IMG/VR virus record: IMGVR_UViG_3300020183_000011 | Direction: 5' to 3' (one strand) | DNA from: a virus | Length of the DNA stretch: 64,000 nt | Part shown: piece by piece, positions 1-64,000 of the stretch | Position numbering within the stretch: the stretch's first letter is position 1 | Layout of the letters: each line of letters starts with the position of its first letter | The notes under the pieces: model-generated | Databases searched by the model: none | The model's input: only the letters and a program-made list of their open reading frames with translations | What the model was told of the DNA's origin: nothing | Program-made: the position numbers and the translations under genes

Positions 1-1
1 T

Positions 2-3000
2 GCAACTGGTGCCGCTGGATCTAATGGAGCTGCTGGTGCAACTGGTGCCGCTGGATCTAATGGAGCTGCTGGTGCAACTGGTGCTACTGGTTTAACAGGT
101 GCAAATGGTGCCGATGGTGCTACTGGCCCTCAAGGCGTACAAGGTGCATCAGGTGTAGGTGGTGGCGGATCAAGTGTATTCGCTGTATGTAATACCAATA
201 ATATCGTCAGTTGCCTAAGTGGCTCAGGTGGCACAGGTACTAATAACTTCTTTGCTGGCTCCTGTGCTGGTAATGCTAATACGTCTGGTTATAACAACAT
301 CTTTACGGGTTGCGAAGCCGGTAGTAGTAATACCACTGGCTACAGCAATAATTTCTTTAACTACGGTGCAGGTTATTATAATACCACTGGTCATAACAAT
401 AATTTCATAGGATATCAAGCTGGCTACAATAACACCACTGGTAGCTACAACAACTTCTTTGGCTTCGCCGCTGGTAGAGCCAATGTCGCTGGATGGAATA
501 ACGTGTTTATTGGCAATAATGCGGGTTATTGCAATAATGGCTCCTACAACATCTTCCTAGGCGTGGATGCTGGTAGATATAATACCACTGGCAGTGATAA
601 TACATTTATTGGCCGTGCTGCTGGATATTCCAATACCAATGGCTGTTACAACGTCTTCCTGAGCAGAGATGCTGGTCGCTGCAATACCACTGGTAGTTAC
701 AACGTCTTCCTGGGCAGAGATGCTGGTTATACCAATACCACTGGCCGAGATAATACATTTATTGGCCGTGCTGCTGGATATTCCAATACCAATGGCTGTT
801 ACAACACCTTCTTTGGCCCTCAAGCAGGTTATTGTAATACCACTGGCTGTTACAACACCTTTATTGGTAAGGATGCTGGTAGATATAATACCACTGGTGT
901 TTATAACACCTTTATTGGGCCTCTGGCAGGTTATTGTAATACCACTGGTGCTTATAACACCTTCATTGGCAGATTTGCTGGTAGATATAATACCACTGGT
1001 AGGGACAACACCTTCTTTGGCCCTCAAGCAGGTTATTGTAATACCACTGGTTGTCACAATTTCATGGCTGGTAATGGAGCTGGTAAATATAATAGCACTG
1101 GCTGTTACAACACCTTTATTGGGCTTCTGGCAGGTTATTGTAATACCACTGGTGTTTATAACACCTTTATTGGTAAGGATGCTGGTAGATATAATACCAC
1201 TGGTAGGGACAACACCTTTATTGGGCCTCTGGCAGGTATAAATAATTGCTGTAATGGCAGTGTTTTCATTGGTTGTGTTGCAGGCTGTAGTGCAACTGGT
1301 GCTTATAACGTCTACATAGGATGTAAAGCAGGCGCCATCGCTGGCGGCTGGCACAATGTTTTTCTTGGTAGAAATGCTGGTGGAAACGCAAGTTGTGCTG
1401 GTGACTACAACACGCTAATCGGCGGTCATACTGGTTATAGTATGAGCGGCTGTGAAAATACATTCTTAGGCCGTGGTGCTGGTTGGTATAATTCAGGTAA
1501 TTTTAATATCTTACTTGGTCATTATGCTGGATGTCAAAATACTGGAACCCAAAACATATTCTTTGGTTGCCATGCTGGTTACTGTAACACAGCTGGACTT
1601 TGTAACATATTCATTGGTGCAGCAGCTGGCTGCTGTAACGTAACTGGTGGTAATAACATAGTTATTGGTGATTATACGGGCTCAGGTAATTTCAGCAACA
1701 CCATCTTCTTAAAAGCAGGATCTACCTGCCTAGAGGTGTGTAACAATGGTGACTTGCTAGTCAATGGCTCAGCTGTTGGTGGCGGTGGAGGATCAAGTGT
1801 ATTCCTCCAATGTGGCACTAATAATGTCACTAGTTGCATAAGCGGTCAAGGCGGTAGCGGACAAAATAACTTCTTCGCTGGATTCTGTGCTGGTAGTGCT
1901 AATACCACTGGTAGTTACAACACCTTTATGGGCAGATATGCTGGTAGTGCTAATACCACTGGTAGTTACAACACCTTTATTGGCAGATATGCTGGTAGTG
2001 CTAATACCACTGGTAGTTACAACAACTTCATGGGCAGATTTGCTGGTGTTAATAATACCACTGGTAGTTGCAACATATTCCTAGGCTGTAGTGCTGGTCA
2101 TGAAAACACCACTGGTAACCATAACATTTTCTTTGGAAAAGAGACTGGTAACTGCAACACCACAGGCGGTTACAATCTATTTATGGGCTGGAAAGCTGGT
2201 CGAAATCAAACAGCTGGTAATCAAAACATCATATTCGGGCACTATGCTGGTTTCTATAGCCAGACAGCCTGCGACAACGTATTTATTGGAACACGCTCAG
2301 GATTTGGGGCCACCACTGGCGGTTGTAATGTATTCTTAGGTTATTATTCTGGTCGTTGTGTAACCGCTGGAGCTTGTAACGTAGTTATTGGTAACTACGA
2401 AGGTACAGCTGGTATGTGTAATACCATCTACCTAAAAGCAGGATCTAACTCTCTAGAAGTTTCTGGCAGTGGTTGCTTGCTAGTCAATGGCTCAGCTGTT
2501 TCAAGTGTATTCCTCCAATGTGGCACTAATAATGTCACTAGTTGCATAAGCGGTCAAGGCGGTAGCGGACAAAATAACTTCTTCGCTGGATTCTGTGCTG
2601 GTAGTGCTAATACCACTGGTAGTTACAACACCTTTATGGGCAGTTATGCAGGTGTTAATAATACCACTGGTAGTTGCAACATATTCCTAGGCAGATGTGC
2701 TGGTATGTGTAATACTACTGGTTCTAATAACTTAGTGTTTGGTTGTATAGCAGGTGTCAGCAACAGTGCTGGATTATGTAATCTCACCACGCAGAGTAAC
2801 TTTATAATCATGGGTAATTCAAGCCATACCTGTGCGTTGATACAGACTGCTTGGACAGCGGTGTCTGACTCACGTGATAAATGTATATTTGGAACAGTCC
2901 CACATGGTCGTGGCTTCTTACAAGGGCTAAACCCAATCTCATTCGCATTCAAAGATCGTGAGACAGGTTGCTTGACAGATCCAGACGGTAAACTTCGATA

Positions 3001-3184
3001 TGGTTTCTCAGCCCAAGAAGTGCTAGAACTTGAAGGTGATGCTCCGGTCATAGTATCTACCGAAGATCCTGAAAAACTCAAGATCACCAGCGATTATCTA
3101 ATACCTGTATTAGTTAATGCAGTAAAAGAGCTTTCCGCAGAAGTTGATACATTAAAAGCAAGGCTTGACTCTTTAACAGCATAA
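2..3184 (+). CDS. Tail fibre protein (5'-truncated by the window): collagen-like repeats, Cys-rich 14-aa repeats and C-terminal peptidase S74 intramolecular chaperone
   Basis: The frame is open from nt 2 (ATGAAGSNGAAGATG..., Gly-X-Y) into ORF 503..3184. It has many GxxAGxxNTTGxxNxF repeats, and the C-terminus SDSRDK...YGFSAQE...LVNAVKELSAEVDTLKARL is typical of S74 chaperones. Confidence 0.85.
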   Translation, partial: ATGAAGSNGAAGATGAAGSNGAAGATGATGLTGANGADGATGPQGVQGASGVGGGGSSVFAVCNTNNIVSCLSGSGGTGTNNFFAGSCAGNANTSGYNNIFTGCEAGSSNTTGYSNNFFNYGAGYYNTTGHNNNFIGYQAGYNNTTGSYNNFFGFAAGRANVAGWNNVFIGNNAGYCNNGSYNIFLGVDAGRYNTTGSDNTFIGRAAGYSNTNGCYNVFLSRDAGRCNTTGSYNVFLGRDAGYTNTTGRDNTFIGRAAGYSNTNGCYNTFFGPQAGYCNTTGCYNTFIGKDAGRYNTTGVYNTFIGPLAGYCNTTGAYNTFIGRFAGRYNTTGRDNTFFGPQAGYCNTTGCHNFMAGNGAGKYNSTGCYNTFIGLLAGYCNTTGVYNTFIGKDAGRYNTTGRDNTFIGPLAGINNCCNGSVFIGCVAGCSATGAYNVYIGCKAGAIAGGWHNVFLGRNAGGNASCAGDYNTLIGGHTGYSMSGCENTFLGRGAGWYNSGNFNILLGHYAGCQNTGTQNIFFGCHAGYCNTAGLCNIFIGAAAGCCNVTGGNNIVIGDYTGSGNFSNTIFLKAGSTCLEVCNNGDLLVNGSAVGGGGGSSVFLQCGTNNVTSCISGQGGSGQNNFFAGFCAGSANTTGSYNTFMGRYAGSANTTGSYNTFIGRYAGSANTTGSYNNFMGRFAGVNNTTGSCNIFLGCSAGHENTTGNHNIFFGKETGNCNTTGGYNLFMGWKAGRNQTAGNQNIIFGHYAGFYSQTACDNVFIGTRSGFGATTGGCNVFLGYYSGRCVTAGACNVVIGNYEGTAGMCNTIYLKAGSNSLEVSGSGCLLVNGSAVSSVFLQCGTNNVTSCISGQGGSGQNNFFAGFCAGSANTTGSYNTFMGSYAGVNNTTGSCNIFLGRCAGMCNTTGSNNLVFGCIAGVSNSAGLCNLTTQSNFIIMGNSSHTCALIQTAWTAVSDSRDKCIFGTVPHGRGFLQGLNPISFAFKDRETGCLTDPDGKLRYGFSAQEVLELEGDAPVIVSTEDPEKLKITSDYLIPVLVNAVKELSAEVDTLKARLDSLTA
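1793..1935 (+). repeat. 143-bp exact direct repeat, copy 1 (within tail fibre)
   Basis: tcaagtgtattcctccaatg...cacctttatgggcag is identical to 2501..2643. Confidence 0.9.
2501..2643 (+). repeat. 143-bp exact direct repeat, copy 2 (within tail fibre)
   Basis: Identical to 1793..1935. Confidence 0.9.
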
Positions 3185-3188
3185 TAAT

Positions 3189-3217
3189 TGTACTTTAATT
3201 AAGGAAGCATATATAAT
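3189..3217 (+). promoter_or_regulatory. Sigma70-type promoter TGTACT-N17-TATAAT
   Basis: -35 at 3189-3194, -10 at 3212-3217; member of a recurrent motif family. Confidence 0.6.
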
Positions 3218-3236
3218 AGTATATGCTTCCTTTTTT
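3201..3236 (+). terminator. Intrinsic terminator after tail fibre gene
   Basis: AAGGAAGCATATA-taatag-TATATGCTTCCTT followed by a T run. Confidence 0.8.
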
Positions 3237-3256
3237 ATGCATGCTTATTAAATAAT

Positions 3257-3285
3257 TGTACTATAAATAAAAAGTATTATATAAT
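3257..3285 (+). promoter_or_regulatory. TGTACT-N17-TATAAT promoter overlapping a T4-type late promoter TATAAATA (3262-3269)
   Basis: Both motifs are seen upstream of ORF 3307. Confidence 0.65.
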
Positions 3286-3306
3286 ATTAAATAAATTGAG
3301 TATATT

Positions 3307-3951
3307 ATGAAAAATATATTAATAGCTACCCCAGCTCTTACACAAAAAGTAGACGCATACTTTGTTCATAGCTTATGTGAATCCATTAAGTTAGGATTGA
3401 AGCATGATTTAAACATACGATGCGTATTTTTGTCTTTAGAGAGCATTCTCCCCATGGCAAGAAACGAACTATTAAATCTTGCTTACTTAGAAAAGTATGA
3501 TGCAACTGTCTTTATTGATGATGACGAATATTGGTCTGCACAAAGTTTAATTGACATTTTATTATCAGAAAAAGATGTTATTACATTGCCAGTAATCAAT
3601 AAAGATGATAAGAAAAAGGTTTATAATATCGTTTTATCTGATAAAAATGTAATAGATCCTGCAGATGGATATTTAAAAGTTGATAAAGCTGGCACAGGAT
3701 TCTTAAAACTGTCTAAGAAAGTCGTAGAAGATTTATGGCATTCTAATCCAGAACTTAGTTTTAGAAATAATAAATTAAAAAATATATGTGAATATACATA
3801 TAATAATGGAAGTTTTATTGGTGAAGATATTACTCTTAGTACTAAAATAAAAGAATTGGGATATACTATTTGGTGTAATCCTAATGATACAGTGTCTCAC
3901 ATAGGTATTAAAATGTATGAAGGTGATTTTAAAAAAGATCATAAACTATGA
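3307..3951 (+). CDS. Glycosyltransferase (GT-A fold, GT2-like)
   Basis: ILIATP, ARNEL, FIDDD (DxD), GTGFLKL, GEDI, VSHIG motifs. Confidence 0.75.
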   Translation: MKNILIATPALTQKVDAYFVHSLCESIKLGLKHDLNIRCVFLSLESILPMARNELLNLAYLEKYDATVFIDDDEYWSAQSLIDILLSEKDVITLPVINKDDKKKVYNIVLSDKNVIDPADGYLKVDKAGTGFLKLSKKVVEDLWHSNPELSFRNNKLKNICEYTYNNGSFIGEDITLSTKIKELGYTIWCNPNDTVSHIGIKMYEGDFKKDHKL

Positions 3952-4709
3952 TAGATGTTGTTATTCCTACGATGTGGATAGTAAAAGATGTTGTAAGTAG
4001 ATTAGAAAAATATATTGAATGTCCACTAATTAATAAGATAATATTGATTGATAATAACCCTAAAAAACGGCCTAAGTCATCTATTTTTAATAATCCTAAA
4101 ATTGAACTAGTTTGCTATGGATCAAATATCTATGTAAATCCAGCATGGAATGAAGGCTATTTAAGATCTACTTCAGATGTCATAGCAATTATAAATGATG
4201 ACATACTAGTAGATTCTGATATTTTTTATATGGTTAAAAACTTTAATCTAAAAGCTGGAGAAATGATTGGGGTAGATCTTAAAGGATATAAAGATAATTT
4301 CAAAATAGATGATGTCATTGATACTAAAGAAGAGATCGTAGATTTCAATTATAACAAAAATTATCCAATAGGTGGCCAAGCTTGGGCATTTGGTATATGC
4401 ATGTTTATTCATAAGCATACATATAAACTAATTCCAAGTCTTTATAAAATTTGGTTTGGAGACGATTATTTAGCGCAACATGCTACTAAAGTATATGCTA
4501 TTCATAGCAATAAAATTAAAGGTGAAATCTCTGAAACTTTAAAAGAATTAACATTAAATAATATAGAAGGTGAAGTACACAAGCGCATAGAGTTGGACTG
4601 TAGAAATCTTGTTAGGTTTGATCATTTTATTAATGGTGAAAATTGGGATATTGCTGCAGGTATGATAAAGATGATAGATCAAAAGCAATCTAAAAAAACA
4701 TATAAATAA
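3948..4709 (+). CDS. GT2-family glycosyltransferase
   Basis: IDVVIPT, ILIDN, NPAWNEG, INDD, WFGDD motifs. Confidence 0.8.
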   Translation: MIDVVIPTMWIVKDVVSRLEKYIECPLINKIILIDNNPKKRPKSSIFNNPKIELVCYGSNIYVNPAWNEGYLRSTSDVIAIINDDILVDSDIFYMVKNFNLKAGEMIGVDLKGYKDNFKIDDVIDTKEEIVDFNYNKNYPIGGQAWAFGICMFIHKHTYKLIPSLYKIWFGDDYLAQHATKVYAIHSNKIKGEISETLKELTLNNIEGEVHKRIELDCRNLVRFDHFINGENWDIAAGMIKMIDQKQSKKTYK

Positions 4710-4759
4710 ACTTAAGTGACATTTTATTATAATTTTATATATTAGAAAGAGTAGATCAA

Positions 4760-5656
4760 ATGAAATATAGCATTTTTCATATTCAAGGTGGACTTGGTAA
4801 ACATGTGGCGGCTACAGCCGTTGCTAAAGCCATCAAGAACAATCATCCAGATCGTCAATTAATAATAGTATGTGCATATCCTGATGTATTTCTAAATCTA
4901 GATTATGTAGATCGTGTATACAAGATTGGAGGTACTCAATACTTCTATCAAGAATATGTGCACGAAAAAGATTCCATAATTTTTCATAATGAACCATACT
5001 ATACAACCAATCATATTCATAGAAAAAAGCGTCTAATAGAAAATTGGTGTGATATGTATGGTTTAAAATATGATGGAGAATTACCTAAAGTTAAGTTTAA
5101 TACTTTACAATTTAATCTTTCTAAAAACTTTTGGAGTAAAAAGAAACCTTTAATGGTTATCCATACTAATGGAGGTCTTATGTCTTTAGATGCTAAGCCT
5201 TATGCATGGACACGAGATATGCCATTTGATATAGCTCAAGAATTGGTAAATCATTATAAAAAAGATTATCATATATATCAAGTAACAAAGATGAACTCTA
5301 GAAAATTAGAAGGTGCTGATCACATCTTTGCTACAGATAAACAAGCATTAAGTACTCCTGAATTTTTTAGTTTAATGTTGCATACTAAAAAACGAATATT
5401 AATTGACTCATGTTTACAACACGTTGCTGCAGCTATGAATTTAAAATCAACTGTATTATGGAATGGTACTAGCCCTAAAGTATTTGGATATGATATCCAT
5501 GATAATATATGTACTGATGTACCATATGATTTTAAATTACCTGGGAGCTATCTATTTGACTTTGACTTCAATGGAAATGAATTAGAGTATCCATTTGCTG
5601 AGGACGTTAAGTTATTTGATATTAATAAAATCATTGAATCAGTGGACAAACAATAA
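4760..5656 (+). CDS. GT-B glycosyltransferase (GT9/heptosyltransferase-like)
   Basis: GGLGKHV N-terminal loop and IDSCLQHVAAAM...TVLWNGTSPKVFGY resemble the GT9 DSG..H.A.A...LFGPT motif; late promoter at 4701-4708. Confidence 0.7.
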   Translation: MKYSIFHIQGGLGKHVAATAVAKAIKNNHPDRQLIIVCAYPDVFLNLDYVDRVYKIGGTQYFYQEYVHEKDSIIFHNEPYYTTNHIHRKKRLIENWCDMYGLKYDGELPKVKFNTLQFNLSKNFWSKKKPLMVIHTNGGLMSLDAKPYAWTRDMPFDIAQELVNHYKKDYHIYQVTKMNSRKLEGADHIFATDKQALSTPEFFSLMLHTKKRILIDSCLQHVAAAMNLKSTVLWNGTSPKVFGYDIHDNICTDVPYDFKLPGSYLFDFDFNGNELEYPFAEDVKLFDINKIIESVDKQ

Positions 5657-5657
5657 A

Positions 5658-6560
5658 ATGGCAGATAAAACTTATTATTTTATGGCAGGTTTGCCTAGAT
5701 CAGGTAGTACATTACTATCTGCTATTTTAAACCAAAATCCGGATATCTATTCAGGACCCAGTTCTCCAGTTACTGGTTGGATGGTTTCTTTAGAAAACAT
5801 GATATCAAATGATGAATTATTCTTAGCATATCCAAAGTTTAAACAAGGGAAAGAGATCATAGCAAGTGTATTAGAACACTATTATGCAGATATTAATAAA
5901 CCCGTTATCATAGATAAAAATCGTTCATGGGTTAATAGACTGCATTATATCCCTGGATATTTTGGAATAGAACCTAAAGTGCTATGCCCTGTTAGAAATA
6001 TAGATGAGATATTAACATCATTTATATCCATGCATCGACGTAATCCATACCAATCAAATGGTAAGATTAATTTTATGGATGATATGTTAGTGAAAAGTAA
6101 TATACCTTTGACTGATGATAATAGATGCCGATTTTTAGCTAGCCCAAATGGTATCTTAGGTCAAAGTTATAATGGATTAAAAGATGCTCTCATGCAAGGT
6201 CGTGAAAAACAACTTCATTTTATTGAATACAAAGATCTTGTTAATAATCCTAAAGAAACTATACAGAAGATTTATGACTATTTAGAACTACCATACTTTG
6301 AACATGACTTTACTAACTTAGTAAATTTACATCAAGAAAACGATTCAGCTGTTTATGGTGTATCAGATATGCATTCTGTTAGGAAAGATCTTAAGTCTGT
6401 TTCAGCTGATCCGCAAGAAGTATTATCAGAATTTATTTTAAACCAATGTAAAGATGCTGAATTTTGGAGAAACTTAGGTGAGTTTAATTTTAATGACACT
6501 AATAGTGAACAGCCAAATGAAGAATCAGTATCTGAAGGAAATTTTAATATTATAGGATAA
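5658..6560 (+). CDS. Sulfotransferase family protein
   Basis: GLPRSGSTLL 5'-PSB loop, IIDKNRSW, VRNIDEILTS, YKDLVNNP. Start placed at ATG 5658, just after the upstream stop. Confidence 0.85.
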   Translation: MADKTYYFMAGLPRSGSTLLSAILNQNPDIYSGPSSPVTGWMVSLENMISNDELFLAYPKFKQGKEIIASVLEHYYADINKPVIIDKNRSWVNRLHYIPGYFGIEPKVLCPVRNIDEILTSFISMHRRNPYQSNGKINFMDDMLVKSNIPLTDDNRCRFLASPNGILGQSYNGLKDALMQGREKQLHFIEYKDLVNNPKETIQKIYDYLELPYFEHDFTNLVNLHQENDSAVYGVSDMHSVRKDLKSVSADPQEVLSEFILNQCKDAEFWRNLGEFNFNDTNSEQPNEESVSEGNFNIIG

Positions 6561-6566
6561 TTTATC

Positions 6567-7334
6567 ATGGATAATAATGATATCGTTGTAATAACTGGTG
6601 GGTTTGATCCATTACATTCTGGTCATATAGATTACATTAATGCTGCAGCGGAACTTGGAAGAGTTGTTGTAGGAGTAAATTCTGACGAATGGTTGACTCG
6701 TAAGAAGGGTCGAGCATTTTTACCAATAGAAGAACGTCTAAGCATATTAAAGAACATCAAGAACGTAATGATGGCTTTACCTATAGATGATTCTGATGGC
6801 ACCGCAAAAGATGCTATCAGACAAGCTAGGCATTGGTTTCCCAAAAACAAAATCATATTCGCAAATGGTGGTGATAGATCACATGAGAATATTCCTGAAA
6901 TGGATTATCCAGATGGCGGCGTTGAGTTTGTTTTTGGTATAGGTGGAGATAATAAAAAGAATTCAAGCTCATGGATCTTATCAGAATGGAAAGCCCCTAA
7001 GACTGAACGACTATGGGGATACTATAGGATCTTACATACAGAAGGCCATCAAGTCAAGGTCAAGGAACTAGTTGTAGACCCTGGTAAGTCTTTAAGTATG
7101 CAGAGACATGCTAAACGAAATGAATACTGGCTCATATCAGAGGGTGAAGCCACAGTCTATAATGGCGATGAAGAGCTCACAGTAGACAAACATGATAATC
7201 TCAGCATATCTGTAGGTGAATGGCATCAGTTATCCAATAAGACTGATAAACCACTTAAGATAATTGAGATACAGTATGGCACTTTATGTGATGAGGCCGA
7301 TATTGAAAGATCATCTGATACCGTTCAAGTTTAA
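6567..7334 (+). CDS. Cytidylyltransferase (RfaE/TagD-like) fused to a cupin (mannose-6-phosphate isomerase C-terminal type)
   Basis: TGGFDPLHSGH (HxGH), NSDEWLTRKKG, ANGGDR; C-terminal RLWGYY...SLSMQRH..RNEYW...WHQL...EIQYG. Confidence 0.85.
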   Translation: MDNNDIVVITGGFDPLHSGHIDYINAAAELGRVVVGVNSDEWLTRKKGRAFLPIEERLSILKNIKNVMMALPIDDSDGTAKDAIRQARHWFPKNKIIFANGGDRSHENIPEMDYPDGGVEFVFGIGGDNKKNSSSWILSEWKAPKTERLWGYYRILHTEGHQVKVKELVVDPGKSLSMQRHAKRNEYWLISEGEATVYNGDEELTVDKHDNLSISVGEWHQLSNKTDKPLKIIEIQYGTLCDEADIERSSDTVQV

Positions 7335-7665
7335 GTCTGAACACCCTAAGACATGGTTCTTTGATCTTGACGGCACAATCTTAGAGTATAACCTAATATT
7401 CTCTGCTGTGGGTAAAGATAAACTATTACCTGGTGTCAAAGAACTATGGGATACGATACCTAAAGAAGACTATATAGTATTAGTAACTGCAAGACCCAAC
7501 TATCTTAAGGACGTTACATTAAAGTACTTAAAGAAGAAAGGTATACGGTTTGATCATGTCATCTTTGACTTACCAAGAGGAGAACGTATAATTGTCAATG
7601 ATGATAAACCTGATGGGACAAAGACTGCATTAGTATGGTGTGTTGAAAGGAATAAAGGATTTTGA
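7303..7665 (+). CDS. Small HAD-superfamily phosphatase
   Basis: FFDLDGT, VTAR, IVNDDKP motifs. TTG start with GAGG RBS is tentative (ORF open from 7264). Confidence 0.7.
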   Translation: MKDHLIPFKFKSEHPKTWFFDLDGTILEYNLIFSAVGKDKLLPGVKELWDTIPKEDYIVLVTARPNYLKDVTLKYLKKKGIRFDHVIFDLPRGERIIVNDDKPDGTKTALVWCVERNKGF

Positions 7666-8084
7666 AGATATTAATCATGGGTCTACCAGGTTCTGGTAAG
7701 ACATGGCTAGCAGAAGAGCTCAAGCGTTTACTCAACGAAGACTCTAAGACAGTCTTATGGCTTAATGCTGATAAGATACGAGAACTATATAATGACTGGG
7801 ACTTTAGTACAGAAGGTAGGATACGACAAGCTCAACGTATGGCTGCAATGGCAGAGGTATCAGACGATGATTATACTATAGCAGACTTCGTATGCCCTCT
7901 TCCACAGATGCGGGAACTATTTAAAGCAGACTTCACCATATGGGTAGACACCATAGAGACTAGTCGATTCGAAGACACAAACAAAGCATTTCAAAAACCT
8001 GACACGTTCGATGTTAGGGTCACAGAGCAAGACCATAAAAAGTGGGCTAAGATCATAAAAGACAAGTTAGATTTATATAAATAA
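7662..8084 (+). CDS. Adenylylsulfate (APS) kinase-like P-loop kinase
   Basis: GLPGSGKT, LNADKIR, DWDFSTEGRIRQA, ADFVCP match the CysC pattern (LDGD.IR...DLGFS..DR..N..R...ISP). Confidence 0.75.
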   Translation: MKILIMGLPGSGKTWLAEELKRLLNEDSKTVLWLNADKIRELYNDWDFSTEGRIRQAQRMAAMAEVSDDDYTIADFVCPLPQMRELFKADFTIWVDTIETSRFEDTNKAFQKPDTFDVRVTEQDHKKWAKIIKDKLDLYK

Positions 8085-8114
8085 CTGTACAATAAATAAA
8101 AACTATATTATAAT
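8076..8114 (+). promoter_or_regulatory. Late promoter TATAAATA (8076-8083) followed by TGTACA-N17-TATAAT promoter (8086-8114)
   Basis: Motifs seen directly. Confidence 0.7.
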
Positions 8115-8138
8115 CATATTATAAACTGAGGATTATCT

Positions 8139-9740
8139 ATGTCACGTGTGAAGATCCATACAGTTGATCAGCCCGATTCAGACACAACAACATTCGTATT
8201 AAGCTGCAATAGATTAGATGTCTTAGCTAAGACTCTGTCATCTTTCTTTGAGACTCAAGACTATGTAACAAAGATGGTGATACTTGACGACTCTGCCGAA
8301 CCTGGTGTTTATGAGCATCTTGTAGAAGAGTATGGAGATATATGTGACGTCATATGCTTCCCTCGTAATAGGTCTCAGTGGTTTGCCATGGATTTCATGG
8401 TATCCTACTGTGATTCAGAATACATATTCTATCTTGAAGATGACTGGGAACTTACCCAACCTGGTTACCTCAACAAATCAAAAGCAATCTTACAAAAATA
8501 TCGAGACGTAGGTGTCGTTGACATCTCATGGAGAACCTTTGAGTTCCAAGGCATAGACTCATATCATAAAGGTCTAGTAGACAACATGTTCTATTGGAAG
8601 AAGCCTTGGAAGATCACTGACGGTCATGTTGCATGGCATGCATGGGTCGGATCACCAAACCTTAGACGTAGAGACGACCTTATCATGTTAGGTCGTGTAG
8701 AGAAGTGGCACAACGAATGGAACATCGATCGTAAATTCACTGCACTAGGTTTCAAAGGCGTGTTCTTAAACGGTGAGTACTCAAGACACCTTGGTGATAA
8801 GTGCTCTAAGATGGATGGCAAACGACCAGACGACTCTAAGGTACCATATGACTTCTATCCAAAAGAAGTACTAGCAAACCGTCGAGCTCCTATGATTAAC
8901 TATAGAGAGATGGACTGGATCTATGAGTATCCTGCAGACGTGACGCTTGTTACCATGGCGGTTGACATCAACCGTGGAGATCGTACGTTTGAAGAGCATT
9001 ACATTAAGGGATTAGATCACTTATTATCTGTACGTAACCCGCTAGTCGTCTATGCAGATCCTAAGTACCATGACTATATTCGTCAAAGACGCAGACAACT
9101 TAGTATCGCCACATCAAATAATCGTGTTGAGTGCAGGTCATTGACGTTAGAAGACATCAAGCTTAACACCCCGTTCAATGAAGTACAGAACATAATCAAT
9201 GATCCTAAATGGATAACTCAGTCTGATTGGATAAAAGGTTCTGCTTTAACAAACCCGTACTATATACCATTAACACTCATTAAGAATAAGCTGCTACAAG
9301 ACGTAGCAGAACAAAACCCACTAGGTTCTAAACGATTCTATTGGATAGATTCAGGTATGTCAAGAAGTTTTGGTGTGACAGAGCCAATCCAAACGTATAA
9401 CTTCTTGTTCTTACCGAAGGATAAGTTCTTTTTGACATCATACCCATACAACACTGACACCGAGATCCATGGATGTGGTATAAATACAATGACAGCCATA
9501 GCTAAGACAAAACCTAACTATGTTTGTCGAGCCACATTGTTTGGTGGTTCTAAAGACCAGATCGTAGAGTTTAATAAGTACTACTATGAGATCATAAGAC
9601 AGTTATTAGATCAAAACACGATCGGCACTGAAGAAGCAGTATATACATTAGTTGAGATGATAAAACCTGAACTAGTAAATCGGTATGCAATGCCAAACGG
9701 TGATATTAAGAATTACTTAAATACTATAAGGAATAGATGA
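8139..9740 (+). CDS. GT2-like glycosyltransferase fused to an HtrL/YibB-like domain
   Basis: N-terminal SCNRLD, ILDDS, LEDDW; C-terminal VTLVT, NPYY, KNKLLQDV...NP, WIDSG, GTEE resemble the HtrL_YibB family. Confidence 0.7.
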   Translation: MSRVKIHTVDQPDSDTTTFVLSCNRLDVLAKTLSSFFETQDYVTKMVILDDSAEPGVYEHLVEEYGDICDVICFPRNRSQWFAMDFMVSYCDSEYIFYLEDDWELTQPGYLNKSKAILQKYRDVGVVDISWRTFEFQGIDSYHKGLVDNMFYWKKPWKITDGHVAWHAWVGSPNLRRRDDLIMLGRVEKWHNEWNIDRKFTALGFKGVFLNGEYSRHLGDKCSKMDGKRPDDSKVPYDFYPKEVLANRRAPMINYREMDWIYEYPADVTLVTMAVDINRGDRTFEEHYIKGLDHLLSVRNPLVVYADPKYHDYIRQRRRQLSIATSNNRVECRSLTLEDIKLNTPFNEVQNIINDPKWITQSDWIKGSALTNPYYIPLTLIKNKLLQDVAEQNPLGSKRFYWIDSGMSRSFGVTEPIQTYNFLFLPKDKFFLTSYPYNTDTEIHGCGINTMTAIAKTKPNYVCRATLFGGSKDQIVEFNKYYYEIIRQLLDQNTIGTEEAVYTLVEMIKPELVNRYAMPNGDIKNYLNTIRNR

Positions 9741-10365
9741 GATCACATAAGTATATTAAATGGTATCTATCTTTAGTTAAGACAGCTTTAACTAGAAATG
9801 CTCCTGATTGTTATATAGAAAAACATCATATATTTCCAACTAGTATATTTGGTAAAAATAAGAGTTTAGTAAAATTAACAGCTAAAGAACATTTTATAGC
9901 TCATAAATTATTATATAAAATATATCAACTTCGCAATGGTGATAACTCTAAAAATACTCTTAAAATGGCAAAAGCTTTTTGTTTGATGGCTACTAGAGAT
10001 GATGTTAAATTTAATTCGCGTAGATATGCATATTGCAAGAAAATGGCATCAATATCTATGTTAGGTGATAATAATCCATCTAGAAACCTGGTGCATTTAG
10101 TGAAGAACATAGAAAGAAATTAAGTCAACCTGGCGAAAAGCATGGAATGTATGGTAAGAAACATACAGAAGAAGTTAAACAAAAATTAAGAGAATTAGCT
10201 AAAAATCAAATAAGATTGCCTGTAATAAATGAAACACGTAAAAAATTAAGTAATAGTCTAAAAGGTCGTAAGATACACGAAAATACTAAAAAGGCAGTAT
10301 CTGAAGCAAATAAGAAAAGGATTGGTATGAAATATAATAAATCGAAAGGTGATAATAATGAATAA
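9737..10365 (+). pseudogene. HNH homing endonuclease with NUMOD3 DNA-binding motifs, split by a -1 frameshift near 10086
   Basis: EKHHIFP...LTAKEHFIAHKLL (HNH). Adding one A at agaaa (10082-10086) gives PGAFSEEHRKKLSQPGEKHGMYGKKHTEEVKQKL, continuous with ORF 10147..10365. Confidence 0.75.
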
Positions 10366-12046
10366 ATTGCGTCTGCATATTTTGGGGCTTCCTCACACAG
10401 TAACATCAAAAGAGTACAATGCCTGTGCATATACTCAGAAGGTTTGGAAGTTTGGTAAGATGATGACTGAACGTGGTCATACAGTTTACCATTATGGTCA
10501 TGAAGAGTCAGACGTTCCTTGTACAGAACATATCCCAGTAACTACTAATAAAGACCTCGAGATCGCCTATGGTTCATATGACTGGCGTAAGAACTTCTTT
10601 AAGTTCGACGTCAATGACCATGCATACAAAACCTTTTATGCAAACGCTATCCGTGAAGTAGGTAAACGCAAACAACACAATGATTTCATCTTACCTTTCT
10701 GGGGTGCAGGCACTAGACCAGTATGCGACGCACATCCTGACCTAATCACCGTAGAGCCTGGCATCGGCTATGCTGGTGGACACTGGGCAAAGTATAAGAT
10801 CTTTGAATCATATGCTATCTATCATGCATACTATGGTTTACCTGCAGTGGGTACATGCAAGCAAAACTTCTATGATGTTGTTATCCCCAATTACTTTGAT
10901 CCTGATGACTTTGTATTTAAACCTGAGGAGAAGGAAGACTACTGTTTATTCTTAGGTCGAGTCTATGAAGGTAAAGGTATCCATATCGCTATCCAGGCAA
11001 CCGAACGCGCAGGTATAAAGCTTAAGGTTGCAGGACAAAATAACCTTGAAGCATGCGGATACAAAGAGATACCAAAACACGTTGAGTTCATTGGTTATGC
11101 TGACATTGAGAAACGTAAAGAACTCATGGCAAAAGCCAAGGTATCATTCGTCGCTTCTATGTATGTTGAGCCGTTTGGCGGAGTACAGATCGAGAACTTA
11201 TTCTCTGGTACACCGACCATCACTACAGATTGGGGTTCATTCACAGAGAACAATATCCATGGAGTTACAGGTTACAGATGCCGCACGATGGAAGAGTTCG
11301 TATGGGCACTCAAGAACATCGATCGTATCAACCCACAAGACTGTCGCGATTGGGCATTAAATAACTTCTCGCTTGAGAAAGTTGCTGGTATGTACGAAGA
11401 GTATTTTCAAGCCGTACTTAATATCCATGGCAAGCAAGGATGGTATGAACCAAATCCTGGTAGAAACAACATGGACTATGCGGTGAAGCATTATCCTGGC
11501 CGACCAAACCCATTTGACTATAACTATATTGAAGCCGAAGAGACTCCGTGTGCTCAAGGTGTAGCAAGAGCTATCAAAGACTTAATCAAACCCAAACAAG
11601 TATTAGACGTTGGTTGTGGCCCAGGCATGTATGTCCAAGCATTAAATGATATTGATGTAAATGCTATCGGCTTTGATATTGAAGACGTATGTGAGAAGAC
11701 TCCAGGCTGCTATCAAGGCAGTATTTTTACCAATATTACGTCTACTGATACCGTCATCTGCTTTGAGGTATTAGAGCACATCGACCCTGTCTATGCAGAC
11801 CAAGAAGTTGAAGCACTATATAATGCTGTCACGCCGGGCGGTACACTCGTGTTTACTGCAGCGCAGCCTGGACAAGGTGGAGTAGGACATATCAACTGCC
11901 GTAAGAAAGAGTATTGGCTTAAGAAGTTCGTTGAGAAAGGTATGATCTATCATCCAGGTCTAACTCAAAACATTATCAATCATGTACGTCAAGGCATACA
12001 TATGGGATGGTTCGTTAATAACTTGATGGTGTTCAAGAAGCCATAA
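10358..12046 (+). CDS. GT4-like glycosyltransferase fused to a class I SAM methyltransferase
   Basis: FLGRVYEGKGI and EPFGGVQIE (GT-B); C-terminal LDVGCGPG and CFEVLEHI. Confidence 0.85.
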   Translation: MNKLRLHILGLPHTVTSKEYNACAYTQKVWKFGKMMTERGHTVYHYGHEESDVPCTEHIPVTTNKDLEIAYGSYDWRKNFFKFDVNDHAYKTFYANAIREVGKRKQHNDFILPFWGAGTRPVCDAHPDLITVEPGIGYAGGHWAKYKIFESYAIYHAYYGLPAVGTCKQNFYDVVIPNYFDPDDFVFKPEEKEDYCLFLGRVYEGKGIHIAIQATERAGIKLKVAGQNNLEACGYKEIPKHVEFIGYADIEKRKELMAKAKVSFVASMYVEPFGGVQIENLFSGTPTITTDWGSFTENNIHGVTGYRCRTMEEFVWALKNIDRINPQDCRDWALNNFSLEKVAGMYEEYFQAVLNIHGKQGWYEPNPGRNNMDYAVKHYPGRPNPFDYNYIEAEETPCAQGVARAIKDLIKPKQVLDVGCGPGMYVQALNDIDVNAIGFDIEDVCEKTPGCYQGSIFTNITSTDTVICFEVLEHIDPVYADQEVEALYNAVTPGGTLVFTAAQPGQGGVGHINCRKKEYWLKKFVEKGMIYHPGLTQNIINHVRQGIHMGWFVNNLMVFKKP

Positions 12047-12064
12047 TCCTAGACGTTTATTTTA

Positions 12065-12072
12065 TATAAATA
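12065..12072 (+). promoter_or_regulatory. T4-type late promoter
   Basis: TATAAATA upstream of gp13. Confidence 0.8.
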
Positions 12073-12097
12073 ATAGAATAAACACTAGGAAATCGTC

Positions 12098-13111
12098 ATG
12101 GCCGTTACAAGTAGAGCAACACTCACAGAATATGCTTTAAGAGCCCTTGGTGAACCTGTAGTCGAAATCAACGTTGATGACTCTCAACTAGAAGAGCGTA
12201 TAGACGAGGCACTTGACTATTGGAACCAGTATCATTTTGATGGTGCAGAGAAGATGTACCTCAAACAAAAGATCACAGCTTCAACCATAGCTATAACCAC
12301 AGCGACTTCAGCAAACTTCCCATTAGGCAGCACAGTAACTGGTAGCACTTCAGGTGCTACAGCAGAAGTCGTCATGGAACATGGTAGAGAAGAGGACGCT
12401 AACATCATAGTAGTAAAGGATGTGACTACCAATGATTCTAACAATGCTCAGAACGTATTCAACTCAGATACTACATCAACTTTCGTTGCAGGAGAAACCA
12501 TTACATGTAGTGACGGTGGTGCCACAGCAGTCATAGCTGCTGACGGTGTGACTCTAGGTACATACGACTTACGTTATATACCACTACCAGATTACATATA
12601 CGGTGTGACACGAGTCATCCCTTTCACCGCTGCGTCAAGCTCAAAGAACCTATTCGACTTACAATACCAACTAAGACTCAATGACTTGTATGACTTGACT
12701 TCAACGTCAATCATCTACTATAAGACTGTCATGAGTCACATCTCTTTATTAAACATAGAGCTAAATGGTTACCCGCTATATAGGTTTAACCGTATGATGG
12801 GTAGACTTACATTAGACGTAAGTTGGTCATCAGCCTTCGCATTAGGTGACTTCATCATGATCGAGTGTTACAGAGCTTTAGACCCTTCAACGTTTAGTAA
12901 AGTATGGAACGAACCATGGTTCCGTAGGTACGTCACAGCTTTGTTTAAGCGTCAGTGGGCAACAAATATCAAAAAATTCCAAGGCATCCAACTACCAGGT
13001 GGTGTGACCATCGATGGTGATAAGTTGTATGCAGAAGCTATAACAGAGATAAGAGAACTTGAAGACGAGATGCTGAATAAGTCAGCTCCATTAGAATTCT
13101 TCTTAGGATAA
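12098..13111 (+). CDS. gp13: Neck protein gp13
   Basis: LRALGEPVVEINVDDSQLEERIDEAL...HFDG; KRQWATNIKKFQGIQLPGGVTIDG; position in gene order. Confidence 0.93.
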   Translation: MAVTSRATLTEYALRALGEPVVEINVDDSQLEERIDEALDYWNQYHFDGAEKMYLKQKITASTIAITTATSANFPLGSTVTGSTSGATAEVVMEHGREEDANIIVVKDVTTNDSNNAQNVFNSDTTSTFVAGETITCSDGGATAVIAADGVTLGTYDLRYIPLPDYIYGVTRVIPFTAASSSKNLFDLQYQLRLNDLYDLTSTSIIYYKTVMSHISLLNIELNGYPLYRFNRMMGRLTLDVSWSSAFALGDFIMIECYRALDPSTFSKVWNEPWFRRYVTALFKRQWATNIKKFQGIQLPGGVTIDGDKLYAEAITEIRELEDEMLNKSAPLEFFLG

Positions 13112-13112
13112 T

Positions 13113-14249
13113 ATGGCACGTTCAGTATACTTTAGTAACGGAGCACGATCCGAACAACTTACCTATGAGGACATCATAGTTGAGTCAATATCCATTTATG
13201 GACAGACGTTTTACTATATTCCTAGAACTTTAGTAGGTAAAGACGAGATCCTTGGTGAGGATCGTCTATCACAGTTCAAGTATGCATACGGCATCGAGAT
13301 GTACCTAGAAACAGTGAATGGCTTTGAAGGTCAAGGCGCATTCATACAGAAGTTTGGTTTGATGATGGAACAAAGCGCTACATTAACTGTAGCTCGTAGA
13401 AAATGGGATCAACTCATAGGACAACATGGTTTATCTATACTGCCTAATCGTCCTGCTGAGGGAGATCTATTATTCTTTCCATTAACAGGTGGTTTGTTTG
13501 AGGTTAAGTTTGTAACTCATCAAGACCCGTTCTATCAAGCTGGTAAACTATACGTATATAAATTACAAGTTGAGTTGTACCAATACTCATCAGAACACAT
13601 CACTACTGGAAATCCTAGTATCGATGTATTTGAAACACTTAAATCATTTGATGATACTAAAGTTCCTAATGGAACCGTTACTGAAATTAAAGTAACTAAT
13701 AGAGGAATATCATATGAATCAGCTCCTACTGTTACTATAGGTATAGATTGGCAAGCAAGTACTGCTATAAGTGTTGGTGATGAAGTATGTTATGATGGTC
13801 AAAGATATAGATGTACAATTTCTGGAACTACCGGAACTACTGGGCCTACACACATTGCAGGTGAAGTAGATAATGGTACTGCTAGATTAGCGTTCTTTGG
13901 TTATAGAGCTACAGCTGAAGCATACTTAGGTAATGGTGCAACTGTTGCTGAAGTTGTTAAAATATTAATCACAGAAGCAGGATCAGGTTATACGTCTCCT
14001 CCACCGGTTACATTATCAGGAGGCGGTGGACTTTATGCTACTGCAGTCGCTATCATAGGTAACCTTGATAAACAAGACTCTTATGGAGATAATAATAAAT
14101 TCAAAGAAGAAGCACAAGGCATAGTATTCAGCGAAGAGAACCCTTTCGGTGAGCTATCAACATATTATGTAGCACCTGATTTATACCCAAACGCTGACTC
14201 TACTAATGCTAGAGCAGATTCAACTAAACTAACTGCGGACTTAGAATAA
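13113..14249 (+). CDS. gp14: Neck protein gp14 with an inserted domain
   Basis: ESISIYG, GEDRLSQF, IEMYLE..GFEG, RPAEGDLLFFP, PFYQ.GK, FSEENPFGE. Confidence 0.92.
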   Translation: MARSVYFSNGARSEQLTYEDIIVESISIYGQTFYYIPRTLVGKDEILGEDRLSQFKYAYGIEMYLETVNGFEGQGAFIQKFGLMMEQSATLTVARRKWDQLIGQHGLSILPNRPAEGDLLFFPLTGGLFEVKFVTHQDPFYQAGKLYVYKLQVELYQYSSEHITTGNPSIDVFETLKSFDDTKVPNGTVTEIKVTNRGISYESAPTVTIGIDWQASTAISVGDEVCYDGQRYRCTISGTTGTTGPTHIAGEVDNGTARLAFFGYRATAEAYLGNGATVAEVVKILITEAGSGYTSPPPVTLSGGGGLYATAVAIIGNLDKQDSYGDNNKFKEEAQGIVFSEENPFGELSTYYVAPDLYPNADSTNARADSTKLTADLE

Positions 14250-14500
14250 TGACAAAACAAACAATCAACATAGGCACAGTGGCTAACGACAAGACTGGTG
14301 ATCAGTTAAGGACTGCATTCACTAAGACTAACGAGAACTTCACAGAAGTATACAGTTACCCATTAACAGGTATATCATCTGGAACACCTGACTCAGCTAC
14401 TGCTACAGGAACAAAGGGTGAAATAAAGTATGATACTAACTATGTATACATCTGCGTTAACACCAATTCATGGATCAGAGTAGCTAGAGCTAGCTGGTAA
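14249..14500 (+). CDS. Small virion protein with gp9/gp10-type N-terminal motif
   Basis: KQTINIGTVANDKTGDQLRTAFTKTNENFTEVY; C-terminal GEIKYDTNYVYICV..NSWIR. Confidence 0.65.
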   Translation: MTKQTINIGTVANDKTGDQLRTAFTKTNENFTEVYSYPLTGISSGTPDSATATGTKGEIKYDTNYVYICVNTNSWIRVARASW

Positions 14501-14501
14501 T

Positions 14502-15230
14502 ATGCTTAACGGACAAACCTATTATCATGGTGCTATAAGAAAGACGATCGTCGCGTTTGGTCGTTTATTCTCTGACATCAAGATCGCAAGACAAGGTAAT
14601 GATGGAGCTGTAGCTCAGACCATATCAGTGCCGCTCGCTTATGCACCTAAAGAAAAATGGTTGGTTCGTATCGACTCAGACCCAAACCTTAACAACCATA
14701 CATACACCTCTTTGCCTAGACTATCTTTTGAGATAGTAGGGTATCACTATGATGCTACGCGTAAGACTAATAAGATGAACAAGATCGTATGTAAAGATAC
14801 TTCGTCTTCAGAAAACCCTACAGCAAAGGCTGTGTTTTCTCCAGCACCGTATAACATAGACATAAACTTATACATCTTGACTAAGACGCAAGAAGACTCT
14901 ATGCAGATCCTTGAGCAGATACTGCCTATATTTAATCCAGAATATACTTTATCAATCAATGCGTTACCTGCTATCGAGATAGTACAAGACGTGCCAGTCA
15001 TATTAAACAGCGTTATAGCAGAAGACAACTATGATGGGTCATTCCAAGAGAGAAGGTTTGTGACACATACACTATCTTTTACTTTAAAGACAAACATATA
15101 CGGCCCAGTCACAGAGAACGGAGTCATCCTTACTACTATCGCAAACTTATCTACACCTGGAAGGAAGTATACAGCTTTAGCCCCTGAGGTTGATGGTACA
15201 GTTACTGAAAATTGGGAAGCACAGTTTTAA
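14502..15230 (+). CDS. gp15: Tail terminator/sheath stabiliser gp15
   Basis: RKTIVAFGRLF, VPLAYAPKEKW, LPRLSFE, QILEQILPIFNP. Confidence 0.93.
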   Translation: MLNGQTYYHGAIRKTIVAFGRLFSDIKIARQGNDGAVAQTISVPLAYAPKEKWLVRIDSDPNLNNHTYTSLPRLSFEIVGYHYDATRKTNKMNKIVCKDTSSSENPTAKAVFSPAPYNIDINLYILTKTQEDSMQILEQILPIFNPEYTLSINALPAIEIVQDVPVILNSVIAEDNYDGSFQERRFVTHTLSFTLKTNIYGPVTENGVILTTIANLSTPGRKYTALAPEVDGTVTENWEAQF

Positions 15231-16820
15231 ATGACTCAAGTATATAATGCAAATAGTTCTTTAAAGGCAGCAGGCGTAAAGATACAGTTCACGCAAGAAC
15301 AAGTATCTGAATACCTAAAGTGTAAAGATGATCCAATCTATTTTATTGAGAACTATTGTAAGATCATATCGCTAGATCATGGTCTAATCCCATTCAAACT
15401 TTATGAGTGTCAACGTGAGAAGGTAAAGATAATCCATGAAAACAGAAAAGTTATCCTTATGGAAGGTCGTCAACAAGGTAAGACGACAACTAGTGCAGCG
15501 TATATTTTATGGTATACATTATTTCAGGAATCGAAACAAGTCGCGATCTTGGCAAACAAAGCCACCGCCGCCCGTGAGGTCTTATACAGGTATCAATTGA
15601 TGTACGAGAACCTGCCATTATGGTTACAACAAGGTGTAACTACATGGAACAAGGGAGATATAGAACTTGAGAACAATTCAAAGGTGTTCACTGCAGCTAC
15701 AAGCGCTTCTGGTATCCGCGGTAAGTCTGTTAACATGCTGTATGTTGATGAGACTGCGATCATACCTAACAATGTCGCTGATGACTTCTTTACTTCTGTT
15801 TACCCAACGATATCTGCGGGTGAAACAACAAAGATCCTATTATCATCTACACCTTTAGGTTATAACCACTTTTGGAAGTTTTGGAATGATGCAGAGAACA
15901 AACGCAATGACTTTGTACCATTATTCATACCATATTGGAAGATACCTGGAAGAGATGAAAAATGGGCAGAGCAACAAAAGAGACAGCTTGGTGAGCTGAA
16001 GTTCAACCAAGAAGTGTTATGTGCATTCCTCGGTTCTGCTCTCACTCTGGTGCGTGCGGATGTGATCGGGAGACTGTCTGCAGGGCATATCATATACAGT
16101 AAGGATGGTCTTGATGTGTATGATAAACCCGTCAAGGATCATACGTATTGTTTGATGGCTGATACAGCAAAGGGTGTTGGAGGAGACTACTCAACGTTCT
16201 CTATCATAGACATAACAGAGGCTCCATACAAACAGGTAGCAAAGTACAGGGATAACAACATCAGCCCTATGTTATTTCCATCTGTGATATACAAAGTGGC
16301 TACAGAATATAATAACGCTTATGTGTTACTTGAGGTCAACTCCTCAGAACAAGTAGCTTCTATATTATACTCTGAGATGGAGTATGAAAACTTATTATTC
16401 GTAAATAGGAATACTGATGGACAAGTGGTGTCAGGAGGCTTTGGTGGAGGTAAAACCCAGCTTGGTGTAAACACTGACAAGAAAGTAAAACGTATAGGGT
16501 GTATGAACTTTAAGGCTTTGGTGGAAGAGAATAGGCTATTGGTTCAGGACATCGATACTATACAAGAGATATCAACCTTCATAGAAAACAATAAAGGCTC
16601 ATACGAGGCCGATGAAGGTTATCATGATGACTTAGTCATGACTTTGGTGTTGTTTGGTTGGTTGACGACTAACCCATACTTTAAAGACTTAAACGACATC
16701 AATATCAGACAAGATATGTATAAGAATCGTATTAAAGCTATTGAGGATGAGCTAACTCCGTTTGGGTTCTATGATGACGGGAGCAGCGGACAAGACGATC
16801 AGGTCTTATTGAATTTTTAA
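15231..16820 (+). CDS. gp17: Terminase large subunit gp17
   Basis: RQQGKTT Walker A, LANK, IRGKS, YVDE, STPLGYNHFW, GYHDDLVM. Confidence 0.97.
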   Translation: MTQVYNANSSLKAAGVKIQFTQEQVSEYLKCKDDPIYFIENYCKIISLDHGLIPFKLYECQREKVKIIHENRKVILMEGRQQGKTTTSAAYILWYTLFQESKQVAILANKATAAREVLYRYQLMYENLPLWLQQGVTTWNKGDIELENNSKVFTAATSASGIRGKSVNMLYVDETAIIPNNVADDFFTSVYPTISAGETTKILLSSTPLGYNHFWKFWNDAENKRNDFVPLFIPYWKIPGRDEKWAEQQKRQLGELKFNQEVLCAFLGSALTLVRADVIGRLSAGHIIYSKDGLDVYDKPVKDHTYCLMADTAKGVGGDYSTFSIIDITEAPYKQVAKYRDNNISPMLFPSVIYKVATEYNNAYVLLEVNSSEQVASILYSEMEYENLLFVNRNTDGQVVSGGFGGGKTQLGVNTDKKVKRIGCMNFKALVEENRLLVQDIDTIQEISTFIENNKGSYEADEGYHDDLVMTLVLFGWLTTNPYFKDLNDINIRQDMYKNRIKAIEDELTPFGFYDDGSSGQDDQVLLNF

Positions 16821-16824
16821 GGGT

Positions 16825-16832
16825 TATAAATA
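16825..16832 (+). promoter_or_regulatory. T4-type late promoter
   Basis: TATAAATA upstream of gp18. Confidence 0.8.
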
Positions 16833-16892
16833 TAGGTATAGAGGTGACTCTAGCTTATATCATAAAAATCATAATTTAAGGAGAAGCAAAAA

Positions 16893-18875
16893 ATGGCGTT
16901 TCAATTATCTCCAGGAGTTGCGGTAGTCGAGAAAGACTTTTCTGCAATAGTACCGGCAGTGGCAACATCTGCAGGCGCTTTTGCGGGTGTATTTGCATGG
17001 GGTCCAGTATTAGATCCTGTTACAATCACATCTGAGAATGTGTTAGTACAACGATTTGGTAAACCAAACGATTCAACAGCACAATCATTCTTTACAGCGG
17101 CAAACTTCCTAGCATACACAAACAACTTATTAACAGTCCGCGTAGACACTTCTGGCAATAGAAATGCTGTGGTTACAAAGACAGGTACAGTTACAAGTTT
17201 CACAATAACTGAAGACGGTGACTCATATGTTTCAGCTCCAGCTGTTACAATAGGAGCTCCAAACGTTTCTGGTGGTATCCAAGCTACTGCAACAGCAAAT
17301 CTAACTAGTGGTGCAGTATCTAGCATTACCATCACAAACCCAGGCACAGGTTATACATCTGCTCCTTCAGTAACTATCGCTGCAGGTCCAGGTACACAAG
17401 CTACTGCTACTGCTGCTATCACAGTTTCTGGAGTTAAGATCAATAACTTTGATTCTTATGATAACTCTTACAGTGTTGGTGAAGGTGTAGTTGGCGAATG
17501 GGCTGCTAAGTATCCAGGCACATTAGGTAACTCAATCACAGTTTCTATAGCTGATGCTGAAACTTATGAAGGCTGGTTATACGAAACACAGTTTGACTCT
17601 GCTCCAGGTACTTCTGCTTATGCTGCTTCATTAGGCGGTTCTAACGATGAGTTACATGTAGTAGTCGTAGATGCAGATGGTCAATGGTCTGGCGCTGCTG
17701 GTACAGTATTAGAAAAATACTCATACGTATCTAAAGCTGGTGACGCTAAAAAATCTGACGGTTCAAACAACTATTACAAAGACGTAATCAACTCACAATC
17801 TAGATATATCTGGTGGATGGATCATACAACATCAGTAGCTACTTCAGTTGGTGGTTCAGGTACATCTGGTGTGGCTTGGGGAATTGCTGCAGCTAATGTA
17901 GGTTTTAAAGACCTATCATCAGTAGTAACATCTACTTTATCTGGCGGCGTGGATGACTTCACAGCTACAGACGGTGAGCTACAAACTGGATTTGCGATAT
18001 TCGCTAACGATGAGCTCTATGATATCTCACTCATTCCAGTAGGTAAAGCTTCTGAGACAGTAGCAGAATATGTTATCAATAACGTTGCTGAAGTTCGTAA
18101 AGACTGCGTAGTGTTCGTATCACCACAATACATCACTGGTAATGAATATGGTGGTAGCGATGGTGACTTCATCTACGGTTCTACAGTATCAGAGATGGTA
18201 GAAGCATGTGTAGAATACAGAAATGAACTTCCAAGCACATCATATGCAGTATTAGATTCAGGTGCTAAATATCAGTACGATCGTTATAACGATAAGTATC
18301 GTTGGGTTCCACTCAATGGTGACATCGCAGGTTTATCTGCTCGTACAGATTACACAAATGATCCATGGTGGTCTCCGGCTGGTCTAAACCGCGGTCAAGT
18401 TAAGAACGTAGTTAAGCTAGCTATCAACCCAAGCAAGACTGAAAGAGATAACCTTTACAAGAACGGTGTTAACCCAGTTGTTAACTTCCCTGGTCAAGGT
18501 ACAGTTTTATTCGGTGATAAGACACTATTAGCTAAACCTAGCGCATTTGATCGTATCAACGTACGTCGTTTATTCATCGTACTTGAAAAAGCTATCGCTA
18601 CAGCTGCTAAGTTCCAACTCTTTGAATTCAACGATTCATTTACAAGAGCACAGTTTAAGAACTTAGTTGAACCCTTCTTACGAGATGTTCAAGGCCGTCG
18701 CGGTCTTACTGACTTCCGTGTTAAATGTGATGACACAAACAACACTGGAGAAGTTATCGACCGTAATGAGTTCATTGCAGATATCTTTATTAAACCTAAT
18801 CGTTCGATCAACTTCATTACGCTTAACTTCATTGCTGCAAGAAGTTCAGTTAAGTTCGAAGAAATCGGTGCTTAA
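16893..18875 (+). CDS. gp18: Tail sheath protein gp18
   Basis: MAFQLSPGV, WWSPAGLNRG, FGDKT, FDRINVRRLF, KPNRSINFITLNF. Confidence 0.97.
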   Translation: MAFQLSPGVAVVEKDFSAIVPAVATSAGAFAGVFAWGPVLDPVTITSENVLVQRFGKPNDSTAQSFFTAANFLAYTNNLLTVRVDTSGNRNAVVTKTGTVTSFTITEDGDSYVSAPAVTIGAPNVSGGIQATATANLTSGAVSSITITNPGTGYTSAPSVTIAAGPGTQATATAAITVSGVKINNFDSYDNSYSVGEGVVGEWAAKYPGTLGNSITVSIADAETYEGWLYETQFDSAPGTSAYAASLGGSNDELHVVVVDADGQWSGAAGTVLEKYSYVSKAGDAKKSDGSNNYYKDVINSQSRYIWWMDHTTSVATSVGGSGTSGVAWGIAAANVGFKDLSSVVTSTLSGGVDDFTATDGELQTGFAIFANDELYDISLIPVGKASETVAEYVINNVAEVRKDCVVFVSPQYITGNEYGGSDGDFIYGSTVSEMVEACVEYRNELPSTSYAVLDSGAKYQYDRYNDKYRWVPLNGDIAGLSARTDYTNDPWWSPAGLNRGQVKNVVKLAINPSKTERDNLYKNGVNPVVNFPGQGTVLFGDKTLLAKPSAFDRINVRRLFIVLEKAIATAAKFQLFEFNDSFTRAQFKNLVEPFLRDVQGRRGLTDFRVKCDDTNNTGEVIDRNEFIADIFIKPNRSINFITLNFIAARSSVKFEEIGA

Positions 18876-18877
18876 CA

Positions 18878-18885
18878 TATAAATA
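18878..18885 (+). promoter_or_regulatory. T4-type late promoter
   Basis: TATAAATA upstream of gp19. Confidence 0.8.
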
Positions 18886-18913
18886 ACAATAGGAAAAAAA
18901 TAAAGGATAAAAT

Positions 18914-19510
18914 ATGGCAAACATTAGCGATTTTAAAGCACAGTTGATTGGTGGCGGCGCCCGCCCTAATCAGTTCCGTGTTGAATTAACATTTCCTTCA
19001 TATGTAACTGCTGGTACTGTTGTTGGTTTACAATCCCAGTTCTTATGTAAAGCTGCTCAATTGCCAGCTTCTACAGTAGAGAACGTGGCTATCCAATACA
19101 GAGGTCGGGCTGTTAACTTTGCTGGCGAAAGGATATTCGCACCATGGAACGTATCCATCTATAACGACACAACATTCTCTATCAGAAATTCTATGGAAAA
19201 ATGGTCAGATGGCGTACAAAATCATAGCCAAACAAAAGGTCGTACAAACCCACGAGACTATCAAGTGGACTTAAGAGTTCACCAGTTAGATCGTAACGGT
19301 GCTATCGTTAAGAGCTATAAGTTCCACGATGCATACCCAACAGAAATTGGCGTGATCACAGTTGACTATGACGCAGTTAACCAAATGGAAATGTTTGATG
19401 TAAGCTTTACTTACAACTACTGGACATCTGATACAAGTACACAGGGTTCTAACTTTGGTGTTAACGTTGCTGTTAATACTCCAGTTGGTACATTCCCACT
19501 TCCAATTTAA
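18914..19510 (+). CDS. gp19: Tail tube protein gp19
   Basis: GGARPNQF, CKAAQLPAS, YRGR..FAGER, V.QLDRNG, AYPT. Confidence 0.95.
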   Translation: MANISDFKAQLIGGGARPNQFRVELTFPSYVTAGTVVGLQSQFLCKAAQLPASTVENVAIQYRGRAVNFAGERIFAPWNVSIYNDTTFSIRNSMEKWSDGVQNHSQTKGRTNPRDYQVDLRVHQLDRNGAIVKSYKFHDAYPTEIGVITVDYDAVNQMEMFDVSFTYNYWTSDTSTQGSNFGVNVAVNTPVGTFPLPI

Positions 19511-19537
19511 TTGGAAATTTATAATTAGAGGTATATC

Positions 19538-21085
19538 ATGGAAATCTTTGGATTTGAGATAAAGAAGAAGCAACTTAAAAAGACTGGGGGAGACATTGTT
19601 TCCCCATCAGTCGATGATGGCTCAACGCTTATATCAACTTTAGGTGCTGCAGCTGCCTATTATGGCATGACTGTAGATCTTGAAGGCGTCATTAAAAATG
19701 AGAACGACCTAATACGTCGTTATAGAGAGATCTCTCAGTATGGTGACTGCGATACTGCTGTAGAAGACATCTGTAGTGAAGCTATAGTAGTTAACTCTGA
19801 TGAACAGTCGGTCGAGGTAGTACTTGACGACGTTAACTTATCTTCAGGTATTAAAAAGAAAATCACAGAAGAGTTTGATAACATACTTAAGCTTTATAAG
19901 TTTGACGTTAAAGGCCATGATATATTTAGATCATGGTATGTTGATGGTAGACTATACTATCACATCTTGTTAGACGAGACGGATATCTCTAAGGGTATCC
20001 AAGAATTACGATTTGTTGATCCACGTAAGATCCGTAGGATCAAGAATATCAAGAAGGGTAAGAACGATAAAGGTATCGACGTCGTTAAGAGTATAGATGA
20101 GTTCTATATCTACAACGATAAAGGTATCAACGAGAATACAAGTCAGGGCGTTAAGTTATCGATTGATTCGGTAATCTATTGTCCTTCTGGTTTAGTAGAT
20201 GCAAACTCTAACACGATGTTAGGCCATCTACACAAGGCTATCAAGCCAGTTAACCAGTTGAAGATGATCGAAGATTCATTGGTAATCTACCGTGTATCGC
20301 GAGCACCTGAAAGACGTATATTTTACATTGACGTAGGTAACTTACCAAAGCTTAAAGCTGAGCAGTACGTCAATGATATCATGAATAAGTATAGGAATAA
20401 GATTGTCTACGATGCCGCAACAGGCGAAGTACGAGACAACCGTAAACACCTCTCTATGATGGAAGACTTTTGGATGCCACGAAGAGAGGGCGGCAAGGGT
20501 ACAGAGATCACAACCTTGTCAGGCGGTCAAAATCTCGGACAGATCGATGACATCAATTATTTCCAAAATAAGTTATACCAATGCTTGAACGTACCAATTT
20601 CAAGGATGAAACCTGATCAAGGGTTCAGTCTTGGTAGAACTAACGAGATTACTCGAGATGAAGTCAAGTTTAATAAGTTCATCGAGAGACTTAGACGTAG
20701 GTTCTCAGTATTATTCTCTGAGGCTTTAAGAGTCCAGTTAATAGCTAAGAACATCATTAGACCTGACGAATGGGAAGAGATCTCACAAGATATACGGTTT
20801 GATTTCCAAGAAGACAACCACTTTGCAGAGTTAAAAGAAACTGAGATCTTAAATACACGATTGGAGTCTTTAAACAGGATCCAACAGCATGTCGGTACAT
20901 ATTATAGCATGAACTATGTTAAGAGGTTCGTGTTGAAACAAACTGACAAAGAGATCGAAGAGATCCAAAAAGAGATTAAGGAAGAGACTGACTTGATGGC
21001 AGCAGAACTGCCTCAACAGCCTAGAATGCAAGATGTGGCCTCACAAGGTCCTAATCCAGTATTACCAGGTATTGGACAACAATAA
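19538..21085 (+). CDS. gp20: Portal protein gp20
   Basis: WYVDGR, LHKAIKPVNQLKMIED, RAPERRIFYIDVGNLPK, EDFWMPRREGGKGTEI. Confidence 0.97.
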   Translation: MEIFGFEIKKKQLKKTGGDIVSPSVDDGSTLISTLGAAAAYYGMTVDLEGVIKNENDLIRRYREISQYGDCDTAVEDICSEAIVVNSDEQSVEVVLDDVNLSSGIKKKITEEFDNILKLYKFDVKGHDIFRSWYVDGRLYYHILLDETDISKGIQELRFVDPRKIRRIKNIKKGKNDKGIDVVKSIDEFYIYNDKGINENTSQGVKLSIDSVIYCPSGLVDANSNTMLGHLHKAIKPVNQLKMIEDSLVIYRVSRAPERRIFYIDVGNLPKLKAEQYVNDIMNKYRNKIVYDAATGEVRDNRKHLSMMEDFWMPRREGGKGTEITTLSGGQNLGQIDDINYFQNKLYQCLNVPISRMKPDQGFSLGRTNEITRDEVKFNKFIERLRRRFSVLFSEALRVQLIAKNIIRPDEWEEISQDIRFDFQEDNHFAELKETEILNTRLESLNRIQQHVGTYYSMNYVKRFVLKQTDKEIEEIQKEIKEETDLMAAELPQQPRMQDVASQGPNPVLPGIGQQ

Positions 21086-21096
21086 GGAGAAACACA

Positions 21097-21363
21097 ATGA
21101 CACAAGGCGTTAAAGATCTAATCAGTGCTATCGTAGAAGGTGATGCGTCAACTATTGATGCAGCATTTAATGCAGAGATGGCAACACGAGTATCTAATAA
21201 GTTAGAAGACTTACGTGTATCAGTAGCTCAAAACATGTTCGCTACAGAACAAGTTGAAGAGACTGCAGAAAAAACAGATGCAGAAGTAGAAGTAGAAGCT
21301 TCTGAAGAAGTTGCTGTAGAAGAGCCCGAAGTAGAAACTTCAGAAGAGCCTCAAGCAGAATAA
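21097..21363 (+). CDS. Prohead core protein (gp67-like, acidic)
   Basis: Short Glu-rich ORF directly after gp20 with a strong RBS. Confidence 0.6.
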   Translation: MTQGVKDLISAIVEGDASTIDAAFNAEMATRVSNKLEDLRVSVAQNMFATEQVEETAEKTDAEVEVEASEEVAVEEPEVETSEEPQAE

Positions 21364-21623
21364 TGTTTAACCCTATCTCAAAAGTAGATGCACATCAGTT
21401 AGGATTAGATGATGATCTAGTAGAAGCTGCTAAGAAGTGTTCTTGCATGGAGAATGATCCATACAACCCTTCAGGTGCGGGTCCTGCTAGATTGCCATCA
21501 GAGCCATCATCCTCTGGCCAAAAGATGAACATCGCAGATGAGAAAAAGAAATTAAAAAAAGAGTATGCTACACCAGACTCGATGAAGCCTGGTTATGTTA
21601 AGATGGATCGCGGATACGCATAA
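21363..21623 (+). CDS. Hypothetical protein in head module
   Basis: Translationally coupled (TAATG) between head genes. Confidence 0.6.
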   Translation: MFNPISKVDAHQLGLDDDLVEAAKKCSCMENDPYNPSGAGPARLPSEPSSSGQKMNIADEKKKLKKEYATPDSMKPGYVKMDRGYA

Positions 21624-22180
21624 TGCATTTTAACCAGTTTAGTAAGAAGTTATCAGAAGATATTACTGGTATAGCTGTTGTTAGACAACAGTTCAGTAAT
21701 GGACATCTTATCGAGATGTCAAATAAACAGGTTGTTTACATTGATAAAGAACCAACTGATTTTGCTACAATAGAGGAAGCAAGACAATACATCAAGACAC
21801 AATACGATACAAAACAATTAGAAGAGCAAATTAAGACAGAACTATACGACGACATATCAGAAAATAAGATAGCGAACATAATTAAAGAACATCACGACAT
21901 AAAAGTTACAGATACTTTAATAGAGTCATATATAGATTTTGCTTCCTCTAAACAATTTACTGTGGATCCTGCAGTACAGGATATAAGAAACCTCAATAAG
22001 TTAGATAAGCTTATCGAAGGTAAGATAGATTATAAGCTCGAAGACGGCACCATCATAGCTATCAATGAGCAAACACAAGAAAGATTAAAGAATTTATTTA
22101 GCAATCAACACGAAATCATTGAGCACATGAGACAAAGTAAAGATAACTTTATCAGTGTGCTTAAGCAAATTGGAGAATAA
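21623..22180 (+). CDS. Hypothetical head-module protein (gp68 position)
   Basis: Coupled ORF between gp20 and gp21. Confidence 0.6.
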   Translation: MHFNQFSKKLSEDITGIAVVRQQFSNGHLIEMSNKQVVYIDKEPTDFATIEEARQYIKTQYDTKQLEEQIKTELYDDISENKIANIIKEHHDIKVTDTLIESYIDFASSKQFTVDPAVQDIRNLNKLDKLIEGKIDYKLEDGTIIAINEQTQERLKNLFSNQHEIIEHMRQSKDNFISVLKQIGE

Positions 22181-22182
22181 CA

Positions 22183-22680
22183 ATGGCATTAATTAGCTCA
22201 ATTATTAAAAACTCTCATCTAGAAACTGTAGTTAAGGTTGAGGGTGCGAATGATACAGCGACGATCTCATTAACAGATTTAGTTAATGGTAGACAAGCAC
22301 TAGGTGCTACTGGATCTACAGACTACTCAGCTCCAACAGTAAACATCTCTGGCGTTTACAGCAGCGGTTTACCAGGATCAACACTTGTAGTTAATCGCGG
22401 AGCTACTGGTGCTACAGGATACATAGCTGTTGCGGCTTCTCCAGAACATGCTGTGACGATGCAATACAATCAGTATGGCTTTACTAATAACTTACAGAAT
22501 ACTAGTAACTTAGTAGTTACACATGGTGGTACTAGTGGTGCAAACGTTACTACATATTTGGTATTACATAAAGTTGCTGGATACTATAGCAAGATTGAGT
22601 ACGAAAAATATGGCGCATACGATGACGAAACTCGCGTTGGCGCTTCTACAACTCTTTCAGGTTCACCAGATAAGGTATAA
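22183..22680 (+). CDS. Hypothetical virion protein
   Basis: GGAG RBS; Gly/Thr-rich; lies just before gp21. Confidence 0.6.
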   Translation: MALISSIIKNSHLETVVKVEGANDTATISLTDLVNGRQALGATGSTDYSAPTVNISGVYSSGLPGSTLVVNRGATGATGYIAVAASPEHAVTMQYNQYGFTNNLQNTSNLVVTHGGTSGANVTTYLVLHKVAGYYSKIEYEKYGAYDDETRVGASTTLSGSPDKV

Positions 22681-22683
22681 AAG

Positions 22684-23334
22684 ATGAAACTCATAAAAGA
22701 ACACACCGAACAAGTTAAGTACTTAGTTGAAGAAAAACTAGGTAAGGGCAAAGAATACTTCATTGAAGGCGTATTCCTTCAATCGAACTTAAAGAATCGT
22801 AACGGCCGCATCTATCCAGTAGAGATACTTGATAATGAGGTAAAACGATATAACGACGAGTACGTCAGTAAAAATCGTGCATTTGGCGAGTTAGGTCATC
22901 CTGATTCACCAACGATCAACTTAGATCGTGTATCACATATGATCAAGAACTTACGCCGTGAAGGTGATAACTTCATTGGTAAAGCTAAGATCATGGATAC
23001 ACCTTATGGTAAGATCGTAAAGTCCCTTATCGACGAAGGAGCTACACTAGGTGTATCTTCAAGAGGTATGGGTTCGCTCGATCGAAAAGGTGACGTATCA
23101 TATGTTGGTAAAGATTTCACTTTAGCGACAGCTGCGGATATCGTAGCTGACCCATCAGCCCCTAATGCTTTCGTAGAGGGTGTGATGGAGTCTAAGGAAT
23201 GGGTTATGGTCGATGGAAGGTTTGTGGAGAAAGACTTACGAGAAATGCAGGCGAATATCCGTCGTGCGTCTAGTAAAAATTTACAAGAGGCAAAGATTAG
23301 GGCATTCCAAACTTTCCTCTCGAAAATTAAATAA
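22684..23334 (+). CDS. gp21: Prohead protease gp21
   Basis: NRNGRIYP, GELGHP, GVSSRGMGS, DIVADPSAPNAFV. Confidence 0.96.
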   Translation: MKLIKEHTEQVKYLVEEKLGKGKEYFIEGVFLQSNLKNRNGRIYPVEILDNEVKRYNDEYVSKNRAFGELGHPDSPTINLDRVSHMIKNLRREGDNFIGKAKIMDTPYGKIVKSLIDEGATLGVSSRGMGSLDRKGDVSYVGKDFTLATAADIVADPSAPNAFVEGVMESKEWVMVDGRFVEKDLREMQANIRRASSKNLQEAKIRAFQTFLSKIK

Positions 23335-23335
23335 C

Positions 23336-23343
23336 TATAAATA
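23336..23343 (+). promoter_or_regulatory. T4-type late promoter
   Basis: TATAAATA upstream of gp22. Confidence 0.8.
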
Positions 23344-23383
23344 ATAGTATATCTGTAAAGATACACAAAAATAGGAGAAAAAG

Positions 23384-24469
23384 ATGTCGATCGAACAAAA
23401 AATTGCACAAATCTTAGCTGAATCAAAAGCTACAGATTCTGCAGAACAAATTGATGAAGAATCACATTTAGCTGGTGCTGAAAGTGGTCCCAACAATGCA
23501 GTAACTAAAGATGCTGCAGCAGGCGACCAAGCAGTACTTCGTACAGCTACTAACTCAGTTCCTGCTGAAAATCCAGTACCAAATGAAGCTAATGCTAAGA
23601 ACAACGCACAAGACGAAAAAGAAGCAGAAGTTGCTTCTAAGAAACCTAACGTTGCAACAGCACATGCTAACGCTGGTGATCAAGCACCTATCCGTACAGC
23701 TAAGGATGTAATCCCAGCTACAGCGGCAGGTCCAGCAGTTAATTTTAAAGAAGACGTTGATGCATTAGTAAACGGTGAAGACCTCTCAGAGGAATTTAAA
23801 GCTAAAGCAGCAACAATCTTCGAAGCAGCTATCGTAACACGAGTAAAAGAAGAAGTAACTCGTTTACAAGAAGAATTTGATGCGAAGCTTGAAGAAGCTA
23901 TCGCTCAGAATCAAGAGGGTCTTGTTGAAAAAGTTGATGGATATCTCAGCTACGTTGCTGAGCAGTGGATGCAAAATAATGAAATTGCCCTTGAAAGTGG
24001 TATGAAGTCTGATATCTTAGAAGGCTTTGTTTCTGGTCTTAAAGGCCTATTCGAAGAACACTATATCGATGTTCCTGAGGAAAAATTCGATGTATTAGGT
24101 TCTATGGAAGAAGCAATTGCAGACCTACAAGCTAAGTTAGATGAACAAGTTGCGGCTAACGTTGAAATGGCGAAAGTCATCAACGAAGCAACTCGTGAAG
24201 CTATCATTGCTGACGGCGCAGAAGGACTTGCTGAAACAGATAAAGAAAAATTCTTTGGTCTTGCTGAAGAGTTAGTCTTTGAAGATGAAGAGTCTTTCGA
24301 AACTAAGGTTAAGACAATACGTGAAAATTATTTCACAAACAAGGTGACATCAACAATCGTTGAGTCTGTTGTAACAGATACACCGGTTGAAAGTTTAACA
24401 GAGGAAGTTAAAAAGCCTGTTGATCCTACAATCAGTAAGTATATGTCAGCACTCGACAACATTAAATAA
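23384..24469 (+). CDS. gp22: Prohead scaffold/core protein gp22
   Basis: LSEEFKAKAATIFEAA, VDGYLSYVAEQW, LFEEHYIDVPEEK; lies between gp21 and gp23. Confidence 0.93.
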   Translation: MSIEQKIAQILAESKATDSAEQIDEESHLAGAESGPNNAVTKDAAAGDQAVLRTATNSVPAENPVPNEANAKNNAQDEKEAEVASKKPNVATAHANAGDQAPIRTAKDVIPATAAGPAVNFKEDVDALVNGEDLSEEFKAKAATIFEAAIVTRVKEEVTRLQEEFDAKLEEAIAQNQEGLVEKVDGYLSYVAEQWMQNNEIALESGMKSDILEGFVSGLKGLFEEHYIDVPEEKFDVLGSMEEAIADLQAKLDEQVAANVEMAKVINEATREAIIADGAEGLAETDKEKFFGLAEELVFEDEESFETKVKTIRENYFTNKVTSTIVESVVTDTPVESLTEEVKKPVDPTISKYMSALDNIK

Positions 24470-24480
24470 GGAAAACAAAA

Positions 24481-25791
24481 ATGACAACTCGTCAAGACTT
24501 AGTAAAAAAATGGGAGCCGATCTTAGAGCATAAGTCACTTCCAGATATCAAAGATAACTACCGTAAGGAAGTTACTGCGATTCTATTAGAAAACCAAGAG
24601 CGTGAAATGAGAAAAGGTGCAGAAGCACTTTTCGAAACTGCTCCTGCTAACTCAGGCGGTACAGGTATCGCTTTAGGTGGTGCTGGTGATGCAACAGGTA
24701 CAGTAGCTGGTTTCGACCCAGTTCTTATCGCGTTAGTACGTCGTGCAATGCCACAAATGATTGCATACGACATCGCTGGTGTTCAACCAATGACACAACC
24801 AACTGGTCTCATCTTCGCGATGAAATCACGTTATACAACACAAGCTGGTACAGAAGCGTTATTTAACGAAGCTGATACTGACTTTGCTGGTGCTGGTACA
24901 CACTCTGGCGTACACCCAGGTTCAATCCAAACTGGTATAGGTATGACTACAGCTACTGCGGAAGACTTAGGTTCAACACCTTCTGACTTCCATCAAATGG
25001 CTTTCTCAATCGAGAAGACATCTGTAACAGCTAAAACACGTGCTCTTAAAGCTGAATACTCAATCGAGTTAGCTCAAGACTTGAAATCAGTTCATGGTTT
25101 AGATGCTGAAGGCGAATTAAGCAACATCCTTTCAACAGAAATCCTTGCTGAAATCAACCGTGAAGTTGTAAGAACTGTTTACGCTACTGCTAAAGTTGGT
25201 GCACAACATGGTACTGCAACAGCTGGTACATTCGACTTAGACGTTGACTCTAACGGTCGTTGGTCTGTAGAGAAATTTAAAGGTCTCTTATTCCAAGTTG
25301 AACGTGACGCTAACGCGATTGCTCAACAAACACGTAGAGGCCGTGGTAATTTCATCATCTGTTCAAGCGACGTTGCTTCTGCAATGGCTATGGCAGGTGT
25401 ATTAGATTACGCTCCAGCTCTTTCAACATCATTGAACGTTGATGAAGCTTCAACAACATTCGCTGGTGTTTTAAACGGTAAGTACAAAGTTTATGTTGAT
25501 CCATATAGCGGCGGTAGCAATCCATCTGCTTCTGGTTCACAATTCTTCGTAGTTGGCTACAAGGGTACATCAGCATTTGATGCTGGTTTATTCTACTGCC
25601 CATACGTGCCTCTCCAATTGGTTCGTGCTGTTGATCCTAACACATTCCAACCAAAAATTGGCTTCAAGACACGTTACGGTATTGTTGCTAACCCATTTGT
25701 TAACTTGGATGATGGTAATTCTGATAACAACGTTATCGTTGCTAACGCAAATTACTACTACAGAAAAGTGACAGTTACAAACTTAATGTAA
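24481..25791 (+). CDS. gp23: Major capsid protein gp23
   Basis: LVRRAMP, GVQPMTQPTGLIFAM, RALKAEYSIELAQDLK, EINREV, FQPKIGFKTRYG. Confidence 0.98.
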   Translation: MTTRQDLVKKWEPILEHKSLPDIKDNYRKEVTAILLENQEREMRKGAEALFETAPANSGGTGIALGGAGDATGTVAGFDPVLIALVRRAMPQMIAYDIAGVQPMTQPTGLIFAMKSRYTTQAGTEALFNEADTDFAGAGTHSGVHPGSIQTGIGMTTATAEDLGSTPSDFHQMAFSIEKTSVTAKTRALKAEYSIELAQDLKSVHGLDAEGELSNILSTEILAEINREVVRTVYATAKVGAQHGTATAGTFDLDVDSNGRWSVEKFKGLLFQVERDANAIAQQTRRGRGNFIICSSDVASAMAMAGVLDYAPALSTSLNVDEASTTFAGVLNGKYKVYVDPYSGGSNPSASGSQFFVVGYKGTSAFDAGLFYCPYVPLQLVRAVDPNTFQPKIGFKTRYGIVANPFVNLDDGNSDNNVIVANANYYYRKVTVTNLM

Positions 25792-25821
25792 TAATAGCCG
25801 TAAGGCAACTACATTGATAAG

Positions 25822-25844
25822 AAGGGCTCGCAAGAGCCCTTTTT
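25822..25844 (+). terminator. Intrinsic terminator after gp23
   Basis: AAGGGCTC-GCAA-GAGCCCTT followed by TTT. Confidence 0.9.
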
Positions 25845-25850
25845 ATTGCA

Positions 25851-25858
25851 TATAAATA
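25851..25858 (+). promoter_or_regulatory. T4-type late promoter
   Basis: TATAAATA upstream of gp3. Confidence 0.8.
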
Positions 25859-25882
25859 GAGTATGTAATAAAGGAATCAATC

Positions 25883-26464
25883 ATGACAGCAAACGCGAAT
25901 TGCCCAGTACCATCCAACATAAACCCTCTATCACCTACCGGGTTTAGGTTATCAATATCTAAATTACCAGACTTGACATATTTTTGTCAAGAAGTTAATT
26001 TGCCTGAGATCGAGTTGCCATCAATACCTTTACCAACACCGCTTTCTACTATTGGTGTACCTGGCGATATGATACGATTTGGTGACTTAACTATACAGTT
26101 CTTAGTAGACGAAAACTTAGCTAACTATAAAGGTATATTTGATTGGATAATTGCACTAGGTTTCCCAGAAAATTACCTTCAACATCAAGCTTTAGCTGGA
26201 CAAGATGCTACTGTAGGGAGTAGCCGTTATGGAGGCATGGTTAATAACTACTCTGACGGGGTGTTAGAGATCTTAACTAGCCAAAATACCGCTTCTAAAA
26301 CTATATTATTTAGAGACCTACATCCAGTCAGCATATCTTCTTTACCCTTCTCGGCTAACTTAAATGATGTTAACTACTTGATAGGCACAGCCACATTTAG
26401 GTATAACTATTACAACTTCGTAGACCCTGCTTCAACTACGAGTGCTGCTGGAGCTGCAAATTAA
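25883..26464 (+). CDS. gp3: Tail completion/tube terminator protein gp3
   Basis: NPLSPTGF, FCQEVNLP, PGD...FLVDENLANY...W; position after gp23. Confidence 0.88.
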   Translation: MTANANCPVPSNINPLSPTGFRLSISKLPDLTYFCQEVNLPEIELPSIPLPTPLSTIGVPGDMIRFGDLTIQFLVDENLANYKGIFDWIIALGFPENYLQHQALAGQDATVGSSRYGGMVNNYSDGVLEILTSQNTASKTILFRDLHPVSISSLPFSANLNDVNYLIGTATFRYNYYNFVDPASTTSAAGAAN

Positions 26465-26467
26465 ACA

Positions 26468-26496
26468 TGTACAATAAATAGATTATGTAGTATAAT
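26468..26496 (+). promoter_or_regulatory. TGTACA-N17-TATAAT promoter (uvsY-uvsW)
   Basis: Motif seen directly. Confidence 0.75.
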
Positions 26497-26520
26497 GTAA
26501 TTTTATAAAATGGGTAAATT

Positions 26521-26958
26521 ATGAATATTGAAGAGATTCAGCAGATGTGGGAACAAGATAGCCTCATCGATGATAATCATCTAGGTGAAGCTTCTACTGA
26601 AACAGCAAAGGTTCATTCTAAATACATAAAGCTAATGGTTGGAGTTAAGCTTAAGCTAACAAAGGCTAGAGCTGACTATAACATACTTCGTAAGAATAAG
26701 TTTAGGTATTACAGAGGCGAACTATCAAGAGAAGAGCTACAACAATTGGGTTGGGAGCCTTATCAACTAATCAAGCCACTTAAGAACGAGATGGACGAGT
26801 TCCTTCAAGGCGACCAAGATCTTATCAACCTAAATACTAAGATCGAATACCTAGAAACCATGGGTTATCTACTCGAAGGTATTTTAGGACAAATCAAAGC
26901 CCGAGATTGGCAACTCAAAAACGGTATTGAATGGAAAAAGTTCTTAGCTGGAATGTAA
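26521..26958 (+). CDS. uvsY: Recombination mediator UvsY
   Basis: HSKY, YYRG, R.WQLKNGIEWKKF; adjacent to uvsW. Confidence 0.9.
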   Translation: MNIEEIQQMWEQDSLIDDNHLGEASTETAKVHSKYIKLMVGVKLKLTKARADYNILRKNKFRYYRGELSREELQQLGWEPYQLIKPLKNEMDEFLQGDQDLINLNTKIEYLETMGYLLEGILGQIKARDWQLKNGIEWKKFLAGM

Positions 26959-28451
26959 TGAAACTAACCATTGAAAAAATTAATGAAGTAAACATCCGTG
27001 TATACGGAGACGCGGGATGTGAGCAAGAGCTTGAATCGTTCTTTACTTACGAGGTTCCTGGTGCAAGGTTTACCCCTAAGTTTAAAGCTAGGTTATGGGA
27101 TGGCAAAGTCCGACTGTACTCATTAATCAGGAAGACGCTATATGCAGGCTTATATCAGTATGTCTTAGAGTTTGCACAGCGTAATAATTATGAACTAACA
27201 TTTAATCCAACAGACGAATATGCAAAACCATTAGATCTACATAACTACTCAACAGAACAAGTCACCAAGTTTATACATGATCTAGATCTATATGGTCGTG
27301 GTCAACCAATCATAGCTCGTGATTATCAGATCGCCGCTGTACAGACATCACTAAACCTTAATCGTACGGTCTTACTATCTCCTACCGCATCTGGTAAATC
27401 ATTCATGATCTATTGTCTAATGAGATGGCACCTTGAAGAGGATCGTAAGACGATCATAGTTGTACCTACCACATCATTAGTAGAGCAGATGTACTCAGAC
27501 TTTGAAGACTACTCATCACATAATCAATGGTCGGTAAAAGATAATTGTCAAAAACTATATTCAGGATTTACAAGAGACTTTACTAAGAACGTATTGATCA
27601 CTACATGGCAATCCATCTATACACAGCCTAAACAATGGTTTGAGAATTTTGATGTTATAGTTGGTGACGAAGCTCATCAATTTAAAGCAACATCATTGAT
27701 TACTATCATGGAACGTATGCAACATGTTAAGTATCGTATCGGTACTACAGGCACCATCGATAATAAGAAGATCAATCAATTAACATTAGAAGGTTTATTT
27801 GGGCCAGTCCATAGAGTTACGACTACGAAAGAACTTATGGATGATGGTAAGGTCGTGCAGATCGACATCAACTGTGTCGTACTAAAATACAAAGATGAGA
27901 TACGTAAGGCTTGTAAAGAACAAACATATCAAGAAGAGATGGAGTACTTAGTATTAAACGAAGCACGAAATAAATTCATACGAAACCTTACTACATCATG
28001 TAAAGGCAACACACTTGTATTATTCCAATTCGTAGAGAAGCATGGTATACCTTTATATGAAGCTATTAAAGCAAAAGCCCCCGACAAGAACGTCTATGTA
28101 GTGCATGGTGGAGTAGAGACATTAGATCGAGAGGATATCCGCAAGAATACCGAACTTGGAAATAATACCATCATAGTGGCTTCATATGCTACGTTCTCAA
28201 TGGGTATAAATATACCTAGCATAGAAAACATCATCTTTGCTAGTCCCACTAAGTCTAAGATCAGGAACTTACAGTCAATAGGCAGAGGACTTAGGTTAAA
28301 AGATGGCAAGACTCATCTTAAATTATACGATATCGCAGATGATATGCAATGGAAATCTAGAAAGAACCACACATTGAATCATTTTGTTGAGCGAGTTAAG
28401 ATATACTCAGAGGAAAAGTTTGACTATAAAGTCTACGAGGTAAACATTTAA
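26958..28451 (+). CDS. uvsW: DNA helicase UvsW
   Basis: WDGKVRL, PTASGKS, DEAH, QSIGRGLR; start at coupled ATG 26958. Confidence 0.96.
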   Translation: MKLTIEKINEVNIRVYGDAGCEQELESFFTYEVPGARFTPKFKARLWDGKVRLYSLIRKTLYAGLYQYVLEFAQRNNYELTFNPTDEYAKPLDLHNYSTEQVTKFIHDLDLYGRGQPIIARDYQIAAVQTSLNLNRTVLLSPTASGKSFMIYCLMRWHLEEDRKTIIVVPTTSLVEQMYSDFEDYSSHNQWSVKDNCQKLYSGFTRDFTKNVLITTWQSIYTQPKQWFENFDVIVGDEAHQFKATSLITIMERMQHVKYRIGTTGTIDNKKINQLTLEGLFGPVHRVTTTKELMDDGKVVQIDINCVVLKYKDEIRKACKEQTYQEEMEYLVLNEARNKFIRNLTTSCKGNTLVLFQFVEKHGIPLYEAIKAKAPDKNVYVVHGGVETLDREDIRKNTELGNNTIIVASYATFSMGINIPSIENIIFASPTKSKIRNLQSIGRGLRLKDGKTHLKLYDIADDMQWKSRKNHTLNHFVERVKIYSEEKFDYKVYEVNI

Positions 28452-28894
28452 TGGTTGCAGAGTTAGATAGATACGTAGTAATAAAGCTGGTAAGCGGAGA
28501 CGAAATCCTTACTCAACTCATCACTGAAGATGATTATGAGGTAAGATGTATGTTCCCTATGACAGTGAAACATGTACCTAGGTCTATTCATGGTCAAGTC
28601 ATGGATTCTATCGTACTTGGTGCATGGACCCACTTCTCAGCATCTGACGAATATACCTTCACAAAACAACACGTGTTATTCATTCAAGACATGGATCCCC
28701 GTTACATAAATGAATACCATAAATCTGTGGACGACTTTTTAGGCCGTGCGACCACTTTTCCCCAAGAAGCCTATAACCCGAACGAGATGAAAGAACTAGC
28801 AGAGAAGCTTCAGAACATGTTTAGAAAACAAGAGTATGAAGAAGAGTTACCTGATGTAATGATTATTCCAGATACATCTAAGCTAATACATTAA
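28451..28894 (+). CDS. Conserved T4-like hypothetical protein after uvsW
   Basis: IKLVSGDEIL N-terminus, similar to ORF 44785. Confidence 0.65.
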   Translation: MVAELDRYVVIKLVSGDEILTQLITEDDYEVRCMFPMTVKHVPRSIHGQVMDSIVLGAWTHFSASDEYTFTKQHVLFIQDMDPRYINEYHKSVDDFLGRATTFPQEAYNPNEMKELAEKLQNMFRKQEYEEELPDVMIIPDTSKLIH

Positions 28895-28909
28895 CCACCA
28901 GATACAGTT

Positions 28910-28938
28910 ATAATACCTCAACTCCAAATTAATGTACA
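28910..28938 (-). promoter_or_regulatory. Antisense promoter TGTACA-N17-TATTAT
   Basis: Minus strand reads TGTACA ttaatttggagttgagg TATTAT, with the family's TTAA and GG flanks. Confidence 0.55.
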
Positions 28939-28970
28939 ATTATTTTTATTATGATATCAAGGAACTATAA

Positions 28971-30560
28971 ATGAAATATTGGGTGTACATGCCAATATGG
29001 AATGATTCTGACTTAGTTCGTGTTGTTTTAAAACATTATGAAACGGCAGATCGTATTATATTTTATGATGCAGGTTGCACTGATGACAGTATTGATATTA
29101 TTAAATCAGCTGGTCGTGAAATTAGACAGTTAGAAACTAATAGACTATGTGATAAAACTAATATAAAAATGAAAAATGAGGCATGGAAAGAGTCACGCGG
29201 TCATGCTGATTATGTTATTATTGCCGATACAGATGAATTAATCTTTTTCCCAAAATACCCAAATGATATAATTTCAGCTTTAACTGAGTGGAAAGAAAAT
29301 AAAATAACACACAGTTCAGTTATTAGTATAGCAATTATTATTAAAGATGATGAATTTAAAAATTGTTTAGCTAGACTTTCAACGCATCAACAACCAAACT
29401 TATCTGCACTTAAAGGACTACGAGAAGATCCAATACACAAGCTTATCAATAAAGATCCTTATATGTATGATAAGCCAATGATATTTAATCCTAATGCTAT
29501 TGTAGAAACTAATTTTCAAGTAGGTCAACATTATTGGAATCCACAATTTAATCAACCATCATTAGAATGTATAGATAAACCCGTTATGCTTCATTGGAGA
29601 TATATAGGGCAAACACGTGAATTTAATAGAACTCAGACTACTCGAGAGAGGATTAAGCACCAATTTAATTTGGGATATGGTATACAGTATGATTTAACTG
29701 ATAAACAAATTGAAGATAGGACCAAATGGATATATGATCAAGGTGTTCATATAAATCTATTCCCAATATTTAAAAGAGTTATTCCATTTATTGGATCAAA
29801 AGATTTTCTTTGTTATACACATAATGACGATGATTATATAAGCAGACAGATTGCAAGCGGTAAAACTTGGGAGCCAAGTGTGGCTGCAGCGATAGCTAAA
29901 CTATGCGATAATAAAACATTATTCATTGATATTGGGGCGAATATAGGATTACATTCATTTACTGCTGCAATGTGTGGAGCTAGAGTATTAGCGTTTGAGG
30001 CACACCCGCTTACATGTAAATTATTAAAAACATCTATTAATGCAAATGGTTGGCAAAATAGGATAACTGTCAGAGAAGTTGCGTGTTCAAATACAGATGG
30101 AGATGTTATAAATTTAATAGATGATCCGCATAACATGGGCGGATCGAGTCTTGAAATTAGAGCATCTGGAACAAAATATTCTGTAATTACCTCACAAATT
30201 GATTCTGAATCTATATGTCCGTATTCTACGAATATAGTAATTAAAATGGATGTGGAAGGGCATGAAGAATTTGTAATTAAAGGTATGACCAAAACTTTAG
30301 ATGACAATAGAGTATCATCCATAATAGTAGAATTAAATCCTATGATAAAATCCGAACAATCTTTGATTCAAAATGTGTATGATCCATTAATTAATTTAGG
30401 ATTTTCTGATGTAAGGATTTTATTAAAACACCCACCCAATAATTGGGAAGGAGATCCAATACAACCGGGATTGCCCGATCCTATTTTGCAAACCGAACAG
30501 TATGTTTCTGAGCTATTATCTAAAGGAGTAATAGTAGAATTACTTTTTATTCGTTCCTAA
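28971..30560 (+). CDS. GT2-like glycosyltransferase fused to FkbM-family methyltransferase
   Basis: YDAGCTDDS and ADTDE; C-terminal WEP, FIDIGANIG, AFEAHP, KMDVEGHE. Confidence 0.85.
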   Translation: MKYWVYMPIWNDSDLVRVVLKHYETADRIIFYDAGCTDDSIDIIKSAGREIRQLETNRLCDKTNIKMKNEAWKESRGHADYVIIADTDELIFFPKYPNDIISALTEWKENKITHSSVISIAIIIKDDEFKNCLARLSTHQQPNLSALKGLREDPIHKLINKDPYMYDKPMIFNPNAIVETNFQVGQHYWNPQFNQPSLECIDKPVMLHWRYIGQTREFNRTQTTRERIKHQFNLGYGIQYDLTDKQIEDRTKWIYDQGVHINLFPIFKRVIPFIGSKDFLCYTHNDDDYISRQIASGKTWEPSVAAAIAKLCDNKTLFIDIGANIGLHSFTAAMCGARVLAFEAHPLTCKLLKTSINANGWQNRITVREVACSNTDGDVINLIDDPHNMGGSSLEIRASGTKYSVITSQIDSESICPYSTNIVIKMDVEGHEEFVIKGMTKTLDDNRVSSIIVELNPMIKSEQSLIQNVYDPLINLGFSDVRILLKHPPNNWEGDPIQPGLPDPILQTEQYVSELLSKGVIVELLFIRS

Positions 30561-30565
30561 ATAAT

Positions 30566-30594
30566 TGTACTTTATAATTGTATTATAGTATAAT
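30566..30594 (+). promoter_or_regulatory. TGTACT-N17-TATAAT promoter (gp55)
   Basis: Motif seen directly. Confidence 0.75.
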
Positions 30595-30623
30595 GATCTT
30601 AATAATTAACATAGGTGATATTC

Positions 30624-31181
30624 ATGTCGGACAAGAAACCGGTGCACTACGTAAACAATGTCGACTTCCTCGAAGCGATCAAAAAATATCAAAAGCAATG
30701 TCGCGAAGCAGAATCTGGTGGAGATCCTAAACCACCGATATCAAATTATCTTGGTGAATGTGTATTAAAGATAGCAACTAAACTAGCTAATCGCCCCAAC
30801 TTCATAAATTATTCCTATAAAGATGACATGATCCTCGATGGTATAGAGAATTGTATCATGTATTTTGACAACTTTAATCCAGAAAAATCGTCTAATCCAT
30901 TCTCATACTTTACTCAAATCATTTATTATGCTTTCCTTAGACGTATTGAAAAAGAAAAGAAACAATCATACATACGTGGTAAACTCATAAGAGATAATAC
31001 TTTTGAATCCTATGAAACACAAAACCACGACGATGATGACTTTTATAACGGGTTTATTGGATTCATGCAACAACACGGAACGTTTGATGATAAGTTTGAA
31101 GAGCGTATAAAAAATAAACGTAAGAAAAAGAAGGACACTATAACTTTAGATACTTTTATTGAGGACGAACGTAGTGAGTAA
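30624..31181 (+). CDS. gp55: Late-transcription sigma factor gp55
   Basis: HYVNN, RPNFINYSYKDDMILDGIENC, NPFSYFTQIIYYAFLRRIEKEKKQ. Confidence 0.96.
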   Translation: MSDKKPVHYVNNVDFLEAIKKYQKQCREAESGGDPKPPISNYLGECVLKIATKLANRPNFINYSYKDDMILDGIENCIMYFDNFNPEKSSNPFSYFTQIIYYAFLRRIEKEKKQSYIRGKLIRDNTFESYETQNHDDDDFYNGFIGFMQQHGTFDDKFEERIKNKRKKKKDTITLDTFIEDERSE

Positions 31182-32232
31182 ACTAATCATCTTGGGCGAC
31201 ACCCACTTTGGAGTAAGAGGAGATTCTCTCAAGTTTCATTCTTACTATGAGAAGTTTTATAGTCAATGCTTATTTCCTTACATGCAACAGCATAATATCA
31301 AGGCTATATATCAACTAGGAGATCTATTCGATCGTCGCAAGTTCATTAACTTCAATACCCTAGCAGAATGCAAACGATACTTCTTTAATGAACTAGAGGC
31401 CAGAGGTATCCAACTCATAACACTCCTTGGCAACCATGATATATTTTGGAAAGAGTCGCTAGCTGTTAATGCACAATCATTGATCTTAGGTGAATACGAT
31501 AACATACTTGTCATAGATGAACCTACTCGTATACATGAAGATAATGCAAGCATTGATCTTATACCATGGATATGTAAAGAGAACGAGGATAAAGTATTCA
31601 AGTTCATCGATAATAGTAAATCTGAACTATGTCTTGGTCATTTTGAATTAGCTGGATTTCCTATGCATCGCGGCATGTATGCAGAAGAGGGACTATCTCA
31701 TGAGATGTTTGCAAAGTATGAACGAGTATTATCTGGTCACTATCATACAAGATCAAAAGCAGAAAACATAGAGTACATTGGTACACCGTACGAGATGACA
31801 TGGCAAGATGCTGGAGATCTAAAAGGATTCTCAGTGTTTGATACAGAGACAAGACAACTAGAGTTTATCCAAAACCCATTCACTATACATGAAAAGATCG
31901 AGTATAATGATAAAGATGTAGAACCAATCGATCTTACAACAATTGAAATAAAGGATAAGTATATTAAGTTAGTTGTTATAAATAAAACCGATCTATATAA
32001 ATTTGATAGGTTTGTTAACACACTATACGAACAACAACCATATGAAGTTAAGATCATCGAAGACTTATCAGAGTTCAACGAAGGTACCATTGATTCTGAG
32101 ATTAATTTGGAAGATACTGTTAGCATTCTTGGTAATTACATTGATTCCATCCAAACGGAAGGAGATAAAGAAGCTATTAAATCTTTCGTAAAATCCCTAT
32201 ATATTGAAGCAATTAACCAGGAGGTTGTTTGA
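31174..32232 (+). CDS. gp47: Recombination endonuclease gp47 (Mre11/SbcD-like)
   Basis: GDTHFG, GDLFDRRK, GNHD, GHFE, SGHYH. Confidence 0.95.
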   Translation: MSKLIILGDTHFGVRGDSLKFHSYYEKFYSQCLFPYMQQHNIKAIYQLGDLFDRRKFINFNTLAECKRYFFNELEARGIQLITLLGNHDIFWKESLAVNAQSLILGEYDNILVIDEPTRIHEDNASIDLIPWICKENEDKVFKFIDNSKSELCLGHFELAGFPMHRGMYAEEGLSHEMFAKYERVLSGHYHTRSKAENIEYIGTPYEMTWQDAGDLKGFSVFDTETRQLEFIQNPFTIHEKIEYNDKDVEPIDLTTIEIKDKYIKLVVINKTDLYKFDRFVNTLYEQQPYEVKIIEDLSEFNEGTIDSEINLEDTVSILGNYIDSIQTEGDKEAIKSFVKSLYIEAINQEVV

Positions 32233-33947
32233 TTATATTCAAGTCTGTCAGTTGGAAAAACTTTTTATCAACTGGTAATGTCCCAAATAAAGTCGAACTA
32301 AATGGTCACTCAACAACCTTAATCGTTGGGAAAAACGGTGAAGGTAAGTCTACTATCCTTGATGCACTTACCTTCTCACTGTTCAATAAACCATTTAGAG
32401 ACGTCAACAAGAATCAACTAGTAAACTCTATCAACCAAAAGAACTGTGTGGTTGAGATTGAGTTTGATATTGGTCCCACTAAGTACCGTGTGGTGCGAGG
32501 GATCAAACCAAATATCTTTGAGATATATCAAAACGGCACCATCATCAATCAAGACGCGGCTGTAAAAGATTATCAAAAAGTGCTCGAACAGCAGATCCTA
32601 AAACTTAATTATAAAACGTTTACCCAAGTCGTGATATTAGGGTCTGCTTCCTTTGTACCGTTCATGCAGTTACCTGTGTGGCAACGTCGTGAAGTCATTG
32701 AAGATATCCTTGACATCAAAGTATTCTCTACTATGAATATTATACTTAAAGAAAAGATGGTAGAAAACAAAGAGGAACTAACTTCTGTTGAGACAGAGAT
32801 ACGTATCATCACTGAACAAGCTAAAGCTCAAAAGAGTTTGATCGATTCTCTACAACACTCTAAAGATCAAAACGTTAAAGTCTTAAGAGATAAAATCGGT
32901 ACTAACATCTTAGAGATAAATGATAAGACACATCTTGTAAATCTACTCAATAAAGACATTGAAGAGTTGAACACTAAGTTAATAGATAAGCTTGATGTAG
33001 ATAAAAATATCGACACATGTAAATCAAACATGAATAAGTTATCACAGAAGCTTGCACAAGTTGATGAACACATCGAGTTCTTTACCAGTAATGAGACGTG
33101 TCCATCGTGTGAGCAAGGCATCCAACACGAACATAAAGATAAGATCATCGGTAAGATAACTGAAAGTAAACAGCAGATCACTAATAATATGGATACACTT
33201 AATTCTGCTTATGCTAAGTTGAGCATTGACTTACAAGAGAAGCAAGGCATACTTAATCAAATACAAGATAAGAACATCTTAATCTCAACAGAGATCAACG
33301 CGATGAACATGCTTATGAAAGCAAACAATCAGCTTGAAAAAGAGATCACTGAGTTATCTGTACAAGGCGATATCGATGTAGAGAAAGATAAGATCAAAAC
33401 ACTAGCTAATGAAGCTCTACAAAAGAATGAAGTAAAGATGACTCTTGTTAAAGAAAAACAATTGCAAGAGATAGCAAGCGTATTACTTAAGGACACTGGT
33501 ATCAAGACCACGATCATTCGTGAATACTTACCAGCTATGAACAAGTTGATTAACATGTACCTCTCAGCAATGGACTTCTTTGTTAAGTTCGAGCTCGACG
33601 AATCTTTTAATGAAACAATTAAATCTAGATTTAGAGATGAGTTCACGTATGCCTCGTTCTCAGAAGGAGAAAAGATGCGTATCGACTTGGCAATCCTATT
33701 TACTTGGCGCCAGATAGCTAAGATGAAAAACTCAGTCAACACCAACCTATTATTACTAGACGAGATATTCGACTCTAGTCTTGATGTGGCGGGTACTGAC
33801 TATTTCCTATCAGTGATGGATACACTTGGAGAAAACACCAATGTGTTCGTCATATCCCATAAAGGCGATGTGCTCCTTGATAAGTTTAAGAACAACATCC
33901 GCTTTGAAAAGACAAACGACTTCTCCACCGTAGTAACAAATTCTTAA
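32229..33947 (+). CDS. gp46: Recombination ATPase gp46 (Rad50/SbcC-like)
   Basis: GKNGEGKST, CPSC zinc hook, FSEGEKMRID, LDEIFD, ISH. Confidence 0.96.
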   Translation: MIIFKSVSWKNFLSTGNVPNKVELNGHSTTLIVGKNGEGKSTILDALTFSLFNKPFRDVNKNQLVNSINQKNCVVEIEFDIGPTKYRVVRGIKPNIFEIYQNGTIINQDAAVKDYQKVLEQQILKLNYKTFTQVVILGSASFVPFMQLPVWQRREVIEDILDIKVFSTMNIILKEKMVENKEELTSVETEIRIITEQAKAQKSLIDSLQHSKDQNVKVLRDKIGTNILEINDKTHLVNLLNKDIEELNTKLIDKLDVDKNIDTCKSNMNKLSQKLAQVDEHIEFFTSNETCPSCEQGIQHEHKDKIIGKITESKQQITNNMDTLNSAYAKLSIDLQEKQGILNQIQDKNILISTEINAMNMLMKANNQLEKEITELSVQGDIDVEKDKIKTLANEALQKNEVKMTLVKEKQLQEIASVLLKDTGIKTTIIREYLPAMNKLINMYLSAMDFFVKFELDESFNETIKSRFRDEFTYASFSEGEKMRIDLAILFTWRQIAKMKNSVNTNLLLLDEIFDSSLDVAGTDYFLSVMDTLGENTNVFVISHKGDVLLDKFKNNIRFEKTNDFSTVVTNS

Positions 33948-34073
33948 GTTATTGATTTATATAGCATAGTCACCCAGCAGCGCCCAGGACAGCGATCTTT
34001 TTTCCTAGATAGGCAAATATACCCTAATTGGGGCCAGGGGCCCATGTACATTAATCCGATATTAGGGTATAAT
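33945..34073 (+). promoter_or_regulatory. Early promoter cassette: IHF-consensus site (33945-33957, minus orientation), GC-rich segment and TGTACA-N17-TATAAT (34045-34073)
   Basis: TAAGTTATTGATT is the reverse complement of AATCAATAACTTA (WATCAANNNNTTR). Confidence 0.65.
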
Positions 34074-34096
34074 GTTATTTCAACTAGGAGAGATAT

Positions 34097-34279
34097 ATGA
34101 CAACACAAATCACTTATTACTTACAATTTTCACCATCACAAAATCGACTTATCATTGACACCAAACTTGCCAATGACTGTGAGCTCAAAGAATCTACTCT
34201 AGCATCATCTTGGATCCAAGCAAAATACAACTTTGGCTATCCTTTAACTAACTACCAAGAATATCTTCTAGATCAATAA
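34097..34279 (+). CDS. Small hypothetical early protein
   Basis: AGGAG RBS after a promoter. Confidence 0.6.
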   Translation: MTTQITYYLQFSPSQNRLIIDTKLANDCELKESTLASSWIQAKYNFGYPLTNYQEYLLDQ

Positions 34280-34296
34280 CTTACATAATTATTTAA

Positions 34297-34348
34297 TAAA
34301 ATCAATAACTTAGGGCCTATGTACATTAAATAGCCTTTTTGATATAAT
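34297..34348 (+). promoter_or_regulatory. Promoter cassette: IHF-consensus site (34300-34312) plus TGTACA-N17-TATAAT (34320-34348)
   Basis: 34297..34331 is identical to 36481..36515 (35 bp). Confidence 0.7.
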
Positions 34349-34370
34349 GGTTATATAAATCGGAGAGATT

Positions 34371-36467
34371 ATGACAAAAATTGACTTAGTAGCAAAATTA
34401 TTAGCAAATGAAAACCTAACTGTGGTACAAGCTCCAGTTAGTACTGCTTCGTTTGACATCGTAAACCGTACACTAAGACTTCCTCAGTGGAAGGACATGA
34501 CACAAGACTTACTCGACATGTTAGTAGGTCACGAAGTTGGTCATGCTTTATATACTACTGAGGAAGCATACGTAACAAACAACCCTTATAAAAACACACC
34601 ACACTTCTCAGGTTACATGAATGTGCTTGAGGACGTTCGTATTGAAAAACTTATGAAGCGCAGATATCCTGGTCTTCGTAAGTCATTCAACTTAGGTTAC
34701 AAAGAACTTAACGATCGCGACTTCTTTGGTGTAGCTAATGGTTTCAAAGACATGTTGTTGATCGATAAGATCAACCTATATTTCAAAGCTGGTTACTCAT
34801 GCGGAGTAACGTTTGACGAAGTAGAGAAAGCTTACGTAAGACGTGCTGAAGAGACTGAAACATGTGATGATGTCATCAATCTAGCTAAAGAGATTTATGA
34901 CTATTCTAAGCAAGCTATGGAAGACAAGATCGAAGAGATGAAATCTCAATCAGATCAACACGACGAGTTTGATGACGAAGAGAACGAAGAGCAAGATAAC
35001 ACACAACAGTTCGAAGCTGATGAGACTGAAGACTTAGAAGAGACTGAAGAGCAAAGTCAACCATCACCATCAACTAAGCAAGATCCATTAAAAGATCTTG
35101 AAGACAGCCTCGAAGATATGCTTGAATCGCAAACAGAAAAGTCACTTAAGAATAAGATCGATGAGCTTGCTGATACATCAGTTAGGTATGAGTACATTAC
35201 AATCCCTAAATTTAAAATAAATCCTTTGGTAACTTATAACGAAGTGTTCAAGCAACATTCTGAGTATCAAGATGAGCTTAATAACCATAAGCTTATTACT
35301 CAAGACGATATCGAACGCGCTGAGAAGTTCAAAGCTGGTTCAAAAAATATCGTTAACTATCTTATAAAAGAATTTGAGATGCGTAAGTCAGCACAAAACT
35401 ATAAGCGTGCTAAGATCGCTAAGACAGGTTCATTAGACGGTAAAAAGCTTTATGCATATAAACTCAACGATGACATCTTCAAACAAGTCATGACTATCCC
35501 TAACGGTAAGAACCATGGTATGATATTCTTATTGGATTGGTCAGCTTCTATGGACGGTGTATTACGTCCTACATTAGAACAAGTCATCTCATTAGCAATG
35601 TTTTGTCGCGGTGCTCAGATCCCATTCCAAGTATTTGCATTCACTAATGGATGGGATGATCGTCGCTATAGAAACGATGATGGCAGTCGTAAACAACTAT
35701 ACAGCGATAAAGAAGTAGATACGTATGGTCTTGTGATGATGGAGTTATTCTCATCTAAGATGTCTCAATCAGAATTCAACAAGATGATAACTATCACATT
35801 ATCAAGATACTTTAACAATATTGGTAACTTCAAGACATCTGGTACACCACTCAACTCAGCGTTAGCATGGTTATACAACTACATCCCTGAATTTAAGAAT
35901 AAGAACGGCATAGAAAAAACGACACTCATCACGCTGACTGATGGCGAAGGTGAACGTATAAGAACAGGCTATGACATAGTCAGTTCACGCAGGACATTCG
36001 TTGATAACAAAGATTATGTGACTACTAAACCATTCATATCTGATACAGTGACTCATAAACATTATCCTATGAATGACAGCGCAGAGCAAACTAAGTCACT
36101 ACTACAGATGATCAAAGATAGATACGCTATCACTACTGTAGGATTTTACATCACTCGTCCTTCATATAGATCATTAGTGATGGCTATGTCTACACATTAT
36201 GGTTATACTTCACAAGCTAGTTATTATTCAGCTATTGAGACCATGAAGCGAGACATGAGACGTAACGGCTTTACGACCCTTAAGGATACAGGTCGTGACG
36301 AGCTCTTCATAGTGGCTGAATCCAAGACTAAGATTGAAGAGGATAAAGAGCTTAATATAGGTACCAAGGAGAGTGCTGCCAGGATCGCCCGGGAGCTTAC
36401 CAAAGTACTCTCAAATAAGAAGACCAGTCGTATATTACTTAATCAATTCATAGGCTTGGTAGCTTAA
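34371..36467 (+). CDS. CobT-like metallopeptidase-VWA protein
   Basis: GHEVGH (HExxH), NVLEDVRIE, acidic linker, LLDWSASM (MIDAS), GTPLN, LTDGE. Confidence 0.85.
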   Translation: MTKIDLVAKLLANENLTVVQAPVSTASFDIVNRTLRLPQWKDMTQDLLDMLVGHEVGHALYTTEEAYVTNNPYKNTPHFSGYMNVLEDVRIEKLMKRRYPGLRKSFNLGYKELNDRDFFGVANGFKDMLLIDKINLYFKAGYSCGVTFDEVEKAYVRRAEETETCDDVINLAKEIYDYSKQAMEDKIEEMKSQSDQHDEFDDEENEEQDNTQQFEADETEDLEETEEQSQPSPSTKQDPLKDLEDSLEDMLESQTEKSLKNKIDELADTSVRYEYITIPKFKINPLVTYNEVFKQHSEYQDELNNHKLITQDDIERAEKFKAGSKNIVNYLIKEFEMRKSAQNYKRAKIAKTGSLDGKKLYAYKLNDDIFKQVMTIPNGKNHGMIFLLDWSASMDGVLRPTLEQVISLAMFCRGAQIPFQVFAFTNGWDDRRYRNDDGSRKQLYSDKEVDTYGLVMMELFSSKMSQSEFNKMITITLSRYFNNIGNFKTSGTPLNSALAWLYNYIPEFKNKNGIEKTTLITLTDGEGERIRTGYDIVSSRRTFVDNKDYVTTKPFISDTVTHKHYPMNDSAEQTKSLLQMIKDRYAITTVGFYITRPSYRSLVMAMSTHYGYTSQASYYSAIETMKRDMRRNGFTTLKDTGRDELFIVAESKTKIEEDKELNIGTKESAARIARELTKVLSNKKTSRILLNQFIGLVA

Positions 36468-36480
36468 TGAATATATCCAT

Positions 36481-36532
36481 TAAAATCAATAACTTAGGGC
36501 CTATGTACATTAAATCATATTTAGGGTATAAT
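36481..36532 (+). promoter_or_regulatory. Promoter cassette: IHF-consensus site (36484-36496) plus TGTACA-N17-TATAAT (36504-36532)
   Basis: 35-bp repeat shared with 34297..34331. Confidence 0.7.
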
Positions 36533-36564
36533 GGTTTTATATTAAATAAGGAGAGAACTATATT

Positions 36565-37800
36565 ATGAGATATAAAAGTGAACAAAAGCTTGAACTCCAA
36601 GCAAAGCTATTCGAGACTTATCCAGCCCTGGCTAAAAAGCCTGAGATCAGTAAGACGGATCTGATGGCAGTGGTAAATTCATTAGGTTATGATACCATGC
36701 CTTGGTTCATGATCGCTGGTCAAGTATCACGTGGTGTTTATAACGTGAAGGTGCCTACACACATTCCAAAACCTGTGCTTAAAGTGGTAAATACTCCAGT
36801 ACAAATCAAAAGCGAAGCTATCGTAAACTTCGAAAAGCCTGAGACATTGATCCCAGCCAAAGATCCTAACTATGTACCTTTCGGCAACTATACGGATCTT
36901 GAGACCATCATCAAAGCTGGTCTATTCTATCCAGCCTACATCGCTGGTCCTACTGGTAACGGTAAGTCAACCATGATCGAGCAGATCTGTGCTAAGTTCA
37001 AAAAGCCACTCATCCGTGTTAATCTTAACATGATGTCTGACGAAGAGCAACTCATCGGTGCTAAGACACTCGTTGATGGTAACGTACAAATCGTCGAGGG
37101 TCCAGTGCTCGTAGCTATGCGTAATGGTTACACACTACTACTTGACGAGATCGATGCTGGTTCAGCTAACACACTATTGTGTTTACAACCTATACTCGAA
37201 GGCAAGCCTTATTACTTCAAGCTTAAGAACGAGGTAATCGTTCCAGCTGGTGGTTTCAATATCATTGCTACAGCTAACACAAAGGGTAAAGGTTCAGACG
37301 ATGGTCGATACATCGGTACAAACGTACTTAACGAAGCATTCTTAGAGCGTTTCGCAGTGACATTCGAACAAGAGTATCCTAACGCAGCGACCGAAATGAA
37401 GATCGTTAAGAACCTCATGAAGCACTATAACTGTGAGGACCAAGACTTTGCAGACACCCTTATTAAATGGGCTGATGCAATCCGTCGTACGTTCGAAGAC
37501 GGAGGTGTAGACGAGACCATTACAACACGTCGTATGACTCACATCGTACGTGCGTTCAGCATCTTCAAAAAGAAGGACAAAGCTATCCAGTTATGTTGTA
37601 ACCGTTTTGATCCACAAACCAAAGCTGCATTCATGGATGTGTTCGATAAGATCTCGAACCCTCCACCAGAAGTAGTTAACTTAGGTGATGAACCAGTTAT
37701 AAGTGATGCTGCAGCCTACACTATCAGCGATGCTTATAATGCTGCGACAGCTGGTCAAACGGTAACACCAACTATACCGAATGGATCCAATGCAATTTAA
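36565..37800 (+). CDS. CobS-like MoxR-family AAA+ ATPase
   Basis: GPTGNGKS, LLLDEID, ATANTKGKG, LNEAFLERF, ITTRR. Confidence 0.9.
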   Translation: MRYKSEQKLELQAKLFETYPALAKKPEISKTDLMAVVNSLGYDTMPWFMIAGQVSRGVYNVKVPTHIPKPVLKVVNTPVQIKSEAIVNFEKPETLIPAKDPNYVPFGNYTDLETIIKAGLFYPAYIAGPTGNGKSTMIEQICAKFKKPLIRVNLNMMSDEEQLIGAKTLVDGNVQIVEGPVLVAMRNGYTLLLDEIDAGSANTLLCLQPILEGKPYYFKLKNEVIVPAGGFNIIATANTKGKGSDDGRYIGTNVLNEAFLERFAVTFEQEYPNAATEMKIVKNLMKHYNCEDQDFADTLIKWADAIRRTFEDGGVDETITTRRMTHIVRAFSIFKKKDKAIQLCCNRFDPQTKAAFMDVFDKISNPPPEVVNLGDEPVISDAAAYTISDAYNAATAGQTVTPTIPNGSNAI

Positions 37801-38125
37801 GGAACTGAAGCCAACACAGAAAATGTACGTGATCGAGGTGATGAATCGCTTCGATCATGATGCAGACGAGATTGAATTAATTGAGATGCAAGATTACCAT
37901 AAGATCATGCTTAGTAAACGTGACTCAGGATGTCCTAAGTTAGGTTATCCTAATTGGTTAATCGTATCAGAAAACAAAGTAGCAAAAGGTGTTTACAAAT
38001 TTCCGAGGCCCACTGACTCGGAATTGCAGGACTATCACAGTGGAAAAGTAGAAGCGGTGATTGACCTAACAAGGTTCTCACCATTATTAAATAACGTGAT
38101 CAAGGAGTACGGTCTAAAGCCGTAA
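37781..38125 (+). CDS. Hypothetical protein
   Basis: ORF overlaps the end of the ATPase gene; KLGYPNWL...KGVYKFP. Confidence 0.6.
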   Translation: MDPMQFKELKPTQKMYVIEVMNRFDHDADEIELIEMQDYHKIMLSKRDSGCPKLGYPNWLIVSENKVAKGVYKFPRPTDSELQDYHSGKVEAVIDLTRFSPLLNNVIKEYGLKP

Positions 38126-38254
38126 TATATTATGAACTTAAAAAAATTATTTAACTTTAATTCAAAAACAGGGTATAATAGCTTAGTATTTGGTGAGATA
38201 AGCGACAATCTTATCAAAAATTCCCATAAAGTCGCGATTTCAAGGAGTAATAGT

Positions 38255-38506
38255 ATGTCAGCAACAAAATCATTAATCACTTACCTTCAAGCAGGTAAAA
38301 CTGTAACAGCTAAGCAAATCACAGCTCGTTTCGGTCTTGCTAATCCGCATGAAGCAGTTCGTCAATTACGTATGAAGGGTTATGCAGTTTATGCTAACAA
38401 TTCAAAATTATGGAATGGCGAAACAACCACACGTTACAGACTTGGTAAACCAAGCCGTGAGATGGTGGCTGCAGCTTATCAAATCTTAGGTGGTTCAGCA
38501 TTCTAA
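38255..38506 (+). CDS. Winged-helix DNA-binding protein
   Basis: TAKQITARFGLANPHEAVRQLRMKGY (HTH) plus a beta wing. AAGGAG RBS before ATG 38255; promoter TTAACT-N17-TATAAT at 38151-38179. Confidence 0.75.
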   Translation: MSATKSLITYLQAGKTVTAKQITARFGLANPHEAVRQLRMKGYAVYANNSKLWNGETTTRYRLGKPSREMVAAAYQILGGSAF

Positions 38507-38532
38507 GATTGGTATCTCTAGTAAGTCAATTC

Positions 38533-38558
38533 GAGGAGGCGCAATGCCTCCTCTCTTT
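38533..38558 (+). terminator. Hairpin terminator
   Basis: GAGGAGGC-gcaat-GCCTCCTC followed by TCTTT. Confidence 0.65.
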
Positions 38559-38596
38559 AGTATTCTCAAACGAGAGTCTTAAACAGAGGAGACAGT

Positions 38597-38929
38597 ATGA
38601 GAAAAGACGAGCTAAAGATTTCACAAAGCAAAGATCACAAAGGTGGTCGTAAATTTGATGGAGGTAAACTACAATATGGTTTATTGCCTCCACTTGCTTT
38701 ACGTGAGACGGTTAGAGTATTGACATTTGGTGCAGAAAAATATGAGCCTGATAATTGGCGTAGAGTTCCAGACGGTCCTCGTAGATACTTTGATGCAGCA
38801 CAGCGTCATCTATGGGCATACAAAGAAGGCGAGATAAGTGATCCAGAGACTGGTATTAATCACTTAGCACATGCATTATGTTGTATTATGTTTATGTTAG
38901 ATCTTGATGAAAGTGAGTATGAGCAATGA
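38597..38929 (+). CDS. dATP/dGTP diphosphohydrolase domain protein (DUF5664)
   Basis: KFDGGKLQYGLLP, VLTFGAEKYEPDNW, AAQRHL, DPETGINHLAHA. Confidence 0.85.
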   Translation: MRKDELKISQSKDHKGGRKFDGGKLQYGLLPPLALRETVRVLTFGAEKYEPDNWRRVPDGPRRYFDAAQRHLWAYKEGEISDPETGINHLAHALCCIMFMLDLDESEYEQ

Positions 38930-39162
38930 GCAAAACAAGTAAAAATAAAATGAAAGCATGGCGTCGTATGGCAAAAAAATACTATGATCCAGAAAGAGGT
39001 GTATGGGTTAGAGTAGGCCGACAATTAAAGATGTTTACATCTGGTTATAAATCTCCAGTAAAAGCTATAGGTTTATTAGGAAATTTATTAAATAATATGG
39101 AAGATTCTAGTGAGATTTTAAAACGTTATAAGAAAGGGGTGAAGACAGATGAAACTAAGTAA
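38926..39162 (+). CDS. Basic hypothetical protein
   Basis: Coupled ORF with overlaps on both sides. Confidence 0.5.
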   Translation: MSKTSKNKMKAWRRMAKKYYDPERGVWVRVGRQLKMFTSGYKSPVKAIGLLGNLLNNMEDSSEILKRYKKGVKTDETK

Positions 39163-39814
39163 AGAGACGCTCAGTATAATTAAAAACTATGCAAACATCA
39201 ACAGCAACTTATTATTTAAACCTGGAAATACCATCTCTACTATAGCTGTAGGTTCTGAGATCATGTCTACAGTAACGGTAGCTGAAACATTTCCTGAACA
39301 GTTCGGTATCTATGACGTGAACGAGCTGCTTGGTGCTCTATCATTATTCAATGATCCGAACTTAACTTTTGATGACAAGACATTGTTAATCAAAGAAGGT
39401 AATAGCTCTATTAAATGGTTCAAAGCTTCAGAAGAAGCAATCGTTGCTCCTAAGAAGGACATCGTATTTCCACAAGCAGAGATCGAGTTTAAGCTTGACT
39501 CAGCTGTACTAAATAATATCCTTAAGACTGCACCATTACTTAAAGCTACAGACGTGTCATTCGTTGGTAATGGTACAACAATATCAGTAGTAGTGTCTGA
39601 TAAAAAGAATAAGACAGCTAACTCATATCAATATGACATCTGTCCATCATCTTTAGTATTCAAAGTCAACATCAAAGTTGATAACCTTAAACTGATCAGT
39701 GGCAACTATGACGTATCGATCTCGTCTAAAAAGATCTCTCGTTTTGTGTCACAAAGTATCAATAGTTTAATTTATTATGTAGCGATTGAAGCAGATAGTA
39801 CATTTGAGATTTAA
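39149..39814 (+). CDS. gp45: Sliding clamp gp45
   Basis: MKLSKETLSIIKNYANINSNL, FGIYD, YYVAIE. Confidence 0.93.
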   Translation: MKLSKETLSIIKNYANINSNLLFKPGNTISTIAVGSEIMSTVTVAETFPEQFGIYDVNELLGALSLFNDPNLTFDDKTLLIKEGNSSIKWFKASEEAIVAPKKDIVFPQAEIEFKLDSAVLNNILKTAPLLKATDVSFVGNGTTISVVVSDKKNKTANSYQYDICPSSLVFKVNIKVDNLKLISGNYDVSISSKKISRFVSQSINSLIYYVAIEADSTFEI

Positions 39815-39832
39815 TTATATCATGGAGTTATT

Positions 39833-40768
39833 ATGCAAGAATACTTATGGGTGGAGAAGTATCGTCCACAAAAGATCGACGATTGTGTCTTACCAAAGAA
39901 CTTAAAAGAAACATTTAAGCAGTTCGTCCAAACTGGTGAACTACCAAACTTCTTGTTTTGTGGTACAGCAGGTGTAGGTAAAACCACTGTAGCCAAAGCA
40001 TTATGTAACGAGATAGGTGCCGAATACCTACTCATCAACGGGTCTGAGGAATCAGGTATTGACGTACTCAGAACCAAGATCAAATCATTTGCCTCAACAG
40101 TATCTTTGACTGACTCAAAGAAAGTCATCATACTAGACGAAGCAGACTATCTAAACCCAAACTCTACACAACCAGCTCTTAGAGCTTTCATCGAAGAATT
40201 CTCTAACAACTGTCGTTTCATCTTTACGTGTAACTATAAGAACCGAATCATTGATCCTCTCCATTCAAGGTGTAGTGTGATTGATTTCAAGATCGAGAAT
40301 AATGAAAAGCAACAAATTGCTTCATCGTTCTTTAAACGAGTAATGAATATACTTACTCAAGAGAATATTGTAGCAGATCAAAAAGTTGTAGCAGAGTTAG
40401 TGACTAAACACTTTCCAGATTGGAGACGTGTACTAAATGAACTACAACGTTATTCTGTGTCTGGTAAGATCGACTCAGGCATATTATTAAATGTAACTGA
40501 AGAGTCATTCAAACAACTCATCACTAACCTCAAAGATAAAAACTACACAGAAGTTAGGAAATGGGTAGCTAAGAATGGAGATTCAGATACTATAAATATA
40601 TTTAGGCAGCTATACGACACGTCTTCTGTGAACATAGAAGCAGCGAGTATACCTCAACTAGTATTGATACTTGCCGATTATCAGTATAAGGCTGCATTCG
40701 TAGCAGATCATGAAGTAAACCTCATGGCTGCACTAACGGAGATCATGGCACAATGCAAGATGAAATAA
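39833..40768 (+). CDS. gp44: Clamp loader large subunit gp44
   Basis: WVEKYRP, GVGKTT, ILDEAD, SRC. Confidence 0.96.
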   Translation: MQEYLWVEKYRPQKIDDCVLPKNLKETFKQFVQTGELPNFLFCGTAGVGKTTVAKALCNEIGAEYLLINGSEESGIDVLRTKIKSFASTVSLTDSKKVIILDEADYLNPNSTQPALRAFIEEFSNNCRFIFTCNYKNRIIDPLHSRCSVIDFKIENNEKQQIASSFFKRVMNILTQENIVADQKVVAELVTKHFPDWRRVLNELQRYSVSGKIDSGILLNVTEESFKQLITNLKDKNYTEVRKWVAKNGDSDTINIFRQLYDTSSVNIEAASIPQLVLILADYQYKAAFVADHEVNLMAALTEIMAQCKMK

Positions 40769-40959
40769 TAAAAGACCAGTATGATGCAGAGGACTGGGAT
40801 AAAGCGATCTATTTAATAGAACGTGGGTTTATCAAACTAGATCATGTAGATAAACCTGACGATATCCGTGAAACCGCGATCAACATACATAACGCAAAGC
40901 TTAGGACGATCGACGAGTACATTAAAAACGGTGGAACACCGCCGTTCGAAGGGAAATAA
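40753..40959 (+). CDS. Hypothetical protein
   Basis: Coupled ORF inserted between gp44 and gp62. Confidence 0.5.
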   Translation: MQDEIIKDQYDAEDWDKAIYLIERGFIKLDHVDKPDDIRETAINIHNAKLRTIDEYIKNGGTPPFEGK

Positions 40960-41279
40960 TGTTAACATTCATAGTCGGCGCATTATTAGGAGTTGCTTTA
41001 GGTTGGTACATACAAAGAGTATTAATCAACTATAAGATGAAGTTAATGCTTGATAGTATAGCAAACTCGCCAATAGAAACAAAGTTAAAAGTAGTGGATA
41101 TTGATCTAGTCAAGATCAAAGATAGGGTGTACGCGTATGATAGGAAGGATAACTCGTTCTTAGGATATGCTAACTCAAAGAATGAGATGGTAGACGACCT
41201 TCGTAAGAGATACCCAAATACATCATTCATGGCGAGGTCTTCAAACCTAAAAGAAGTAGAGTTCAATGACACCATTTGA
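40959..41279 (+). CDS. Hypothetical membrane-anchored protein
   Basis: N-terminal hydrophobic helix; coupled ORF. Confidence 0.55.
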   Translation: MLTFIVGALLGVALGWYIQRVLINYKMKLMLDSIANSPIETKLKVVDIDLVKIKDRVYAYDRKDNSFLGYANSKNEMVDDLRKRYPNTSFMARSSNLKEVEFNDTI

Positions 41280-41646
41280 TTTTCTTAATGCTATAAACGA
41301 GAACAAGAAGGATCTATTTACAGACCCTCAAGCAGAGAAGGACTATAATGCCTTTATCATAAACAAAGGCCTATCATTCTTTCCAGACACAGTCTTATAT
41401 GCCAACCAGATGAACGTGATCAGGGATATTCCTAAGAAGTGGCAATTTGAGTTCCTCAAGAACTCTATCCCAAAGAAAAAGAGGTTTTCAAAATGGCATA
41501 AGAAGGAAGCCACTACAGACAGCCTTAAGCTTATCATGAACCATTACAAGTACTCTGAAAAGAAAGCTTATGAAGTATTAAATATCTTGACACCCAAGCA
41601 GTTAATAGAACTCCAACAAGCCTATGATAAGGGCGGTAGAAACTAG
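41266..41646 (+). CDS. gp62: Clamp loader small subunit gp62
   Basis: PFDFLNAIN, YNAFIINKGLS, KKKRFSKW. Confidence 0.9.
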   Translation: MTPFDFLNAINENKKDLFTDPQAEKDYNAFIINKGLSFFPDTVLYANQMNVIRDIPKKWQFEFLKNSIPKKKRFSKWHKKEATTDSLKLIMNHYKYSEKKAYEVLNILTPKQLIELQQAYDKGGRN

Positions 41647-41694
41647 AAACCTTATAAATATATTATGTAATTAAATAAAGAAAGTGATTTTATA

Positions 41695-42132
41695 ATGTCT
41701 ATAGCAATGGTGTATTATGATTGGACACCTGATGCAATGTTAGAAGTTGACTTGATCGAACCAGATAACTTCCTCAAAGTCAGAGAAACTCTAACCCGCA
41801 TCGGTATAGCGTCTAGAAAAGACAAGAAGCTATTCCAGTCATGCCATATACTACATAAACAAGGTAAGTACTTCATCGTACACTTTAAAGAATTGTTTGC
41901 CCTTGATGGCAAAGAATCTGATATCTCTATGTCCGATATCGAGAGACGAAATGTCATAGCTGAATTACTACAAGATTGGGGTCTGCTTAAGATTTTAGAT
42001 AAATCCAAGGCAGAACCAAAGGCTTCTCTATCTCAGATCAAAGTTGTTTCATACAAAGAAAAATCTGAGTGGGAATTAGTACCGAAATATAACATCGGCG
42101 GTATTAAACGTAACGTTACTATTAATAACTAG
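41695..42132 (+). CDS. regA: Translational repressor RegA
   Basis: FLKVRETLTRIG, QSCHILHKQG.Y.IVHFKELF, LVPKY; late promoter at 41653-41660. Confidence 0.96.
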   Translation: MSIAMVYYDWTPDAMLEVDLIEPDNFLKVRETLTRIGIASRKDKKLFQSCHILHKQGKYFIVHFKELFALDGKESDISMSDIERRNVIAELLQDWGLLKILDKSKAEPKASLSQIKVVSYKEKSEWELVPKYNIGGIKRNVTINN

Positions 42133-42140
42133 GAGTTTTT

Positions 42141-42341
42141 ATGAGCATCAAACTTGATTTAACAATTGAAGAAATTAATACCATTCTTCGTTCTTTGGGT
42201 AAACACCCATTCGATGAGATCGTTGTATTAATCTCTAAAATTAAACAACAAGGTGAAATTCAACTTGCAGAGCAACAAAAATTAGCAGCAGAACAAGCTA
42301 CAGCTGCTGAACAAGCGCAATCAGAAACACCAGCTGAATAA
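42141..42341 (+). CDS. Small hypothetical protein
   Basis: AGGAG RBS; LTIEEINTIL..LGKHPFDEI. Confidence 0.65.
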   Translation: MSIKLDLTIEEINTILRSLGKHPFDEIVVLISKIKQQGEIQLAEQQKLAAEQATAAEQAQSETPAE

Positions 42342-42407
42342 TAACAGGTTTATTACTTTTTAATACTTTTAACTAGTCCTTTTTAATAAATATTGTATAA
42401 GTAATTA

Positions 42408-42436
42408 TGTACATTAAATCAAAGTCATGATATAAT
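42408..42436 (+). promoter_or_regulatory. TGTACA-N17-TATAAT promoter upstream of pqqA
   Basis: Motif seen directly. Confidence 0.75.
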
Positions 42437-42559
42437 GTATCTGTATGGTTGAATGATTGTACAAAGTTATATAGGCCTCAAGGTAGACCTTTATCTTATT
42501 GATATCTCTACTGACATGAGTTTATAAACGCAATATTTTATAAACAAAGGAGAACTACT

Positions 42560-42631
42560 ATGTGGACAAAACCAGCTGCAACTGAAATGCGCTTCGGTTT
42601 CGAAGTAACAATGTACGTAATGAACAAGTAA
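42560..42631 (+). CDS. pqqA: Pyrroloquinoline quinone precursor peptide PqqA
   Basis: Translates to [23 protein letters not shown] (23 aa) with the WTKP...R.GFEVT.Y signature and E-x3-Y; AAAGGAG RBS; own promoter and terminator. Confidence 0.95.
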
Positions 42632-42667
42632 TTGTTCTAGTACATGGACTGGGGATACTCGGTCGGC

Positions 42668-42699
42668 AAAGGGGACTTAAAATGTCCCCTTTATTTTTT
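42668..42699 (+). terminator. Intrinsic terminator after pqqA
   Basis: AAAGGGGAC-ttaaaat-GTCCCCTTT followed by ATTTTTT. Confidence 0.85.
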
Positions 42700-42703
42700 A
42701 CTA

Positions 42704-42732
42704 TGTACATTAATTAATAATTATGGTATAAT
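42704..42732 (+). promoter_or_regulatory. TGTACA-N17-TATAAT promoter upstream of bS21
   Basis: Motif seen directly. Confidence 0.75.
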
Positions 42733-42758
42733 GGGCATATTAGTCAAGGAGAATCAAA

Positions 42759-43016
42759 ATAGCTATACCAAATAAAAAGTTTAAACCAAGACCAGACGAA
42801 AGGCAAGGCCTTGCAGTAGACGTGCCTGATGGCCAGTTCGAGAAGGCTTTCAGGAAGTTTAGAAACAAAGTACAAGACTCTGGTCTTTTACAAGAGATAC
42901 GTGATCGTATGCAGTACGAGAAACCATGCATCGCGCGTAAGAAAGCCAAGAATCAATCTCGTAAGAGATGGCTTAAGAAAGTAGCATCTACAAAGTTACC
43001 ACCAAAACTATATTAA
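42759..43016 (+). CDS. rpsU: Ribosomal protein bS21 (probable ATA start)
   Basis: VDVPDGQFEKAFRKFRNKVQDSGLLQEIRDRMQYEKPCIARKK matches bS21 (V.V...fe.ALRRFK......G...E.R.R..YEKP). AGGAG lies 7 nt before an in-frame ATA at 42759. Confidence 0.88.
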   Translation: MAIPNKKFKPRPDERQGLAVDVPDGQFEKAFRKFRNKVQDSGLLQEIRDRMQYEKPCIARKKAKNQSRKRWLKKVASTKLPPKLY

Positions 43017-43026
43017 GGAGATCATA

Positions 43027-43089
43027 ATGGGTAATCGTGATAAGAAAAAAGAATCAAAAGGCAGACCTAAAAAAGATAAGGCAAAATAA
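43027..43089 (+). CDS. 20-aa highly basic peptide
   Basis: MGNRDKKKESKGRPKKDKAK; AAGGAG RBS at 43015-43020; stop overlaps the next ATG (TAATG). Confidence 0.65.
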   Translation: MGNRDKKKESKGRPKKDKAK

Positions 43090-43292
43090 TGGTAGCAAAG
43101 AATGACATCACTAGTGATAGCATCTTATCAAAGTCAGCCACAAAAGAATTTGATAAGAACTTTGATGCCATCGATTGGTCAGTTAAGTTAGACGCTCCAC
43201 AAGACGGAGACCAAAGACTTAACAATGAAGGCAAACTTGAACATTATTATGGAGGACAGTGGAATGCAACAGGACAAAAAGAACCGACCTGA
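43089..43292 (+). CDS. Hypothetical protein
   Basis: AKNDITSDSI.SK...FDKNFDAIDW; coupled ORF. Confidence 0.65.
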   Translation: MVAKNDITSDSILSKSATKEFDKNFDAIDWSVKLDAPQDGDQRLNNEGKLEHYYGGQWNATGQKEPT

Positions 43293-43491
43293 GTTACCAA
43301 GGGTCGACGTGCAAAAAGCAGTAAACGCTGTAGGTAACAGGTATTATATGATCTTGATGGCAGCACACATGGCCCGAGACATTACTAAACGAAGAGACTT
43401 CTTAGATCGTAAAGCAGAGAAGCTCCACTATTATGGCTATAAACCTATCAATCAAGCATTGCAGGATATTATAGATGACGCAGGATTATAA
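43264..43491 (+). CDS. rpoZ: RNA polymerase omega subunit (RpoZ)-like protein
   Basis: RVDVQKAVNAVGNRYYMILMAAHMAR...KPINQALQDI parallels RpoZ ([26 protein letters not shown]...K...ALREI); GGAGG RBS before ATG 43264. Confidence 0.75.
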   Translation: MQQDKKNRPELPRVDVQKAVNAVGNRYYMILMAAHMARDITKRRDFLDRKAEKLHYYGYKPINQALQDIIDDAGL

Positions 43492-43597
43492 GTACACTCA
43501 ACAAGAATGGGATAAGACGGTAGGTTGGGGCAAAGTCCCCGAGGATCGTGAAGTTAAACCCGAGCCTCAAAAAGAAAATAACCTACCAACTAAATAG
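43475..43597 (+). CDS. 40-aa hypothetical peptide
   Basis: MTQDYKYTQQEWDKTVGWGKVPEDRE...; AGGA RBS; overlaps the end of the rpoZ-like gene. Confidence 0.5.
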   Translation: MTQDYKYTQQEWDKTVGWGKVPEDREVKPEPQKENNLPTK

Positions 43598-43684
43598 GTA
43601 TATACTGACGTATACCAAACGGCATATAAATTTTCGAGCGCGTTTCAATAAATAATTATAGAAACAACAACTAAGGAGATTTAA

Positions 43685-43933
43685 ATGAAAGCTTTGGTAT
43701 TACTCATAACTTTATTTTTTAGTATAGCTTCACATGCAGCAGATGTTGATCAAAACAATATCAACAATCAACAGTTTTCTAGACGACCATATGCAAAGGT
43801 TCCAGCTCCAAAAGCTGAAACATATGAAGGCGACGTGGTTAGTAAAGAAGAGCAAGTTGCTGAAGATAAATATAAGACACTACGTCTGCATCAATTAGGT
43901 CGTAGACCATACGCAGAAAAGAATACAGATTAA
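43685..43933 (+). CDS. Secreted small protein with two Q-x-x-RRPY motifs
   Basis: Signal peptide ending SHA-A; QQFSRRPYAK and HQLGRRPYAE; AAGGAG RBS. Confidence 0.75.
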   Translation: MKALVLLITLFFSIASHAADVDQNNINNQQFSRRPYAKVPAPKAETYEGDVVSKEEQVAEDKYKTLRLHQLGRRPYAEKNTD

Positions 43934-43942
43934 GTATTACTT

Positions 43943-43983
43943 AGGGTTTTGTGAGGTTCCCTCGTATTAAAATAACCTCACAA
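43943..43983 (+). other. Predicted H-type RNA pseudoknot in a 3' UTR
   Basis: AGGG(43943-46) pairs with CCCT(43959-62); TTGTGAGGTT(43949-58) pairs with AACCTCACAA(43974-83). Confidence 0.5.
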
Positions 43984-43987
43984 GTTG

Positions 43988-44049
43988 TATAAATAGTATT
44001 GCCTATGCCTTCGGGGTAGGTATTTTGTTAAACTCGCTTAAATAAGGAG
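43988..44049 (+). promoter_or_regulatory. Late promoter plus ROSE-like RNA thermometer leader of hsp20
   Basis: TATAAATA at 43988-95; cUUCGg hairpin at 44001-21; CTCGCTT pairs with the AAGGAG SD with a bulged G (UYGCU motif) at 44033-49. Confidence 0.6.
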
Positions 44050-44056
44050 AAAATAA

Positions 44057-44542
44057 ATGCGAACAACAAACGTTTCATTTGGCCCTATCTGGCCTTCAAC
44101 AGTTGGATTTGATAACATCATTAATGAGCTAGACGCTTTACTTAATGCTCAAACTCCAGCATCAACCTTCCCACCTCATAACATTATTAAGGTAGACGAC
44201 TATCAATACATCGTTGAACTTGCAATCGCAGGCTTTAATAAACAAGAGGTAACTATCACCCTTAAAGATGGACTACTCGAGATCAAAGGAAATAAAAATC
44301 CTGATGATGTAGATGTACAGTACCTCCATAAGGGAATTGGTACAAGATCATTCATTAAGACTATTAGACTTGCTGACACTGTTGAAGTTAAAGGTGCAGA
44401 GTTCAAGGATGGTATCTTACGTGTTGCTCTTGAGAATGTAATCCCTGAATCTAAGAAGCCTCGTAACATCGAGATCTCTGACTCACTTCCACTAATTCAA
44501 CCCAAAGAAAAAGAGTTGTTAGTAGAAAAGACTGATAGTTAA
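44057..44542 (+). CDS. hsp20: Small heat shock protein Hsp20 (IbpA-like)
   Basis: FPPHNII, ELAIAGF, YLHKGIGTRSF, GAEFKDGIL, IPESKKPRNIEI. Confidence 0.95.
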   Translation: MRTTNVSFGPIWPSTVGFDNIINELDALLNAQTPASTFPPHNIIKVDDYQYIVELAIAGFNKQEVTITLKDGLLEIKGNKNPDDVDVQYLHKGIGTRSFIKTIRLADTVEVKGAEFKDGILRVALENVIPESKKPRNIEISDSLPLIQPKEKELLVEKTDS

Positions 44543-44547
44543 AGGGT

Positions 44548-44567
44548 AGGGGAGAGCAATCTCCCCT
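44548..44567 (+). terminator. GNRA-loop hairpin after hsp20
   Basis: AGGGGAGA-GCAA-TCTCCCCT; no long U tract. Confidence 0.5.
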
Positions 44568-44576
44568 CATAAATAT

Positions 44577-44798
44577 ATGATGAAGAATGAATTGACAAAA
44601 GACTTAGTTTCTTATCCGTTTTTACGGAGGGGAAACTATCAACTAAAAGTTTCAGTACTTAAAAATATGAGTGTCGTGGTCGTAGGTAATCATCTAATGG
44701 ACATTGATAAGTTTTTTGTAAAACATTTTAGTAACTTAGAAACAGCAGCAGATTTTATAGAATTTACATTATTAAAGGATGAATATGGCGGACACTAA
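44577..44798 (+). CDS. Hypothetical protein
   Basis: ORF between hsp20 and the next conserved gene. Confidence 0.55.
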   Translation: MMKNELTKDLVSYPFLRRGNYQLKVSVLKNMSVVVVGNHLMDIDKFFVKHFSNLETAADFIEFTLLKDEYGGH

Positions 44799-45099
44799 AT
44801 TATTAATCATTAAATTGATCAGCAGCGAAGAGATCTTATGTACTCAAATCTCATCAGGCGAGGGTGTAATGGTCATTAAAGATGCAGTATTATTGATCTA
44901 TAAACAAACTAAAGAAGGTAATATGTCAGTAGGTTTTGCTCCATATATGCCTTATGCAGATGGAACGATCTCACTAAATCACAGCGCTATTGCTTCAAAC
45001 AGTTATCCAAAACAAGAACTAGCAGACGAATATAATCGTATCTTTGGTTCAGGCATCATGATAGCTGGTGCAAACGACGCAGCATTTAAAGCCAAATAA
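44785..45099 (+). CDS. Conserved T4-like hypothetical protein
   Basis: IKLISSEEIL, GFAPYMPY, YNRIFGSGI; N-terminus resembles ORF 28451. Confidence 0.7.
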   Translation: MADTKLLIIKLISSEEILCTQISSGEGVMVIKDAVLLIYKQTKEGNMSVGFAPYMPYADGTISLNHSAIASNSYPKQELADEYNRIFGSGIMIAGANDAAFKAK

Positions 45100-45100
45100 T

Positions 45101-45129
45101 TGTACTTTTAATCCCAGACGGGATATAAT
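45101..45129 (+). promoter_or_regulatory. TGTACT-N17-TATAAT promoter of the modification operon (likely leaderless)
   Basis: ATG 45136 lies 7 nt after the -10 box, with no SD. Confidence 0.7.
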
Positions 45130-45135
45130 TATATT

Positions 45136-45540
45136 ATGAAATCAGTTCCAGACTTCATTGAAGGCCATAAGCCTTCTAATGATATATTGATCTTAGGCCA
45201 ATGTCCCTCTTCTAAAACTAAACCATTTAAGAATGGGACATTTGCACGTCTGAGCAAATGGTTAGAAACTGTAGATGTGCATGCATTTGCATTCCATAAC
45301 GTGATACCTGATAAGATCAATAGTTATGACATTAAAGACGTACAGTATAAGAAGCTATACACTGTATCGCATGGTCGAAAGAAGATCATCGCATTAGGTG
45401 GGTTTGTAGAACGCGTATGTAAGAAGTATAACATACCACACTATAAGATAGATCATCCTTCTCCAAGGAATCGTAACTTAAATGACCCTAAATATGAAGA
45501 GCAGATGTTAAAACGACTAAGAGATTATCTCAATGATTGA
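45136..45540 (+). CDS. Uracil-DNA glycosylase-superfamily-like protein
   Basis: ILILGQCPS (motif A), IIALG, IDHPSPRNR (motif B). Confidence 0.7.
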   Translation: MKSVPDFIEGHKPSNDILILGQCPSSKTKPFKNGTFARLSKWLETVDVHAFAFHNVIPDKINSYDIKDVQYKKLYTVSHGRKKIIALGGFVERVCKKYNIPHYKIDHPSPRNRNLNDPKYEEQMLKRLRDYLND

Positions 45541-46699
45541 GACTACACAATACTATGACGAGTACATAAGATATTTTAGTCTTGCAAAGGATCAGCAAGA
45601 AAAGTGTAACGTATCTCTTAATCCACCGTATGGTATGATACCGCATGCAGAGTCGGACATGAATGATGATCTACTTCATTATATTGAACTATATGATGTG
45701 GTAGAACGTAAGTACGCAGGGTTTTCTCAGATAGTTAATGATTGCTTTTATGGCTGGACCGAAGATCACCCATACTGGAAAAAGATGGAAGCTGGTAAGA
45801 TCACTCGTCAACGGGATACGATAGCTAAGAACTGGACAGGAAAACACTCAGACTTTAAGTTACCTGAATGGCTGTACATCTTTATCCTCCATCGTGTATG
45901 CGGTTCTGCGATCAACTATTCTACAAAACCAAGTGGATATCACAATACCATACTATTTGGTTTACACAACTGTAAGACTATTGAAGACATGGTCGAGATG
46001 GTGAATAACTATCCATCATCGTTCTATACTTCTGTAGGTTATCAGTTCCCAGCTTTTCCTAAACCACCAGCAGATTCAAGATACAAAAAGGGTGGAGACT
46101 ATTACCTATCAGAGTATGCACCACGATTAGCAAGAGAACTAGCAGAGTATTTAGAATCTGGTGGTAAACGATCATTAAGAGAGATCGGTTCATTCATGTT
46201 GGATTGGAACGTTAAGAACGACTTAAGACAGTACCATTTTCAATACGCAGCAGTGGTTGCAGACGTGGCTGACTGGTATCCTCAGTATGTAGATAAGACA
46301 TCACCATTTTACTACGGTACAAATGCAGTAGAGTGTATATCATATCTTGCTAAACCTACATCTAAGATGAAACAAGAACAATTCTTAGATCAAGTAATGA
46401 TGAAGATATATGAAGATACTAAAGCATACCCATACAATGCAGAAGACGTATGCTGTGACTTCATCCGATGGGTAGAGAACTATGTCCGACCAGGATCTGA
46501 CTACGATCATCTTGATTTTGATAGTGTATGGTCGTCATGTAAGATTAAAGACCATCCATTTGGTAGACAGAAAGCAATGCTACAACTAGGATTAGTAGAC
46601 ACATTTAATAGTATGACAGCTCATCCATCAGATGATGCTATCTTAAAAGCAAACAACATGACTGTAGAACAATATAAGGAACTATGCAAAACACTCTAA
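45533..46699 (+). CDS. aGPT-PPlase / amino acid:DNA transferase-like protein (paralogue 1)
   Basis: FQYAAVVADVAD, YGTNAVEC, AEDVCCDFIRW resemble the F......D / G..A / E..LC.F.KY motifs of the glycosylase-derived base-modifying family. Confidence 0.55.
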   Translation: MIETTQYYDEYIRYFSLAKDQQEKCNVSLNPPYGMIPHAESDMNDDLLHYIELYDVVERKYAGFSQIVNDCFYGWTEDHPYWKKMEAGKITRQRDTIAKNWTGKHSDFKLPEWLYIFILHRVCGSAINYSTKPSGYHNTILFGLHNCKTIEDMVEMVNNYPSSFYTSVGYQFPAFPKPPADSRYKKGGDYYLSEYAPRLARELAEYLESGGKRSLREIGSFMLDWNVKNDLRQYHFQYAAVVADVADWYPQYVDKTSPFYYGTNAVECISYLAKPTSKMKQEQFLDQVMMKIYEDTKAYPYNAEDVCCDFIRWVENYVRPGSDYDHLDFDSVWSSCKIKDHPFGRQKAMLQLGLVDTFNSMTAHPSDDAILKANNMTVEQYKELCKTL

Positions 46700-47673
46700 C
46701 AAGGTTTATCGATAACGTCGAATATAAGAACATCACTTATAAAGGTACATCACCAGTATTACTAAAAGATGGAAAGCCTACAGAGTCTTGGATGAAGGAC
46801 TGGTCACTTGATAAACGTCTCGATAAGTTTTTTGAGTTCTGTCAAGAGTTTGATTTACGTCGTGATCAACTACTAGCAGAAGACTATCAGATCTTCTCAC
46901 ATCGTTTACATTGGCATGAACATCCGTTCTGTGATATCATGAAGAAGGTCATTGATCCTAAGTTAAGATTATGGTACACGCTTACGTTCTCCTTTAGTAA
47001 CGAACACTGGGGCACACTAACACGATTGATGTATCAAGGTCCAGAAAACCTAAGAGAACACTTCAAAGAAAACAGGCATGCACGTAATGACTTGTTTCAG
47101 ATCTACTATCCTAAGAACACTAACGTCAAAGAATGGTTGATCGATGGTCCTATGAAAGCTGCTGAGGAGATGTGGGGGTTTCTTGATAAACATCGTAATA
47201 GGTTAGGACGACCATACACGATGATGGAGTATGCAAAGTTATTAGAGAAGTATTTCAAAGAGAAACAAAACTTTCGTAGTCCATTATATCCATGCAAGAA
47301 CGCCGCACGATACATGGCTATGGCATATCCAGACATCGTAGATCCAGAGTCAGTATTGTTTGGTGGTACTGGTCACTTTGATGGTATGCATCAGATATTT
47401 GGTGTTAACTTAAACGGCAAAGTACAGTATGAGATCGATGTAGATGGTCAGTTCATACCTAAGAATAAGAACGGTGAGTTATGGCTATCACAGATGTATC
47501 AGCTTAGAGATGATCCACGCAACCCAATGAGAAAACAGAAGATGTTAAATATAGAAGATAAGACATGTTTCTTTTATAAGCACATTGCTATATCACATGG
47601 TGTTAAGTCACCTACTAAACGTATACCATATAACTGGATATTCCCTGAAACATTTAGTTTGAGGGTGGCATGA
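46684..47673 (+). CDS. aGPT-PPlase / amino acid:DNA transferase-like protein (paralogue 2)
   Basis: FFEFCQEFDLRRDQLL, GGTGHFDG, NIEDKTCFFYKH (E-D-x-x-C-x-F motif shared with paralogue 1). Confidence 0.5.
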   Translation: MQNTLTRFIDNVEYKNITYKGTSPVLLKDGKPTESWMKDWSLDKRLDKFFEFCQEFDLRRDQLLAEDYQIFSHRLHWHEHPFCDIMKKVIDPKLRLWYTLTFSFSNEHWGTLTRLMYQGPENLREHFKENRHARNDLFQIYYPKNTNVKEWLIDGPMKAAEEMWGFLDKHRNRLGRPYTMMEYAKLLEKYFKEKQNFRSPLYPCKNAARYMAMAYPDIVDPESVLFGGTGHFDGMHQIFGVNLNGKVQYEIDVDGQFIPKNKNGELWLSQMYQLRDDPRNPMRKQKMLNIEDKTCFFYKHIAISHGVKSPTKRIPYNWIFPETFSLRVA

Positions 47674-48572
47674 GAACGTTCGTTGAAGGTGTAAACAAAG
47701 AAGTAGGCATGATGTCATGGTTAGAGGCCAAAGACTATTACCTATCTCTATGTGAAGGATGGACACCATATAACCCAGATCCGGTTGTTATTGAACATGA
47801 AGGCGTGCGAGTAGTTCGAGATGACCTTATCGTTGGTACAAAGACAAGAGCTGGTGATCTGCTAGCAGCAAAGATACCAAACGACACGTTAGTATATGTA
47901 CAGCCGAGAGTCGGGCTTGCTGGTGTATCTCTATGTGATGTAGCTAAGATACATGGTAAGAAGATCGTGTTGTTCATGCCATCATCAAAGCAGATATCAC
48001 ATCATCAAGCATGTTGTATTGAACGTGGGGCAGAGGTGCATTTTGAACGCATAGCTGCTATGCCTAACCTAAACTTAGCTGCTAAGAAGTATGCAGAGGA
48101 AAATGGTTATGCATTCATACCGCTTGGTTTAAAGCATGAACTAGCAACAGCAGGTATTGTATATGCTGCATCTAAGGTGCCAGAACCTGATGAAGTTTAT
48201 GTAGCTATAAGTACTGGTGTACTATCACGTGCACTACAGATCGCATGGCCAAATGCAAAGTTCCATTCGGTAGCTGTAGCTCGTAACCTACAACAAGGAG
48301 AATTAGGTAGAGCAGAATTTATTGACGAACCACTTGAATTTGCAACACCCGAAAAGCTTGAGAACTTACCGCCGTTCCCTACAGTACGTACATACGATGC
48401 TAAAGTTTGGAAGTACATACCAAAAAATACGGGTAAGAACATACTGATGTGGAACGTTGGAACAGATCCAGTATTAAACGATTACAGTATCATAGATAAG
48501 ACAGACTCATATAGAAAATGGAAAAAAGATGAAACTACTACTAACACAGCCACTCTCGCCAGTTTCCAATAA
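47670..48572 (+). CDS. PLP-dependent enzyme, fold type II (cysteine synthase/desulfhydrase-like)
   Basis: VVRDDLIVGTKTR (PLP lysine), AKIHGKKIVLFMP, VAISTGVL phosphate loop, YDAKVW. Confidence 0.8.
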   Translation: MRTFVEGVNKEVGMMSWLEAKDYYLSLCEGWTPYNPDPVVIEHEGVRVVRDDLIVGTKTRAGDLLAAKIPNDTLVYVQPRVGLAGVSLCDVAKIHGKKIVLFMPSSKQISHHQACCIERGAEVHFERIAAMPNLNLAAKKYAEENGYAFIPLGLKHELATAGIVYAASKVPEPDEVYVAISTGVLSRALQIAWPNAKFHSVAVARNLQQGELGRAEFIDEPLEFATPEKLENLPPFPTVRTYDAKVWKYIPKNTGKNILMWNVGTDPVLNDYSIIDKTDSYRKWKKDETTTNTATLASFQ

Positions 48573-49581
48573 GATACACTCGCATAAGGCATCACAAGGT
48601 ATCATCTATGCTGATCAGCTAAAGAATGCTGGGATGGATGTGACTGTCCACATGACTGGTAATCAACTACTTGACTATAATGCATACGATACAGTAGCGT
48701 TATATCATGGTAATGACTGGGGTGGATCACTCAACCTATTCGGTGGATTAGAGAACTATGCAAACATAGAGTACATCATCGCACTAAGTAACTTTCGAGG
48801 TGCAGTATGGTCGCTAGCGATAGATATGCCAGATTATTGGGGTATGTTATATCCGCGAGTCGAGGATGCTATTCGCAATGACAAGAAGATGAACAAGCTA
48901 TGGAAACAGGTAGATTGGGTTGGATTAAAAGATCTACAAGAACGAGCTATCACCTATGATCCAAACCTTGCTAAGAGATATAATAAGATAGCGATAGGTG
49001 ACAGCCATGCTATTTGTATGTACAGACCCGGATGGATGAACGTATCTACTCCGTTTAAGACATTACATGGAGCCATCTCAATGGGCTTCGACTCATTCAT
49101 ACCAGAAGGTGAGTACAATGAAATCGAAGTATACTTTGGCAACATTGATATTCGTCACCATTTGATGAGACAACTGGATCCGATTCAATCTACTAGAGAT
49201 CTTGCTGCTAGGTATATAAAAGAATGTCTACGCATTAAAGATCTATATAAAGCAAACGTTATGATATGGGAACAGTTACCTATAGAGAACGAGTCTCGAA
49301 TATTACCAAAGACTGGTTACTATAAAGGTACTGCATACACTGGAACACAGAAGGAACGTGATAACCTTCGTAAGATATTTAAAGAAGAGTTGTTGAAAGG
49401 TCCGATACCTGTATTTGAATGGGTAGACGACATGATAAACGATAAGGGTGAGCTTGATTTTGAGTTCATGGAGAAGCCTAAGTCGGTCCACTTGTCCAGA
49501 GCCTCATACCCACATTGGACTGGAGCTGACTGGAATGCTCCAAAAGCGTCCCCAAATAGTCTAGAGACATTCTTTTTATAA
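48529..49581 (+). CDS. Hypothetical protein with SGNH-like C-terminal domain
   Basis: IAIGDSHA, YFGNIDIRHH, SVHLS resemble SGNH blocks I, III and V. Confidence 0.55.
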   Translation: MKLLLTQPLSPVSNKIHSHKASQGIIYADQLKNAGMDVTVHMTGNQLLDYNAYDTVALYHGNDWGGSLNLFGGLENYANIEYIIALSNFRGAVWSLAIDMPDYWGMLYPRVEDAIRNDKKMNKLWKQVDWVGLKDLQERAITYDPNLAKRYNKIAIGDSHAICMYRPGWMNVSTPFKTLHGAISMGFDSFIPEGEYNEIEVYFGNIDIRHHLMRQLDPIQSTRDLAARYIKECLRIKDLYKANVMIWEQLPIENESRILPKTGYYKGTAYTGTQKERDNLRKIFKEELLKGPIPVFEWVDDMINDKGELDFEFMEKPKSVHLSRASYPHWTGADWNAPKASPNSLETFFL

Positions 49582-49648
49582 GTTATTGATTTATATAGCA
49601 ATTTATTTTAACATACCTATGTACATTAATTCGTGCATAGGGTATAAT
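49579..49648 (+). promoter_or_regulatory. IHF-consensus site (49579-49591) plus TGTACA-N17-TATAAT promoter (49620-49648)
   Basis: TAAGTTATTGATTTATATAGCA is shared with 33945. Confidence 0.7.
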
Positions 49649-49655
49649 GATTTAT

Positions 49656-49994
49656 ATGATAATACGTCCGCACATTCCTAGGCGCAAGCCTAAAAAACCT
49701 AATGCTAAGCAACGTCAGCTCAAGGCTGATTGGCAAGCGCTATTAGCTAAGTACGATATTAAACCCGGTCACAAAGCAACTAAATCTAAGTTGCCGTCTG
49801 ATCCAGTAGTTATTCGTCGAGAAACTCCAAGCTATCCATCATTGAATAGCGGTGTTGGCTCGACAGCTAAAAAAGCATCACAACAATATACAGGTGATGC
49901 TATGATAGGTATCGGTCAGCTGCATAAATCCAATGCAGTTCCTATTTTCAAAGCCGAAGATGCAATAGACATTTCAAAAATGAGGAGAAACTAA
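49656..49994 (+). CDS. Basic conserved phage hypothetical protein
   Basis: YTG...IGIGQLHKSNAVP...A.DISKMRR; ATG 49656 lies 8 nt after the -10 box. Confidence 0.7.
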   Translation: MIIRPHIPRRKPKKPNAKQRQLKADWQALLAKYDIKPGHKATKSKLPSDPVVIRRETPSYPSLNSGVGSTAKKASQQYTGDAMIGIGQLHKSNAVPIFKAEDAIDISKMRRN

Positions 49995-50663
49995 ATGAAA
50001 GCTAAAAATTTATCAGCTCTTTTAGCGTCATTACTATTAGTTGTTGGGTGTAGTTCTAATCCTAAAGTTGCAACTATTACTAATCCGTTAGAAGCAAAGC
50101 CAGATATTAAAAAACAAGAGGTCAAGTTCCTTGAACAATATGGTCATGTGAAACTTGAGTTCGATGAAAACGGTGAAGAGTGGTTAACACTTGAATCTAC
50201 AGGTACTGCTCCATTAAACTTCAATCATGCAAATTCTCGTGAAGAGGCGTTCATGGTTGCAAACATGAGAGCACAACGAAACCTAACAGAGTTCTTAAGC
50301 TCATCAGTCAAGTCTGATAAGGTTACTGACTCAATCTCTAAAGTAGTGTTAGATGATAACATCAACGGTTCAACTAGCGATACTAAAAAGCCAACACAAG
50401 GCTTAGATGCACTAGGTGAGATGGTAGGTATTGACAAGACTGAAACTGCTTCTGAAAATACAGAGAAACGTAACCGTGCAAACAAAGTAGCACAGACAGT
50501 TAAAGAGACTATAAGTCAATCAGCAAACGGTATCTTAAAAGGTACTATGATCGTAGAACGTAAGATCGATGCTGATGTGAACATGGTCGCTGTGACTATC
50601 AGAGTATCTAAGAAGTCAATCAATGCTTCACGTAAGATTAGAAACCAAATGGACGGTGTATAA
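49995..50663 (+). CDS. Lipoprotein, LPP20-like
   Basis: Lipobox LVVGC; A..RAQRNLTEFL; SANGILKG; VAVTIRVS. Confidence 0.65.
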   Translation: MKAKNLSALLASLLLVVGCSSNPKVATITNPLEAKPDIKKQEVKFLEQYGHVKLEFDENGEEWLTLESTGTAPLNFNHANSREEAFMVANMRAQRNLTEFLSSSVKSDKVTDSISKVVLDDNINGSTSDTKKPTQGLDALGEMVGIDKTETASENTEKRNRANKVAQTVKETISQSANGILKGTMIVERKIDADVNMVAVTIRVSKKSINASRKIRNQMDGV

Positions 50664-50791
50664 TGATTAAATTTATAATCGGAGCGATCGTAGGCTTTTA
50701 TATAGGTAGCATAGGTGTTGAAGCATCTGTGGCTAAATTAAACACTGCTGTAGATACTGTACAAGAATGGTCTACTAGTGCGACTAAATAA
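50663..50791 (+). CDS. Small membrane protein
   Basis: MIKFIIGAIVGFYIGSIGV...; coupled by TAATG. Confidence 0.55.
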   Translation: MIKFIIGAIVGFYIGSIGVEASVAKLNTAVDTVQEWSTSATK

Positions 50792-51809
50792 ATTACTTTT
50801 AGCCGCACTAGCTTTTGCTGTTAACGCTAACGCAGAAGTCGTAGTGGTCACAGGCTATGGTGATAGCTATGAAGCTGCACTTAAGAACGCTAAGATAGCT
50901 GCGCTTGAAAAAGTTGTTGGTACTTTCATCATATCAGACACGATATGGAGATCTAACGAAAATGTCTTCGAACAGATCAAGCAGTATAATGGTGGTGTCA
51001 TCAAGTCTTATAAAGTAATTGATCAAAGACAAGGTCAAGTCACCATACAAGCAGACGTTGACGTTATTAAAAACAATAAGATGTTAGTTGAAAATGGTGC
51101 AACTTTAGACCAAGACCAACTAAACTCTAAGATCGATGACTTTAATAATAAGTTGAATATAGTTCAGCACTTAGATGACCCTAAAAAGGCGTTCTATATA
51201 AAGCCAGTGCAAGTGCAAGCTATACCAAAGGGCACACATGTATCTTTTAAGATAAACACACATGTGCAATGGCAGCCAAAATGGATATCAGATATCAAGT
51301 CATTTCACAGTTTAGTAGATGACAAAGGCAACACACATACTGACACAAGAGACAGGATCAATGGTGCTTTACTAAATAAAGCTATGACTACTAACCCATA
51401 CTTAGCCATACTTGGGTCTTTAGCTTATAGTGGTACTCAGCAAACGTATCAAACATCACAAGACCCAATGTTATGTTTATCTGATAAAAGGACTAGTGGT
51501 GATGTGACATGCTATAACGTAGCAGGCGGACTTAATAACATGCCGTATCATGAGATGAAGGTAGAAGTCGCAGCTTATGATTTAAACGGCAAAGAACTAT
51601 ATAAGACTAATGTTGACGTACAAAATGATATCATGTACGAATGGGTACAAGCTGGTCAAACAAAAAGATCTAGGTGGGGAGTAACACGAACCTTCGATCA
51701 ACCAGCCATCATAGTTTATGAAAATGAAGCCATGCGTTTCAATATAGACTTAACTATGCCGACTAATGTTGGAAAAAACGTTAACAATATAACCGTAAGG
51801 AGCATATGA
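50778..51809 (+). CDS. Secreted protein with FlgT/LPP20-like N-terminal domain
   Basis: Signal peptide ANA-E; VTGYGDSYEAALKNAKIAALEKVVGTFIIS...GVIKSYKVI. Confidence 0.65.
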   Translation: MRLNKLLLAALAFAVNANAEVVVVTGYGDSYEAALKNAKIAALEKVVGTFIISDTIWRSNENVFEQIKQYNGGVIKSYKVIDQRQGQVTIQADVDVIKNNKMLVENGATLDQDQLNSKIDDFNNKLNIVQHLDDPKKAFYIKPVQVQAIPKGTHVSFKINTHVQWQPKWISDIKSFHSLVDDKGNTHTDTRDRINGALLNKAMTTNPYLAILGSLAYSGTQQTYQTSQDPMLCLSDKRTSGDVTCYNVAGGLNNMPYHEMKVEVAAYDLNGKELYKTNVDVQNDIMYEWVQAGQTKRSRWGVTRTFDQPAIIVYENEAMRFNIDLTMPTNVGKNVNNITVRSI

Positions 51810-52030
51810 TGCCAGAAAAAGACAGGCGTACAGATAATTGGGGTGGTTACTGGGATTATAATCGAGATCCAAGACAGTATCACTTTCCACACAGTACTAG
51901 GGAAATTGGATGGGGCGAATATGAACCTCAATTCAATGGTCATAAAAAGCCAGCTGAACTCATAAACTGGTGGATGGTAGGATTCTTTGTCTTACTATTC
52001 TTATTACTACATAACTTAGGAATAATTTAG
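51806..52030 (+). CDS. Small membrane protein
   Basis: C-terminal hydrophobic helix; AAGGAG RBS. Confidence 0.6.
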   Translation: MMPEKDRRTDNWGGYWDYNRDPRQYHFPHSTREIGWGEYEPQFNGHKKPAELINWWMVGFFVLLFLLLHNLGII

Positions 52031-52815
52031 TGAAATTAGCATTCGCATCAGATCTACACTTAGAGTTTGAACCCATCACTCTCAATAATGACGAGAATGC
52101 TGATGTATTGGTGCTTGCCGGCGATATATGCGTGGCGAAACACTTTGATTCAAGACCTAACCTAACAGAATCTTATAAACAATTCTTTGAGGATTGTAGT
52201 AAGAAGTTTAAGCATATCATTTATGTGATAGGCAACCATGAGCATTATCATTATGTCTTTAATGATACTCACAAGCAATTACTTCAAAACCTAGGCCATG
52301 TGCCTAATATTCACATATTAAACAATCAGACTGTTACCATAGATGACATCACCTTTGTGGGTGGTACCATGTGGACAAATATGAATGAAGAAGATTCAAT
52401 GACTATGGGCGCTGTTACCGACTTCATGCCCGACTGGAGAATCATTAAGTATTTTGATGGAGTGAACTATCGTAAATATACACCTCAGCTATCCATACAA
52501 GAGTTTGATAGAACTGTCCAGTATATTAACATTGTCACCCAGCCAAAAGACAAGAAGTTTGTAGTGATTACACACCATAGCCCATCATTTCAATCCTGCC
52601 ATGAGAAATGGTCTGGTGATATTGGTAATGGCGCCTTTCATACGAACCTTGATGATTTTATTGCCTATCGCCCACAGATTAAAGCCTGGGTCCATGGTCA
52701 CACCCATGACCCTTGCGAATATGATATAAGTACCACAAGAATCGTCTGTAACCCCCGTGGCTATCCAAAAGAAGGTGGTCATGGATCTTTTAAATTAAAA
52801 TATGTGGAGGTTTAA
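52030..52815 (+). CDS. Calcineurin-like metallophosphoesterase
   Basis: SDLHLE, LAGDI, GNHEHY, THHSP, HGHTH, NPRGY. Confidence 0.92.
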   Translation: MKLAFASDLHLEFEPITLNNDENADVLVLAGDICVAKHFDSRPNLTESYKQFFEDCSKKFKHIIYVIGNHEHYHYVFNDTHKQLLQNLGHVPNIHILNNQTVTIDDITFVGGTMWTNMNEEDSMTMGAVTDFMPDWRIIKYFDGVNYRKYTPQLSIQEFDRTVQYINIVTQPKDKKFVVITHHSPSFQSCHEKWSGDIGNGAFHTNLDDFIAYRPQIKAWVHGHTHDPCEYDISTTRIVCNPRGYPKEGGHGSFKLKYVEV

Positions 52816-53002
52816 AGTGAAAAAAAAGAACTATAATTTATTTACAACATCTTACGGTGAAACAGTCGTTAGGATTGAAAATCGTTTTGCGTTTCCTAAA
52901 TGGGCTTTAAAAACATATGGTAAGAATTGGATCAATAACAAAATGTTGATCGGATCATACTCTAAAGAGCAAATGCTATTGTGTTTGAAGAATGCAAAAT
53001 GA
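52802..53002 (+). CDS. Hypothetical protein
   Basis: Coupled small ORF; start uncertain. Confidence 0.45.
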   Translation: MWRFKVKKKNYNLFTTSYGETVVRIENRFAFPKWALKTYGKNWINNKMLIGSYSKEQMLLCLKNAK

Positions 53003-53163
53003 TCATTAAACTAGATATAAATGAGATACCAGACGAAGTATATAACAAGCTTCTGATGGAGTTCGTAAAGAAAGCGATCATTGAAGGCATCGACGTACCT
53101 CGTGGTGCTAAGGTAGAGGATTGGAACTTAACTGCAGAGCTAATCATTCCAACTGTACATTAA
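52999..53163 (+). CDS. Hypothetical protein
   Basis: Coupled small ORF (ATGA overlap). Confidence 0.5.
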   Translation: MIIKLDINEIPDEVYNKLLMEFVKKAIIEGIDVPRGAKVEDWNLTAELIIPTVH

Positions 53164-53399
53164 TGAACGAATATCGAATAGAAACATTCGTGCGCAGACT
53201 TAATAAATTAGGCATAGATGTAACATTTGCTGCCAATTATCCTTGGATTTATTTTGATACTATTAATGGTAAAGAAGTAACAGGAACATTTCATGCTAAT
53301 CATGGATGGACTGCATTTTTTAGTCCTGTTGATTTACATGGTCAAGTTAAATTTAGTGATAGACGAGAAGTATTTAAAAAGGTAAGAAGCATGCTATGA
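53163..53399 (+). CDS. Hypothetical protein
   Basis: NYPWIYFDTING...F.ANHGWTAFF; coupled by TAATG. Confidence 0.6.
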   Translation: MNEYRIETFVRRLNKLGIDVTFAANYPWIYFDTINGKEVTGTFHANHGWTAFFSPVDLHGQVKFSDRREVFKKVRSML

Positions 53400-54031
53400 T
53401 AGTATATAAAAACAAACCAAAGAACAGTTGGATATCTCCATATGAGATCGTCGATAAGTTAATCTTTTGGCGTGAGGTAGGCTATGATGAACCATTAGTT
53501 GAGAACATCGTCAAGTATACAAAACTTGGTTGGTTCTGTGGTGTATTATATGACATTAGATCATTCTTTGAACGTGACATCAACTACGTTAAGATCGATC
53601 CATGGGATGCATGGTCAGTCGATAGTACCTTATCTCCTATCATCGCACCATTACTTAAAGAACTTAAACGTGTAAAACATGGATCTCCATTTGTAGAAGA
53701 CGAAGATGTACCATTAAAATTAAGACGCAATCAAAAAGGTAAAACATCTGCTCGATATCAGGATACCCATTCTACCGATGAGGATAATGATCCTATATTT
53801 CATAAACGATGGGACTATATACTTGATGAGATGATCTGGACATTTGAACAGTTATCTGATTGGGATCATGATGGTAAATTCTACGATCATACTAAATCTC
53901 GTAAAGAAAAGGATCTAAATAAATCAGTACGTAAGATTAAAGTAGATAAAGTTGGTCTAAAGAAACACTGGGCGCGTATTGATAACGGTCTAAGACTATT
54001 TGGAAAATACTATAGAGCATTATGGGACTAG
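53396..54031 (+). CDS. Conserved phage hypothetical protein
   Basis: IDPWDAWSVDSTL..II.P.L, RWDYILDEMIWTF, GLRLFGKYY..LWD. Confidence 0.75.
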   Translation: MIVYKNKPKNSWISPYEIVDKLIFWREVGYDEPLVENIVKYTKLGWFCGVLYDIRSFFERDINYVKIDPWDAWSVDSTLSPIIAPLLKELKRVKHGSPFVEDEDVPLKLRRNQKGKTSARYQDTHSTDEDNDPIFHKRWDYILDEMIWTFEQLSDWDHDGKFYDHTKSRKEKDLNKSVRKIKVDKVGLKKHWARIDNGLRLFGKYYRALWD

Positions 54032-54195
54032 AAGAGATATGGAAGCAACTCTATGAATTCTATGGAGATCAACTGGCGCATCCTGAAGTTGAGCCTAAAC
54101 GATTTGCTTATCAATGTAAGTTGTTTCGTTACATAAATAGTAATGGTCAAAAGCCTTTTAATAACATCCCACAAGGAAAAGAAAATGGAATTTAA
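54022..54195 (+). CDS. Small hypothetical protein (not in ORF track)
   Basis: MGLEEIWKQLYEFYGDQLAHPEVEPKRFAYQCKLFRY...; overlaps both neighbours. Confidence 0.5.
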   Translation: MGLEEIWKQLYEFYGDQLAHPEVEPKRFAYQCKLFRYINSNGQKPFNNIPQGKENGI

Positions 54196-54346
54196 AAATA
54201 AAGACGAAGTGGTCATCGTCGACGAAAAAGTAACCACAGTATTTGAAGCAAAACAAGTGGATCCTGTATATCCATGCGATGGTATAGGTAAAACAAAAAT
54301 CCAATGCAGTAAGAGATGGATAGAATCATTATCTGACTGCGCTTAA
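54185..54346 (+). CDS. Small hypothetical protein with three Cys
   Basis: AAGGA RBS; MEFKNKDE...PCDGIGKTKIQCSKRWIESLSDCA. Confidence 0.55.
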   Translation: MEFKNKDEVVIVDEKVTTVFEAKQVDPVYPCDGIGKTKIQCSKRWIESLSDCA

Positions 54347-54361
54347 CTTAAGGAATATATT

Positions 54362-54526
54362 ATGGACGTAATTTTAATGATATTTGGTATGAGTTTTGTA
54401 GATAGCATGATATCTCCCCAGGCCCCACAAGCGATCGTGGTTGAGGTCGCTAAGTTTCAGCCTAAAAAAGATGAGCCGGACCCATATGCATGGCTTATTG
54501 CAGAACTAAATGAACCTTCCCAGTAA
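54362..54526 (+). CDS. Small hypothetical protein (not in ORF track)
   Basis: AAGGA RBS; MDVILMIFGMSFVDSMISPQAP... (54 aa). Confidence 0.5.
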   Translation: MDVILMIFGMSFVDSMISPQAPQAIVVEVAKFQPKKDEPDPYAWLIAELNEPSQ

Positions 54527-54563
54527 TACAAACCTATTAGCTAGTAAGCAAACTATGTCCTAG

Positions 54564-54692
54564 GCTGTCCTGGGCAGCTCCCAGATAAAAGTCCAATGTA
54601 ATCAAAGACTTATATATTATGCAAGTTATTGATCCATATAGCAATTTATTTTTAGCTCCGCTATGTACATTAATTAGCAAATACTATATAAT
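54564..54692 (+). promoter_or_regulatory. Early promoter cassette: GC-rich 12-mer, two IHF-like sites (54600-12, 54622-34) and TGTACA-N17-TATAAT (54664-92)
   Basis: AATCAAAGACTTA and CAAGTTATTGATC; the 12-mer is the reverse complement of 33982-33993. Confidence 0.65.
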
Positions 54693-54720
54693 GGTTCTAT
54701 ATTAATAAGGAGAGAGATTA

Positions 54721-54921
54721 ATGATTACAAATATCACAGAAAAGCAAGCTTTAGATTATATCACAGCTTATGCTACACAAGATCATGATGGCGATTTTCT
54801 AGCTGCTATGATCCATATCAAAGAAAACATTTCAGATATTGCCGACATCAAGCTTCGTGTTTGCTTTGCGATAGCTTTTAACGGCTTTCAAAACTTCTTT
54901 GCTGAACCGGAGGCTGTATAA
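54721..54921 (+). CDS. Hypothetical early protein
   Basis: AAGGAG RBS after the promoter. Confidence 0.6.
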   Translation: MITNITEKQALDYITAYATQDHDGDFLAAMIHIKENISDIADIKLRVCFAIAFNGFQNFFAEPEAV

Positions 54922-55175
54922 TGAGAACATCAACCAGTTATGTAATGACAGTGGATCCATTATCTGCTGTGGACATGGAAAAGCTAGACGCTGTTCGTAA
55001 GACAGTATCTATGCTTAACAAGAATTCACCTACTAAAAAATATGTTAAGCTTCATGGGCGTGGTCCTCGTATTTTACCAGCCTTTGCTGCAGGTAAAAGT
55101 ATCAGTAGGTTCCAACAAGAATTGCCATTAGCTTATGCAGAACGTTTCGATGTCTATATTTACAGAAGGAGATAA
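54921..55175 (+). CDS. Hypothetical protein
   Basis: YVKLHGRGPR...AERFDVYIY; coupled ORF. Confidence 0.6.
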   Translation: MRTSTSYVMTVDPLSAVDMEKLDAVRKTVSMLNKNSPTKKYVKLHGRGPRILPAFAAGKSISRFQQELPLAYAERFDVYIYRRR

Positions 55176-55176
55176 T

Positions 55177-55416
55177 ATGACACAGCTAGACTTATTCAAA
55201 GACGAAGACCAACAAGTTAAGGACTTCGTAGAAGCAAATTCGTTTCATCTGACTGATGACGTGGTTGACTATATCAACGAACGTCTTACTGAGATGTTTA
55301 ACATCGACTATGATACTATACATGTGGATGACTTCGATACTAAGTGTGCCATGGCCGAAGCCATGATGAAGCAGATTGGTAAGAACTTACAGTCAACACC
55401 CGAGGAATGGATCTGA
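55177..55416 (+). CDS. Hypothetical acidic protein
   Basis: AAGGAG RBS before ATG 55177. Confidence 0.6.
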   Translation: MTQLDLFKDEDQQVKDFVEANSFHLTDDVVDYINERLTEMFNIDYDTIHVDDFDTKCAMAEAMMKQIGKNLQSTPEEWI

Positions 55417-56693
55417 CAGAAGTCTATGACATACTAGAAGATCTTGCAGCAAATCCTTCGCGGAACTATAAGATCGATCTACTAAAGAAACACGAGAACA
55501 ACAAAGTGTTACGTGAAGTGGTTCGTCTAGCACTAGACCCTTTCACACAGTTTTATATTCGTAAGATCCCAAAGTACGAAGCAACTGGGAGTGGTTGCCT
55601 ACTTGGTGCAATGGATCAACTGTTTGAGTTAAGCAGCCGTATCGTAACTGGTAATGCTGCCATAGAACACCTCACTCAGGTCCTTACTTCACTCTCTCCG
55701 AAAAATGCTAAGGTGCTTGAACGCATCATAGCAAAGGACCTGAAATGTGGTGTATCTACTGCTACAGCCAACGATGTTTGGCTTGGCCTTATTTTAGATT
55801 ATCCCTGTATGCTGGCTTCCCAATACGAACAGAAGCTTGTAGATAAGATCAATTGGCCAGCATACGTCCAATTAAAGATGGATGGCATGAGGTTTAATGC
55901 CGTTGTTCGTGATGATAAGTGCGAGTTCAAGTCTCGTAATGGTAAGACCATCGATCTACTTGGTAACCTTGAAAAAGAGTTTGTTAAGATGGCAAACGGT
56001 ATGGACTGTGTGTTTGATGGTGAGCTGCTCGTCGCCGACGAAGATGGCTATCCATTGAATAGACAGACTGGTAACGGTATACTTAATAAAGCATTGAAAG
56101 GTACCATATCTGCTAAGGAAGCAGCAATGGTTCGTGCTACTGTATGGGACTTCATACCTTACATGTACTTTACATCAGGCGAATGTCCTACTCCGTACAA
56201 ATCTAGGTTTGCACAGTTGGTTGACTTACCCGAAAAGATCCAACTTGTGCCTAACTTCACTGTAGAGACCATTGAAGAGGCACAAGCAAAGTTTAAAGAG
56301 TATTACGACATTGGAGAGGAAGGCATCATACTCAAAGATATGAACGCTCCATGGGAAAACAAACGATCTAAGTCACTTATTAAATTTAAGGGTGAGTTAG
56401 AGTGTGATTTAAAGATCGTCGATGTTGAAGACGGCACAGGTAAGTATGAAGGACTATTGGGAGCCCTCGTCTGTGAGTCAGATGATGGCATTATTAAAGT
56501 TAAAGTGGGGAGTGGATTTAACGATGAAGATCGCGCGAAGATTAAAAAGCAAGATGTCGTTGGTAAGGTGGTGGCTGTCAGGTACAACGCTCGTATTAGG
56601 AGCAAACACGAAGGTGAGAGTTTATTCCTCCCAATCTTTGTGGAGATCCGTGAAGACAAAGATAAAGCAGATTCGTCTGGGGCTATAAAATGA
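55407..56693 (+). CDS. gp30: ATP-dependent DNA ligase gp30
   Basis: QLKMDGMR (KxDG), FDGEL, EEGIILK, KRS, KVGSG, LFLPIF..IREDK. Confidence 0.95.
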   Translation: MDLTEVYDILEDLAANPSRNYKIDLLKKHENNKVLREVVRLALDPFTQFYIRKIPKYEATGSGCLLGAMDQLFELSSRIVTGNAAIEHLTQVLTSLSPKNAKVLERIIAKDLKCGVSTATANDVWLGLILDYPCMLASQYEQKLVDKINWPAYVQLKMDGMRFNAVVRDDKCEFKSRNGKTIDLLGNLEKEFVKMANGMDCVFDGELLVADEDGYPLNRQTGNGILNKALKGTISAKEAAMVRATVWDFIPYMYFTSGECPTPYKSRFAQLVDLPEKIQLVPNFTVETIEEAQAKFKEYYDIGEEGIILKDMNAPWENKRSKSLIKFKGELECDLKIVDVEDGTGKYEGLLGALVCESDDGIIKVKVGSGFNDEDRAKIKKQDVVGKVVAVRYNARIRSKHEGESLFLPIFVEIREDKDKADSSGAIK

Positions 56694-56929
56694 AAGTAGA
56701 GCAGCTTATTCAACAAGAGATGAATAGAATATCAGATGAGCTCATAGACACATCAATTAAGCAGAGACAAAAGAATCGTTTATGGAGACTGTGGGCTAAA
56801 GCATTAGGTGAGAAAGCCTCTGAGTGTGATAGAGAGTCAGACAAGGTTACAGTTATCCGTACCATAGTGATTGGCGTTAACTTCATCACATGTCTATTCA
56901 TTATTGCAGGCATTATAAGGCATTGGTAG
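56690..56929 (+). CDS. Small membrane protein
   Basis: LWRLWAKALGEKA...NFITCLFIIAGIIRHW. Confidence 0.65.
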   Translation: MKVEQLIQQEMNRISDELIDTSIKQRQKNRLWRLWAKALGEKASECDRESDKVTVIRTIVIGVNFITCLFIIAGIIRHW

Positions 56930-56964
56930 CATAAATACTTAATTGCAACGTTAAGGAGCGCATC

Positions 56965-57318
56965 GTGAAGTATTTAGCGCTTTTATTATTATCGTTATCA
57001 GTTCAGGCAGCAGATCTTCCAAAAGAGTTGTATATGCCTAATGATGATAATGGGTTTGTAGTAGTAACAACTGAAGAGTGTAAAATTGATGAAGCAAAAA
57101 AAGAATATCTATATCGAGCTTATGCAACAGAAAACGATGGTACTATGCATGAAGGTTGCTGGAATGATCCAGACCTCCACAGTAAGCATCGTGACATTCC
57201 TGTATTTAATCTTACTTTTGGCCCAGGTCTAGTTGTTACCTATAAACAACACCTATTCTCGTCAGAAAAGAAAAGATGGGAAGTTGCTCCATCTATCGAG
57301 GTTAAACCACAATTATAA
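56965..57318 (+). CDS. Secreted hypothetical protein
   Basis: Signal peptide VQA-A; two Cys (EECK, EGCW). Confidence 0.6.
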   Translation: MKYLALLLLSLSVQAADLPKELYMPNDDNGFVVVTTEECKIDEAKKEYLYRAYATENDGTMHEGCWNDPDLHSKHRDIPVFNLTFGPGLVVTYKQHLFSSEKKRWEVAPSIEVKPQL

Positions 57319-57319
57319 G

Positions 57320-57348
57320 TGTACTTTAAATATCTTTAATGGTATAAT
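57320..57348 (+). promoter_or_regulatory. TGTACT-N17-TATAAT promoter of gp43 (likely leaderless)
   Basis: ATG 57355 lies 7 nt after the -10 box, with no SD. Confidence 0.7.
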
Positions 57349-57354
57349 TATATC

Positions 57355-59847
57355 ATGAGTAGATTCTATACAAACGTTGTCAAATACGGCAACCAGTTAT
57401 TTTTGCGTTACGTTAATAATGGTCAGGCATTCAAAAGTAAAGTACCATTTCAACCTACATTATTTCAAGCTAGTAACACTGCCGATCAATCATCTATTTG
57501 GAAAACACTGGATGGTATTCCTGTCGTGCCTAAAAAGTTTGAGTCTATCAAAGCAGCCACTGAATATATAGACTTATACAAGGACGTAGAAGGTAAAGAG
57601 TTCTTTGGTAATACACAGTTTCAATATCAATACATCACAGAGGCTTATCCTAAGACCATAAACTGGGACAAAGACCTGATTAAGTTGTACTCGATCGACA
57701 TCGAGACAGCAACAGAAGATGGGTTTCCTAGCATCAAAGAAGCAAACGAAGAAGTATTGCTTATCACCATCAAGGATAATAATCATAAGCAGATAGTGAC
57801 CATCGGCTCTCGTCCGTACATGACAGACCGAAAAGATGTTAAGTTCATGCATTGTAAAGACGAAGCAGACTTACTCAAAACCTTTGTAGTGTTTTGGTCT
57901 AATAATTATCCTGACGTGATCACAGGTTGGAACATCAACTCATTCGATATCCCATACTTAGTCAATAGGATACGCTTAGTAATAGGTGATGAGTATGTCA
58001 AACGACTATCACCATGGGGTGTTGTCAACGAGAAGTCTGCTTATGTTGGCAAAGGTGAGACAATACAATCATACTCGATCTTAGGCATATCAATCCTCGA
58101 TTACTTAGACTTATACAAAAAGTTTACATACACGAACCAAGAATCATACAAGCTTGACTACATAGCACACATCGAGCTTGGTAAAAAGAAGCTTGAGAAT
58201 CCTGAAGATAACTTCAAAGACTTCTATACAAATCATTGGAAGACGTTTGTCGATTACAACATCCATGATACCGAACTCGTAGACGAGCTAGAAGACAAGA
58301 TGAAACTCATTGAGCTTGTGTTTACCCTAGCATATAGCTCTAAGATCAACTATGAAGATGTATTCTCTCCTGTTCGTATGTGGGACATGATCATCTTTAA
58401 CTATCTACATGAACGACGTATAGCCATACCACTTAAAGAAGAGTCTACAAAGTCTGCTGAGTTTGAAGGCGCATATGTTAAGGAACCACTTGTTGGTCCA
58501 CATAGATGGGTTGCATCGTTCGACTTGAACTCACTGTATCCACACCTTATCATGCAGTATAACATGAGTCCTGAAACAATCACTGACAAGAGGTTGAACA
58601 TTAATGTGGATAAACTCTTAGCACATGAACCTATAGAAGTCCCAGTCGGACTGTCTACATCTGCTAATGGTTGGTGTTATACTAAAGACGAGAAAGGTTT
58701 CCTTCCAGCATTGATGGAAGAGATGTACAACAATCGTTCTAAGTTTAAGAAACAAATGTTAAAAGCAGAACAAGAATACGAACATAATAAAGATCCTCAG
58801 CTTGTCAAAGATATATCTAAGCTTAAGAACCTACAGATGGCAATGAAGATCGCATTGAACTCAGCTTATGGTGCTATCGGTAATAAATACTTCCGTTATT
58901 ACGACTTACGTATAGCTGAAGGTATCACCATATCTGGTCAGCTATCCATTAGATGGATGGCAAACAAGCTTAACGACTTCATGAATAAGACCATGAAGAC
59001 TGATAACAAAGACTATGTCATAGCTATCGATACCGATTCAATATACTTATCTCTCGAAGATCTTGTAGAAAAGGTATGTGTAGACAAGACTACTGAAGAG
59101 AAGGTGGCATTCATGGATAAGACATGTGAACGTGTCATCCAACCATTCATCGATGGTGGTTATCAAGAGCTTACAACATACATGAATGCATACTCACAAA
59201 AGATGCAGATGAAACGCGAAGTGCTTGCAGATAAAGCCATATGGATCGGCAAGAAAAGATATGTGTTAAACGTACATAATTCCGAAGGAGTACAATATGC
59301 GAAACCTAAGATTAAAGTTATGGGCCTTGAAATGGTTAAATCGTCGACACCTGCTGTTGTCCGCTCGAAACTCAAGGATGCATTGGAGGTCATCTTGCAT
59401 CAGGACCAAAGTGCACTTCAGACATTCGTCCAAGAATTCAAGAAAAAATTCTCCACGCTCTCTGTCTCTGATGTCGCATTTCCTCGATCGATTTCTGGAT
59501 TAAAAGAATACAATACTGCTCAATCGATCTACAAGAAAGGTACACCTATTCAAGTTCGAGGCGCTCTACTGTTTAACTACTATCTAAAACAAAAAGGTTT
59601 GACTAAGAAGTATGAGCCAATTACGAATGGTGGTAAGATCAAGTTTGTTTACTTACGAACACCAAATCCAATAAACGAAAACGTCATAGCATTTAACTCT
59701 GTGTTACCTAAAGAGTTTGGATTAGATGACTACATAGATTATGATACACAGTTCGAGAAAGTATTCCTTGACGCATTGGAAAACGTCATCGAACCGTTAG
59801 GATGGCATGCTGAAGAGAAAGCTTCTCTTGAGTCTTTCTTTGGTTAG
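57355..59847 (+). CDS. gp43: Family B DNA polymerase gp43
   Basis: DIET, FDIPY, YNIHD, SFDLNSLYP, KIALNSAYG, DTDS, KKRY; C-terminal clamp motif SLESFF. Confidence 0.98.
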   Translation: MSRFYTNVVKYGNQLFLRYVNNGQAFKSKVPFQPTLFQASNTADQSSIWKTLDGIPVVPKKFESIKAATEYIDLYKDVEGKEFFGNTQFQYQYITEAYPKTINWDKDLIKLYSIDIETATEDGFPSIKEANEEVLLITIKDNNHKQIVTIGSRPYMTDRKDVKFMHCKDEADLLKTFVVFWSNNYPDVITGWNINSFDIPYLVNRIRLVIGDEYVKRLSPWGVVNEKSAYVGKGETIQSYSILGISILDYLDLYKKFTYTNQESYKLDYIAHIELGKKKLENPEDNFKDFYTNHWKTFVDYNIHDTELVDELEDKMKLIELVFTLAYSSKINYEDVFSPVRMWDMIIFNYLHERRIAIPLKEESTKSAEFEGAYVKEPLVGPHRWVASFDLNSLYPHLIMQYNMSPETITDKRLNINVDKLLAHEPIEVPVGLSTSANGWCYTKDEKGFLPALMEEMYNNRSKFKKQMLKAEQEYEHNKDPQLVKDISKLKNLQMAMKIALNSAYGAIGNKYFRYYDLRIAEGITISGQLSIRWMANKLNDFMNKTMKTDNKDYVIAIDTDSIYLSLEDLVEKVCVDKTTEEKVAFMDKTCERVIQPFIDGGYQELTTYMNAYSQKMQMKREVLADKAIWIGKKRYVLNVHNSEGVQYAKPKIKVMGLEMVKSSTPAVVRSKLKDALEVILHQDQSALQTFVQEFKKKFSTLSVSDVAFPRSISGLKEYNTAQSIYKKGTPIQVRGALLFNYYLKQKGLTKKYEPITNGGKIKFVYLRTPNPINENVIAFNSVLPKEFGLDDYIDYDTQFEKVFLDALENVIEPLGWHAEEKASLESFFG

Positions 59848-60223
59848 TATACAAGGCTGTGCTATCTTAGGAGTCGGTGGTGCATATCAAACTATTGATA
59901 ATGTATCTACTGGTGTAAACGTAGTATCGTATGGCGCTACAGGAAAAGGATTATCAGATCATGCTGCATCTACTATCACAGGCAAAGATTGCCAAATGTT
60001 TAACGTATTACAACATAAAAATATTTGTAGGATAAGGAAAACTTATGAAGTGCGACATCTGCAAGAAGGAAATAAACAGCAGTTGCAAGTGGAAACCTTG
60101 CCAACTATTAAAGTACCTAAAGAAAGGAAAAAACTAAATGTCACAAGATTGGGTAAAAGACATGAACGACATGCACGCAAAGTTCGGTGTGCGAGAAGTC
60201 GTGTCAAAAATGGATGCAAATAA
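59807..60223 (+). CDS. Putative lipoprotein
   Basis: Lipobox-like IQGC; TGKGLSDHAAS..TGKDC. Confidence 0.55.
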   Translation: MLKRKLLLSLSLVSIQGCAILGVGGAYQTIDNVSTGVNVVSYGATGKGLSDHAASTITGKDCQMFNVLQHKNICRIRKTYEVRHLQEGNKQQLQVETLPTIKVPKERKKLNVTRLGKRHERHARKVRCARSRVKNGCK

Positions 60224-60539
60224 ACTATTGGACTTCTTACAGTTTCGTATAGGTTGTTTACAAGAAGAACTAGACGAACTCAAAGCGGCAAAGAATGGTG
60301 ATGATGCAGTCGATGCATTGATCGACCTATCTGTGTTTGCTATCGGTACATTAGATCTATTTGGTATCGATGCACATATGGCATGGGACCGAGTATATAA
60401 ATCTAACATTACCAAGGAAGTTGGTATCAAGGAAGGTCGACCAAACCCACTAGGTTTGCCTGATCTTATCAAGCCTGAAGGATGGACAGCACCAACTCAT
60501 AAAAATAACACAGGAGCATTCGACAAGATTTATGACTAA
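60138..60539 (+). CDS. MazG-like / all-alpha NTP pyrophosphohydrolase
   Basis: LQEELDEL, VDALIDL, V.KSN..K, DLIKPEGW. Confidence 0.8.
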   Translation: MSQDWVKDMNDMHAKFGVREVVSKMDANKLLDFLQFRIGCLQEELDELKAAKNGDDAVDALIDLSVFAIGTLDLFGIDAHMAWDRVYKSNITKEVGIKEGRPNPLGLPDLIKPEGWTAPTHKNNTGAFDKIYD

Positions 60540-61125
60540 AGATAAGTATAATCAAATGTTACAATTTGCACAGATGCTTGCATCTGGTCCATGTAAAGTG
60601 TATAAAAAAGATGTGCATGAAGATATCTCAAAGATGGCTAAAGCTATCTATGAAAGTGATTATCAACAAAGCAAAAGACCACGTACATATGAAGAAGTAT
60701 ACGATGACTGTAAACATATAGTCATAGAATATGCTTTAGCTGAACGCTTAAAAGGTATGAGAAATCCTAAAGAATTTGATAAGACTGATGCTGATTCTTA
60801 TTATTGGGATGTGCTAGTAGAATTTATCATGGCAAATATACTATTTGAATGTAAGAGGCATAAAGAAAATGGTGGTGAAATGTTTTCATACTCAAATAAA
60901 GGTATGGAAACATTCTTTAAACATAAAGATAAATTAGATTACGTGGTTACTGCGCGTGTGAATGATTTTGAAGATTATTATCTAGTAAATTTTACTTATA
61001 TAATGGATGCTCCATCGTTTAAAAAATACTGGGAACCTAGTAAATATAAACCATTATGGGAATCTATGTATAATAACTTTAACAGCCTCAGGGAAAAAGC
61101 TTGTGTAAAAATAAATTTACTTTAA
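60532..61125 (+). CDS. Hypothetical protein, possible PD-(D/E)xK nuclease
   Basis: VIEYAL...WDVL...FECK spacing. Confidence 0.45.
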   Translation: MTKDKYNQMLQFAQMLASGPCKVYKKDVHEDISKMAKAIYESDYQQSKRPRTYEEVYDDCKHIVIEYALAERLKGMRNPKEFDKTDADSYYWDVLVEFIMANILFECKRHKENGGEMFSYSNKGMETFFKHKDKLDYVVTARVNDFEDYYLVNFTYIMDAPSFKKYWEPSKYKPLWESMYNNFNSLREKACVKINLL

Positions 61126-61169
61126 TTATTAAATGTGGTATTATACTACTATAACATGGGAGTTATATT

Positions 61170-61517
61170 ATGAAACAATATTCAAGACCGTCAGCAAACA
61201 TCTTATTAGAAGCCGCTGATATCCAAGAACGAAAAGGCAATGATTACAACAATGCCAATTCTCGAGTACAACAAGCAGATTATTATGAACACGGTGTCTG
61301 GACTATCCTTGACATCATGAAAGCAAAGTATCTCCGCATGGTCTCAGTGTTAGAAGCACAAGAGGCTGGAGGTATACCTAACTTTGAATCGGTCGAAGAC
61401 TCAGCTCTTGACATGATCAACTATGCATCGTTCTTAGTTGCGTACTGTCGTCATCAAGTCCCTGGTCAAGATCCTAATCGAGACATCTTTAACAAACCTA
61501 AGAAGGTGACAAAATGA
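61170..61517 (+). CDS. Nucleotide-modification-associated alpha-helical domain protein (Nmad/DUF1599-like)
   Basis: QERKGNDY, K..R..S, FESVEDSALDMINYASF; adjacent to gp42. Confidence 0.65.
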   Translation: MKQYSRPSANILLEAADIQERKGNDYNNANSRVQQADYYEHGVWTILDIMKAKYLRMVSVLEAQEAGGIPNFESVEDSALDMINYASFLVAYCRHQVPGQDPNRDIFNKPKKVTK

Positions 61518-62209
61518 GTACAGTCTATGGTGTAAGTAATATCCGAAACATCTTTACCGAGAAGCTAAAGATGGGTGACTTCGTCATCGACAAGACTGGT
61601 GTTAAGACTATCGAGATCATGAATGCAGCCTTCTTTGCAAATGCGCCGACTATATTTGGTACAGTCAACGAAGACTATGTTAAGCGTGAACTCGAATGGT
61701 ATAACTCTAAGTCACGCAATGTGAATGATATTCCAGGTGGAGCACCAGAGATATGGAAAATGGTATCATCAACAAAAGGTCGCATCAACTCTAACTATGG
61801 TTGGTGTATATACTCGTTTGAGAATGGCGATCAATTTACTAAAGTAGTCGACGAACTTACAAATAATCCAGACTCTCGTAGAGCGGTCATGATCTATACA
61901 AGACCATCTATGCATTATGACTATAACACTGACGGTATGTCTGACTTCATATGTACTAACACTGTACAATACATGATTAGAAATAATAAACTTCATTCTA
62001 TGGTTTACATGAGATCTAACGATGCGGTGTTTGGCTATAAGAATGATTATGCATGGCAAAAGCATGTGTTACTAGAAGTATGGGAATACTTAAGACATGC
62101 ACACAGTAAGTTTGATGACTTGCAACTAGGTGATATCTATTGGAACGTAGCATCACTTCATATATACGAAAGGCACTTTAAGTTTATAAATGACCCTGCA
62201 GCCAACTAA
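61514..62209 (+). CDS. gp42: dCMP hydroxymethylase (gp42-like thymidylate synthase homologue)
   Basis: INSNYGW, SRRAVMIY.RP, DFICT, MRSNDAVFGYKNDYAWQ (T4 gp42 as I recall it: MRSNDVVFGFRNDYAWQ), SLHIYERHF. Confidence 0.85.
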   Translation: MSTVYGVSNIRNIFTEKLKMGDFVIDKTGVKTIEIMNAAFFANAPTIFGTVNEDYVKRELEWYNSKSRNVNDIPGGAPEIWKMVSSTKGRINSNYGWCIYSFENGDQFTKVVDELTNNPDSRRAVMIYTRPSMHYDYNTDGMSDFICTNTVQYMIRNNKLHSMVYMRSNDAVFGYKNDYAWQKHVLLEVWEYLRHAHSKFDDLQLGDIYWNVASLHIYERHFKFINDPAAN

Positions 62210-62669
62210 GTGGAAAGATGTCGGTAAATGGTATAAGAGATACCTCAAGTTAGCTAAAGAGGTATCGACATGGTCTAAAGATCCTAGCACCCAAGTTGGT
62301 GCTGTCGTCGTTGGATCTAAAGGACAGATATTGTCACAAGGATACAATGGGTTTCCACGTAATATAGCCGATACGCCCAGACGATTAAAAGACAGAAAAG
62401 TTAAGTTGTCACTCGTAGTGCATGCTGAGATGAACGCTATATATAATGCAACATACTCCGGAGTATCATTAGACGGTGCGATCATGTTTATCTATGGTTT
62501 ACCAGCATGCTCTGAGTGTGCTAAGGGTATCATTCAAGTCGGGATAAGTAAAGTGGTAGTATCAAAACAATGTATAGAATCTCGCCCGCATTGGAACGAA
62601 TCATGGAAAAGTTCTAAGGCCATGTTCGATGAGGCTGGAGTTAAAATTTTTGTAATCGATGAGGAGTAA
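62190..62669 (+). CDS. cd: dCMP deaminase
   Basis: WSKDPSTQVGAV, GYNGFPR, HAEMNAI, ACSECAK. Confidence 0.92.
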   Translation: MTLQPTKWKDVGKWYKRYLKLAKEVSTWSKDPSTQVGAVVVGSKGQILSQGYNGFPRNIADTPRRLKDRKVKLSLVVHAEMNAIYNATYSGVSLDGAIMFIYGLPACSECAKGIIQVGISKVVVSKQCIESRPHWNESWKSSKAMFDEAGVKIFVIDEE

Positions 62670-62671
62670 TC

Positions 62672-62893
62672 ATGGCACAACCAGGTAATAAAGCAAGAGT
62701 TCATCCAAGCAGAAGATATAATAACCCAATGGTATATAAATCAGGCAAACCTAGATTACGACCATTGAACGTAAAACAATTAGCAGACTTATTAGATAAG
62801 ACACAGCGAAACAAAGATAAACAAAAGATAGTTAGAGAGATGCGTCGTAAAGGTTTAATTCACATCAAAAAATATCATCCGGAAATTTTATAA
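62672..62893 (+). CDS. Basic hypothetical protein
   Basis: GAGGAG RBS; KSGKPRLRPLN. Confidence 0.6.
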   Translation: MAQPGNKARVHPSRRYNNPMVYKSGKPRLRPLNVKQLADLLDKTQRNKDKQKIVREMRRKGLIHIKKYHPEIL

Positions 62894-62902
62894 GGAAAAC
62901 AC

Positions 62903-63982
62903 ATGGGACTATTAGAAAAATTAAAAGGTAACTCAACGATCAAAGACACAGCTATCTTAGCTCAGTCCAAGTTCTTTACAAAGAAGGACATGATCCCAAC
63001 ATCCATTCCAGCAATCAACATTGCATTGAGTGGTAAACTTGACGGCGGTTTAACACCAGGTCTAACGATGTGGGCAGGTCCATCAAAACACTTCAAGACA
63101 GCGTTCAGTTTATTGATGGCCAAGTCTTATATGGATAAGTATCCAGAATCTGTATTATTATTCTATGATTCAGAGTTTGGTACACCACAGTCTTACTTCC
63201 AATCCTTTAGTATCGACCAAGAACGAGTGCTTCATACTCCTGTCACAGACGTAGAACAACTTAAGTTCGATATCATGAAGCAGATCGAAGGCATCGAGCG
63301 TGATGACAAGATCATGATCATCATAGACTCTATCGGTAACCTTGCATCTAAGAAGGAAGTTGAAGATACCCTCGAAGGTAAGTCTGTCGCAGATATGTCA
63401 AGAGCAAAACAAATCAAATCATTATTCCGTATGGTCACACCACACCTTACGCTTAAGGATATCCCAATGGTCGTAGTTAACCACACTTACATGACCATGG
63501 AGATGTACTCTAAGCCTGTAGTTGGTGGTGGTACTGGTTCATACTATTCAGCTGATAACATCTACATCCTTGGTCGTCAACAAGAGAAGGATGGTACTGA
63601 GTTATCTGGTTATAACTTTATTATCAACGTGGAGAAATCAAGATATGTCAGAGAAAAATCTAAGATACCTGTTACTGTTCATTTTAATGGTGGTATTAGC
63701 AAGTGGAGTGGGTTGCTTGATATTGCTTTGGAAACTGGTCATGTGGTTAAGCCATCTGTTGGTTGGTTTGCTAGGGTAAACACAGAGACTGGCGAGATCG
63801 GTGAGAAGTTTAGGATCAAAGATACCGATACCAAAGAGTTTTGGATGCCAATACTTATGGACAAATCTTTCCAAGATGCAGTCAAAAACAAGTACCAAGT
63901 CGCGCATGGTTCTATCATCAAAGATGAAGACATCATGGATGAGTTAGAATCAATCGAGGACATCGATGCTACACAAGATTAA
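62903..63982 (+). CDS. uvsX: RecA-like recombinase UvsX
   Basis: AGPSKHFKT, YDSEFG, DSIGNLASKKE, ADMSRAK, GGGTG, KSRYVREKS. Confidence 0.96.
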   Translation: MGLLEKLKGNSTIKDTAILAQSKFFTKKDMIPTSIPAINIALSGKLDGGLTPGLTMWAGPSKHFKTAFSLLMAKSYMDKYPESVLLFYDSEFGTPQSYFQSFSIDQERVLHTPVTDVEQLKFDIMKQIEGIERDDKIMIIIDSIGNLASKKEVEDTLEGKSVADMSRAKQIKSLFRMVTPHLTLKDIPMVVVNHTYMTMEMYSKPVVGGGTGSYYSADNIYILGRQQEKDGTELSGYNFIINVEKSRYVREKSKIPVTVHFNGGISKWSGLLDIALETGHVVKPSVGWFARVNTETGEIGEKFRIKDTDTKEFWMPILMDKSFQDAVKNKYQVAHGSIIKDEDIMDELESIEDIDATQD

Positions 63983-64000
63983 GTACGAGACTGGTCCATA

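Follow-up and report, generated by a model that had tools for sequence, protein, structure and literature searches.

A stand-alone pqqA gene is present in the 64-kb stretch of viral DNA that was analysed as a whole (hereafter the window). From the sequence comparisons described below, we consider it probable that this is a functional host pqqA, domesticated by a lytic T4-like myophage of Methylophilaceae, and that it sustains the supply of PQQ for methanol dehydrogenase.

A complete pqqA gene in a T4-like phage

The gene occupies positions 42560..42631 of the + strand as an uninterrupted open reading frame of 23 codons plus a TAA stop, with matches to PF08042 and TIGR02107. Direct reading of the sequence places the ATG start at 42560 and the stop at 42629–42631. 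With the Pfam model PqqA (PF08042) the peptide reached 42.4 bits (cut-off 21.1; E 6e-11), the model being covered from position 1 to 19 of 19. For the NCBIfam equivalog TIGR02107 a score of 40.4 bits was obtained (cut-off 20; positions 1–21 of 21), so that the peptide reaches twice the curated cut-off of both models. The residues that are cross-linked in the precursor, Glu15 (42602–42604, + strand) and Tyr19 (42614–42616, + strand), form a Glu-x3-Tyr pair within the R-x-G-x-E-V-T-x-Y core. Start, stop, ribosome-binding site and a length of 23 codons agree with what is expected of a short PqqA ORF (about 20–40 codons). By these criteria the ORF is a genuine PqqA. A preliminary description of this DNA had claimed a 72-nt gene with the PqqA signature and the Glu-x3-Tyr pair, and had suggested scoring with the PqqA HMM as a check. 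Both the reading of the ORF and the scores of the two models above their cut-offs bear this out.

Judged by its gene content, the carrier is a T4-like myophage. The ORFs of the window include a large terminase, a tail sheath protein, a gp20-type portal, a gp23-type major capsid protein, a UvsW-like helicase and gp46/47, and further gp45, gp44/62, RegA, DNA ligase, gp43, thymidylate synthase and UvsX. All large ORFs lie on the + strand. pqqA lies shortly after regA, which encodes a translational repressor (41695..42132, + strand; phrog_242, E 6e-60) and serves as the T4-core anchor 5' of the pqqA island. This island consists of small host-like genes, among them those for ribosomal protein S21 (identified by phrog_21469) and Hsp20. 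In the wider neighbourhood gp45, gp44, gp62 and RegA are found 5' of pqqA, and S21, Hsp20, DNA ligase and gp43 are found 3' of it.

The major capsid protein of the window shares 62% identity with that of the nearest cultured phages, i.e. Melnitz, cyanomyophages and the pelagimyophage HTVC008M. A megablast search with positions 40000–46000 against GenBank phages gave no match; hence, the phage has no close cultured relative. In tblastn searches PqqB, PqqC, PqqD and PqqE matched the 64-kb window, which is part of the phage genome, only with E>2, in accordance with the earlier claim that pqqBCDE are missing from it. No PQQ-pathway or radical-SAM domains were detected in the about 30 larger window ORFs that were scanned, nor was a methanol dehydrogenase gene found among about 30 scanned ORFs. 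The window contains no Rfam family at gathering thresholds and no tRNA according to ARAGORN.

Relationship to PqqA of Methylophilaceae

Host copies were collected with a degenerate DNA pattern for the PqqA core, which retrieved at least 120 genome contigs. Almost all of these belong to Methylophilaceae (Methylotenera, Methylophilus, Methylobacillus, Methylovorus, Ca. Methylopumilus and OM43). The resemblance to Methylophilaceae PqqA that had been noted earlier turned out to be an identity: the peptide of the window is the same as that of at least 29 Methylophilaceae genome copies, two of them operon-linked, and of at least 20 viral copies. Among the matches listed, these two host copies are located 69–154 nt upstream of pqqB. 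A variant differing in one residue (MWTTPAATE...) is operon-linked in at least nine host copies, which together with the two identical ones lie 69–180 nt upstream of pqqB, and the core is common to at least 26 operon-linked host copies. Since copies that are identical and operon-linked exist in the hosts, the phage peptide is indistinguishable from a bona fide substrate of the pathway.

At the DNA level the gene differs from host genes at 2–4 of 72 nt, an operon-linked copy included; the operon-linked copy from Methylophilus differs at 4 of 72 nt. Comparison with copies from Methylotenera, Methylophilus, OM43 and Methylopumilus gave 2–10 differing positions, and the 69 nt are too short for a reliable tree. 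Orphan copies of pqqA are frequent in the hosts. Among the matches listed, 73 such copies were found on 68 loci, three of which (3/68) resemble viral DNA outside pqqA. A terminator hairpin follows 103 of 120 host copies, again among the matches listed.

PqqE was detected above the cut-off in four of the five Methylophilaceae genomes checked, including Ca. Methylopumilus; the fifth is a single-cell assembly of 0.9 Mb. Each of the checked genomes contains one to four copies of pqqA. The streamlined 1.27-Mb chromosome of Ca. Methylopumilus universalis has three, all distant from pqqE. For Methylophilaceae, 3–12 copies of pqqA per single pqqBCDEFG have been described (Beck et al. 2014, PMC4109929). 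The multiple host copies argue for an importance of PqqA dosage in this family, and the fact that only pqqA is multiplied by the hosts suits a substrate that is consumed stoichiometrically.

Transcription and translation signals

The predicted phage promoter of pqqA (42408..42436, + strand), assigned by its motif family, is composed of a -35-like TGTACA (42408–42413), the TG of an extended -10 (42428–42429) and the -10 box TATAAT (42431–42436). In a consensus scan this TGTACA-17-TG-n-TATAAT arrangement gave 10 of 12 consensus matches and an extended -10 element. It is one of ten same-strand copies of GTACNTTWA-N10-14-KRTATAAT in the window, compared with 0.00 expected from 100 shuffles. Ten copies where chance predicts none point to a real phage promoter class, and a chance sigma-70 look-alike is thereby ruled out. 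Other copies of the motif precede the genes for S21, the gp43 DNA polymerase and further units. Consequently, pqqA appears to form part of the transcription programme of the phage itself. A 32-nt promoter repeat of the pqqA cassette recurs at 42702–42733 and 45099–45130. The next copy of the same motif (42704..42732, + strand) starts the S21 unit and forms the 3' border of the cassette.

Between promoter and start codon an element CTCAAGGTAGAC ... TCTCTACTGA (42477..42514, + strand) with a predicted hairpin was recognized in the alignment of T4-like relatives, where it is retained even if the promoter differs. Among the matches listed it occurs in only five T4-like viral copies, in none of the 129 host copies and in no other viral copies. 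The predicted fold of the pqqA transcript is better than that of shuffled versions (z = -3.9). The Shine-Dalgarno sequence AAAGGAG (42546..42552, + strand) was read from the sequence 7 nt 5' of the ATG, and the alignment shows no variation in its GGAGAA core. Of the 127 viral pqqA copies among the matches listed, 121 are preceded by a Shine-Dalgarno motif.

An intrinsic terminator was identified by scan and fold at 42668..42699 (+ strand). It comprises a 9-bp GC-rich stem (42668–42692) with a 7-nt loop and a T-run that extends to 42699. Promoter, ribosome-binding site and terminator are thus all found where a complete transcription unit had been claimed. A GC-rich hairpin with a T-run follows pqqA in 16 of 16 listed relatives from the RegA clade of the window (see below), with differing stem sequences; in the two most distant relatives, L269 and L273, the T-run is absent. 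Applying a strict criterion, terminator-like sites were found after 58 of 124 viral copies among the matches listed and after 1 of 124 shuffled controls. A conserved terminator position combined with varied stems and with selection at the peptide level suggests that pqqA is selected as a separately terminated coding unit.

Occurrence and conservation in phages

A tblastn search of 50,697 GenBank phage records found pqqA in all nine returned records that carry Methylophilales or Methylophilaceae in their names (four of Melnitz, and Venkman, P19250A, MEP301, MEP401 and MEP402). One uncultured spring-water phage from the same record set also possesses the gene. No other phage among the 50,697 records does, apart from mislabelled Acinetobacter chromosomal contigs. 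The latter, deposited as 'Acinetobacter phage MD-2021a', were rejected as a pqqA phage because they proved to be bacterial and to carry a complete pqqABCDE operon; they served solely as the source of the PqqB–E queries. The GenBank phages with pqqA span T4-like myoviruses, the 35–45 kb type of Venkman, P19250A and MEP301, and Zobellviridae. In most of these records the gene lacks an annotation, and in others the opposite strand has been annotated with a hypothetical protein instead. A search of both Methylophilaceae and viral databases had been suggested previously; pqqA matches were obtained in both (at least 120 genome contigs and nine named phage records).

A pattern search of IMG/VR returned at least 120 contigs with pqqA, and all copies are intact ORFs of 23–25 codons; the pattern itself required an intact core, which bears on the absence of disrupted copies. 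Among the matches listed, PqqB–E gave no match near pqqA in 120 other viral contigs. The flanks of viral pqqA fall into at least 11 clusters of nucleotide similarity.

Since the pattern presupposes an intact core, relatives of the window were fetched through the neighbouring regA instead, i.e. independently of pqqA, and a RegA tree was built with 80 of them. In the clade of the window (SH-aLRT 97) pqqA is present in 16 of 16 assessable members, 220–690 nt downstream of regA. Two smaller RegA clades also carry it, and it was found in none of the members of the 42-member sister clade. Mapped onto this tree, the presence of pqqA requires 3 changes compared with 17.2 for shuffled labels.

Among 22 distinct phage alleles of pqqA, pS is 0.586 and pN is 0.108, which gives a pN/pS of 0.18. 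Arg11, Phe12, Gly13, Phe14, Val16, Thr17 and Tyr19 are invariant across these alleles, each being encoded by two to four synonymous codons. Glu15 is likewise invariant, with GAA as its single codon. The pattern of substitutions argues for strong purifying selection on pqqA in phages, by which the gene is conserved as a peptide.

A group I intron in pqqA of related phages

One relative of the window, contig L253, has a RegA that is identical to that of the window over 135 columns of the tree alignment (99% by tblastn) and at first seemed to be devoid of pqqA. Its gene is in fact split by 242 nt between the first and second bases of the Phe14 codon. The corresponding insertion site in the window (42599..42600, + strand), at the same place within the Phe14 codon, is empty. 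The insert of L253 scored 95.8 bits with the group I intron model RF00028 (gathering score 50). IMG/VR was searched for copies of exon 2 in which the preceding T is replaced by G. In the relatives the 5' exon ends in U, the predicted intron ends in G, and splicing in silico restores the frame.

At least 12 related IMG/VR contigs have pqqA split at the same site. In 11 of 12 both exons were found, 231–278 nt apart, and joining them in silico yields an intact PqqA ORF. An exact ORF of this kind would not be expected unless the mRNA is produced and its peptide required. In the remaining contig, L335, the same exon 2 follows a group I intron (93.9 bits), and exon 1 was not located within its 1.2-kb locus. 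All split copies belong to the T4-like cluster except L335, whose 1.2-kb locus is too short to be placed. RF00028 scores of 65–96 bits (gathering score 50) were obtained for L253, L339, L335, L334, L328, L336, L333 and L329, by which each intron sequence type is represented. With exons of 40 and 32 nt, pqqA would rank among the shortest protein-coding genes known to contain an intron.

Eight of the 12 intron-containing contigs have a free-standing ORF for a predicted HNH endonuclease 100–170 nt downstream of exon 2. This ORF matches phrog_655 with E 5e-15, and the Pfam HNH model gave 20.4 bits, just below its cut-off of 21.4. A homologue of it was found in none of more than 200 intron-less viral loci, the window included. 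The intron-plus contig L328 and the intron-minus contig L037 are 99.975% identical over 4 kb and differ by the intron and by the endonuclease cassette; exon 2, which lies between the two insertions, is 91.9% identical. By analogy with known systems, the pqqA introns appear to spread by collaborative homing together with the adjacent free-standing HNH endonuclease, and the window presumably represents the intron-less, cleavable allele. We found no publication in which pqqA and a group I intron are both mentioned, and the presence of the intron within pqqA of these relatives seems to be new.

Proposed function and alternative explanations

We propose the following course of events in the infected cell. 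The phage would transcribe pqqA together with replication-class genes and flood the cell with PqqA, which, unlike the other components of PQQ biosynthesis, is spent at a rate of one peptide per PQQ. Host PqqD would bind the peptide, and the radical-SAM enzyme PqqE would cross-link Glu15 to Tyr19. Host proteases would then trim the cross-linked peptide, and PqqB and PqqC would complete the ring. In this way the supply of PQQ for periplasmic methanol dehydrogenase (XoxF/MxaF) could be kept or raised, which would power the cell and thereby phage production. The phage gene would thus be an auxiliary metabolic gene whose target is a cofactor precursor and not an enzyme. Such upkeep of the PQQ supply is plausible, and PqqA may, as had been suggested, be the component most sensitive to host shut-off; both ideas receive indirect support from the strong purifying selection and from the 3–12 copies of pqqA per pqqBCDE in Methylophilaceae.

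Several points weigh against this proposal. PQQ is tightly bound and recycled and is not consumed in catalysis. Newly made PQQ would be useful only where new apo-enzyme is formed or where a long latent period entails a loss of the cofactor. In the scanned ORFs of the 64-kb window no methanol dehydrogenase gene accompanies pqqA, unlike in the Baikal phages discussed below. In 2006, Holscher and Gorisch are said to have over-expressed pqqA alone in Gluconobacter oxydans without raising PQQ; accordingly, PqqA is not rate-limiting everywhere. Cultured OM43 phages were grown in medium to which 1 nM PQQ had been added (PMC9004378), and a pqqA phenotype could hence be conditional.

Alternatively, the peptide may become PQQ while the benefit does not lie in methanol oxidation. 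The cofactor could be used by other quinoproteins, work as an antioxidant during infection, or leave the cell at lysis and benefit neighbouring host cells as a vitamin-like public good. All evidence for a functional gene fits this equally, and the addition of PQQ to OM43 media shows that PQQ from outside counts as a growth factor (PMC9004378). We nevertheless regard it as unlikely, since among GenBank phages pqqA is confined to those infecting obligate methylotrophs, in which methanol dehydrogenase is the main quinoprotein, and since a public-good benefit is hard to select in a lytic phage. The gene might also be a passenger of little or no benefit, namely a small and highly expressed host cassette that is easily captured and that would persist by being short, harmless and re-acquired again and again, or by travelling with mobile introns and homing endonucleases. 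Its distance of 2–4 of 72 nt to host genes is compatible with recent or repeated capture, it resides in a variable island after regA, and intron and endonuclease traffic is evident at the pqqA locus of relatives. A mere passenger would hardly be expected to show a pN/pS of 0.18 with saturating synonymous change (pS 0.59), to be fixed throughout the clade of the window (16 of 16), to be driven by a phage-type instead of a host promoter and to recur in unrelated phage types. Moreover, no disrupted copy was seen among the 120 matches listed, for which the pattern required an intact core. This explanation is therefore distinctly improbable.

The same selection on amino acids, which includes both residues that become PQQ, makes it very improbable that the product is a regulator or decoy, i.e. 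that excess PqqA or its mRNA titrates PqqD/PqqE, a host protease or a small-RNA system. The conserved phage-specific 5'-UTR element, absent from host copies, and the transcript fold (z = -3.9) would suit such a role. With a peptide that is letter-identical to the host substrate, however, host enzymes cannot tell the two apart. In Venkman, MEP301 and the Manatee Spring phage, pqqA lies on the strand opposite to its neighbours and near recombination genes, which would favour a remnant of an integration site, i.e. an attP with a copy of the host target gene, as known from phages integrating into small genes. For the window such an origin is scarcely credible and was rejected: the phage is T4-like and lytic, no integrase was found in roughly 45 ORFs scanned, the whole gene is present with promoter, RBS and terminator, and synonymous divergence is observed instead of identity to a host site. 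We retain the maintenance of PQQ for methanol dehydrogenase as the preferred explanation. A broader proposal, namely that pqqA is the signature host-derived gene of Methylophilaceae phages, that the supply of the PQQ precursor is the energy bottleneck of infected methylotrophs and that pqqA has become an intron homing site in the T4-like clade of the window, is a tentative one about which we have more doubt than confidence.

Implications

Much methanol is consumed by Methylophilaceae, among them OM43 in coastal seas, LD28/Methylopumilus in lakes and Methylotenera in sediments, and it is their phages that decide what share of this carbon is respired or released. If the proposed function is true, phage pqqA is a cofactor-level counterpart of cyanophage psbA and shows which step of host energy metabolism phages find worth propping up. 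As pqqA is too short for gene callers, and as the state of the GenBank records illustrates, inventories of viral metabolic genes undercount it. The family-specific PqqA core is a convenient marker by which uncultured phages can be assigned to hosts among the Methylophilaceae. In addition, the intron-bearing alleles provide a natural system in which the homing of introns can be studied in uncultured T4-like phages of marine and fresh waters.

Comparison with known systems

Viral PqqA was described by Coutinho et al. 2020 (Microbiome) for uncultured Lake Baikal phages of the population VP_266 with Methylophilaceae hosts (PMC7678222). As in the window, the PqqA gene of VP_266 stands alone, and it was read as an auxiliary metabolic gene supporting methanol dehydrogenase (PMC7678222). 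Viral PqqA as a phage helper gene is therefore not new but was published earlier with the same interpretation, and the caveat in the preliminary description that phage pqqA may already have been noted was correct (Coutinho et al. 2020, PMC7678222). A gene for methanol dehydrogenase itself accompanies pqqA in the Baikal phages; none was seen in the 64-kb window. Whereas the Baikal paper deals with one population, the present analysis covers fixation in a T4-like clade, a phage-type promoter and all returned records of cultured methylophages. What the window adds is a T4-like lineage distinct from Melnitz, the fixed position after regA, the phage-type promoter and, through its relatives, the intron with its endonuclease.

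Chromosomal pqqA of Methylophilaceae resembles the gene of the window in its identical 23-residue peptide, in being a short ORF with a Shine-Dalgarno sequence and in its location, often far from pqqBCDE. Unlike these host orphans, the copy in the window is flanked by T4 core genes and has a phage promoter and a phage-specific 5' UTR. The cultured Methylophilales phages (Melnitz, Venkman, P19250A, MEP301 and MEP401/402) likewise contain an intact stand-alone pqqA, with 77–96% peptide identity. They differ from the window in genome type and in the position of the gene, which in Melnitz adjoins tRNA-Leu and in the window follows regA. In the searchable papers on cultured Methylophilales phages no mention of pqqA was found.

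A further parallel is psbA of cyanophages, an analogy that was already drawn in the preliminary description and proves apt. Like pqqA, psbA is a host-derived gene for a rapidly consumed part of the host energy machinery and is carried by T4-like phages. The two products differ in kind, since psbA encodes a 360-residue protein that turns over by damage and pqqA a 23-residue peptide that is chemically consumed to form a cofactor. In cyanophage S-PM2, psbA contains an intron and is adjacent to the gene for the free-standing endonuclease F-CphI, an arrangement for which the term 'collaborative homing' is used (PMC6083498). The S-PM2 gene holds the intron, whereas the window's own pqqA is intron-less. 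The relatives of the window extend the analogy, because their pqqA combines an ORF-less group I intron with a neighbouring gene for a free-standing homing endonuclease, as does psbA in S-PM2.

Group I introns in pqqA of related phages

In at least 12 T4-like IMG/VR contigs related to the window (L253 and L328–L339) the gene for the PQQ precursor peptide is split by a group I intron, which is inserted between the first and second bases of codon 14 (Phe14). The introns score 65–96 bits against the Rfam group I intron model RF00028 (gathering score 50), as in L253 (IMGVR_UViG_3300021963_000480), where the match spans 4693–4934. They comprise at least three sequence types, with lengths of 231–233, 240–242 and 278 nt. 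Joining of the exons in silico resulted in an intact PqqA open reading frame in the 11 contigs in which both exons were located. A literature search revealed no paper connecting group I introns with pqqA.

A free-standing gene for an HNH-type homing endonuclease is located 100–170 nt 3' of pqqA exon 2 in eight of the 12 intron-bearing contigs (L253, L339, L336, L329, L328, L333, L337 and L338), and no copy turned up among the more than 200 viral loci that lack the intron. The L253 copy (5074–5568) matches phrog_655 with an E-value of 5e-15, and the Pfam HNH score of its product is just under the cut-off. L328 and the intron-less viral contig L037 are near-isogenic, with 99.975% identity across 4064 nt, and differ by a 240-nt intron and an endonuclease cassette of about 600 nt. 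Identity in exon 2 of this pair is only 91.9%, a local decrease that resembles a co-conversion tract. The arrangement of an intron in pqqA and an adjacent free-standing HNH gene looks like "collaborative homing".

Annotation of pqqA and its neighbors

In the GenBank records of the phages Venkman, P19250A, MEP301 and MEP402 pqqA is wholly unannotated, and hypothetical proteins are annotated antisense to it in Melnitz-1 (MZ577095.1, 3961–4056) and MW202481.1 (2067–2195). The Melnitz pqqA lies directly 5' of tRNA-Leu. For the ribosomal protein S21 gene of the window (42759–43016), the true start probably precedes the listed GTG (position 42822). The homologue in L334 starts with ATG, and its N-terminal stretch KPRP...QGLFVDV aligns to the open frame 5' of 42822; no ATG, GTG or TTG is present in this upstream frame.

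Bacterial contigs and host copies

The chromosome of Ca. Methylopumilus universalis (streamlined, 1.27 Mb) contains three pqqA copies at approximately 416, 457 and 1186 kb. Since all are distant from pqqE at 578 kb, none is operon-linked. The record "Acinetobacter phage MD-2021a" (CAKLQF020000010.1) was rejected as a phage: it is a mislabelled contig of a bacterial chromosome, on which ppk and the complete pqqABCDE operon are found. A 12-kb contig from a bacterial assembly (CAUYTX010000455.1, "Gammaproteobacteria bacterium CCP3-SC1AL1") shares 81–88% identity with the viral contig L046 over several kb, and probably represents pqqA-bearing phage DNA or a prophage.

Promoter family and 5'-UTR

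A phage-specific promoter family, GTACNTTWA-N10-14-KRTATAAT, occurs 10 times in the window compared to 0.00 copies expected (3190, 34046, 34321, 36505, 42409, 42705, 45102, 49621, 54665 and 57321, all on the plus strand). Its -35 region is atypical, with GTACATTAA instead of TTGACA, and the downstream genes include pqqA, S21, a peptidase, an AAA ATPase, the 45136 operon and the DNA polymerase gp43. Upstream of pqqA a conserved 5'-UTR element, CTCAAGGTAGAC ... TCTCTACTGA (42477–42514), is restricted to T4-like relatives, and is present neither 5' of host pqqA copies nor in small phages. Two TATAAAC motifs (42523–29 and 42539–45) are similar to the T4 late-promoter box TATAAATA.

What the first reader, a model, noticed from the sequence alone, without database searches (positions are those of the whole stretch)
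42741..43016. Phage bS21 appears to initiate at a non-canonical ATA codon
The track's GTG (42822) has no SD and would cut off the conserved N-terminal beta-strand (GLAVDV). The frame is open back to a TAG at 42741 with no ATG, GTG or TTG. A perfect AGGAG (42747-51) sits 7 nt before an in-frame ATA (42759), giving MAIPNKKFKPRPDERQGLAVDVPDG.... AUA/AUU starts are discriminated against by IF3, as in infC autoregulation. Inference: synthesis of this initiation-related ribosomal protein responds to the IF3/30S state.
Basis: partly seen in the sequence, partly recalled or inferred. Interest (0 to 1): 0.7.

Follow-up and report, generated by a model that had tools for sequence, protein, structure and literature searches.

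The report
Phage ribosomal protein starts at ATA
A lake phage's own copy of ribosomal protein bS21 has no normal start codon and almost certainly begins at the rare codon ATA behind a strong ribosome-binding site; many related phages keep this set-up unchanged, while sister phages carry ATG at the same codon but no binding site.

Summary
The bS21 frame (Pfam PF01165) is open from TAG 42741. It has no ATG, GTG or TTG before GTG 42822. AGGAG (42747-51) lies 7 nt before ATA 42759.

Evidence that ATA is the start:
- In 16 distinct related coding sequences from at least 12 metagenomes, down to 57% protein identity and including marine ones, AGGAG + 7-8 nt + ATA GCT never changes. Synonymous sites elsewhere in the gene are saturated.
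- Codons 2-21 are under purifying selection (dN/dS 0.15), so they are translated.
- GTG 42822 is GTA or GTC in many relatives.
- Sister phages have ATG at exactly this codon. They lack an SD and are coupled to an upstream ORF by a TAATG overlap.
- One lineage has ATT behind AAGGAG.
- Contigs from an independent lake run and from a drinking-water run show ATA.

ATA initiation is therefore about 85-90% likely. It is inferred, not mapped experimentally.

The IF3-sensing idea is untested. In one in-vitro study of an optimised leader, AUA was only weakly IF3-sensitive, and the ATG sister forms do without a near-cognate start. A selected throttle on a strongly transcribed, strongly ribosome-binding early mRNA is the more economical reading.

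In two related phage records, RNase H likewise starts at ATT behind AAGGAG. The scan noted this ATA start once more, on an overlapping window of the same genome.

The parts
42668..42701 (+). Intrinsic terminator of the upstream pqqA unit. It separates pqqA from the bS21 unit.
   Evidence: 9-bp stem with 5 GC pairs and a 7-nt loop, followed by a T run.
42704..42732 (+). Sigma-70-type promoter of the bS21 unit: TGTACA, 17 nt, TATAAT, with TG before the -10 box. The predicted transcript start is near 42739-41.
   Evidence: 10 of 12 matches, and the same box pair stands before pqqA at 42408-36. A similar -35/-10 pair lies at the same distance in most ATA/ATT-class relatives, judged by eye. The transcript start is inferred, not mapped.
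42741..42743 (+). In-frame TAG that closes the frame upstream.
42746..42751 (+). Shine-Dalgarno AAGGAG, 7 nt before ATA.
   Evidence: It is invariant in 12 distinct leaders, with predicted SD-antiSD pairing of -7.3 to -9.3 kcal/mol.
42759..42761 (+). ATA, the proposed initiation codon.
   Evidence: It is invariant in 16 distinct ATA-class coding sequences. ATG stands at the homologous codon in 13 of the first 25 sequences compared and in further loci of the wider set. Contigs of runs X11 and X17 show no variant here.
42759..43016 (+). bS21 coding sequence: 85 codons plus TAA.
   Evidence: Pfam PF01165 at E 1e-14. Solved bS21 chains match at E 9e-9. dN/dS is 0.15 for codons 2-21 and 0.05 for the rest.
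42822..42824 (+). GTG used by automatic gene calling. Rejected as the start.
   Evidence: No SD precedes it. It is GTA or GTC in L003, L005, L007, L021-23, L135 and L052, and several relatives have no canonical start at all before residue 27. Public databases carry 64-aa truncated calls such as P0041 and P0042.
43028..43090 (+). 20-codon lysine-rich ORF with its own AAGGAG overlapping the bS21 stop. It probably belongs to the same transcript.
   Evidence: conserved in many relatives. In cluster P0007 it is fused in frame to bS21.

Best explanation
The phage bS21 gene is translated from AUA 42759. The mRNA comes from its own sigma-70-type early promoter. It has a leader of about 20 nt that is unstructured and A-rich, with a strong AAGGAG 7 nt upstream of the AUA. 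The SD holds the 30S subunit so that initiator tRNA can pair with the near-cognate AUA, giving an 85-aa bS21 with a basic N-terminal extension of about 15 residues. Selection keeps the weak codon. In combination with the strong SD and promoter it acts as a throttle, holding bS21 output well below what ATG would give and making that output depend on how stringently the cell checks start codons. Sister phages reach a comparable restraint differently: ATG at the same codon, no SD, and coupling to the stop of an upstream ORF. Shown here: the absence of any canonical start, nucleotide-level conservation of the SD and of ATA GCT, purifying selection on the extension, the homologous ATG, and the SD/start-codon trade-off. 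Inferred: initiation by fMet-tRNA at AUA, low efficiency, and the purpose of the throttle. The confidence given is for ATA being the start codon kept by selection; the throttle purpose alone I would put near 0.5.
For: 1. No canonical start lies between TAG 42741 and GTG 42822, and AGGAG lies 7 nt before ATA.
2. Among the first 25 sequences compared (the window and 24 IMG/VR relatives), 12 have AGGAG(A) + 7-8 nt + ATA GCT and 13 have ATG at exactly that codon.
3. The wider scan gives 16 distinct ATA-class coding sequences, including a marine/estuarine lineage at 57-58% identity. All have ATA GCT. By contrast, none of the 36 amino-acid-invariant degenerate codon columns keeps a single codon, and only 2 of 82 third positions are invariant.
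4. Codons 2-21 have dN/dS 0.15 at dS about 1.1, and Gly, Leu and Val upstream of the GTG vary synonymously.
5. The GTG is not conserved, and five unique loci (L005/L029, L023, L052, L054/L055) have no canonical start at all before residue 27.
6. SD pairing energy is -7.3 to -9.3 kcal/mol in 12 distinct ATA leaders and -3.0 to -6.8 in 10 distinct ATG leaders (Mann-Whitney p = 5e-5, though the leaders are not phylogenetically independent). ATG forms overlap an upstream ORF as TAATG, or follow an 11-codon uORF.
7. No sequence combines the AGGAG leader with ATG at this codon.
8. A 65-70% identity lineage has TTTACA, 17 nt, TATAAT, then AAGGAG, then ATT ATT, again with no canonical start before the GTG.
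9. Melnitz bS21 (36% identity, ATG plus SD) carries a similar basic N-terminal extension.
10. The leader folds no better than shuffled sequence (z = +1.0).
11. A run X11 contig is identical over 42308-43165. A run X17 contig (drinking water, 2024) differs at 9 places over 42684-43048, none of them in the SD or the ATA.
12. Literature: AUA gives 1-2% of AUG in E. coli reporters (bioRxiv 10.1101/063800). A T4 rIIB AUG-to-AUA mutation cut translation by about 85% (cited in PMC5499595). E. coli ribosomes carrying a phage bS21 showed about 5% of wild-type in-vitro translation activity, so dosage may matter (PMC6375957).
Against: There is no direct mapping of the N-terminus or of the initiating ribosome. 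No transcript data cover the gene; the one RNA run covers only pqqA. In the window and some relatives the GTG exists, so a minor short isoform cannot be excluded there. The throttle reading rests on E. coli efficiencies, whereas in an optimised leader in vitro AUA worked about as well as AUG (PMC5499595). Expression might therefore not be low at all. The tree needs at least 5 ATA/ATG changes, and these are best read as recombination of a linked 5' module. The 12 versus 10 leaders are thus not independent samples. In one lineage (L188) a TAA-to-TGA change in the upstream stop creates an in-frame ATG two codons before the ATA, so some variants may start there.
Confidence: 0.85

Rival explanations
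1. First reader's reading. The AUA start makes bS21 synthesis a sensor of IF3 level or 30S state, as the AUU start does for infC, possibly with feedback from phage bS21 on start-codon or SD selection.
For: AUA, AUU and AUC are the class of start codons that IF3 discriminates against, and infC autoregulation works this way (PMC5499595, section read). The codon is held at nucleotide level. A second gene, RNase H, in two related phage records begins at ATT behind AAGGAG with a similar leader, which hints at a small class of such genes. bS21 lies at the anti-SD platform. In Flavobacterium, rpsU with a strong SD is autoregulated through bS21-free ribosomes (PMC9976891).
Against: Nothing here measures a response to IF3. 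In vitro, a 10-fold IF3 excess lowered AUA mRNA by only 20-25% against more than 60% for AUU; nutrient limitation and ppGpp had larger effects (PMC5499595). Sister phages with ATG and no SD lack this sensor yet keep the gene.
Confidence: 0.2
2. ATA is the start, but the nucleotide-level invariance of the stretch around it mainly reflects an RNA operator for the phage RegA translational repressor, which is encoded 600 nt upstream. The codon is fixed because the protein-binding site is fixed.
For: A RegA homologue lies at 41695-42132 (PHROG 242, E 6e-60) and is 93-100% identical across these phages. T4 RegA sites are A+U-rich and unstructured, carry a 5' poly(A) tract and overlap the start codon; the SELEX consensus is aaAAUUGUUAUGUAA (PMC3014915). 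The bS21 leader is A-rich and unstructured, and codons 1-6 are nearly invariant in most ATA-class sequences.
Against: The likeness to the SELEX consensus is loose and of low information. L024 and L052 change codons 3-6 but keep the SD and ATA GCT. RegA sites of T4 normally include AUG. No binding was tested.
Confidence: 0.1
3. Translation starts at GTG 42822, as gene callers assume, giving a 64-aa protein. The open frame upstream is untranslated leader.
For: GTG is a canonical start and is present in the window and some relatives. Databases hold 64-aa calls.
Against: No SD precedes it. The GTG is GTA or GTC in many relatives, and some have no canonical start before residue 27. The upstream 20 codons show dN/dS 0.15 and indels of whole codons only. 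A GTG start would delete the strand that aligns to residues 1-6 of solved bS21.
Confidence: 0.03
4. The ATA is an assembly error or a recent inactivating mutation of ATG, that is, a pseudogene.
For: ATG-to-ATA is a single transition, and relatives with ATG at this codon exist.
Against: ATA is present in 16 distinct sequences from at least 12 metagenomes and in contigs of two further runs, X11 and X17. The gene is under strong purifying selection. ATG never occurs with this leader.
Confidence: 0.01
5. The AUA is read by a dedicated phage-encoded or host initiator-like tRNA, or translation enters from an upstream ORF by coupling or frameshift.
For: In L003 and L021-23 the ATA lies 2 nt after the stop of an upstream ORF, so re-initiation may help there.
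Against: The window holds no tRNA genes. In the window a terminator and a promoter, not an ORF, lie directly upstream. The rest of the genome could not be searched.
Confidence: 0.03

Closest known systems
infC (IF3) of E. coli and relatives: conserved AUU/AUC start used for autoregulation
   Same: Both are genes for a component of the initiation machinery with a phylogenetically conserved near-cognate AUH start and no canonical alternative.
   Different: The codon here is AUA (AUU in one lineage) behind a strong, optimally spaced SD. The product is a ribosomal protein, not the factor that does the discriminating. No feedback is shown, and alternative ATG alleles coexist in sister phages.
rpsU of Flavobacteriales: bS21 gene with an extended SD, translated by bS21-free ribosomes (PMC9976891)
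   Same: Both are bS21 genes whose initiation region stands out from the genome norm, with a strong SD used for control.
   Different: Flavobacterial hosts ignore the SD in general. This phage uses SDs widely: 18 of 38 AGGAG sites with an open frame of at least 45 codons downstream precede canonical starts. The oddity here is the start codon.
Phage-encoded bS21 of Pelagibacter phage HTVC008M, Methylophilales phage Melnitz and Bacteroidetes phages (PMC6375957, PMC9723584)
   Same: All are phage bS21 genes in large, aquatic phages. Melnitz bS21 (36% identity) also has a basic N-terminal extension.
   Different: Melnitz starts at ATG with an ordinary SD. Word searches of these papers found no mention of a start codon or of a non-canonical start.
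T4 rIIB AUG-to-AUA laboratory mutants (cited in PMC5499595)
   Same: Both place AUA in a T4-type initiation region, where it still supports reduced translation.
   Different: That is a laboratory mutation with a defect. Here AUA is the natural, conserved state.

Membership tests
Ribosomal protein bS21 (Pfam PF01165) | Profile match above the curated cut-off | tested here: met
   54.3 bits against a cut-off of 27, E 1.1e-14.
Ribosomal protein bS21 (Pfam PF01165) | Sequence likeness to bS21 chains in solved ribosome structures | tested here: met
   32 distinct chains at E up to 0.01, best 9e-9, query 26-77 on chain 11-62.
Ribosomal protein bS21 (Pfam PF01165) | Incorporation into 30S subunits | not testable with these tools
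   Shown only for the HTVC008M protein in E. coli (PMC6375957).
Genes with a conserved near-cognate (AUH) start codon | No canonical start can give the conserved protein | tested here: met
   Five unique relative loci have none before residue 27.
Genes with a conserved near-cognate (AUH) start codon | The near-cognate codon and an SD at proper spacing are conserved among diverged relatives | tested here: met
   16 distinct sequences have AGGAG + 7-8 nt + ATA, and one lineage has ATT.
Genes with a conserved near-cognate (AUH) start codon | The region downstream of the codon is translated | tested here: met
   dN/dS is 0.15 for codons 2-21, and sister phages have ATG at the homologous codon.
Genes with a conserved near-cognate (AUH) start codon | Initiation mapped at that codon (N-terminal peptide, toeprint or start-site profiling) | not testable with these tools
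   No proteomic or ribosome-profiling data were available. The RNA run covers only pqqA.
infC-type IF3-dependent autoregulation | Expression from the near-cognate start changes with IF3 level or fidelity | not testable with these tools
   Literature only. AUA was weakly IF3-sensitive in vitro.
Flavobacterial rpsU SD-based autoregulation | The host or phage does not normally use SD sequences | tested here: not met
   18 of 38 AGGAG sites with an open frame of at least 45 codons downstream precede canonical starts in the window. pqqA and the 20-aa ORF have clear SDs.
T4 RegA operator | regA gene present, and an A+U-rich unstructured initiation region with a 5' A tract | tested here: inconclusive
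   regA is present and the leader is unstructured and A-rich. Likeness to the SELEX consensus is only loose, and binding was not tested.

The most novel reading that the evidence does not exclude
Near-cognate AUH starts behind strong SDs (bS21, and RNase H in two related phage records) mark a small phage regulon. Its translation would be switched by the state of the initiation machinery: once phage bS21, with its N-terminal extension, sits on the 30S platform, it would change SD use or start-codon scrutiny and so feed back on its own AUA-started mRNA and on other AUH-started genes.
Probability: 0.1. Interest if true: 0.8.

Novelty: new member of a known kind. Interest (0 to 1): 0.5.

Why it matters
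Natural, conserved AUA start codons are very rare in bacteria and phages. This one sits in the most common phage-borne ribosomal protein, one that takes part in initiation itself.

Practical consequence: gene callers truncate this family to 64-68 residues or extend it through the promoter. Database entries, alignments and any expression construct built from them therefore lack the true N-terminus.

Biological consequence: the paired natural alleles form a ready-made experiment on how much phage bS21 a phage needs, and on whether its synthesis is tied to start-codon scrutiny. One allele has a strong SD with ATA, the other has no SD with ATG coupled to an upstream ORF, and the strong SD with ATG combination never occurs.

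Tried and rejected
- Other near-cognate codons were rejected. ATC 42753 lies 1 nt from the SD and is not conserved. The second ATA at 42765 is 13 nt from the SD, and is ATT in L052 and ACT in L024.
- A second candidate, ATT at 535 on the minus strand, is the mirror of a repeat-rich plus-strand gene and not a gene.
- RegB-type cleavage of the GGAG was considered because the T4 consensus is GGAGRAYARAA (PMC3014915). No RegB family match turned up in four related records, one of them 99% complete. The control rang nowhere, so this is a weak negative.
- The window holds no tRNA genes.
- No whole genome is held for this window, so the rest of the phage could not be searched, including its tRNA and its own rnh.
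- The pattern scan of 185,579 cellular genomes found no relative, so nothing can be said about a cellular donor.
- The metatranscriptome run X24 covers only pqqA-like sequence, so it gives no evidence on transcription of bS21.
- Literature searches found no report of a non-canonical start in phage bS21. The library is incomplete.

Full report
**Observation.**
- TAG lies at 42741-43 and AAGGAG at 42746-51. A 7-nt spacer follows, then ATA at 42759-61.
- The frame stays open to TAA 43014-16, and the first canonical start in it is GTG 42822.
- The 85-residue product from ATA matches Pfam Ribosomal_S21 at 54.3 bits against a cut-off of 27. It also matches solved bS21 chains, best E 9e-9.
- In that alignment query residue 26 lies on chain residue 11. 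Counting back without gaps, the GTG (residue 22) would delete the first six residues of a normal bS21, and ATA adds about 15 residues.

**Setting.**
- All genes in the window are on the plus strand, and the order is T4-like: sliding clamp, clamp loader gp44, gp62, RegA.
- A 23-codon pqqA follows (Pfam PqqA), then bS21, a 20-codon lysine-rich ORF, a weak RNA-polymerase-omega-like ORF and Hsp20.
- The only nucleotide matches in the phage collection are pqqA of Methylophilales phages. The nearest isolate bS21 is that of Methylophilales phage Melnitz at 36% identity. The host is therefore probably a methylotroph, and the runs that hold the stretch are lake-water metagenomes.
- A terminator (42668-92) ends the pqqA unit.
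- A sigma-70-type promoter with a TG-extended -10 box (42704-32) precedes bS21. It is a twin of the promoter before pqqA.
- The predicted leader of about 20 nt plus the first codons folds no better than shuffled sequence (z = +1.0).

**Relatives: two forms.**
- A first scan of IMG/VR gave 26 loci at 72-90% identity. Read codon by codon, they fall into two forms.
- Counting the window, twelve of the 25 sequences have AGGAG(A), 7-8 nt, then ATA GCT, with no canonical start upstream.
- Thirteen have ATG GCT at exactly the homologous codon, but with a different upstream sequence.
- Wider scans of metagenome and viral contigs raised the ATA form to 16 distinct coding sequences from at least 12 metagenomes. 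These include a marine/estuarine lineage at 57-58% identity.
- In all 16, AGGAG and ATA GCT are unchanged, while the spacer and the flanks differ.

**Strength of that conservation.**
- Among the 16 sequences, none of the 36 codon columns with an invariant degenerate amino acid keeps a single codon. Only 2 of 82 third positions are invariant.
- The Ile codon two places downstream does change, to ATT or ACT.
- Selection therefore acts on the nucleotides of the first two codons, not on an isoleucine.

**The stretch upstream of the GTG is translated.**
- Codons 2-21 have dN/dS 0.15 at dS about 1.1.
- Gly, Leu and Val codons upstream of the GTG vary synonymously, and length differences are whole codons.
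- Melnitz bS21, which starts at ATG behind an ordinary SD, has a similar basic extension.
- The GTG itself is GTA or GTC in many relatives, and five unique loci have no canonical start before residue 27.
- Public protein collections hold 64-68-residue truncated calls, or calls extended through the promoter. Current annotation of this family is therefore wrong at the 5' end.

**The ATG form.**
- Its ATG overlaps the stop of an inserted upstream ORF as TAATG, as in L006. In L011 and L013 it follows an 11-codon uORF that has its own AGGAG.
- Predicted SD-antiSD pairing is -3.0 to -6.8 kcal/mol in 10 distinct ATG leaders and -7.3 to -9.3 in 12 distinct ATA leaders (p = 5e-5).
- The two forms are interleaved on the gene tree, which needs at least 5 changes. 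Each comes with its own linked codons 3-5. I read this as recombination of a 5' module, so the leaders are not independent samples.
- Even so, no sequence combines the AGGAG leader with ATG at this codon, although that is one transition away.
- A further lineage at 65-70% identity has a clean TTTACA, 17 nt, TATAAT promoter, then AAGGAG, then ATT ATT. It too has no canonical start before its GTG.
- In L188 a TAA-to-TGA change in the upstream stop creates an ATG two codons before the ATA.
- In L003 and L021-23 the ATA lies 2 nt after an upstream stop.

**Sequencing error.**
- This is excluded by the number of independent assemblies.
- It is also excluded by contigs from other runs. An X11 contig is identical over 42308-43165. 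An X17 contig (drinking water, 2024) differs at nine places, none in the SD or the ATA.

**Is it a general habit of this phage?**
- No. In the window this is the only ORF with an SD-like motif before a near-cognate codon and no adjacent canonical start.
- The RNase H gene of two related records, one a 160-kb genome rated 99% complete, does open the same way. After a TAA come AAGGAG, 8 nt, then ATT ATA. There is no canonical start before its conserved N-terminal motif.
- This agrees with an unchecked note by another reader on this genome's own rnh. I could not inspect that gene, because no whole genome is held.

**Mechanism.**
- The best-supported reading is initiation at AUA by initiator tRNA, made possible by the strong, well-spaced SD in an open leader.
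- In E. coli reporters AUA gives 1-2% of AUG (10.1101/063800). An AUG-to-AUA change in T4 rIIB cut translation by about 85% (cited in PMC5499595).
- The pattern of a strong SD with a weak codon, or no SD with ATG, and never both strong, points to selection for restrained output.
- Such restraint would make sense if excess phage bS21 harms ribosomes. E. coli ribosomes carrying HTVC008M bS21 had about 5% of wild-type in-vitro translation activity (PMC6375957).
- In an optimised leader in vitro, AUA behaved much like AUG and lost only 20-25% at a 10-fold IF3 excess, while AUU lost more than 60%. Nutrient limitation and ppGpp mattered more (PMC5499595).
- A RegA operator overlapping the start could add to the nucleotide constraint. 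The likeness is loose.
- RegB cleavage at the GGAG finds no support, since related records contain no RegB.

**Comparison and novelty.**
- Phage bS21 is known (PMC6375957, PMC9723584), and conserved near-cognate starts are known (infC).
- I found no report of a non-canonical start in phage bS21.
- This is a new member of the class of genes with a selected near-cognate start. It has an unusually clear comparative signature and natural ATG counterparts.
- The start codon assignment is inferred from sequence comparison. Mapping the N-terminus or the initiating ribosome would settle it.

Noticed in passing
L195:2385-2420 (minus strand) and the same place in L194: The RNase H gene of two related phage records has no ATG, GTG or TTG before its conserved N-terminal motif. 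After an in-frame TAA come AAGGAG, 8 nt, then ATT ATA. This is a second likely near-cognate start in this phage clade.
   Followed up: partly
window 43028-43090; protein cluster P0007: The 20-codon lysine-rich ORF directly behind bS21 has its own AAGGAG overlapping the bS21 stop. In one public protein cluster (20 member sequences) it is fused in frame to the C-terminus of bS21, which suggests the two act together.
   Followed up: partly
window 42560-42631, with promoter 42408-36 and terminator 42668-92: A stand-alone 23-codon pqqA (Pfam PqqA, E 6e-11) has its own promoter and terminator. It is 87-100% identical at protein level in nearly all related loci, and it is the only stretch with nucleotide matches to Methylophilales phages.
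   Followed up: partly
window 41695-42132 and relatives L001-L055: The RegA translational repressor homologue is 93-100% identical across relatives whose neighbouring genes are only 45-80% identical. This is unusually strong conservation.
   Followed up: no
L006:2612-2986; L021:2516-2998; L188:416-898: The gap between pqqA and bS21 is an insertion hot spot. Relatives carry different small secreted glycine-rich or Rick_17kDa_Anti-like ORFs there, and the form of the bS21 start (ATG coupled, or ATA) goes with what is inserted.
   Followed up: partly
window 43225-43491: An 88-aa ORF has a weak match to RNA polymerase Rpb6/omega (Pfam E 3.4e-4, below the cut-off). It is conserved in all related loci.
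   Followed up: no
window 42408-42436 and 42704-42732: Two identical promoter box pairs (TGTACA, 17 nt, TATAAT with a TG extension) stand before pqqA and bS21. The TGTAC(A/T)TTAATTAA block recurs at the same place in several relatives, so it may be a phage-specific early or middle promoter element.
   Followed up: no
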